A stretch of 32,000 bases of DNA, from contig NZ_CP195536.1 of NCBI RefSeq assembly GCF_051307035.1, positions 2,790,001 through 2,822,000 of the forward strand, given 5' to 3'. This DNA comes from Psychrobacter sp. DM4. Its GTDB lineage: Bacteria > Pseudomonadota > Gammaproteobacteria > Pseudomonadales > Moraxellaceae. Positions 1 to 32,000 of this stretch are shown here, one piece after another (the first letter of the stretch is position 1; every line of letters begins with the position of its first letter). Below the pieces are notes generated by a model. It ran no database searches. It saw only the letters and a list, made by a program, of their open reading frames with translations, and was not told where the DNA came from. The position numbers were made by a program, and so were the translations under genes.

Positions 1-121
1 TGACTTGGTTGCAGCTTGGTATGGCTTATTTTCATCAAGTAAATATTCAGTTAAAGATACTCAAGACATTAACTATCCATCCATGCGATGAAGAGATGTC
101 AAAAATAATATTTAATGACAA

Positions 122-144
122 AGAGTATTGGTTGCCAATACTCT
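122..144 (-). terminator. Hairpin downstream of the giant ORF, a possible intrinsic terminator
   Basis: AGAGTATTGG-TTG-CCAATACTCT has perfect 10-bp arms and lies about 30 nt after the stop at 177-179. On the minus strand it is followed by TTTGTCATT, only a moderate T-run. Confidence 0.35.
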
Positions 145-176
145 AAAATTAGCTCTAAAAACTAAAATATGTGATT

Positions 177-3100
177 TCATTCACCTGAATATTCATATAC
201 TAACCTTTGTAAAGATTGCATTACGTATTCTATTTTTAAAAAGCGACCAAATGCAAAATTTTGTAGTACTCTATATAAGAACTTTCGATGGTTATTGTCG
301 CTGCATACAATCATAAATCTTAAAACGAGCTTCGCAAGCCTATCTTCTGCAACTAAACCATCAATACTTTTTATAGCTTTTGTCATACATGCTGATATTG
401 CCTGCTCTATTATAATACGATGTACCTTATTACCCTGCACACCATACATATTATTTACGATTGAAGCTTCTAGGTAAATCTTACCAATTAAGCTGTTATG
501 AACTATCCTTTTATTGAATCCTATAAGTACTATGTTTTTCATTAAGCTTGCCAATAATGATACCGCTATTTCAGAGTCGGGAAAGTTTATAGTCGTATCG
601 TTCAAAAGGTTCGTAAGTATAATTAAATCATCTATTTCCTTAGATAGCTCAATAAGGTCAGTTAAGTAATACTGGAAATAAAGTCCGTAGAAAGCCATGT
701 ATTTTAAAGCGTTTTTTCTATCATCAAACGTTAAATATTTTTCATCAGTAAATTTCATCACTAAATGATGAAGGCTGATCAGATTACATTCAGTGCCAGT
801 TTTTATAAATCCGCCGATAACGGAATCTAGGCATAGCCAAGGTATTTCGTGAGATAGTGCAATTTTTATGCTACTGAAAACAGAATCACTGACCAATCCT
901 AAGTTTTTGACCTCAGAAACGATAGTTGGTAAATCAAACTCCTTAGGTTTTTCTATAATAGAGTTATCTAGCAGTGTTTGCAGGGCACAAATTAGTTCGC
1001 CATGAAAATAGTGAGTGCTATTAGAATTGATTGTGCTAACTTGACCTTCGTATTCATTAATTCTTAGAAAACTATCGTTAGTTACATTACTTATCCAAAG
1101 CCTAATTGCTCTGTCTGTTTCTTCACTGACGTAAATTGATGTTCCTAAAAGGAGCATGGATTTATACAAGTTAGTCACACATAAATATAGTATGCCGTAA
1201 ATATCAACTGTTAGAGCATTGAACTCTGTTATATCGCTATACGACTTAGTTAAACACTTGTTGGCGTTTTTATTTAGCAACAGGCTATGTACTATTTCTA
1301 CTTCTTCCTTAACCATACTACTTTGTATAGCTTTCATACCTTTTACATAGAGAGGTAAGTCAGACTTACGCAAGAACTCTTCAATACTCTCTTCAATAGG
1401 GTTATCTTGCTTAATTTTTTGTAGATAAGCACTCAAATCTTCAAGAGGGCTAACCTCACTTAATTTAATTTTTTCAAATAACGGTTTAGGGTAATTGTGC
1501 TGTGATTCATCAACAATTTTCATAGCAAGATCGTATATAGTGGCACTAACAGTCTCACGTTCTAAAAGTTTAACCGTTTCTAAACGGTACTGAGCTTCGC
1601 CACCTATATCTAAATTATTCAACTTTTTCCCAAGCTCACTTTCGATGCTAATTAAATCTTTATGTATGGCTAAATTACTATCGACTAATAGCTTTAAATA
1701 TTGTTTGCCATCTATCTCATAGGTAACGCCTCCATAGACGTTTTCAAAAACTTTGTCCTCTTCAAAGTTATTATTAACGCGACTGCTAAAAGAGTTTAGA
1801 TAGAAATTGGTTATTATAGGGGCGCTTTTGTACGGGTTATCTATGAATAGTTTGACTATAACAGCTTCTATAAAGTCAAAATCTATAAAGAAACCAACTT
1901 GGAATAGAAAAAACTCAAACTCATGTTTATCTAACGAGAATAAAGGAGTAGGAATACGAGATAGTTGCTGTTTTGCTAGCTTTGGATCTTCTCCACCTTC
2001 CATACAGCTTAATAAATATTCGTGCCAAACATACAAACTCTTTTCTTTGTCAATAAACTTATTATAGGTTGTTTGCGCTAGCCCGTACTTACTGGATTTC
2101 AAGTAATATCTGGCTTGAAATAAATATAAGTCATGATTCCATTCGTTATCCTGAATCTTAGACAACTCTTTAGATAAGGTATCAAGCTTATCTAAGCGTA
2201 ATAAGGAATGTAAATAATATAAATTAAGCTCGCTATTAACGCTTAAATCTTGGCATAAAAAGTTTAATATCTTATAAACAGTAACCTCAAATGACTTTCC
2301 TAAATTAAATAGATTATCGCACCATGTCTTTACCATGTATGGGTTTAACTCTTTAAGGGATTCGCCACTTTCCTCAATAAGATCATTAAGGTATACTCTG
2401 TATTCATTTTTCTTTATTTCGCTTTCAAAGCTAATAAAGGACAAAAGGATGCTCTTTATAACATTAGAGTCAAAATCATCATAAACAATTATTTCATTAC
2501 AATTTTCCAGCCATGCTTTCAACAAATCTAAGTCTATATTTTTGTGTAGAATCGCTCTTACTAAAGAGTTCATTTCGTCTTCAACTAAACCCTCATTCGA
2601 TTTTAATTTAAAAACAATTGACTCAGGAATGAAAAAAGGTTCTTCGTCTTTTATCTTTTTTAAGGCATCTCCCATTTTTTCATCAAGCTTACTTATATCG
2701 CCTTGAAACTTTAGACTTGCAATTTTAATCCCATTCAAACTAGTAGTAGCCATAGCTATTTTAGTAAGTGAAATTAAAATATTAACAGCTAAAAGCTCCA
2801 ATTCTAGCTCTTGCTTCATCGATATAATGCTTAAAAATCTATCAGAAACACTCTCTATTTTTCGGCTTGTATCGCGATTAATATAAGAGAAAGGTTCTTT
2901 TTGAGAGAAAATAATGCTGTTTATCTCAGTTGCTATACTCCAATACTGTATATTTACGGTTTGGTTTGAATTTGATATCTGTTTTAAGACAATGTTAGCC
3001 TTTAGATGCTCATTTGTTCTAATGAGGCCTTGAGCAAGATAAAAGAGAAGATAGTCGTCTAGTGTATATAATTCATTATCTAGCCTCGTCAAAAGCTCGT

Positions 3101-3572
3101 GTTTAGCTGAAAAATATTGATCATAAGCTGCCAATAAATAATATTTAGCATTACTACTAAATCTAGTATAAGCTCTCAAACCATTGTCAATGTTGTCTTT
3201 AACTATGGTTTTAATCAGTAAGTATTGGTATATTTCAAGATAAGGAGAAGGTTTATTAGACAATGCTAACCTTAATCTATCTGTGGGCATTAGACTATTA
3301 TTCTCAAGAGAGTCTATATAAATCAATAAAATATCAAATAGTGTTCCTACTTCCTCAATTGGCTTGTGCAAACTTTGATAAGGTAGAAGTTTATTTTTAG
3401 CATCCTCAAATTTTCCTGTAATACATGTAAGCATTACATCATGCACTATTTGATTTATATCAATAGGATCTAGCGAACCTTTGACGATGTTATATTGGTT
3501 TTCAATGTTGTTAATAATCTTGTCTCTGCCAACATTGTCACCACCTCCCAAATGCTCTTGATTAACTGCCAT
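177..3572 (-). CDS. Giant alpha-helical-repeat protein with a GreA/B C-terminal-like central segment and a putative C-terminal PIN-like nuclease domain. The TPR-GreAB-C-PIN type architecture is tentative.
   Basis: ORF of 1131 aa from ATG 3572 (TTG 3575 lies one codon upstream; aa numbering below follows the 1132-aa track protein). No Walker A motif. aa 488-541 are TPR-like (ARYYLKSSKYGLAQTTYNKF...). aa 608-672 (VFENVYGGVTYEIDGKQYLKLLVDSNLAIHKDLISIESELGKKLNNLDIGGE) resemble the GreA C-terminal signature (E. coli GreA ...[20 protein letters not shown]...). aa 786-960 have PIN-like spaced acidic residues: TVD791IYG, VSE818E, CLD917S, TFD951D. Confidence 0.5.
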   Translation of the reverse strand: MAVNQEHLGGGDNVGRDKIINNIENQYNIVKGSLDPIDINQIVHDVMLTCITGKFEDAKNKLLPYQSLHKPIEEVGTLFDILLIYIDSLENNSLMPTDRLRLALSNKPSPYLEIYQYLLIKTIVKDNIDNGLRAYTRFSSNAKYYLLAAYDQYFSAKHELLTRLDNELYTLDDYLLFYLAQGLIRTNEHLKANIVLKQISNSNQTVNIQYWSIATEINSIIFSQKEPFSYINRDTSRKIESVSDRFLSIISMKQELELELLAVNILISLTKIAMATTSLNGIKIASLKFQGDISKLDEKMGDALKKIKDEEPFFIPESIVFKLKSNEGLVEDEMNSLVRAILHKNIDLDLLKAWLENCNEIIVYDDFDSNVIKSILLSFISFESEIKKNEYRVYLNDLIEESGESLKELNPYMVKTWCDNLFNLGKSFEVTVYKILNFLCQDLSVNSELNLYYLHSLLRLDKLDTLSKELSKIQDNEWNHDLYLFQARYYLKSSKYGLAQTTYNKFIDKEKSLYVWHEYLLSCMEGGEDPKLAKQQLSRIPTPLFSLDKHEFEFFLFQVGFFIDFDFIEAVIVKLFIDNPYKSAPIITNFYLNSFSSRVNNNFEEDKVFENVYGGVTYEIDGKQYLKLLVDSNLAIHKDLISIESELGKKLNNLDIGGEAQYRLETVKLLERETVSATIYDLAMKIVDESQHNYPKPLFEKIKLSEVSPLEDLSAYLQKIKQDNPIEESIEEFLRKSDLPLYVKGMKAIQSSMVKEEVEIVHSLLLNKNANKCLTKSYSDITEFNALTVDIYGILYLCVTNLYKSMLLLGTSIYVSEETDRAIRLWISNVTNDSFLRINEYEGQVSTINSNSTHYFHGELICALQTLLDNSIIEKPKEFDLPTIVSEVKNLGLVSDSVFSSIKIALSHEIPWLCLDSVIGGFIKTGTECNLISLHHLVMKFTDEKYLTFDDRKNALKYMAFYGLYFQYYLTDLIELSKEIDDLIILTNLLNDTTINFPDSEIAVSLLASLMKNIVLIGFNKRIVHNSLIGKIYLEASIVNNMYGVQGNKVHRIIIEQAISACMTKAIKSIDGLVAEDRLAKLVLRFMIVCSDNNHRKFLYRVLQNFAFGRFLKIEYVMQSLQRLVYEYSGE

Positions 3573-3644
3573 CAATCTTGTCTCACAAAAATTACTATGT
3601 TAATAATTAATCACCTTGTCACCTCCAACGTTATCTCCACTTCC
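3507..3644 (-). repeat. Two copies of a 42-nt coding repeat for the peptide G-[SG]-G-D-N-V-G-x-D-K-[VI]-I-N, flanking the ORF junction
   Basis: 3603-3644 encodes GSGDNVGGDKVINY, the C-terminus of the 108-aa ORF. 3507-3548 encodes GGGDNVGRDKIINN, aa 10-23 of the giant ORF. By eye, roughly three quarters of the nucleotides are identical, and many differences fall at third codon positions. Confidence 0.8.
3600..3602 (-). other. Single in-frame TAA stop separating the 108-aa ORF from the giant ORF
   Basis: The two ORF starts (3926 and 3575) are congruent modulo 3. Minus-strand reading gives ...AAT TAT TAA CAT AGT AAT TTT TGT GAG ACA AGA TTG ATG GCA..., with no other stop between the ORFs. Confidence 0.9.
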
Positions 3645-3926
3645 TTTATGTTTTTGTTTTATATTTTTCACTGTTTGCTCCTGATGAACATTGACTATTA
3701 AGCTTTGGACTGTAGGATTCTGTTGTAGTTTTCTGCATATTGCTGCCTCACTTAAGTCCTCTAGCATACTGATTTCGTTTATTTGCTTTGCTAAAATCTC
3801 AATGTCAGAGTCATTAATGAACCATCTTTTCAATTTATCCTTCAAGGTTAGAGTGGAAACTTGAATACCATTTTTGACTAAATCATATACCATGCCTGAT
3901 AAAACTGTCTCGGTTAAATATTCCAT
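3600..3926 (-). CDS. 108-aa protein: a predicted helical N-terminal module followed by the GDNVGGDKVIN motif. It is possibly the detached N-terminus of the giant ORF.
   Basis: ATG at 3926 is preceded by AAAGGTGA (reverse complement of 3931-3938). The ORF is in frame with 177-3575 and shares the C-terminal motif with the N-terminus of the giant ORF. Confidence 0.6.
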   Translation of the reverse strand: MEYLTETVLSGMVYDLVKNGIQVSTLTLKDKLKRWFINDSDIEILAKQINEISMLEDLSEAAICRKLQQNPTVQSLIVNVHQEQTVKNIKQKHKGSGDNVGGDKVINY

Positions 3927-3938
3927 TTTTTCACCTTT

Positions 3939-4278
3939 TTATATTAGTTTAAGCAAAAACTCTACGCGACTGGCATCATCGCCTTTACCCATGTAACCAT
4001 AAGCCTTGTCTATAACCTTATCAAGCGCATTATGATCTTTGGTTAGCTCAGGGTAAGGATCAATCATATAAATATTGTAAAGCTTAGCGCGTTGGGGCAT
4101 CTTTACTGCCATCTTGGTGGTGCTTACGAGCGTCTAAGATAGCTTGAGCATCTGATCCGATAACATCTTTGACTTTTACTGTTTTAACATCTCTATCCTT
4201 GGCATCAAAGGAATATGGAAAATTGTTATATATAAATCATACACACCAATATAATCTGTACCCTAGCAAAATAAGAAC
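3939..4278 (-). pseudogene. Decayed C-terminal remnant of an MmeI/PglX-type (Type IIL/BREX-like) DNA methyltransferase
   Basis: Minus-strand translation gives ...GYRLYWCV*FIYNNFPYSFDA...AQAILDARKHHQDGS..., then a frameshift near 4100, then ...LYNIYMIDPYPELTKDHNALDKVIDKAYGYMGKGDDASRVEFLLKLI*. From memory, this matches the conserved MmeI-family tail (YNxFPWP ... ILDAR ... LYDP..MP.EL.KAH..LD.AV...YG ... R..FLFELY). It has an in-frame TGA at 4237-4239 and no N-terminal part. Confidence 0.6.
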
Positions 4279-5391
4279 TTACTTAGATACAAACTTAAAG
4301 CTACCACCACCTTTCCACCCTACGGACTTGGTAATCCCATCGAAATCAAGGTTCTCTACAATTGAATTAAGCCTTTTAACCACAAGACTTGCAACTTGAT
4401 CGCCTATTTCAATACCTATATATCTTCTGTTCATTTTATGAGCTACTGCAACAGTAGTGCCTGAACCTAGAAAACAATCTAAAATCAAATCGCCCTCTAC
4501 AGTTGAGATATCAAAAATCTTTTTTATTAGCTCCTCAGGCTTTGGTGTGTCAAAAACAAGATCATCTGAAAATAACTTTAAAATATGTTTTTTTGCTGAC
4601 TTACTCGTACCACACTCATCAGCTCGCCAGATTGTCTCATGCGAGGCGCTTATTGATGACAAGTCTAAGAATTTTTTTATTCTAGGTACACCAGAGCCAT
4701 CTCTACCGAACCACACGTTTCCTTTTTTTATTTCAGCTTTCATTTTCTCTTCATTATGAGCCCAACACCTACCTTTTGGTGGGTAATGCTCTTTTCCAGA
4801 AGGTGCTACAATCGTATAAAACTGACTAGCCACAGCATGTCCTGCCTGTACATTAGCTGAAACTGATTGCCATCTACCTCTAGGGTCATTATCAGGGTTT
4901 TTATACCTATCAATCATATCTTCTGTTGCTTTAGCCCTATTAGCGGATAAGGTAAACTTTTTAATATCAATACAATAAACCAATATGTACTCATGATTAT
5001 TAGAAAATAATTTGCGATTTTCTCTAGTGGTTCTATGTTGCCATATTACTGTTGTTAAATAATTCTTTGCGCCAAAAACACTATCCGCTAACAAACGCGC
5101 ATGGTGAACATTACCATCATCAATTGATATCCAAATACTACCGTCTTCTGTTATAAGAGGTTTAAGAAGCGCTAACGTCTTTTCAAGGCTTGACGACCAA
5201 GTTTTATGCTCTTTATTGTCGTTATAATGGTCATATACCTCACCGTTGTTATAAGGTGGATCTATGTAAACACACTTTACTCGACCCTCATAATCCTTAC
5301 TAATTCTTTTAAGGACTTCAATGTTGTCTCCTTGAAAGATATAATTACCTTGGGAGTCATGGTGATCTATATTTTCTAATTTATTCGACAT
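4279..5391 (-). CDS. Beta-class N6-adenine/N4-cytosine DNA methyltransferase (N6_N4_Mtase, Type III Mod-like short form)
   Basis: Motif IV DPPY (aa 44-47, nt 5251-5262) precedes motif I FLGSGTT near the C-terminus, which is the beta permutation. GTSKSAKKHILKLF resembles Mod-type motifs. Confidence 0.85.
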   Translation of the reverse strand: MSNKLENIDHHDSQGNYIFQGDNIEVLKRISKDYEGRVKCVYIDPPYNNGEVYDHYNDNKEHKTWSSSLEKTLALLKPLITEDGSIWISIDDGNVHHARLLADSVFGAKNYLTTVIWQHRTTRENRKLFSNNHEYILVYCIDIKKFTLSANRAKATEDMIDRYKNPDNDPRGRWQSVSANVQAGHAVASQFYTIVAPSGKEHYPPKGRCWAHNEEKMKAEIKKGNVWFGRDGSGVPRIKKFLDLSSISASHETIWRADECGTSKSAKKHILKLFSDDLVFDTPKPEELIKKIFDISTVEGDLILDCFLGSGTTVAVAHKMNRRYIGIEIGDQVASLVVKRLNSIVENLDFDGITKSVGWKGGGSFKFVSK

Positions 5392-5635
5392 TCATAATAT
5401 CTCAAGAGAAAGTTATGTCATACATTCTATACTAGAAATGACATGACATTTAATTAGAAGGCTTTAATATTAGGCGCTTACCGATTAAAACGTCATCTAT
5501 TGACGCATAGTTAAATTTGGCATAATTAGCTAAAAAGGTGGTAGCATTCAAAGCCATCATCGAAGTAACATTCAGTTTTAGTAATTAGGAAGCTCTTTTC
5601 AAGCATCAATATTCCATTTAAAAGGTTAAATTATT

Positions 5636-6958
5636 TTGTCTCTCTCCACCAAAAATGCTAAAAAAATAACCGCGCCTAACTATCTAGGTAGCAAACTAAG
5701 AATGATGGATGACATCCTACCTATTTTAACAGATGAGACTAATGAGGGTGAGTGGGTATGCGATCTCTTCTCAGGTTCAGGGATTGTTACAGCAGCGCTA
5801 TCAAACTATCGCTCAGTCATATCAGTGGATATCCAAAACTACTCTAATGAATTTATTAACGGTTTTTCTAGCCCTTTAATAACATTGAACGCCGAGGCTT
5901 TTTTGAACGATATTGGTCAAGAATTTAAAAGGCTATGCCTTTTGGTTCCGGATCTACTGCAATATGAGGATAGACTGTTGAATGACAGTGAGACTATATT
6001 TGAGTTGGCAAATTTTATAGAAAATGCCTCGTTTATTAGATACTCGCATAAAGATTTTTCTTCAAAATCTGAAAACCTCGATCAGATCATGCTTGACGCA
6101 ATCAGTATTTTAGGTGATAACGGAGTGAAGGCGGAGGATATTATTGCTACATGGAATTTTGGCGGTGTTTACTTCTCTTTTAAGCAATCTCTATTCATCG
6201 ATAGTATATTGAATACCATTAAGAGACAAAATTTAGAAAACATTAAATCTACTGTACTGGCATTAGCTTGCACCTTAGTTAATACAATAGGTAAACAGTT
6301 TGCTCAGCCTTTGAGTCCTTGGGACAAAAACGGTAACCCTAAGAAAAGCTTGTTTAAAAAGGCCAATTCAGACCGAGGGTTGAGCGCGAAAGATGTGTAT
6401 ATAAGTATTATGGAGGACTACTTAAATCAAACTCCAAGCCAATATAATGTACAAAGTTGGTGTATGGATTTCAAAGACGCGCTTAATTCATTACCGAGTC
6501 AGGTAACAATGGTTTACGCTGATCCTCCATACACTAGAGATCACTATAGCCGTTTTTATCATGTGCTAGAGACATTATCTTTAGGCGATATACCTGAAGT
6601 AAGTACTGTTAAAGTGAGAGATAAAATTAGTATAAGCAAAGGGCTCTATCGAAAAGATAGGCATCAATCAGCATTTTGCATTAAATCCCAAGCTTTTGAT
6701 GCATTTGATGACTTATTTCGCATAGCTTCTGAAAAACAAATAAAAGTACTCCTTTCGTACTCTCCTTTTGAGAATGAAGAGCACCCTAGAGTCATGAAAG
6801 TTGAAGAAATTATAAAAATCGCTAGTAAATATTTCGATAATTTTGAAGAAACTATAGTTACAAAGCTTAAGCACAACAAGCTAAATAGTAACTCCAATCA
6901 CTTAAATAGAGGCCTTCCAGCAGAGCTACTTCTTTTATTCACAAACCCTAAAGGTTAA
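5636..6958 (+). CDS. Alpha-class D12 (Dam-like) N6-adenine DNA methyltransferase with a large insert
   Basis: N-terminal NYLGSK, DLFSGSG (motif I) and ADPPY (nt 6521-6532, motif IV) occur in the alpha order. A TTG start at 5636 is required to keep the YxGSK motif. Length is 440 aa, versus about 280 aa for Dam. Confidence 0.8.
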   Translation: MSLSTKNAKKITAPNYLGSKLRMMDDILPILTDETNEGEWVCDLFSGSGIVTAALSNYRSVISVDIQNYSNEFINGFSSPLITLNAEAFLNDIGQEFKRLCLLVPDLLQYEDRLLNDSETIFELANFIENASFIRYSHKDFSSKSENLDQIMLDAISILGDNGVKAEDIIATWNFGGVYFSFKQSLFIDSILNTIKRQNLENIKSTVLALACTLVNTIGKQFAQPLSPWDKNGNPKKSLFKKANSDRGLSAKDVYISIMEDYLNQTPSQYNVQSWCMDFKDALNSLPSQVTMVYADPPYTRDHYSRFYHVLETLSLGDIPEVSTVKVRDKISISKGLYRKDRHQSAFCIKSQAFDAFDDLFRIASEKQIKVLLSYSPFENEEHPRVMKVEEIIKIASKYFDNFEETIVTKLKHNKLNSNSNHLNRGLPAELLLLFTNPKG

Positions 6959-8168
6959 ACAGCGTTGATGATAGGCTGCCAAAACGCATCGAGGTTTCAT
7001 CTTCAAAATATTCAAAAAGTGTAGTGGGTTCAATTAAATCACGGTGCTCATGAAAAGGGAATGTTAAGCGACATTTTCTTTGAGTGCTCCCACCTTTCTT
7101 GATCCAATTATCATCGACCCAAGCTTTTAAGGTCTGATAATAATCATGTTCAGGCATGAACAGTGAATAAATAAATGTTCTTTTTCCAACATTTATAAAT
7201 ATTGCTATTGGGTCACCGTTCTCTGGGTAGGCTAAACCAGCGGCGGCTGATAGTTCTATGCGGTAATTTTGACTGCTGACAGCTACGCATGGACGATACT
7301 CAATACTTTCAAGATTAGTGGTTACAGGATTAACGTGCCTTAAAATTACTTGTCTTGCACTAGTCTCCAAGCTCGCTTCAAAGTAATTAAGATAGGTATC
7401 TTTATTAAAATTAGCTTGTTTCCATCTATTACCAGATTTTGGTATTTCGGCAATTAATACTTCAGAATCTGCGTTAAAAAACCATCCATCAAAACCTTCA
7501 TTTTTAGTAAAATTTCTTTTTTGCGGATGATTATAAGGCCCTTCTGCACCATCTTTGTTTCTTGAACGAGCTCTTTTACGTAATTCTGCGCCTATACTAA
7601 ACCTTCTAAACATTCTGTCGTTTATTCTTGCCCTTAAGGCAACTGTCTCATCGTGTAACGGCTTTAAATTATGATGCGCGACCTCTAACCAGTTGTTCCA
7701 AGTATAAATAGTCTCTATTAGATTAGTAGAAGAAAGGCTTACTGCTGTGTAAGCTTCTTGGTTTTTCCTAATAGCACTCATAGTAAGGTTGTTGGAGCCT
7801 AGTATCAACCATCCTTGAGAGTGGTCTTCGTTGGCTAAAATACAAAATTTGGGATGAAAAATTCCACCGCCAGTAGTTTGAATATAAGCTTTTATATTGA
7901 ATAATTTATGATCGACAGCTTTCAAATGTTCTATGCATCTAGTATTTGTTATCGAATCAACACCTATGATTAAATTTATATTTTTAACCTTTTTTTGCTG
8001 AGCTATTTCATTAAACATTAAGTCAAAGCCGCCAGATGTAACGAATGCATAAGCACCATAAATTGAAGTAATGTCGCTCAAGTCGATACATCCTCTTAAT
8101 ACTTCATCTAGTGTGAGAACATCCTTAAAGTTCTTATCTTGAATATTTAATAATTTCAACATACTCAT
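6948..8168 (-). CDS. PLD-superfamily (single HKD-type motif) nuclease, a candidate restriction endonuclease of BfiI/NgoFVII-like design
   Basis: FH116PK118FCILANEDHSQGWLILGS136N137NLT (nt 7782-7856) fits HxK...GSxN. The C-terminal ~200 aa could be a DNA-binding domain. The preferred start is ATG 8168, preceded by AAGGA; the track start at 8201 is an alternative. The gene overlaps the D12 methyltransferase convergently by 11 bp. Confidence 0.7.
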   Translation of the reverse strand: MSMLKLLNIQDKNFKDVLTLDEVLRGCIDLSDITSIYGAYAFVTSGGFDLMFNEIAQQKKVKNINLIIGVDSITNTRCIEHLKAVDHKLFNIKAYIQTTGGGIFHPKFCILANEDHSQGWLILGSNNLTMSAIRKNQEAYTAVSLSSTNLIETIYTWNNWLEVAHHNLKPLHDETVALRARINDRMFRRFSIGAELRKRARSRNKDGAEGPYNHPQKRNFTKNEGFDGWFFNADSEVLIAEIPKSGNRWKQANFNKDTYLNYFEASLETSARQVILRHVNPVTTNLESIEYRPCVAVSSQNYRIELSAAAGLAYPENGDPIAIFINVGKRTFIYSLFMPEHDYYQTLKAWVDDNWIKKGGSTQRKCRLTFPFHEHRDLIEPTTLFEYFEDETSMRFGSLSSTLFNL

Positions 8169-8289
8169 TAACCATCCTTTTTGTTCTAAAAATATATCCA
8201 CATATTTAGAAAATTATTATCTCCATTGTGTCAATCTGATCTTTCAATAGATGTCACTACCATTAGAGTATTAGCATTGACAAAACTCC

Positions 8290-8481
8290 CTACCGCAACG
8301 CTTCACATGCAATCCCATCCTTGTCACGGTCTAAGCGCGTATATCCTGCTTTTTTTGCATTAAAATAAGCCTGAGCTTCCGCTTGGCTACCAAAGTCAGC
8401 ACATACCACTCCTCCTGCATTGGCAGGGACAGCAGTAAGTAATATGATAGACGAGACGGCACAAACAATAATATTTTTCAT
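8290..8481 (-). CDS. Secreted Excalibur calcium-binding-domain protein
   Basis: Signal peptide MKNIIVCAVSSIILLTAVPANA, followed by the Excalibur-type DRDKDGIACE motif. Confidence 0.75.
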   Translation of the reverse strand: MKNIIVCAVSSIILLTAVPANAGGVVCADFGSQAEAQAYFNAKKAGYTRLDRDKDGIACEALR

Positions 8482-8582
8482 AACTTAGTCCTTTAAGATT
8501 AACGGGTTTTTAAATTGTACCCTTACTGTCAAACCAGATCACAGCGTATACTCTAAACAACTACCTAATAATGGCTTTTACT

Positions 8583-8987
8583 TTAGACACCATTATCAAG
8601 CCTATCTTGATACTCATCACACACCCTCAAACCCGCTTTAATGACCTCACTAAGATCAGCGCCCTCTTTAACACTGTAGGGCACGTTTGGGCTCATATTG
8701 GCTTGATTTAGAGCATCCACAGCTGACTTATTGAGCGGTGTGCCGATATACGACTCATCGGTAAAACCTTTAGGTTCAAAGTACACTTCACGCCCAAACT
8801 TTGGATGAGAACCACATGAGATCTCACCATAGGGGACAGTGAACGGATAAGGTGTTGCGTACTCAGTGGCCCACAATACCTCGTTCACAACAATGTAACC
8901 TGCACCGTAGTATTCATCGTATTCTGGTTCGACAGGCGTACAGGCTGTTATCAACAATAAGGTAAGGCCTACTATTAATTTACTCAT
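8583..8987 (-). CDS. Lipoprotein, DUF2511/YebY-like (tentative)
   Basis: Lipobox LITAC. YPFTVPYGEISCGSHPKFGREVYFEP...YIGTPLNKSA resembles the WPFT..G.L.C....V.F...Y.LN..A pattern. Its ATG overlaps the stop of the upstream 562-aa ORF. Confidence 0.55.
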   Translation of the reverse strand: MSKLIVGLTLLLITACTPVEPEYDEYYGAGYIVVNEVLWATEYATPYPFTVPYGEISCGSHPKFGREVYFEPKGFTDESYIGTPLNKSAVDALNQANMSPNVPYSVKEGADLSEVIKAGLRVCDEYQDRLDNGV

Positions 8988-10668
8988 CTGAAATCTCCTT
9001 TTTCAGATTATCTATAGCCGTTTTAACCCAATTAACATCCTCACCGTTAGTGTGTTTAAAGTATTGGATGATGCCAAATTTAGATATTGCGCTTACATCA
9101 GACAGACGACCATTACCTCTAAATAACTGACTTATAACTTGTCTTACAACTCCTTCTGTAAAACCATCTTGATCTGTTACTTTTATAACAAGACCGCTAG
9201 TTTGACTGCCTTTTTTCTTGCAATCAAATAGATAAAAAAGTCCAAGATTAGTAATCAGGCGCATGACGAATATCACCTCTACACTAAGATCACGTTGTCT
9301 ACTGCGCATACCACGCACCGTCTCGCCTATAAATATATTTTCACCAGCAAGGTTTACGCAGTCTATGACTACGGGAGCATAACCCAAAGTGACCTTAAGG
9401 TCTTGAGCATAGCGTAAAAGACGTTCAAAGTTATTCTGTAGGGAGGTGGCTGCATCACTATCCAATACTGTTTGTATCCTGCCAATGTCGCCATTAGAAT
9501 TACCGCCCTCCCCATCTGCAAAAGCGTCAGGCTCGTTTTGAGGCAACCGTATGACCGTATTGCATCTACCTACAACCTCGTCCAAGGTTAAATTCTCGCC
9601 CTTTATAATCGCCCGTATAGTGCCTATCTGTTCTACTCTGTGTCTGATTACAGCAGTAATTATATTATTAGCGTCCCTTTCGACCTCTAGTAAGACCTCA
9701 TCAGACTCAACGGTGTTGTAGAGGGGTTTAATTCTTGATGTATGAGGGGTGGTACCATCGCTGTATGTGGCAGAATTAAGTTTGTCTATCCTATATTCTA
9801 TTGCATCTCCCTGCGGCATAGAGATACCTAAAATTTCGGTACAAAGCACGGTCTGCTCATCAATTCTCAAACCTGCTACTTTTAGTTGGATTTCTTGCTT
9901 GTGATAAGGTTCGGCTCTTAAGGGAAGATAAGTTATGTTATTCCTAAGCATTTTCCTATTGAGCTCCCAAACCACTTTTTTGGTATGGGAGTCTGTTTTT
10001 AGGTGGTATAGGAATACAGCATCGGCAATTACGCATCGATCAGGAATAGTGATTAGATCACCACAATCATCATTTATATTTAACCTCTTTTCGACTTCCT
10101 GCTTATGCCAACTAATAAGGACTGTATTGATCTCTTTTGATACCCCATAGTGTGCAACAAAAAATAAAACCGCTGGGATGATTATTCTAGTGGTATCAGT
10201 CTGTACAACGAGATTGCTATTGGAGTCTGTCTTGATTTTATTAACTGGATAACTAGCAGGCTCAAGAATATACTCACCCTTATTCTTTGAGATACTAAAG
10301 TGGTTAGTATAGGTAAGGTTTGGGCGCTCGTATTTCTTATCGTCATACGCATCTAATGTGGTATATAAAGTCTCAAATTCGTACTTTTCTTCGCACTTCC
10401 CGTTGACCCAAATCGATCCTATGGGTAACTTTAGTATTGATTTGATTGATACTTCAACTACAACCTGATCTTTAGTATCAGAGTCTAAAAAATGTACTTG
10501 AACGACCCTACGTCTATTACGATAGCGTATTGGCCCATACCACAGTACGACATATTCAGTCTTTGGCTTATAACTATCCCTCAAACATGCCTTAAAGTAT
10601 TTTCGGATATCCACCATACCCATGCACTTAACTTTTTTGCCGTTATTTTCAAATAATGCATCAAACAT
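8980..10668 (-). CDS. Orphan 562-aa protein, the first gene inside the transposon end. Function unknown.
   Basis: Long ORF with a GGGGGTGAG Shine-Dalgarno-like sequence just upstream of the ATG at 10668, 137 nt from the element terminus. I found no recognisable catalytic motif. Confidence 0.65.
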   Translation of the reverse strand: MFDALFENNGKKVKCMGMVDIRKYFKACLRDSYKPKTEYVVLWYGPIRYRNRRRVVQVHFLDSDTKDQVVVEVSIKSILKLPIGSIWVNGKCEEKYEFETLYTTLDAYDDKKYERPNLTYTNHFSISKNKGEYILEPASYPVNKIKTDSNSNLVVQTDTTRIIIPAVLFFVAHYGVSKEINTVLISWHKQEVEKRLNINDDCGDLITIPDRCVIADAVFLYHLKTDSHTKKVVWELNRKMLRNNITYLPLRAEPYHKQEIQLKVAGLRIDEQTVLCTEILGISMPQGDAIEYRIDKLNSATYSDGTTPHTSRIKPLYNTVESDEVLLEVERDANNIITAVIRHRVEQIGTIRAIIKGENLTLDEVVGRCNTVIRLPQNEPDAFADGEGGNSNGDIGRIQTVLDSDAATSLQNNFERLLRYAQDLKVTLGYAPVVIDCVNLAGENIFIGETVRGMRSRQRDLSVEVIFVMRLITNLGLFYLFDCKKKGSQTSGLVIKVTDQDGFTEGVVRQVISQLFRGNGRLSDVSAISKFGIIQYFKHTNGEDVNWVKTAIDNLKKEISDE

Positions 10669-10753
10669 AACTCACCCCCAGCAGGCTTAATCTAGGTAGC
10701 GAGTTAGCTATTTTTTTGAGAGGTATTTTGAGCGAACAAAGAGAGGTAAAGAT

Positions 10754-10804
10754 GTGTTTTTGACATCTATTCTTGGAATTTGACATTAATTGTTGGAATT
10801 GACA
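10754..10804 (-). repeat. Transposon terminal region with three direct transposase-binding-type repeats
   Basis: Reverse complement reads TGTCAATTCCAAcaattaaTGTCAAATTCCAAgaatagaTGTCAAAAACAC. The sites are 10793-10804, 10773-10785 and 10754-10765. The terminal 5'-TGT/ACA-3' is as in Tn7/Tn5053/Mu-type DDE elements. Confidence 0.6.
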
Positions 10805-11701
10805 GCCGCCACCAACCAAAGCTACTGCTGATATTGTGTGATGAACTTGTCTGAAGGGACGCGTGCCATAATCATATTCACTATCTGCAACCGAATAGGT
10901 GCTAGCAACCTCTAGCGCATCCTCAGCGCTAAGATCAGGCAGGATAGTCGGTAGACGTGATGCCATCAAGGTCTTGCCTGATCCTGGCGGTCCTGTAAAC
11001 AATAATGAATGCCCACCAGCAGCAGCAATCTCAAGTGCACGGCGCGCATGATGCTGACCCTTTACATCGGCCAGATCAACCTTGTAGCCTGTGTGTTTGG
11101 GCGCAGGCGTCGGCGTGACTATCGCAAGCTGTTTGTCCGTCATGGATGGATCTGTTAGCGCTTGCAAGTGATCGCAAACCGCTTTTAGACTATCTGCACT
11201 AAGTACCTCTATACCCTCAACTCGGCTGGCTTCAGCGCCATTATCACTAGGTACGATCAGCTGACGCGTCTGCGCTAGGGGATCCTTTATATTGGATTGC
11301 TCTGCCTTTATCGCTCGGGCGACAGCGAGGCTCCCTGTCACTTGACGCAGCTCACCGTTTAGTGCCAGCTCTCCAATAAACTCAAAACGAGTCAGTACTT
11401 CTGGCTCAAGCTGACCACTTGCGGCCAAAATACCAATGGCAATAGGTAGATCTAAACGCGCGCCGTCTTTGGGTAGATCCGCTGGCGCAAGATTGATGGT
11501 CAAGCGTCTATTGGGAAACTGAAATCCTGAATTTAATATAGCCGAGCGCACTCGATCTTTGCTTTCTCGTACCGCTGCAGCAGGCAGACCAACGATAGTC
11601 AGAGCAGGTAGACCTTGAGAGAGATGTACTTCGATAATAACTTGCGGAGCGTGTAGACCTACCACGGAGCGGGTATAGACTTGCGCGAACGACATGGACA
11701 T
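10805..11701 (-). pseudogene. comM: comM/yifB (Mg-chelatase-like competence protein), 5' fragment truncated after about codon 299
   Basis: The N-terminal Lon-like domain and Walker A GPPGSGKT are present. Homology ends at ...FRQVHHTISAVALVGGG (compare E. coli YifB FRAPHHSASLTAMVGGG). The remaining 47 codons of the track ORF are read from the transposon end. Confidence 0.85.
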
Positions 11702-12014
11702 TTCCTTATACGAGGATTCATTGATGATAGAGTATTATCTACTGACGCGCAAATGTCGTGTATTTCTATTTAAAAAACACAATCTTATTTCAGGATATCA
11801 GTTTCTAACTAAATTACATCCAAATATTAGAATATATGTGCGACAGGTTAGCTCACATAGTGAATTTAATAACAATAGTGTCGAAAATTGTTATATCATT
11901 AGTGTGCAGTTGTACACTAATAGTATTAAAAAAAGGATTTTTTAAGACTTAAATATAGTGAGAATCTTTCTTATTTTTTTGAGTCGTCACTATTAACCAT
12001 GGATGGTAAGAATT

Positions 12015-14516
12015 ATGAACAGACTAATACTCAATCGACGAGCGCCAAAATTAGCATTATTGACAGTGGTAGTCTCTATGGGACTAATCAGCTGTTCAGA
12101 TAGTAACAATGGCTTTAGTAATGAAGTAACGTCCCCTGAAGTAACGCCTCCTGAATTTGCTGCCAACATCCAGCGTACTGAGTTTGGTATCCCTCACATC
12201 ACAGCCGATAACTATAAAGGTCTCGGTTACGGTGTCGGTTATGCATTCGCAGAGGATAACTTCTGCTCTCTAGCACATGAAGTTGTTGTCGCTAGCGGTC
12301 AAAGTATGCTGTTTTTAGGCGATAACGGTAATATAGCAAGTGATGTCTTTTATACGTGGTATAACTCTTCTGAAAGAAAAGCTGAGTTTTTAGCTGCCCA
12401 AGATCCTGAAACTGTTGATGCGTTGACAGGCTATGCGGCAGGCTTTAGTCGTTACCTACGTGATAAAGGTGCGGCCAATATTGATCCTGCTTGTGCTAAT
12501 GCTGAATGGGTACGTGAGGTCACTCTCGATGATTTATTGACGGTCTATGGCAAAGGAAATCTACGTGGTGGTCTTTCAAACTTTGTTGGACCAATTGTAG
12601 CAGCGGCTCCTCCTGTAACTACCGCACCTGTCACTAGAAGTAGTTCAAGAGCGCGTAGTATTGAACCTGTTGATCCCGTTGTAGAATCAGCGCCCAAATT
12701 TAATATGGACACTATCAATGCGATGAAAGGTGGTAGTAATGCCTATGCGTTTGGTAGTGAAGTAACAGGTACTGAAAGTGGTGTTATGTATGGCAATCCG
12801 CACGAACCATGGAATGGCGTTCAGCGCTTTTATGAGTTTCATACCACGATACCAGGTGAGCTTGATGTGATGGGTTCGGCTCAGCAAGGACAACCTTTTA
12901 TTAATATTGGTTTTAATAAAGACGTTGCCTGGAGTCATACCGTATCGACTGCCAAACGCTTCACGCTATATCAGCTCAGTCTAGTCGATGGTAACCCTCT
13001 AAAATACAACTATCGCAACAGCGCAGGCGTAGTTGAGCAACGCGATATCGAGACCGTTCCTGTCACGGTTCAGATGCCAGATGGCCAAACAGCCATATCT
13101 CGCAACATCTATGTCTCACAATATGGACCGATGCTAAACGTCAACTTACTTAACGGTCAACTACCCAATTGGGGTGATGCGAGTACTGGCAACCTCGCTT
13201 ATACCATTCGTGATGCCGCCTCCGAAAACCCACGCGCGATCAATCAGTGGCGTAGTATGAATATGGCCACCAGTGTTGAAGACTTGGTCGATAGAATGCA
13301 GACTATTTTAGGTTTGGGGTTTATCAATACAATTGCGACAGATCGTAACGGCAAAGCGCTTTATGCTGATATCTCAACCGTACCCAATGTGACCAAAGAA
13401 AAGCTAGAAGCTTGTAGTAGTGCTGCATCTGGTCCTTTTCTTGGTGCGTTACTTGCATCAGACTTACCTGCACTCAACGGTAGTACCGCTGCTTGCGAGT
13501 GGGGCAACGATGCAGACTCGCCACAAGCAGGTATTTTTGGTGGCTCAAACCTACCTTTCATAATACGTGATGATTATGTTGCCAACTCCAATGATAGCTA
13601 TTGGCTTAGTAACGCAGAACAACCAATGACTGGATTTTCACCACTACTACGTCGTCGTTTAACGCCATTCTTAGGGCCCAATCCTGTAGATGGTGTACCA
13701 CTACTTGTACGCTCACGTATGGGACTGGTTCAGATACAAGATCGTCTAAGTAATGAAGATGGTTTGGGTGGTACTACTTTTAATTTGAACAATATGCAGG
13801 AAGTGGTCTACGGTAACCGCAGTTATGTGGCTGAGCTTGTACTTGATGATGTCCTAGCAGATTGTAGAGCTAATCCTACATTGCCTTTAACTGGCGGCAG
13901 CACTATTGATGCCACTACTGCTTGTAATGTCTTAAGTAACTGGGATCGTCGTAATAACTTAGATAGCAAAGGCGCTCATGTCTTTAGAAAGTTTTGGACC
14001 AATATTGGCTTTCAAGAGACGACTGACACCCTATTTAGTACTAAATTCGATGTCAATAACCCTATCGATACTCCGCGTGACCTGATTATTAATAATAATT
14101 CGCGTACCGCTTTAGGTGATTCTATTAAGTATTACAATGATAAAAACATCGCGCTTGACGCTACATTGGGCAGCTTACAGTATGTAATCGATGCTAGCAA
14201 AAACGACGAAAAAATTCCTATGCATGGTGGCTTTGGTAGTGAAGGTGTCTTCAACGTTGCAACCTCTAATCAAAATAGTGATGGCACTTATGGTCCCGTA
14301 AGAAACGGTCCAACATACATGCAAACGGTTACCTTTGATAATAATGGTCCAGTTGTAGAGGCGCTATTGGCTTACTCGCAAGCGGGTGATACGACACGTC
14401 CGTTCCATCGTGATCAAACCCGTCGTTATTCCGATAAAAATTGGATCCGCCTACCCTTTAGCGCTAGTGAAATCTCCAATCAATCGATAGGTGACAAAGT
14501 AGAGTTAAGAGAGTAA
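12015..14516 (+). CDS. Penicillin/aculeacin/AHL-acylase family Ntn-hydrolase, a lipoprotein
   Basis: Lipobox LISC. The GGSNAYAFG nucleophile-Ser junction is typical of this family, and the length of about 830 aa fits. Start is ATG 12015 (12003 possible). Confidence 0.85.
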   Translation: MNRLILNRRAPKLALLTVVVSMGLISCSDSNNGFSNEVTSPEVTPPEFAANIQRTEFGIPHITADNYKGLGYGVGYAFAEDNFCSLAHEVVVASGQSMLFLGDNGNIASDVFYTWYNSSERKAEFLAAQDPETVDALTGYAAGFSRYLRDKGAANIDPACANAEWVREVTLDDLLTVYGKGNLRGGLSNFVGPIVAAAPPVTTAPVTRSSSRARSIEPVDPVVESAPKFNMDTINAMKGGSNAYAFGSEVTGTESGVMYGNPHEPWNGVQRFYEFHTTIPGELDVMGSAQQGQPFINIGFNKDVAWSHTVSTAKRFTLYQLSLVDGNPLKYNYRNSAGVVEQRDIETVPVTVQMPDGQTAISRNIYVSQYGPMLNVNLLNGQLPNWGDASTGNLAYTIRDAASENPRAINQWRSMNMATSVEDLVDRMQTILGLGFINTIATDRNGKALYADISTVPNVTKEKLEACSSAASGPFLGALLASDLPALNGSTAACEWGNDADSPQAGIFGGSNLPFIIRDDYVANSNDSYWLSNAEQPMTGFSPLLRRRLTPFLGPNPVDGVPLLVRSRMGLVQIQDRLSNEDGLGGTTFNLNNMQEVVYGNRSYVAELVLDDVLADCRANPTLPLTGGSTIDATTACNVLSNWDRRNNLDSKGAHVFRKFWTNIGFQETTDTLFSTKFDVNNPIDTPRDLIINNNSRTALGDSIKYYNDKNIALDATLGSLQYVIDASKNDEKIPMHGGFGSEGVFNVATSNQNSDGTYGPVRNGPTYMQTVTFDNNGPVVEALLAYSQAGDTTRPFHRDQTRRYSDKNWIRLPFSASEISNQSIGDKVELRE

Positions 14517-14552
14517 GTATATCAGCCCTTCCAAAGGTTTAATTATTGTTAC

Positions 14553-14587
14553 AAAAGACCTTAGATCATTCTAAGGTCTTTTTTATT
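14553..14587 (+). terminator. Rho-independent terminator after the acylase gene
   Basis: AAAAGACCTTAG-atcatt-CTAAGGTCTTTT followed by a T-run. Confidence 0.7.
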
Positions 14588-14767
14588 TATAAACACAAAT
14601 ACCTACAGCTAAGCGCAGTCGATCATCCTATTGCAAGCGAGGATTTGCTATACTATTCCCTACAAATTGAGTCCCTACTATCGCTAAAAGACGCTGATAA
14701 TCTATCTATATCTACTTGTAGTCAAAGTTGCTCTAGCAATAAAAACAGCGTTATAAAGGAGCGCCGC

Positions 14768-16324
14768 ATGACAGAGCATTCACGTACTTCCAATTCCTCT
14801 AACCACCCGCAGCAGCCCTATAACTCTGTCAATGAGCCGCCAACGACCGTGCGTCCAGTCACGCAACCTGACAACCCTTATGCCAGCACTCGCGGCAGTA
14901 TCACAAGCAAGCAGCTACCTGCTTTTGATGACTCGATGATCCAAAAATACAATCGCTTAGGTCCTCGCTATACCTCATATCCAACCGCACTTGAGTTCTC
15001 ATCTATATCTGACAATTTAGAATACCAGATACTACAAAAGCGTGAAGCGCGTGCGCCGTTATCGCTATACTTTCATATTCCCTTTTGTCGCCATCTTTGT
15101 TACTACTGCGCGTGCAACAAAATCATTACCGAGAAAAACAGTGACGCAAAGGACTACTTAGACTACCTTTTTGCTGAAATCAGACAAAAGCGCCGCTTAT
15201 TAAGCGCACCAGAAGGCAGCAGCAAACCACTAGTCAAACAATTGCATCTTGGCGGTGGTACGCCAACGTTTTTGTCTGATAAAGAGCTGGTACAGTTATG
15301 GGAATTTTTGCAGACGCAGTTTGAGTTTTTGCCGGAGGATCAGGGGGATTACTCGATCGAAATTGATCCACGCGAGTTGGGTGATGACACTCTAAAGACA
15401 CTACGTCAGCTTGGTTTTAATCGGATTAGTTTAGGGGTGCAGGACTTGGAGGATGCGGTACAGATCGCGGTCAATCGCGTTCATTCAGCAGAGCTTATCG
15501 CTACTATTTTGAATAAGGCACGTGATCTTGGGTTTCACTCTATCAATATCGATCTGATCTATGGTCTACCGCAGCAAACCTCTGAGACACTAGATAAAAC
15601 AGTCACGCGTATTATAGAGATGTCGCCCGATCGTTTATCAGTATTCAATTATGCTCATCTACCAGAGCGCTTTAAAGCGCAGCGTCAGATCAAGGATGAG
15701 GATCTCCCAAGTCCTAGCGACAAGCTCACTATGCTTGGCAATGCCGTTAATACGCTCACCGAGGCAGGCTATCAGTATATCGGTATCGATCACTTTGCTA
15801 AGCCTGATGATGAGCTTGCCATAGCGCAGCGCGCGGGCAAACTACACCGCAACTTTCAGGGTTACACCATCATGGGAGACTGCGACTTATTAGGCTTTGG
15901 CGTCTCTGCTATTAGTCAGATTGCCAACAGCAATACGCGCTATATCTTACAAAACGATACCGATTTGCAAGCCTACCAAGACCGTATCAATAAAATGCGT
16001 CACCATCCAACTGTCATGCCAGCGGTCAAAGCTATCAAAACTTCACTCAAAGACCGTCTACGTGAATATGTGATAATGAACCTGCTCTGTCATGACTACA
16101 TCGACTTTAAAGACGTCAATCAAAAATTTGGCATCGATGCGGTGACATATTTTATTGATGAGATCGGCCAGTTGGATGCTATGCAACAGGATAGACTCAT
16201 CGACATGGATGCCGCTGGTATTCGCGTCCTGCCTAGAGGTCGCTTGCTGGGTCGCAATGTGGCCATGGTGTTTGATGAGTATCTAAGCACAAAGCACAAA
16301 GATTGCTTTTCTAAAGCGATCTAA
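14768..16324 (+). CDS. hemN: Oxygen-independent coproporphyrinogen III oxidase (radical SAM)
   Basis: Near-collinear with E. coli HemN (IQKYN..GPRYTSYPTALEF, radical-SAM CRHLCYYCAC, GGGTPT, SVFNYAHLP). ATG 14768 has an AAGGAG sequence upstream. The track extension to 14546 overlaps the terminator. Confidence 0.92.
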   Translation: MTEHSRTSNSSNHPQQPYNSVNEPPTTVRPVTQPDNPYASTRGSITSKQLPAFDDSMIQKYNRLGPRYTSYPTALEFSSISDNLEYQILQKREARAPLSLYFHIPFCRHLCYYCACNKIITEKNSDAKDYLDYLFAEIRQKRRLLSAPEGSSKPLVKQLHLGGGTPTFLSDKELVQLWEFLQTQFEFLPEDQGDYSIEIDPRELGDDTLKTLRQLGFNRISLGVQDLEDAVQIAVNRVHSAELIATILNKARDLGFHSINIDLIYGLPQQTSETLDKTVTRIIEMSPDRLSVFNYAHLPERFKAQRQIKDEDLPSPSDKLTMLGNAVNTLTEAGYQYIGIDHFAKPDDELAIAQRAGKLHRNFQGYTIMGDCDLLGFGVSAISQIANSNTRYILQNDTDLQAYQDRINKMRHHPTVMPAVKAIKTSLKDRLREYVIMNLLCHDYIDFKDVNQKFGIDAVTYFIDEIGQLDAMQQDRLIDMDAAGIRVLPRGRLLGRNVAMVFDEYLSTKHKDCFSKAI

Positions 16325-16344
16325 ACCACTTGACGATCAGCTAT

Positions 16345-16372
16345 AAAAAAGACCTTACGTGAGGTCTTTTTT
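16345..16372. terminator. Bidirectional intrinsic terminator between hemN and the SPFH gene
   Basis: AAAAAAGACCT-tacgtg-AGGTCTTTTTT, with A/T runs on both sides. Confidence 0.7.
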
Positions 16373-16418
16373 GCTTAGAGTTGTTATCTAGTTTGTCTGA
16401 GAACCATTGTATCTACTA

Positions 16419-17300
16419 CTACACTTTTAGCTTGTCACCGACCATACCTTTAACAGTACTCAAGATATCAGCTGGTAGAACCACCATTTTTGCATTATCA
16501 GACTCAGCCAATTGACGGATGGACTTGATGTACTGCTCGCCTAGCAAGTAGACAATCGGCATCTCTTCGTCACCCATAGCGGCTGTAATGAGGCGGATAG
16601 ACTCCTCAGAACCTTTTGCCAGTACCACTTGCGCTTCAGCATCACGGCGTGAGGCTTCCAGACGTCCATCGGCCTCCAAGATAGCCGCTTGCTTTTGACC
16701 ATCGGCACGCGTCACGGTTGCACGGCGCAAACGTTCTGCGGCAGCCTGCTCTTCCATCGACGCTTGCATGGTTTGTGAAGGGTTGATGTCTTGAATCTCG
16801 ACCGTCTTTAGCGTGATACCCCAATCGGCGATATCTTCTGAGATAGCATTTTTGAGCAGTGCTTTGATCTCATCACGGCTAGATAACGCGTTATCCAAAT
16901 CCATCTCACCAATGATTGAGCGCAATGAGGTTTGTACCAAATTGCGAATACCATACTCGTAATCTTCGATACCATAAACGGCTTTGTCTGGGCGTACGAT
17001 GTTAATGTAAGCCACCGCATTGGCGATGATTACGACGTTATCACGAGTAATTACTTCTTGTGAGGGAATATCAAGTACGATGTCTTTGGTCGTGACTTTA
17101 TACGCTACTCTATCGATAAACGGGATAATCAATGTTAGACCAGGCTCGAGCGTCTGATTATATTTACCGAGACGCTGAACCACCCATTTATAGCCTTGCG
17201 GTACGATACGTACGCCTTTGAACACGGTAAAGATTATCAGGGCAATCAATACCACCATGACGATCCCGCCGCCACCTAGGATACCTATAATACTGTTCAT
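16419..17300 (-). CDS. qmcA: SPFH/band-7 (stomatin-like) membrane protein, QmcA/YbbK-like
   Basis: An N-terminal TM segment is followed by VRIVPQGYKWVVQRLGKYNQTLEPGL...LDIPSQEVITRDN, closely parallel to E. coli QmcA. An AAGGAGAG Shine-Dalgarno sequence is present. Confidence 0.85.
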   Translation of the reverse strand: MNSIIGILGGGGIVMVVLIALIIFTVFKGVRIVPQGYKWVVQRLGKYNQTLEPGLTLIIPFIDRVAYKVTTKDIVLDIPSQEVITRDNVVIIANAVAYINIVRPDKAVYGIEDYEYGIRNLVQTSLRSIIGEMDLDNALSSRDEIKALLKNAISEDIADWGITLKTVEIQDINPSQTMQASMEEQAAAERLRRATVTRADGQKQAAILEADGRLEASRRDAEAQVVLAKGSEESIRLITAAMGDEEMPIVYLLGEQYIKSIRQLAESDNAKMVVLPADILSTVKGMVGDKLKV

Positions 17301-17411
17301 ACTGCTCTCCTTGGACGCTTGCCATCAATGAGGCTGCAAAACGTCGTATTTATATCGTCTTTTTGCATTTCATATTTATACTTCAAGCCTTGTAATAAAA
17401 GGCGTTATCAC

Positions 17412-18032
17412 TCATTTATCGTTAAATTTCTTTCTTAAACGGGCTCGATCTAAATTTGGCTTGTTTAAATTTAATCTGCTGGTTTTGACTTTTTCTCTAA
17501 CAGCGTCTTTTGTTATAGGATTGGTAATATTGGGAGCAAGATGACCCTCAGTAGTAGGAGGTGCCAAACGCTGAGTAGGCGCTACTATCAGATCATTACC
17601 GCTAGTACCTGTCACCACAACTCTATCGCCAATCTCTACTACCGCATCTTCAGTACGACACGTCCATTCATCTGCGCCGAATATGGGGACATTGAAACGT
17701 ATCATGCCAACCGTATCTGCTTGCGGCTTAACAACGATCATGCCTGTTTCGCCGATGATAGTACTATTGCTCTGTCCAGCCTTTTTGCGGTCAATGGATA
17801 AAGGCTTGATGTATTTAATCCAGGCAAACATAAATAGCACTGATAAGCCTAACCAAACAAGGACTTGCACGACCAAAGGCACTGGCAATAACCAAGCAAG
17901 AGCCGCCACAATGATAGCCGCTGCACCGAACCAAAGGCTTGCAAAGGTTGGAATGAATATCTCAGCAATCATCAACAAGAAGCCTAGTACGAGCCAATGC
18001 CAAGGCTCAATCATCCAAATAGTCTCAATCAT
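17412..18032 (-). CDS. NfeD-family membrane protein (YbbJ-like partner of the SPFH protein)
   Basis: N-terminal TM helices plus a C-terminal OB-like segment (GMIRFNVPIFGADEWTCRT...GDRVVVTG). It sits in the classic upstream position relative to the stomatin-like gene. Confidence 0.8.
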   Translation of the reverse strand: MIETIWMIEPWHWLVLGFLLMIAEIFIPTFASLWFGAAAIIVAALAWLLPVPLVVQVLVWLGLSVLFMFAWIKYIKPLSIDRKKAGQSNSTIIGETGMIVVKPQADTVGMIRFNVPIFGADEWTCRTEDAVVEIGDRVVVTGTSGNDLIVAPTQRLAPPTTEGHLAPNITNPITKDAVREKVKTSRLNLNKPNLDRARLRKKFNDK

Positions 18033-18171
18033 TGCGGTATGCTCCTAGTCATTCCTATCCTTTAATGTAGCACACTTACGTTATCAACATTGTCTTAAAA
18101 ATCAATACCATACTATTAATTATAGTTTACAATGATTCAATGAAAAATATTGTTATATAGCAGTTATCCAT

Positions 18172-18200
18172 AAAAAAACGACCACCGGAGTGATCGTTTT
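18172..18200 (-). terminator. Intrinsic terminator after the OM protein gene
   Basis: On the minus strand: ACGATCAC-tccg-GTGGTCGT followed by TTTTTTT. Confidence 0.55.
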
Positions 18201-18225
18201 ATTAAGCTTAGTTATAGACTTTATC

Positions 18226-18768
18226 TTAGAACTTTACATGAGCACCTATAGTCAATAACGAGGCGTCAGAATCGCTATCCATCATGGCATATTCAGCTTC
18301 AACATTGAAATCAGGGCTTATAGCATAGCCAAGACCAATACCACCTGCAATACCAGTGTCATCAATAGAGTCGCTACCACCATTATTAAAATCAGCTTCT
18401 AACTCTGTTTTGGCAATACCAAGTTTACCTTTGGCATACAAAGCAGTATTTGGGAAAGCGTAACGGTAAGTACCATAAGCGCCATAGGTTTTAATGTCGT
18501 ATTCTCCATTAAAACTATTGTCTAAATCTGCATCATCTGATCCTACATACTCAACTTCCATACCAAAGTTTGGATCGAAGTTATAACCAGCATAGACACC
18601 ATAAGCCGTTGGATCATCGCCGTCAACATCGGTATCAAATTGACCAACTTTGACACCAACGTAGGGCTGACCGGTATAACCATTACCATAAGTAATAGCG
18701 GCTTGTGCGCTTACGCTCAATAGTGAACCAGCTGCTAATGCGAGTAGTGTTTTTTGTAGAGTTTTCAT
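18226..18768 (-). CDS. Small outer-membrane beta-barrel protein (OmpA-like/OmpX-type 8-strand family)
   Basis: Signal peptide MKTLQKTLLALAAGSLLSVSAQA, alternating aromatic/Gly beta-strand pattern and a C-terminal ...HVKF. ATG 18768 has AAGGAG upstream. Confidence 0.75.
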   Translation of the reverse strand: MKTLQKTLLALAAGSLLSVSAQAAITYGNGYTGQPYVGVKVGQFDTDVDGDDPTAYGVYAGYNFDPNFGMEVEYVGSDDADLDNSFNGEYDIKTYGAYGTYRYAFPNTALYAKGKLGIAKTELEADFNNGGSDSIDDTGIAGGIGLGYAISPDFNVEAEYAMMDSDSDASLLTIGAHVKF

Positions 18769-19026
18769 TGTGCTCTCCTTCAGTTGAAATTTGACAAACA
18801 AGTAATTTATTTATGTAGATCGTTATGATCTTATCGTCTTGTCTGCTAACGATGTATACATAGTAACAAATTATTTCAAGGCGTCTGTCAGTCGTTGATA
18901 GCAGGAGAGTTAAGATTTGCAATCATTTATCAGTGACGAAGTTACAAAGGTCGATATATGAAACCTTTTGTTACATTGCTAGAGTTTGCAATAAATTTAT
19001 GTCCTTGGATAAGTCTTCTCATGCAT

Positions 19027-19053
19027 AAAAAAACGCACTCCGAGGAATGCGTT
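19027..19053 (-). terminator. Probable intrinsic terminator after dnaK
   Basis: On the minus strand: AACGCATTCCTCGGAGTGCGTT followed by TTTTTTT. Confidence 0.5.
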
Positions 19054-19113
19054 TCTGATTAAGGGCTAAAGGCTAAAAGAGATACTGATACTTTAGCGAA
19101 TGACTAGTACTAA

Positions 19114-21054
19114 TTACTTCTTGTCATCGTTAACTTCAGTGAATTCAGCATCGACGACATCATCATCAGCTTGTGAGCTATCTGCTGATTCAGTCTCTTG
19201 GCCAAACTGACCTGGATCCATACCCTCGCCGCCTGCGCCGCTATCAGCATAAATCTTTTGGCTGACTGGTAAGAATGCATTGTCTAATGCTTCAAGCTTA
19301 GCTTTGATATCTTCGTGGTCATCTTCTTTGGTCGCCGTTTCTAGATCAGAGATAGCCGTTTCGACTGATGATTTTTCTTCATCAGTGACTTTATCTTCTG
19401 CGTCTTTTAGCGCTTTTTGTACCGCATGGATACGACCGTCCGCTTCGTTACGCACTTGCGCTAGATTTGCGAACTTCTCATCTTCTTCAGCGTTAGCTTC
19501 AGCGTCACGTACCATTTGCTCGACTTCTTCATCCGACAAACCAGAGTCTGCTTTGATCTGGATGCTTTGCGCTTTGCCTGTACCTTTATCAGTTGCTGAG
19601 ATGTTCATGATACCGTCAGCATTGATGTCAAAGGTGACCTCGATTTGCGGCAGACCGCGCGGCGCTGGTGGAATATCCGTCAAATCAAAACGACCAAGCT
19701 GTTTGTTTTGATTGGCGATTTTACGCTCACCTTGATACACCTGAATCGTGACCGCTGGCTGGTTGTCTTCAGCAGTTGAGAATACTTGTGATTTCTTGGT
19801 CGGAATCATGGTGTTCTTTTCGATAACTGGTGTCATTACGCCGCCCATCGTTTCGATACCGAGGGTTAACGGCGTAACATCGAGCAATAGGACGTCAGTT
19901 TTGTCGCCAGATAAGACCGCACCTTGAATCGCTGCACCTGCGGCAACAGCTTCATCAGGGTTAACGTCTTTACGCGGCTCTTGACCAAAAAAGTCTTGAA
20001 CGTGTTGTTGTACCAGTGGCATACGTGTCTGACCACCAACTAAGATAACGTCGTCGATATCAGTTAGCTTGATGCCTGCATCTTCTAGAGCTATCTTACA
20101 AGGACCCATGGTGCGCTTGACGAGTTCTTCAGTTAGGCTCTCAAGTTTTGAGCGGCTGATCGTGATGACCAAATGCTTAGGACCGTTGCTGTCTGCGGTG
20201 ATATACGGCAAGTTGACTTCAGTACTTTGCGCACTTGAAAGTTCAATCTTCGCTTTTTCAGCAGCCTCTTTAAGACGCTGCATAGCAAGAGAGTCGCCTT
20301 TTAGGTTGACGCCTTGCTCTTTTTTGAACTCGTCAACGAGATAGTCAATAAGCGCTGAGTCAAAGTCTTCACCGCCGAGGAACGTATCACCGTTAGTGGC
20401 GAGTACTTCAAATTGCTGCTCACCATCGACATCAGCGATTTCAATGATTGAGACATCAAACGTACCACCGCCTAAGTCATATACGGCAACCGTGCTATCG
20501 CCTTGCTTTTTGTCCATGCCATAAGCGAGGGCTGCAGCAGTTGGCTCATTAATGATACGCTTAACATCAAGACCGGCGATTTTACCCGCATCTTTGGTCG
20601 CTTGACGCTGCGAGTCATTGAAGTAAGCAGGAACAGTGATGACCGCTTCTGAGACGCTCTCACCAAGATAGTCTTCTGCTGTTTTTTTCATCTTTTTCAA
20701 GATTTCGGCTGAAACTTGTGGTGGTGCTAATTTTTTGCCGTTGATTTCGACCCAAGCATCGCCATTGTCCGCTTTTGCGATCTTGTACGGAACCATGCCG
20801 ATGTCTTTTTGTACGACTTTGTCATCGAAGCGGCGACCGATCAGACGCTTGATAGCAAACAAAGTGTTCTTTGGATTGGTAACTGCTTGGCGCTTAGCTG
20901 ATTGACCAACGAGCGTTTCGTCATCTTTGTAAGCGACGATTGAAGGTGTGGTACGCGTACCTTCAGCATTCTCGATAATTTTAACGCTATCGCCTTCCAT
21001 TACCGCCACACATGAGTTGGTGGTTCCTAAGTCAATACCGATTACTTTACCCAT
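19114..21054 (-). CDS. dnaK: Hsp70 chaperone DnaK
   Basis: [18 protein letters not shown]..., DLGGGTFD and full-length Hsp70 collinearity. Confidence 0.98.
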
Positions 21055-21181
21055 AATTAAATACTCCTAATTTTTTGATTATTGTGTTGAGTGCTAGCCT
21101 TACTATATCGCTTATGATTTTAGAATCTATAACCGAGAAGTAAGGCTGACATATCAGACCTTAGTAGGTCACTTGTTGCTT

Positions 21182-21211
21182 TATATCGGTTTACGCACGC
21201 ATTTTTTCAAG
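21182..21211 (-). promoter_or_regulatory. Possible sigma-32-type promoter for dnaK
   Basis: On the minus strand: CTTGAAA-N15-CCGATATA, versus the consensus CTTGAAA-N13-15-CCCCATNT. Confidence 0.35.
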
Positions 21212-21295
21212 TCAATGCCTACGTAATCCTTAGTTTTTATGTGAATTTTTGTGAATATCCCTGATATAAACAAGGATTATATCATCGACTAATTA

Positions 21296-21895
21296 TTATT
21301 GACCGACGCGAACCATAGCAGGACGCAATAAACGACCGTTTAGACTATAGCCTTTTTGCAGTACAGTCCCTACCGTATCTGCCTCAGCTTCAGCGTCTAT
21401 ACCGACTGCTTCATGAAAATCAGCATTGAATTTTTCGCCCATAGGATTGACAACTTCGACACCGTTTTTGCTCAGTACTGCAACGAGGGCTTTATGCGTT
21501 AATTGAACGCCTTCAGCCACAGGATCATCCGCATTAGCACTTTCGATGGCGCGCTCTAAATTGTCGACAATCTCAAGTAATTCTCTCGCAAATTTCTGTA
21601 GAGCGAATTTTTTACTTTTATCCGCTTCTTGTTCTATACGTTTTTGGGCGTTGTAGGTTTCAGCATTGGCGCGGGCAGTGCCTTCGCGAGCTTGCTTCAC
21701 CTCGCCTTCTAATTCTTTGATACGCGCTTCAAAGACACTTAAGTCGATATCGCTCTCTATAGTTTCATTATGACCTGAATTATTGGCAGGATCGAATTCA
21801 TCCATAGTTTCAGCGAGCACGCTCTCATTGCCCTCGATATTGTCGTGCGCCGTTTGCTCATTGCTGTTATTTTGATTGGGGTTGTTCTCGCTCAT
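21296..21895 (-). CDS. grpE: Nucleotide exchange factor GrpE
   Basis: An acidic N-terminus, a coiled coil and the C-terminal ...GYSLNGRLLRPAMVRVG signature, located upstream of dnaK. Confidence 0.93.
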   Translation of the reverse strand: MSENNPNQNNSNEQTAHDNIEGNESVLAETMDEFDPANNSGHNETIESDIDLSVFEARIKELEGEVKQAREGTARANAETYNAQKRIEQEADKSKKFALQKFARELLEIVDNLERAIESANADDPVAEGVQLTHKALVAVLSKNGVEVVNPMGEKFNADFHEAVGIDAEAEADTVGTVLQKGYSLNGRLLRPAMVRVGQ

Positions 21896-22041
21896 GATAA
21901 CTCCTTATGATTGCGATAAATAATTTAAGACCTATTAGCCACTCATCCTTCTGTGCTTGTACTCGTTTGCAACTGATAGGTTTTTTAAGTGGTTTGACTG
22001 TTACTATTTGCTCTTTTATAGAGCTATCTCAATAGCTGATT

Positions 22042-22069
22042 GATAAAGGCTATAGGTGCTAATTTCAAG
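22042..22069 (-). promoter_or_regulatory. Sigma-32-type heat-shock promoter for grpE
   Basis: On the minus strand: CTTGAAA (22063-22069) - 13 nt - CCTTTATC (22042-22049). Confidence 0.5.
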
Positions 22070-22395
22070 CCTTTATCTTGGATAATTTTTTGGTGCTACC
22101 ACTAGTCTCAATACTAGGCCCAACCCAAAAACATTGTAAGGCTTCTAGAGTATCAGCAGCATATCCATATTCTAAGTACTGCTATCAAGTTAAGTGTAAA
22201 AATACACTTACAAAAGGCACAAGAAGTACCAGTTATTCCAAATACTTTACTTTCCGTATATAAACCATTACCAAACAGCACTCAACTTGTTTAATAGCTG
22301 CTTTATCATTCTCTCAAATAATCATCATCTATATAACACCTTAGAGTAAACGTTGGCTTTTGTGCTGACTATGCATTAAATAAGAGAGTAAGACT

Positions 22396-23817
22396 ATGAG
22401 AAATGTTATGCCAAACTCACCAATAACATCGCTCAATACTTGGATAAATAAAGCAGCGATAACCTCAAATAAAGACAACACTCAAACTGATATAGCGCTT
22501 TTAGAGCGGATAAAGAGCTACCACAATAATGAAAGCCCTACTAATGGCACTTATCGACTTGTCAGCGAAAAGCTCGCTAGTTACTTGCCAACCAACGATT
22601 TTCAGCGTCATGCCCTTCATTATGTCTTAAAGGGTATCAGCTATTTGCCAGATCCATTACTAGAGAACGTAGTGACGCGTTTGAAGGGTCCGACATCCAA
22701 ACAATATTTACATGCCGATGCGCATATGCGTCTGATCATTGCTGCAAACAGCAAACTGAAGACGCCGCTACATATCGATAAAATGCTAGAGCTACGTCAA
22801 AGATTCGCAGCTGATTCCGTTGCTATGCAAGCCCCAAAAGTATGGCAGCAAGAAGGCGTAGGTCAGCGCAGTAATCTTAAGCGCTTTATGAAAAAAGGGG
22901 CCAAGTCGGTAAATTGGCAAGACAAAACGATTGCTAATGCTGATGCGGGCGACATGAGGGTGCGCTGCTATCAGGCAAAGAATAACGATAAGGCCAACTC
23001 TAGCGCCAATCCTGATGAAACCGTGATGCTGTTTTTTCATGGTGGTGGATTCTGTATAGGCGACGTCGACACGCACCATGAGTTCTGCCATGCCGTATGT
23101 GAGCAAACAGGCTGGGCTGTCGTTAGCGTTGACTATCGGTTAGCGCCTGAGCATCCAGCACCAGTAGCACTCAGAGACTGTATCGCCGCTTACGCGTGGC
23201 TGGCTGAAAACTCTCATACTTTAGGCGCGTCTGCCAAGCGTATCGTATTAGCGGGTGATAGTGCAGGCGGCGGTATATCAACGCTGGTAGCGCAGCAAGT
23301 GATTACCCCGACTCAAAACGCATGGGCAGATTTGGGCGCTGAGGGTCAAAAGAGTTTTGCACAGCTTCAAAACCTGCCAGCACCGCTTGCGCAAATGCCA
23401 CTATATCCTGTGACGGATGTCGAAAATGACTATCCTAGCTGGGAGCTGTACGGTGAAGGCTTGTTATTAGATCATGCTGATGTGGCGGTGTTTGACGCGG
23501 CATGCCTTGCTAATAGTCCGCTATCGCGCGATCATCTACTGATATCACCGATGCTAGGCGATAACCATCAGGTGTGTCCGACTTACGTGGTTGCATCCGA
23601 GCTCGATGTATTGCGTGACGAGGCTTTTGCTTATGCTAAGCAGTTAGAAGGTTTTGGTATCGCGACCCAGACGTATACTGTGCTCGGCGCGCCGCATGGC
23701 TTTATCCATTTGATGAGTGTTCATCAAGGCATTGCTAAAGAGACGCACAATATCATCAAGGGCTTCGCCGAATTTGTGAATGAAATTATAAAAGCTCAGG
23801 CCAGACTAGCGGCTTAA
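22396..23817 (+). CDS. Alpha/beta-hydrolase, HSL-family (family IV) esterase/lipase with an N-terminal extension
   Basis: HGGGF oxyanion motif, GDSAGG nucleophile elbow, DVLRDE and HGF. Confidence 0.8.
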   Translation: MRNVMPNSPITSLNTWINKAAITSNKDNTQTDIALLERIKSYHNNESPTNGTYRLVSEKLASYLPTNDFQRHALHYVLKGISYLPDPLLENVVTRLKGPTSKQYLHADAHMRLIIAANSKLKTPLHIDKMLELRQRFAADSVAMQAPKVWQQEGVGQRSNLKRFMKKGAKSVNWQDKTIANADAGDMRVRCYQAKNNDKANSSANPDETVMLFFHGGGFCIGDVDTHHEFCHAVCEQTGWAVVSVDYRLAPEHPAPVALRDCIAAYAWLAENSHTLGASAKRIVLAGDSAGGGISTLVAQQVITPTQNAWADLGAEGQKSFAQLQNLPAPLAQMPLYPVTDVENDYPSWELYGEGLLLDHADVAVFDAACLANSPLSRDHLLISPMLGDNHQVCPTYVVASELDVLRDEAFAYAKQLEGFGIATQTYTVLGAPHGFIHLMSVHQGIAKETHNIIKGFAEFVNEIIKAQARLAA

Positions 23818-23882
23818 AGATTGAGTATCTGTATAAATTTCTTATCACGTAATCCGCTTTACCTTTTAATCGGTTCTACCTC

Positions 23883-25016
23883 CTAGTGCGTGTTGCCTTT
23901 TAAAGTAATGAGCCAAATCTCAGCACGCGATCCCAATCGAAACGGGATACCCCAAAAGCCATAACCTGAGGACACTACAAAGTGACCTTGGTTTATGGCT
24001 TCGTAGCCATAGCCTATTCTATTAATAGCCTTGACGATGAAGTTTGCCGGAAATACTTGTCCATTATGGGTATGCCCTGAGACCTGCAAGTCTATCGGTA
24101 GCTGACTGTGCTCCTCGATATCGCTCGGTCTATGGTCAAGTAGAACAACAGGCTCTGTCGTATCCACTTTCGCTAACAGTTCAGTGGTAGCGACGCGCTG
24201 ACTCTTATGATTATCAAAACGTCCGACTAACCACAGCGGATCACCTTTGTGCTTAATCCTTAGCACCTCATCATTTAATAGTTGTACACCGGCGCGGCGT
24301 AGCGCGGCGCTAATAGGCTGCTCATGACCATACAAATCGTGATTGCCTAAAGTGGCATAAACGCCGTAAGGCACACTCGCGCATAGTTCAGCTAGATTTT
24401 TGGACATATTATAGGCATTAAACGCCTGCGTATTATCATCCATAATATCGCCTGGCATCAGCAAAATATCTGCTCGATTATCAATGAGGAGCTGATGCAA
24501 CTTATCAATCGCTCTATTACCAAACAGGCGTCCAATATGTAGATCACTGGCCAGTGCCAAGCGCAAGGGATGAGATAACGGCTTATCAATCTCAAGGCTC
24601 AGCTTACGCACGACAGGCACGTAAGCGCTATAAAGCGCATAGACGAATAACCCTATGAATGTAATTAGCGCAAATACTCGAAGGCCAAAATCTAGCTTGG
24701 CTGATTGAATTGGCGCTATGCTAGTAAATGAAGCCAGCAGCCAGTACCCGCCATACAAAATACTGATTGTTAGCGCAGTCAATATCACAAAATGCATGAT
24801 AAGCATCCACATACTCACCCAGCGATAGCTATTGGCAAAGGCTCTTTTGACGCTTAATACTAGCAGTCCATTAGTAACAGCAAATACTATGATCCATACC
24901 GCTACTTGTAATGCCGAGGTACTCCAAGGCGCAAACCACCACTGCAAGCTGAGCGCAGCACCCGTACTAAAGAGCTGTAGGAGCATAAACACAGTGATAA
25001 AAAACGTATAGCGCAT
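23883..25016 (-). CDS. Membrane-anchored metallophosphoesterase (YkuE/COG1408-like)
   Basis: An N-terminal multi-TM region followed by DLHIG, GDIMDD, GNHD and GHTHNGQ. Confidence 0.8.
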   Translation of the reverse strand: MRYTFFITVFMLLQLFSTGAALSLQWWFAPWSTSALQVAVWIIVFAVTNGLLVLSVKRAFANSYRWVSMWMLIMHFVILTALTISILYGGYWLLASFTSIAPIQSAKLDFGLRVFALITFIGLFVYALYSAYVPVVRKLSLEIDKPLSHPLRLALASDLHIGRLFGNRAIDKLHQLLIDNRADILLMPGDIMDDNTQAFNAYNMSKNLAELCASVPYGVYATLGNHDLYGHEQPISAALRRAGVQLLNDEVLRIKHKGDPLWLVGRFDNHKSQRVATTELLAKVDTTEPVVLLDHRPSDIEEHSQLPIDLQVSGHTHNGQVFPANFIVKAINRIGYGYEAINQGHFVVSSGYGFWGIPFRLGSRAEIWLITLKGNTH

Positions 25017-25125
25017 AAGGTACCCTAGAGCTGAATAGACTACAGATATGAGAACAGCTCAAACCAAAATCAATAAAAAAGCCGCTTAATAGTAGAGGCT
25101 GTTAAGTCATTATTAGGAGTTTGGC

Positions 25126-26199
25126 TTAGGACGTTGATTGTAACCTAATCATCCAAATCTCAGAGCGCGTACCGAATCTAAACGGCACAGGGCCGAACCC
25201 ATAACCTGAGGTCACCAAAAACTGCGTATTCCCTAGCTTTTTTGCGCCATAATTGAGCGGTTCAAACCAGTTTTTTAGCATCGTTAACGGGAATATTTGC
25301 CCGCCATGCGTATGACCAGATAAATGCAAATCTACTGGCAGCACGCTGATCTCCTCCATCATTGAAGGGCGATGCTCCAAAAAGACTACAGGCTTGTCAG
25401 TATCGACTTGCTTGAGTAGCGTGTCCGCTGCTAACCTCGTCAAATCGACATCGTCTGAGCGCCCAACCAGCCACACCGCATCATTTAACAATACACTTTC
25501 ACTATCGAGCGCTGTAATGCCAGCCGCCTCCACAGCTTGAGTAATCTCTGCATCATAGCCTCGGTAGTCATGATTGCCAAGCGTAGCATAGACGCCAAGC
25601 GGCGCTTTTAGCTGAGACAACTGCTCATGCATGTTGGTATTGTCATAAGCGATGGTCGTGTCATTCATAATGTCACCAGCGATGACGACCACATCAGGGC
25701 TTTGCTCATCAATTAAGTTAACCATCTTTTTTATTTGCCGATTACCAAACCACCTACCCAAATGCGTATCAGAGATAAGCGCGATATCCACAGGTTTATC
25801 TAAAGGCTTGTCAGTTGTGACCGTCATATAGCGAAGCGCTGGCGAATAAGCGTTAAATACTGCGAGCATTACTATGCTGGCAAAAGTGCCGATAGCAAAT
25901 AAACGCGTCTGCTTGGGATGTGGATTTTGTTTCAATACTTTGGCTAATATAAGCCTCGCTAGCGCTGTTATTACAATCGCATAGAACATAAACCCTTGCA
26001 AGATGGCGACAACCAAATAGACATGAAAACGCTCGTACCAAAATTCGGTAAAACCATAAATGAGCGCCACATTATTAAACAGCAAAACAGCTATGATAAG
26101 CACAATCTTACTAGCAGCGCGCTTCGGTTTGATCATCCATAAAAGAATCATGATGGTTATGAGTGTAAGTAGCTGCGTAAAAATGATAAAAAACCACAT
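25126..26199 (-). CDS. Membrane-anchored metallophosphoesterase, a tandem paralogue of 23883-25016
   Basis: DTHLG, GDIMND, GNHD and GHTHGGQ, with the same architecture as its neighbour. Confidence 0.8.
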   Translation of the reverse strand: MWFFIIFTQLLTLITIMILLWMIKPKRAASKIVLIIAVLLFNNVALIYGFTEFWYERFHVYLVVAILQGFMFYAIVITALARLILAKVLKQNPHPKQTRLFAIGTFASIVMLAVFNAYSPALRYMTVTTDKPLDKPVDIALISDTHLGRWFGNRQIKKMVNLIDEQSPDVVVIAGDIMNDTTIAYDNTNMHEQLSQLKAPLGVYATLGNHDYRGYDAEITQAVEAAGITALDSESVLLNDAVWLVGRSDDVDLTRLAADTLLKQVDTDKPVVFLEHRPSMMEEISVLPVDLHLSGHTHGGQIFPLTMLKNWFEPLNYGAKKLGNTQFLVTSGYGFGPVPFRFGTRSEIWMIRLQSTS

Positions 26200-26299
26200 A
26201 ACCCTATCTAACTATGTAAATATAAAGCCAGCTTACTGTACAGCGCCCTAAAGCTAAATAGCGCTAGTAAGTTTTCACTCAAACTTCATAGAAAATCCT

Positions 26300-26758
26300 C
26301 TAACGCTTATCAGGAGCGATTTTGCAAACGCCGTTAGTACAGGCTTGAGTCACTGCTTTACCATAAATGAGTGTGATTATCCAGTTTGGAATACGGTAGC
26401 GGTTGCGCGCGACAGTAGGATAGATGAAGTCGCCAAATGGTTTGATGATAGGTAGATATAATACCGACGCCCATTTAACCCCGCCCATTTTGTATAGCAG
26501 TCTGACGGCATCCATATGTGTGTACCACTCGCCTTGATCGGTCTTAACACATAAATAGGTCATGGCATCGACGCGGCTAAACCCTGCCTCTTGTAACTCG
26601 TCTATGCCGTGCTCTACTGGCATCAGCTTAATAGCCTTTGGTCTACGAGTTTGCATACCGTGCGCCTCAGTACTACAGAGCACGCAACTATCATCGTAGT
26701 ACATGGTAATAGCTGCAACCTCTGAGATTGAGTGGTTCTCTTTGCTTGAAATGATCAT
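26300..26758 (-). CDS. DCC-family thiol-disulfide oxidoreductase (DUF393)
   Basis: YYDDSCVLCS matches the YDGxCxLC motif near the N-terminus. Size is about 150 aa. Confidence 0.65.
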   Translation of the reverse strand: MIISSKENHSISEVAAITMYYDDSCVLCSTEAHGMQTRRPKAIKLMPVEHGIDELQEAGFSRVDAMTYLCVKTDQGEWYTHMDAVRLLYKMGGVKWASVLYLPIIKPFGDFIYPTVARNRYRIPNWIITLIYGKAVTQACTNGVCKIAPDKR

Positions 26759-26855
26759 GTGATAACTCCTTAAGATCTGGTATTAATCGTCAATATTTCT
26801 ATAGTATCGCTTACAGCCTAGTATCACTTTGTGTATCTTTATGACTTTTCGTCGT

Positions 26856-27665
26856 TCACATCTTTTCTAGATAGCTAGTCGTTAATATAGGTATCACAGG
26901 CTGCCGCGTCCACTCAGGTGCCTGAGCATCCAAACGTGTGGCAAGCTCTGGCAGATGATTGGTGGGTACGGCTGGGAATAGATGATGTTCGATATGGTAG
27001 AGCAGATTAAAAGTCAACAGATTAATAAAGGGGCGACGCTCACTGCGAGCGAAAACGCCCTCATCACAGCCATGATGGACGCTCCATACTGCAAAGAAGC
27101 CGACCATAGTATTAGCAAGTATCATGACCAGCACATGATAGATTAAGACAGGATACATAGTGATAAAAGCGGCTGCCGTTACAGTGACTATCAACATCAT
27201 ATCGATAGCGACAAGCAAGCGGTTACGATGACTGCCATGAGTCAGGCCAAACCACTGAATCGCTATCGAAAATAACCCACCGCCAAGTATCGCTTGGTAC
27301 CAAGGCAACCGTGCCCAGTTGCCCTCGACATCGCTCTCCCCTAGCGGATCGCGATGATGATTGAGGTGAGTGTGGCGAATCGCATGCGTACTACAGAGCA
27401 TTGTGATGCTGAGCACAAATAGCATGAGCTCGGTTGCAACCTTGCCGACACCTAAAGTATGGTGATAACAGTCGTGAGCCTGCCTGAGTGCGGCGGTAAA
27501 AAAGAAAAACGTCCCTACTAGTGCCAGTAGCCAAAACCCTTGCCATGCACTCCACCATGACCATAGTAAAAACGGCAATGACAGTAATACGTTGTAAATA
27601 ACTTCGGCAAGACGCAGTTGACGTAAGTCTTGCCACTCGATTTTGTTGAGCGAAGGATGACGCAT
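26856..27665 (-). CDS. Membrane fatty-acid desaturase family protein
   Basis: Three His boxes (HDCYHH, HLNHH, HIEHH) and TM segments. ATG 27665 has AAGGAG upstream; the track extension to 27779 was rejected. Confidence 0.8.
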   Translation of the reverse strand: MRHPSLNKIEWQDLRQLRLAEVIYNVLLSLPFLLWSWWSAWQGFWLLALVGTFFFFTAALRQAHDCYHHTLGVGKVATELMLFVLSITMLCSTHAIRHTHLNHHRDPLGESDVEGNWARLPWYQAILGGGLFSIAIQWFGLTHGSHRNRLLVAIDMMLIVTVTAAAFITMYPVLIYHVLVMILANTMVGFFAVWSVHHGCDEGVFARSERRPFINLLTFNLLYHIEHHLFPAVPTNHLPELATRLDAQAPEWTRQPVIPILTTSYLEKM

Positions 27666-27717
27666 GGTGTTCTCCTTAATTATCCAACTATGCAAATATC
27701 CACTTATATAATTTACT

Positions 27718-27743
27718 TTATTTCTGTCAAAACTGAAATAATA
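27718..27743. promoter_or_regulatory. Operator-like motif copy A, upstream of the desaturase gene
   Basis: TTATTTCTGTCAAAACTGAAATAATA contains the inverted repeat TTATTTC-N10-GAAATAA and lies 52 nt upstream of the start. Confidence 0.5.
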
Positions 27744-27863
27744 GGCTAAATAATTAGGCGGTTTATAGATTGCGTCCAAACCGCCTAGCTATATTTAAAC
27801 GTTGCTACATTGCTTAGAAGTTTCACATGAAACAAAACCAATCCCTAAGCTTATAAACATATC

Positions 27864-28826
27864 TTACTGCTGCTCTTCTAAGGCCTGCTTGAGTATTGGC
27901 TGTTTAAACTCATAGCCGGCGTCTTGCAAGGCTTGCGGGAGTACCTTTTGTCCATCAATGAGTAACGTCGACATCTCACCGAACATGAGCTTCAGTAAAA
28001 ACTCTGGCAAAGTGAAAAACGTGGGACGATGTAACCAAGCGCCAAAGGTTTTAGTAAAAGTATGATTGCTCACAGGGTTAGGCGCGGTTAGGTTATAAAC
28101 GACAGCGGGCGTATCAGAACTGGTTTTTGTCGCGTTATTTTGGGTCACTTGGCTATCAATAGCACTATCAACGTGTTGCTCGATGATAAATATCACAGCC
28201 CCAACCCAGTCCTCACGGCTGATCCAGCTCATAACTTGCTGACCATCACCCAGTTGTCCACCAACGCCCATCTTAAATGGCATCATAAGTTTACCCAGCA
28301 TACCGCCTTCAGGATGCATCACAACACCTGTGCGCACAATAGCAACGGGCACGCCGTAATCAGTCGCTTTGAGCGCTAGTTGCTCCCAGGTATTACAGAG
28401 TTTATGCGAAAAATCGGTCTCATAGCCACTGCTCTCGGTTAACGGTTTGTCGCCTTGCGTGCCATACCAGCCAATCGCTGACCCGCTAACCATCAATTTG
28501 GGCTTAGTGCGACTACCAGCGATGTACTCAAGTAGTGATTCAGTTGGTTTGACGCGGCTGGCAAGTAATTGTTCCTTACGCTCATCACTCCAGCGCGAGT
28601 CAGCAATCCCCGCTCCTGCTAAGTTTAAAACGACATCAAAATCGTTATCGGTCTTGGCAAGCTCATCATAAGTCATCATATTGACACGACTTGGATGCGC
28701 TTGCGTCTTGTCCCGAGTGAGCCATGTGATATGCACCTCTTTGCCGTTGCCTTGATAACGACTGATGATCTCTTGGCTAAAAGCACTACCCAAAAACCCT
28801 GATCCGCCGCTAATTAAAATATTCAT
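27864..28826 (-). CDS. TIGR01777/YfcH-type SDR epimerase-family protein (NAD-binding domain plus DUF1731)
   Basis: MNILISGGSGFLGS Rossmann motif, with the C-terminal ...GQKVLPQALQDAGYEFKQP typical of this family. Confidence 0.8.
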   Translation of the reverse strand: MNILISGGSGFLGSAFSQEIISRYQGNGKEVHITWLTRDKTQAHPSRVNMMTYDELAKTDNDFDVVLNLAGAGIADSRWSDERKEQLLASRVKPTESLLEYIAGSRTKPKLMVSGSAIGWYGTQGDKPLTESSGYETDFSHKLCNTWEQLALKATDYGVPVAIVRTGVVMHPEGGMLGKLMMPFKMGVGGQLGDGQQVMSWISREDWVGAVIFIIEQHVDSAIDSQVTQNNATKTSSDTPAVVYNLTAPNPVSNHTFTKTFGAWLHRPTFFTLPEFLLKLMFGEMSTLLIDGQKVLPQALQDAGYEFKQPILKQALEEQQ

Positions 28827-28857
28827 TATAGTTTCCTTATTGACGATGATTTGTGCA

Positions 28858-29361
28858 TTATCTATCTAATCTTGCTGTATAAAATGTATCATTACCGATA
28901 TCGTGTGCTTTTCTACCGCTGTTGTCAAAATGGCTTTTAGTGAGTTTAGGTAAGGTAAAGTAGCCCGCTACCGTAGAGTTAATACCACCAAACAACCCGC
29001 CGATCAGCATAAATATGAGTAAGACTAAGATCTCCGATAAAGACCCTATACCTAGATATAACACTATAAAAGCGACATAAAGCGCTGACACCAAAAACCC
29101 TGTCAAAAAAGTAATCTTTGTAGCATTTTTTGCTCTTTGCTTTAGCTTGATAAAAGCTAATATACAGGCTGTTATAAATGCGGGTAAAAATCCAAACAAT
29201 CCCACGTATATCAGAGGCTGAAATCCTATCTGCGCAAGGCTTGATTCTCTGAAAATAATTAAGATGCTAAGCTCTGCTATCACTCCACCAAGAGCACTAC
29301 CAAGTGCTGAAAATAAAAGAACAACTTGTTGATAAGGGTAAGCCCCATTATTGTTTTTCAT
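28858..29361 (-). CDS. Small integral membrane protein (about 4 TM), function unknown
   Basis: Hydrophobic segments run throughout. It lies 31 bp upstream of the epimerase gene, so the two are probably one operon. Confidence 0.55.
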   Translation of the reverse strand: MKNNNGAYPYQQVVLLFSALGSALGGVIAELSILIIFRESSLAQIGFQPLIYVGLFGFLPAFITACILAFIKLKQRAKNATKITFLTGFLVSALYVAFIVLYLGIGSLSEILVLLIFMLIGGLFGGINSTVAGYFTLPKLTKSHFDNSGRKAHDIGNDTFYTARLDR

Positions 29362-29458
29362 TGTATTTATCCTAAAAGTAACTTGTGAGCTTAGTATAAA
29401 TATAGCGTTGGTGATGCCGATGAACTCTGTATGAATAACTGATGGAAAATAATTTTAT

Positions 29459-29484
29459 TTATTTCTGTCCAAACAGAAAATAAC
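29459..29484. promoter_or_regulatory. Operator-like motif copy B, upstream of the membrane-protein/epimerase operon
   Basis: TTATTTCTGTCCAAACAGAAAATAAC has the core palindrome TTTCTGT-ccaa-ACAGAAA. Confidence 0.5.
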
Positions 29485-29520
29485 ACTTAAATTTTTATTG
29501 AGATCAATACGACTTGACTA

Positions 29521-30039
29521 TTAACGCAAAACTTTTTTGATACTAGCGCCCAGCTTTAGTACCTTTTTAAGGATACTCGTTGGTAGTTTGAGCATCTCTG
29601 ATGACCACGTGGTTAATGTACTGACGAACTCTTGCGTATCACGAATACGGGCTTTAACTTCGCTATTCTCATGTTCAAACTCAGGACTATCCATCAGCTC
29701 GTGTAAGAATTGGACAGTAGGATCTAGCTCTCGCTTTTGCCGTTCAACAACGATAATACGTGCCAGCTCCCAAACATCGGTATTGGTCGTAAAATGATCG
29801 CGGCGATCACCCAATATCGATACCTTTTGCACCAGTCCCCAATTCTGTAGCTCCTTAATACTATTAGAAACGTTTGAGCGTGCCACGCCTAATGTCTCTG
29901 TAATCTCTTCGGCATTCAACGGTTTGCCAATCACGTAGAGCAAAGCATGAATCTGTGACATCGTACGATTGACACCCCATTTAGAGCCCATTTCGCCCCA
30001 ATGTAAGATAAATTTTTCGGTGACAGGGTTTAATTTCAT
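29521..30039 (-). CDS. Winged-helix transcriptional regulator, GbsR/MarR-like (COG1510-type)
   Basis: LGVARSNVSNSIKELQNWGLVQKVSILGDRRDHF resembles the GbsR-family HTH/wing signature. Confidence 0.6.
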   Translation of the reverse strand: MKLNPVTEKFILHWGEMGSKWGVNRTMSQIHALLYVIGKPLNAEEITETLGVARSNVSNSIKELQNWGLVQKVSILGDRRDHFTTNTDVWELARIIVVERQKRELDPTVQFLHELMDSPEFEHENSEVKARIRDTQEFVSTLTTWSSEMLKLPTSILKKVLKLGASIKKVLR

Positions 30040-30096
30040 GATGAATACGTACTCTTGACTTTTATGGTTTGTTTAAAGATATACTGCGCTATTCTT

Positions 30097-30122
30097 TTAT
30101 TTCTGTCAATACTGAAATAATA
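30097..30122. promoter_or_regulatory. Operator-like motif copy C, upstream of the regulator gene (putative autoregulation)
   Basis: TTATTTCTGTCAATACTGAAATAATA lies 58 nt upstream of the start at 30039. Confidence 0.5.
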
Positions 30123-30181
30123 AATATACGTTTTATTGTTAGTGACTTTTAATGAAGGCTGCTTTTATCAAATGACTATTT

Positions 30182-30808
30182 TTAACGGACGATTAGACCA
30201 GTAACTGCATCTCGTATTTGGCTTGGCTGCGTATAATTCAAAGTCTCCGCACTTAGATAACGTATTTTGTCATCAAAGTAGGCGCACGCTTCGGTGAGGG
30301 TTGTGGCAGGCGGCTGACCTGAAGGGTTACAACTGGTAGAGACAATAAAACCGTAAGGGTTAGTGGCAGACACTAGCCGCTGGCACAGCTGACGAATAAG
30401 AGGATGGGCGATGACTCTAACCGCAATGCTCTGATGCTCGCCCGTTATCCAAGAAGGAATAGTGCTGGTAAGCGTTTGAGAGATAGGCAAGAGCCAAGTA
30501 TGGGCTTGCTGATGTTGGACATCTATACTATCGCCAATCTGCCAGCTATGGATAATTTGTTGACGCATACCTTTATCTAAAGGGTCTAACAAGGGCATTA
30601 AACGCTCAATGCTGTTGGTTATGACAATCATGCCTTTGCGCTGCGGGCGCTGTTTGATGTCCAAGATACGCCGGACTGCTGTCTTATCATAGGCGTCACA
30701 GCCAATACCCCAAACGCTTTCGGTTGGATAAGCGAGCAGTTGTCCTTGTTTAAGCCATGTAGTAGCTTGATCGACGGATTCGGTAACATTGGCTTTGTAT
30801 GATGGCAT
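30182..30808 (-). CDS. tsaC: L-threonylcarbamoyladenylate synthase type 1 (YrdC-domain, t6A synthesis)
   Basis: LAYPTESVWGIGCDA, IKQRPQRKGMIV, SIAVRV..HPL, STSCNPSG and SQIRDAVTG parallel E. coli TsaC/YrdC. Confidence 0.88.
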   Translation of the reverse strand: MPSYKANVTESVDQATTWLKQGQLLAYPTESVWGIGCDAYDKTAVRRILDIKQRPQRKGMIVITNSIERLMPLLDPLDKGMRQQIIHSWQIGDSIDVQHQQAHTWLLPISQTLTSTIPSWITGEHQSIAVRVIAHPLIRQLCQRLVSATNPYGFIVSTSCNPSGQPPATTLTEACAYFDDKIRYLSAETLNYTQPSQIRDAVTGLIVR

Positions 30809-30885
30809 AGAGTGAACGTTAAAAGTAGTGGACTGAGAACATTATAAAAAGGTCAATACCGTGAAAGGCGCGCTAAAAATTATAG

Positions 30886-32000
30886 CTATATACGCAGATA
30901 ACGACCGCCCTGCTCACTAATGAGACCCAAGAGCTCAAGCTCCATGAGTTGACTAATAAGCTGCGAAGTTGTTAACGAAGTACTGGAAAGTAAAACATCT
31001 AAATCCTGACCATGCCAGTCAAGCTGCTCGTACACAGCAGCCAAATGCTCAGGTGTAACTACGTCAACCTTAGTCGTAGGAGCGGTGTTCGAAAGTTTTT
31101 GATCGTCTGGCAGGTAATCAGTGCTGTTATTGATGCGAGGTTTAGTTTTATTGACACTTGGATGAATTGATGGCGTATAAAGTTGGGCACTCACATCGTC
31201 CAATACTTGCTGCGGATGATATATCAAGGTTGCGCCTTCACGTATTAGATGATGGCAACCTTCAGCGTTGCTGTTGTCAATGTGACTGGGTACGGCAAAG
31301 ACTTGCTTGCCCTGCTCTGAGGTCAGACGTGCGGTAATCAGTGAACCGCTTTTTATCGTCGCTTCGGTCACTATCGTGGCTAGACTCAGACCTGCGACCA
31401 AGCGATTACGGCGCGGAAAGGTATGCTTGTGCGGCTGGGTATGCGGCAATAGCTCACTGATAAGACAGCCGCCTTGCTCGATGATTTTGCTAAAGAGTTG
31501 ATCGTGATGATTGGGATAGCTGATATTGATACCCGTACCCATAACCCCAATGGTGCGGCCCTTATACAGAGTATCCGTTTGCGTCAGTGCGCCTAAGTGC
31601 GCACACTTATCAACACCTATTGCCAGACCGCTAGTCACTACGTAGCCGGCTTGTACGAGATACTGTGCCATATCAAAGGTAATCTTTTGCGCATGAGTGC
31701 TAGGCTTGCGGCTACCAACAATAGCGATTTGAGGCTGCTGTAACAACGTATGATTACCACGATAAAACAACAATGGCGGTGGATCATATATTTGCGATAG
31801 TGATGTTGGATAATCAGGCTGATTGGCGAACAGGAGACCGTAGCGACCCTCTATCAGGGCTTGCTCAATTTTATCGAGATCAGTCTGTGTCTGCTCTGGG
31901 TTTTCATGGCGTTTGAGATGTGTATGGTGGATACCCAACTCTTGCCAAACGTTTGCTTTGGCTTGCCATGCCAGCTGCGCACTACCCAAATGACTAACCA
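30886..32000 (-). CDS. dprA: DNA-processing protein DprA/Smf; the 5' end runs off the window
   Basis: IAIVGSRKPS and SGLAIGVDKCAH Rossmann-like DprA motifs plus a C-terminal winged-helix-like tail. The frame stays open beyond the TTG at 31989 to the window edge. Confidence 0.88.
   Translation of the reverse strand, partial: VSHLGSAQLAWQAKANVWQELGIHHTHLKRHENPEQTQTDLDKIEQALIEGRYGLLFANQPDYPTSLSQIYDPPPLLFYRGNHTLLQQPQIAIVGSRKPSTHAQKITFDMAQYLVQAGYVVTSGLAIGVDKCAHLGALTQTDTLYKGRTIGVMGTGINISYPNHHDQLFSKIIEQGGCLISELLPHTQPHKHTFPRRNRLVAGLSLATIVTEATIKSGSLITARLTSEQGKQVFAVPSHIDNSNAEGCHHLIREGATLIYHPQQVLDDVSAQLYTPSIHPSVNKTKPRINNSTDYLPDDQKLSNTAPTTKVDVVTPEHLAAVYEQLDWHGQDLDVLLSSTSLTTSQLISQLMELELLGLISEQGGRYLRI

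Follow-up and report, generated by a model that had tools for sequence, protein, structure and literature searches.

Psychrobacter sp. DM4 very probably possesses an intact two-gene abortive-infection system that would protect the cell against phages and that we assign, as a divergent Psychrobacter-type variant, to the Bab/Agp (GAPS6) family. The two genes lie in a window of 32,000 nucleotides (positions 2,790,001 to 2,822,000 of contig NZ_CP195536.1), and the locus seems to be cargo of a Tn7-like element that has integrated into comM. An earlier note on this DNA had drawn attention to a single in-frame TAA codon that separates a 108-aa from a 1132-aa ORF, with related copies of a peptide on either side, and had offered four explanations for this arrangement: a nonsense mutation or assembly error in a single gene, stop-codon readthrough or re-initiation, a pair of proteins docking via the shared peptide, or an inactivated, toxic defence gene. 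The third of these is essentially right in that two proteins are linked by a motif; the small protein, however, is probably an effector rather than an adaptor, its large partner is a putative sensor, and the motif would join them through amyloid templating, by homology to the Bab/Agp system of Escherichia coli, rather than through simple docking. Since the Bab/Agp mechanism is a two-gene mechanism, the stop codon and the spacer that follows it are most readily understood as the ordinary cistron boundary of an operon.

Both ORFs, and with them every feature described before, are found on the minus strand (Table 1). The small ORF (3926..3600) codes for 108 amino acids, has the C-terminal end ...KGSGDNVGGDKVINY, and is closed by the TAA at 3602-3600; eight sense codons, correctly reported in the earlier note, and then a TTG and an ATG follow in the same frame. 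When read from the ATG at position 3572, the large ORF (3572..177) specifies a protein of 1131 amino acids with the N-terminus MAVNQEHLGGGDNVGRDKIINN; the alternative TTG start at 3575, used in the ORF listing, accounts for the 1132 residues given previously. The small gene is preceded by a good ribosome-binding site (AAGGTGA) and, further upstream, by a promoter-like site at 4024..3996 on the minus strand. The Shine-Dalgarno sequence of the sensor gene is indeed weak, because nothing but a GAGA(C)A box precedes the ATG at 3572; a box of the type GAGA[CT]A is located 6-8 nt 5' of the ATG in all nine loci of the Psychrobacter-type clade. A scan of positions 1..4500 detected no terminator-like site between the two genes, and the only such site in this segment, a hairpin downstream of the sensor gene, is a probable terminator of bab-agp transcription and perhaps of the convergent gene as well.

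Table 1. Features of the bab-agp-like locus of Psychrobacter sp. DM4, with positions in the window.
Feature	Position	Strand	Evidence or remark
bab-like / gapS6a gene, 108-aa putative cell-death effector: Babybell/Bell-type helical domain and C-terminal BASS11 tail	3600..3926	-	Pfam, NCBIfam and PDB matches
Hydrophobic helix 1, codons 1-20 (MEYLTETVLSGMVYDLVKNG)	3867..3926	-	conserved N-terminus; aligned with Bab MDFLTSTLLSGILYDGFKNG
BASS11 amyloid-signalling motif (putative), effector copy, Q91-Y108 QKHKGSGDNVGGDKVINY	3603..3656	-	aligned with Bab Q92...K109 (QNHSGSGDNIIGNKNIYK, P0026)
Intercistronic spacer, 27 nt	3573..3599	-	conserved GAGACA box 3584-3579, weak Shine-Dalgarno sequence for the sensor gene
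agp-like / gapS6b-like gene, 1131-aa putative sensor of the TPR-GreA/B-C-PIN (TGP) type with N-terminal BASS11	177..3572	-	profile and BLASTP matches
BASS11 motif (putative), sensor copy, Q5-N21 QEHLGGGDNVGRDKIIN	3510..3560	-	aligned with Agp-type N-terminus MMVNQEHNGSGDNVAGNK
All-helical TPR-like solenoid, residues ~35-598	1779..3470	-	AF2 model helical, pLDDT mostly 65-90
GreA/B C-terminal-like beta-rich domain (suggestive), residues ~608-680, with ISIESELGKKL	1533..1751	-	AF2 crop, hhalign
PIN-like nuclease domain, residues ~785-930, putative acidic residues D790, E818, D916	783..1220	-	Foldseek, Pfam matches of homologues
Terminator-like hairpin	122..144	-	33 nt past the agp stop codon; sole terminator-like site in 1..4500

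Judged by its database matches, the small protein is a homologue of Bab/GapS6a. It is recognised by the Pfam family HetE-N (PF20701; E 8.3e-29, residues 1-103), scores 116.9 bits against the NCBIfam model GapS6a (NF047935), thereby passing its cutoff of 90, and matches with residues 1-84 the PDB entry 9H9V, termed 'Babybass' (E 2e-14). This entry is the crystal structure of Bab(1-90) from the abortive-infection system of E. coli ECOR25 described by Ibarlosa et al. (bioRxiv 10.1101/2024.11.07.622273). The identical protein bears the NCBI name 'GapS6a family protein [Psychrobacter sp. DM4]', and all 120 listed homologues have a length between 106 and 150 amino acids. Helix 1 of Bab is predicted to line a pore; mutations at D2, G11, Y14 and D15 led to a loss of activity in a fungal assay, and E. 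coli was no longer resistant to T5 when Bab carried the G11K substitution (bioRxiv 10.1101/2024.11.07.622273). The counterparts of these residues in the alignment with the DM4 protein are E2, G11, Y14 and D15.

The large protein is, to go by its profile and BLASTP alignments, a divergent full-length homologue of Agp/GapS6b. Its residues 5-1117 align with positions 1-1088 of the 1089 in the NCBIfam profile GapS6b (NF047936; E 4e-142, 475 bits), and BLASTP alignments over the full length show 21% identity both to an enterobacterial Agp-type protein (E 9e-40) and to the Vibrio GapS6b (E 9e-52). The score stays below the curated GapS6b cutoff of 850 bits, and this is why NCBI has left the protein as a 'hypothetical protein'; an Acinetobacter homologue likewise falls under the cutoff (772 bits). 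The low score marks a divergent subfamily and not a missing homology. A search of the large-protein alignment against 185,579 representative genomes gave 291 pattern matches, none of which was confirmed, and the loci compared here were drawn from contigs that encode homologues; tblastn found no match to the large protein in a phage collection and only four distant partial matches (21-27% identity) in a plasmid collection. PADLOC matched neither of the two proteins, a result that is uninformative as its models (2023) are older than the Bab/Agp and GAPS6 papers.

The AlphaFold2 (AF2) model of the full-length sensor was built from nine sequences and has a mean pLDDT of 62, with an unreliable central region; a crop of 350 residues improved the beta-rich domain, although half of the crop still had a pLDDT below 50. 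A TPR domain is supported by the model, since the best Foldseek matches of the solenoid in the PDB are TPR superhelices (SKI3/TTC37, IFT-A, Ctr9 and APC/C subunits; E 3e-5 to 1e-3). Foldseek and AF2 likewise support a PIN fold: the cropped model retrieves VapC PIN toxins at the top of the list (5ecw, probability 0.96, TM-target 0.56, E 0.04). The match of the DM4 protein itself to the Pfam family PIN-TPR-GreABC (PF20698) is sub-threshold (E 0.047); five of eight homologues are matched by this family, and representatives match it at 1e-12 to 1e-17. The catalytic Asp of the Agp PIN domain (D762) is aligned with D790, which is invariant in our alignment A1. The assignment of a GreA/B-C-like domain to residues ~608-680 is suggestive, with a weak profile match and an AF2 model of low depth. 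In the cropped model this region has the order strand-strand-strand-helix-strand-strand (pLDDT 62-89), and hhalign places LISIESELGKKL in the expected register when the family profile is compared with the E. coli GreA-CTD (P = 0.0018, probability only 15%; the GreA query was checked and is 100% identical to 1GRJ). No Gre factor was found when the profile of this region was searched against PDB sequences, and Foldseek of the cropped model did not rank Gre factors. Agp S628 and L634, both needed for defence (bioRxiv 10.1101/2024.11.07.622273), are aligned with S645 and L651 of the DM4 protein. A search of the PDB with the full-length profile found no solved Agp-like structure. We also considered an NLR-type receptor and rejected it, because no Walker A motif was seen by eye and no NTPase family matched the large protein in the Pfam/NCBIfam scans.

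Mahata et al. (bioRxiv 10.1101/2023.03.28.534373) reported that GAPS6, a system from the GMT islands of Vibrio parahaemolyticus, confers phage protection on E. coli. The Bab fragment whose structure was solved scores above the cutoff of GapS6a, and those of both GapS6a and GapS6b are exceeded by an Agp-type pair that an enterobacterial P2-like prophage carries; Bab/Agp and GAPS6 can therefore be regarded as one family, a link provided by the database models and made in neither of the papers on the two systems. Positions critical for the function or the formation of foci of E. coli Bab/Agp are conserved at the DM4 locus in the small protein (E2, G11, Y14, D15, Q91, D98, N99) as well as in the large one (N13, S645, L651, D790).

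The peptide shared by the two proteins corresponds to BASS11. In a comparison of the small with the large protein, the best ungapped match of 17 residues starts at residue 91 of the former and residue 5 of the latter and comprises 12 identities, whereas shuffling the large protein 100 times never gave more than 9 of 17. Q92, D99 and N100 of Bab, which are essential for the formation of foci or for defence, have Q91, D98 and N99 as their counterparts in the small protein, and the residue that corresponds to Agp N12, whose exchange by the beta-breaker proline abolishes defence (bioRxiv 10.1101/2024.11.07.622273), is N13 within the N-terminus MAVNQEHLGGGDNVGRDKIIN of the large protein. The BASS11-defining residues (the Q, the core G-x-G-D-N, and the N that was exchanged for the beta-breaker) are kept in both copies. 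The effector motif is present, with few exceptions, in the 120 listed small-protein homologues, a motif of the HxGxGDN type is found N-terminally in most full-length representatives of the large-protein family, and the motif is retained in both partners at all 14 related loci, a point on which the earlier note had made the importance of the peptide depend. Residues 1-34 of the large protein, the motif region, are disordered in the AF2 model (pLDDT 25-28).

At the DNA level, the 39-nt core segments coding for the two copies are identical at 29 positions. The earlier description of their differences as largely synonymous is roughly right, because synonymous changes affect five codons and amino acid replacements three. 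A recent tandem duplication was rejected given this level of identity and a longest identical run of only about 6 nt (by eye); the synonymous divergence seems instead to reflect long-term selection on the peptide. Across the loci, cognate effector and sensor motifs share 10.75 identities out of 17, compared with 9.36 for non-cognate combinations (permutation p = 0.005); L006 and L008, for example, have D-N and N-N variants.

Ibarlosa et al. (bioRxiv 10.1101/2024.11.07.622273) demonstrated that BASS11 peptides form amyloid fibrils, that the beta-breakers N100P and N12P abolish T5 resistance, that infection with T5 results in an Agp-dependent assembly of BASS11, and that Bab together with its BASS11 motif can be replaced by HET-S with its R0 motif. 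By homology to this E. coli system, the DM4 effector would consist of an N-terminal 'Babybell' helical bundle sheathing a hydrophobic helix, followed by a BASS11 motif of ~20 residues, and the sensor would be composed, from the N- to the C-terminus, of BASS11, a TPR solenoid, a GreA/B-C-like domain and a PIN domain. The large protein would sense phage infection, possibly via the GreA/B-C-like domain as an RNA-polymerase-binding module, upon which its N-terminal BASS11 motif would adopt a cross-beta (amyloid) fold and act as a template for the corresponding C-terminal motif of the small protein. This conversion would release helix 1 of the effector, target it to the membrane and thereby kill the infected cell. 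The duplicated peptide would, in such a scheme, serve as the signalling interface between sensor and effector.

There is a slight chance that the two genes do form a genuine pair but that the peptide acts as a non-amyloid docking or linker element in this divergent clade, or that the locus is silent due to a deletion upstream of the small gene. Both amyloid behaviour and sensor-to-effector templating have been demonstrated for the E. coli BASS11 motif only (bioRxiv 10.1101/2024.11.07.622273), and the sensor of the clade is just ~21% identical to Agp; the conservation of the BASS11-defining residues in both copies, and their placement at the effector C-terminus and the sensor N-terminus with a spacing exactly as in amyloid-signalling pairs, nevertheless speak for templating. 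With respect to a silent locus, ~70 nt that are present upstream of the small gene in three related loci (L016, L018, L001) are deleted in the DM4 strain, a change that could alter expression; yet the promoter-like site and the AAGGTGA ribosome-binding site are retained, and both genes are under purifying selection, with dN/dS values of 0.09-0.28 in comparisons with close relatives.

We consider it very improbable that programmed readthrough or coupled re-initiation, processes which the earlier note had allowed for, yields an additional Bab-Agp isoform of ~143 kDa with a regulatory or seeding role. In favour of it one may quote the weak Shine-Dalgarno sequence of the sensor gene and the fact that the two ORFs share a frame, interrupted by one stop codon and no other in-frame stop in the spacer, at seven of the nine loci of the clade, including that of DM4. 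Those of the in-frame loci that have the 27-nt spacer are not independent observations, however, because they inherited it from a common ancestor. In two members of the clade the genes are out of frame and both intact (L003 with a spacer of 28 nt, L008 with 25 nt), and the same holds for the frames of the enterobacterial Agp-type pair (8 nt) and of the Acinetobacter pairs (11 or 14 nt). Furthermore, the stop codon is TAA, the least leaky one, in all nine loci of the clade; the junction RNA has no unusual structure when its fold is compared with shuffled sequence (z = -0.03); and no fused homologue was found among the 120 listed matches of the small protein or 150 representatives of the large one, the longer of which bear other N-terminal domains. 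An equally faint prospect attaches to a more specific version of this idea, in which the in-frame spacer of 27-30 nt with its GAGA[CT]A box permits a rare readthrough, and the resulting fusion, with two BASS11 motifs in cis, acts as a nucleation seed or a threshold-setting device.

The idea that a sequencing error or a nonsense mutation of recent date has disrupted a single gene for ~1249 amino acids, which would now be a pseudogene or a toxic defence gene in an inactivated form, is refuted by our comparison of loci: the in-frame layout with its single stop codon is the sole point in its favour, whereas all 14 related loci, from independent assemblies and metagenomes and with identities of the large protein down to ~21%, display a small gene, a stop codon (nowhere a sense codon), a spacer of 8-30 nt (8, 11/14, 12, 25, 27, 28 or 30 nt, so that the relative frames vary), an ATG, and the motif on either side, the small-protein family is of uniform length, members of the large-protein family begin at the motif, the dN/dS values of both parts are well below 1, and the E. 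coli system, for which a crystal structure and functional tests are available, is likewise composed of two genes.

Our preferred reading of the locus as a two-gene Bab/Agp-type system can be placed among the systems known so far. As in E. coli, a small Babybell effector (108 amino acids versus 109 in E. coli) is encoded directly upstream of a sensor of ~1100 amino acids, BASS11 is found at the effector C-terminus and the sensor N-terminus with the tested residues conserved, and the sensors align from end to end. The DM4 proteins differ in their sequences (~21% identity for the sensor and ~40% for the effector), in the 27-nt spacer with its GAGACA box in place of the 8 nt of the enterobacterial Agp-type locus, and in their setting, which is a Psychrobacter (Moraxellaceae) host and an apparent Tn7-like carrier at comM instead of a P2-like prophage hotspot. 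The Vibrio GAPS6 proteins belong to the same families, since the GapS6a model is matched with a score that exceeds its cutoff and the GapS6b model from end to end, and they too constitute a two-gene anti-phage system that is cargo of a mobile element, although one of another type, and the DM4 large protein remains at 475 bits relative to the 850-bit cutoff.

The HET-S/NWD2 pair of Podospora anserina resembles Bab/Agp in its adjacent genes for a receptor, which has an amyloid motif at its N-terminus, and a membrane-targeting effector, which has a copy of the motif at its C-terminus, and the two systems are experimentally interchangeable; HET-S/NWD2 is, however, eukaryotic, its receptor is a NACHT NLR, its effector domain is HeLo, and its motif belongs to another sequence family. 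In the Bell/NLR pairs with BASS1-10 from Actinobacteria and Cyanobacteria (Dyrka et al., bioRxiv 10.1101/2020.01.06.895854), the C-terminal motif of a Bell-type effector is similarly matched by the N-terminus of the receptor encoded next to it. The putative DM4 receptor differs from these in lacking a NACHT or NB-ARC NTPase in Pfam/NCBIfam scans and in being a TGP protein; its host is a unicellular gammaproteobacterium and its motif is BASS11. TGP proteins with fused N-terminal effectors, which Ibarlosa et al. (bioRxiv 10.1101/2024.11.07.622273) attribute to Kaur et al., possess the same sensor chassis, and the profile also aligns with five such proteins (P0148, P0149, P0151, P0163 and P0166). 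They carry their N-terminal domain (trypsin-like, SMEK or HNH-like) in the same polypeptide, whereas the DM4 effector is separate and would be coupled via the motif.

The locus contributes little in the way of new principles, as a role of amyloid signalling in defence against phages has been known since 2024. For genome annotation it means that the stop codon should neither be repaired nor flagged as the sign of a pseudogene, and that the 1131-aa 'hypothetical protein' can receive a name as the sensor of Agp/GapS6b type that partners GapS6a, which has its name already. The locus also adds a divergent clade of the Moraxellaceae to the known range of the BASS11 system, in which the system is apparently Tn7-like cargo at comM, and the naturally co-varying motif pairs of effectors and sensors provide a resource for studying the specificity of amyloid templating.

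The two ORFs, both on the minus strand, share a reading frame with a single stop codon between them, as the earlier note had described; a spacer of 27 nt separates the small-gene stop from ATG 3572 of the large ORF, for which ORF calling offers TTG 3575 as an alternative start (1132 aa). The peptide duplication exceeds chance by far: its best 17-residue window is identical at 12/17 positions, whereas 100 shuffles never gave more than 9/17, and the 39-nt motif cores of both genes have 29/39 nt in common, with five synonymous and three non-synonymous codon differences. No terminator was found between the two genes, while one is present 3' of the pair.

Features of the gene pair and of the neighbouring cargo (window coordinates)
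Feature	Position	Strand	Remarks
Large ORF, 1131 aa	3572..177	minus	from ATG 3572; N-terminus MAVNQEHLGGGDNVGRDKIINN
Small ORF, 108 aa	3926..3600	minus	C-terminal end ...QKHKGSGDNVGGDKVINY-TAA
MmeI-family remnant, 57 aa	3942-4112	minus	C-terminal part of a restriction-modification enzyme
N6/N4 (type III-like) methyltransferase	4279-5391	minus	
D12-class methyltransferase	5636-6958	plus	
PLD-like protein	6948-8201	minus	
134-aa ORF	8583-8987	minus	adjoins comM fragment region; overlaps 562-aa ORF
562-aa ORF	8980-10668	minus	adjoins comM fragment
346-aa ORF	10661-11701	minus	5' part of comM/YifB (Mg-chelatase-like ATPase); TIGR00368 positions 1-284 of 499

The small protein matches Pfam HetE-N (PF20701; E 8e-29) over residues 1-103, so that the family profile takes in the motif; it also passes NCBIfam GapS6a (116.9 bits, cutoff 90), matches the crystal structure 9H9V 'Babybass' (E 2e-14, residues 1-84), and is identical to an NCBI entry named 'GapS6a family protein [Psychrobacter sp. 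DM4]'. The large protein aligns end-to-end with NCBIfam GapS6b (protein 5-1117 on profile 1-1088 of 1089, E 4e-142), but its score of 475 bits falls short of the curated cutoff (850), and for this reason it carries the NCBI name 'hypothetical'. Its sole Pfam match is sub-threshold (PIN-TPR-GreABC PF20698, E 0.047), and BLASTP aligns it over the full length, at 21% identity each, with an enterobacterial Agp-type protein (E 9e-40) and Vibrio GapS6b (E 9e-52). In a full-length AF2 model built on nine sequences (mean pLDDT 62), residues 1-34 are disordered and residues 35-598 form a helical solenoid whose PDB structure matches are TPR superhelices. A cropped model of residues 596-945 has a beta-rich domain at 608-675 (pLDDT 62-89) and an alpha/beta domain whose best Foldseek matches are VapC PIN toxins (probability 0.96). 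A GreA/B-C assignment of the beta-rich domain is weakly supported: hhalign recovered the expected register (P = 0.0018) at a match probability of 15%, and an HMM search of PDB sequences with this region gave no match.

Bab (109 aa) and Agp (1094 aa; TPR, GreA/B-C, PIN) of E. coli ECOR25 confer T5 resistance via abortive infection; BASS11 peptides form amyloid fibrils, T5 infection leads to Agp-dependent BASS11 assembly and relocation of Bab to the cell periphery, and Bab plus BASS11 can be replaced by HET-S plus the NWD2 R0 motif (Ibarlosa et al., bioRxiv 10.1101/2024.11.07.622273). The two-gene Vibrio GAPS6 system, discovered independently, protects E. coli from phages, and TPR and PIN domains were noted in its second protein (Mahata et al., bioRxiv 10.1101/2023.03.28.534373). 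Neither preprint mentions the other system. The crystallised Bab fragment scores above the GapS6a cutoff, and the Agp-type pair found in an enterobacterial P2-like prophage does so for the NCBIfam models of GapS6a and GapS6b alike; hence, Bab/Agp and GAPS6 are one family. This enterobacterial pair (L009-L011, assemblies reached through protein P0050, NCBI-named from Citrobacter freundii) lies between tail gene S and baseplate gene V, and in L011 the insertion of a DDE transposase has cut the sensor down to 1028 aa.

T5 resistance is lost when Bab carries N100P (a beta-breaker) or G11K, and when Agp carries N12P (likewise a beta-breaker), S628L, L634P or D762N (bioRxiv 10.1101/2024.11.07.622273). 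Numbering was checked via P0026, a one-residue variant of crystallised Bab, which gives the paper's I87-G88-S89-V90, Q92, D99 and N100. In the small protein, Bab D2, G11, Y14 and D15 correspond to E2, G11, Y14 and D15, and Q92, D99 and N100 to Q91, D98 and N99; in the large protein, Agp N12 corresponds to N13, S628 and L634 to S645 and L651 (ISIESELGKKL), and D762 to D790, which is invariant in the clade alignment.

The stop codon was compared in 14 loci with 12 distinct junctions (large-protein identity 92% to about 21%), drawn from Psychrobacter-like metagenome contigs, enterobacterial P2-like prophages, Vibrio and Acinetobacter. Small gene, stop codon, short spacer and ATG recur in 14/14, and TAA is the stop in all nine loci of the Psychrobacter-type clade. 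All 120 small-protein homologues among the matches listed are 106-150 aa long. The large protein has 168 representative clusters, and most of the full-length ones start with HxGxGDN within the first ~40 residues; in a few longer ones the N-terminal domain is of another kind (trypsin-like, SMEK, HNH-like) and never a Bab domain. Separate dN/dS estimates against five relatives are 0.09-0.17 for the small and 0.16-0.28 for the large gene. The two-protein pair linked by the motif is the closest of the four readings that the earlier note had offered. Readthrough finds no support, since spacers of 8, 11/14, 12, 25, 27, 28 and 30 nt mean that the relative frame of the two genes is not conserved, the stop is TAA throughout the clade, and RNA folding of the junction is not unusual. 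A nonsense mutation, an assembly error or an inactivated gene is ruled out by the 14 loci, the homologue lengths and the low dN/dS.

Both motif copies occur in every locus and change together; L006, for example, has G-H-G-N-N in both copies where the pair studied here has G-x-G-D-N in both. Cognate motif pairs share 10.75/17 residues versus 9.36/17 for non-cognate pairs (permutation p = 0.005, 10 lineages, a value partly confounded by shared ancestry). The comparison shows effector and sensor copies to be inherited and diverging together, in agreement with the published congruent trees of Bab and Agp (bioRxiv 10.1101/2024.11.07.622273). Some relatives have tandem motifs that resemble the HET-s two-repeat prion domain: the L006 sensor (L006:1104-1230) starts with two copies, QNHTGHGNNVGRDLISISQSINGGSGNNVGRDLISIS, and effectors P0017 and P0023 carry three to four C-terminal GGDK(V/I) units. 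Fourteen BASS11-less TPR-GreA/B-C-PIN sensors (P0175, P0177, P0179, P0183, P0194, P0198, P0202, P0217, P0224, P0226, P0235, P0236, P0241, P0279) start with another conserved segment, ..IGHNI.A..NA.V.IG.I.., possibly a second class of signalling motif. In the comparison with L018, the small-gene dS (window 3600-3926 against L018:4388-4714) is 0.60 and the large-gene dS 0.18; the small-gene differences cluster in the 5' two-thirds (alignment A3), which suggests recombination with a breakpoint in the effector gene, the motif-bearing tail moving with the sensor gene.

Beyond the sensor gene, L001, L003 and L018 have a 475-503-aa gene followed by tniQ-tniB-tnsB(-tnsA), and L001 and L018 also start with a ChlI/Mg-chelatase (comM-like) gene. 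These genes and the comM fragment here make it probable that a Tn7-like element has entered comM, with window 1-10660 (the leftmost 10.6 kb) as its cargo end; its genes for transposition would then be found outside the window, past position 1. What lies between comM and the defence pair (4279-8201) varies among relatives; the two methyltransferases and the PLD-like protein present here together resemble a restriction-modification module or another kind of defence module. L018 lacks all three genes, and L001 has an MmeI-like gene in their place. The MmeI remnant, which is preceded by frameshifted debris, shares 84% identity with a gene that is intact (932 aa) in L001. L016, L018 and L001 have about 70 nt of intergenic DNA separating this remnant from the ribosome-binding site of the small gene; the stretch is deleted here (3927-3941), which might affect the native promoter of the pair. 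The 134-aa and 562-aa ORFs match no Pfam or NCBIfam family; L001, L016 and L018 encode a 565-566-aa protein in the position of the latter, with no DNA similarity found.

By homology with the E. coli system, the sensor would detect infection, possibly through its GreA/B-C-like domain; its N-terminal BASS11 would nucleate a cross-beta fold that templates the effector C-terminal BASS11, and Babybell helix 1 would be freed, leading to membrane damage and cell death. With separate cistrons, the effector could build up in a soluble and inactive form, and the conserved weak ribosome-binding site before the sensor gene, GAGA[CT]A, would fit a sensor level below that of the effector. Judged by its sequence, the locus is an intact, divergent member of the known Bab/Agp (GAPS6) system.
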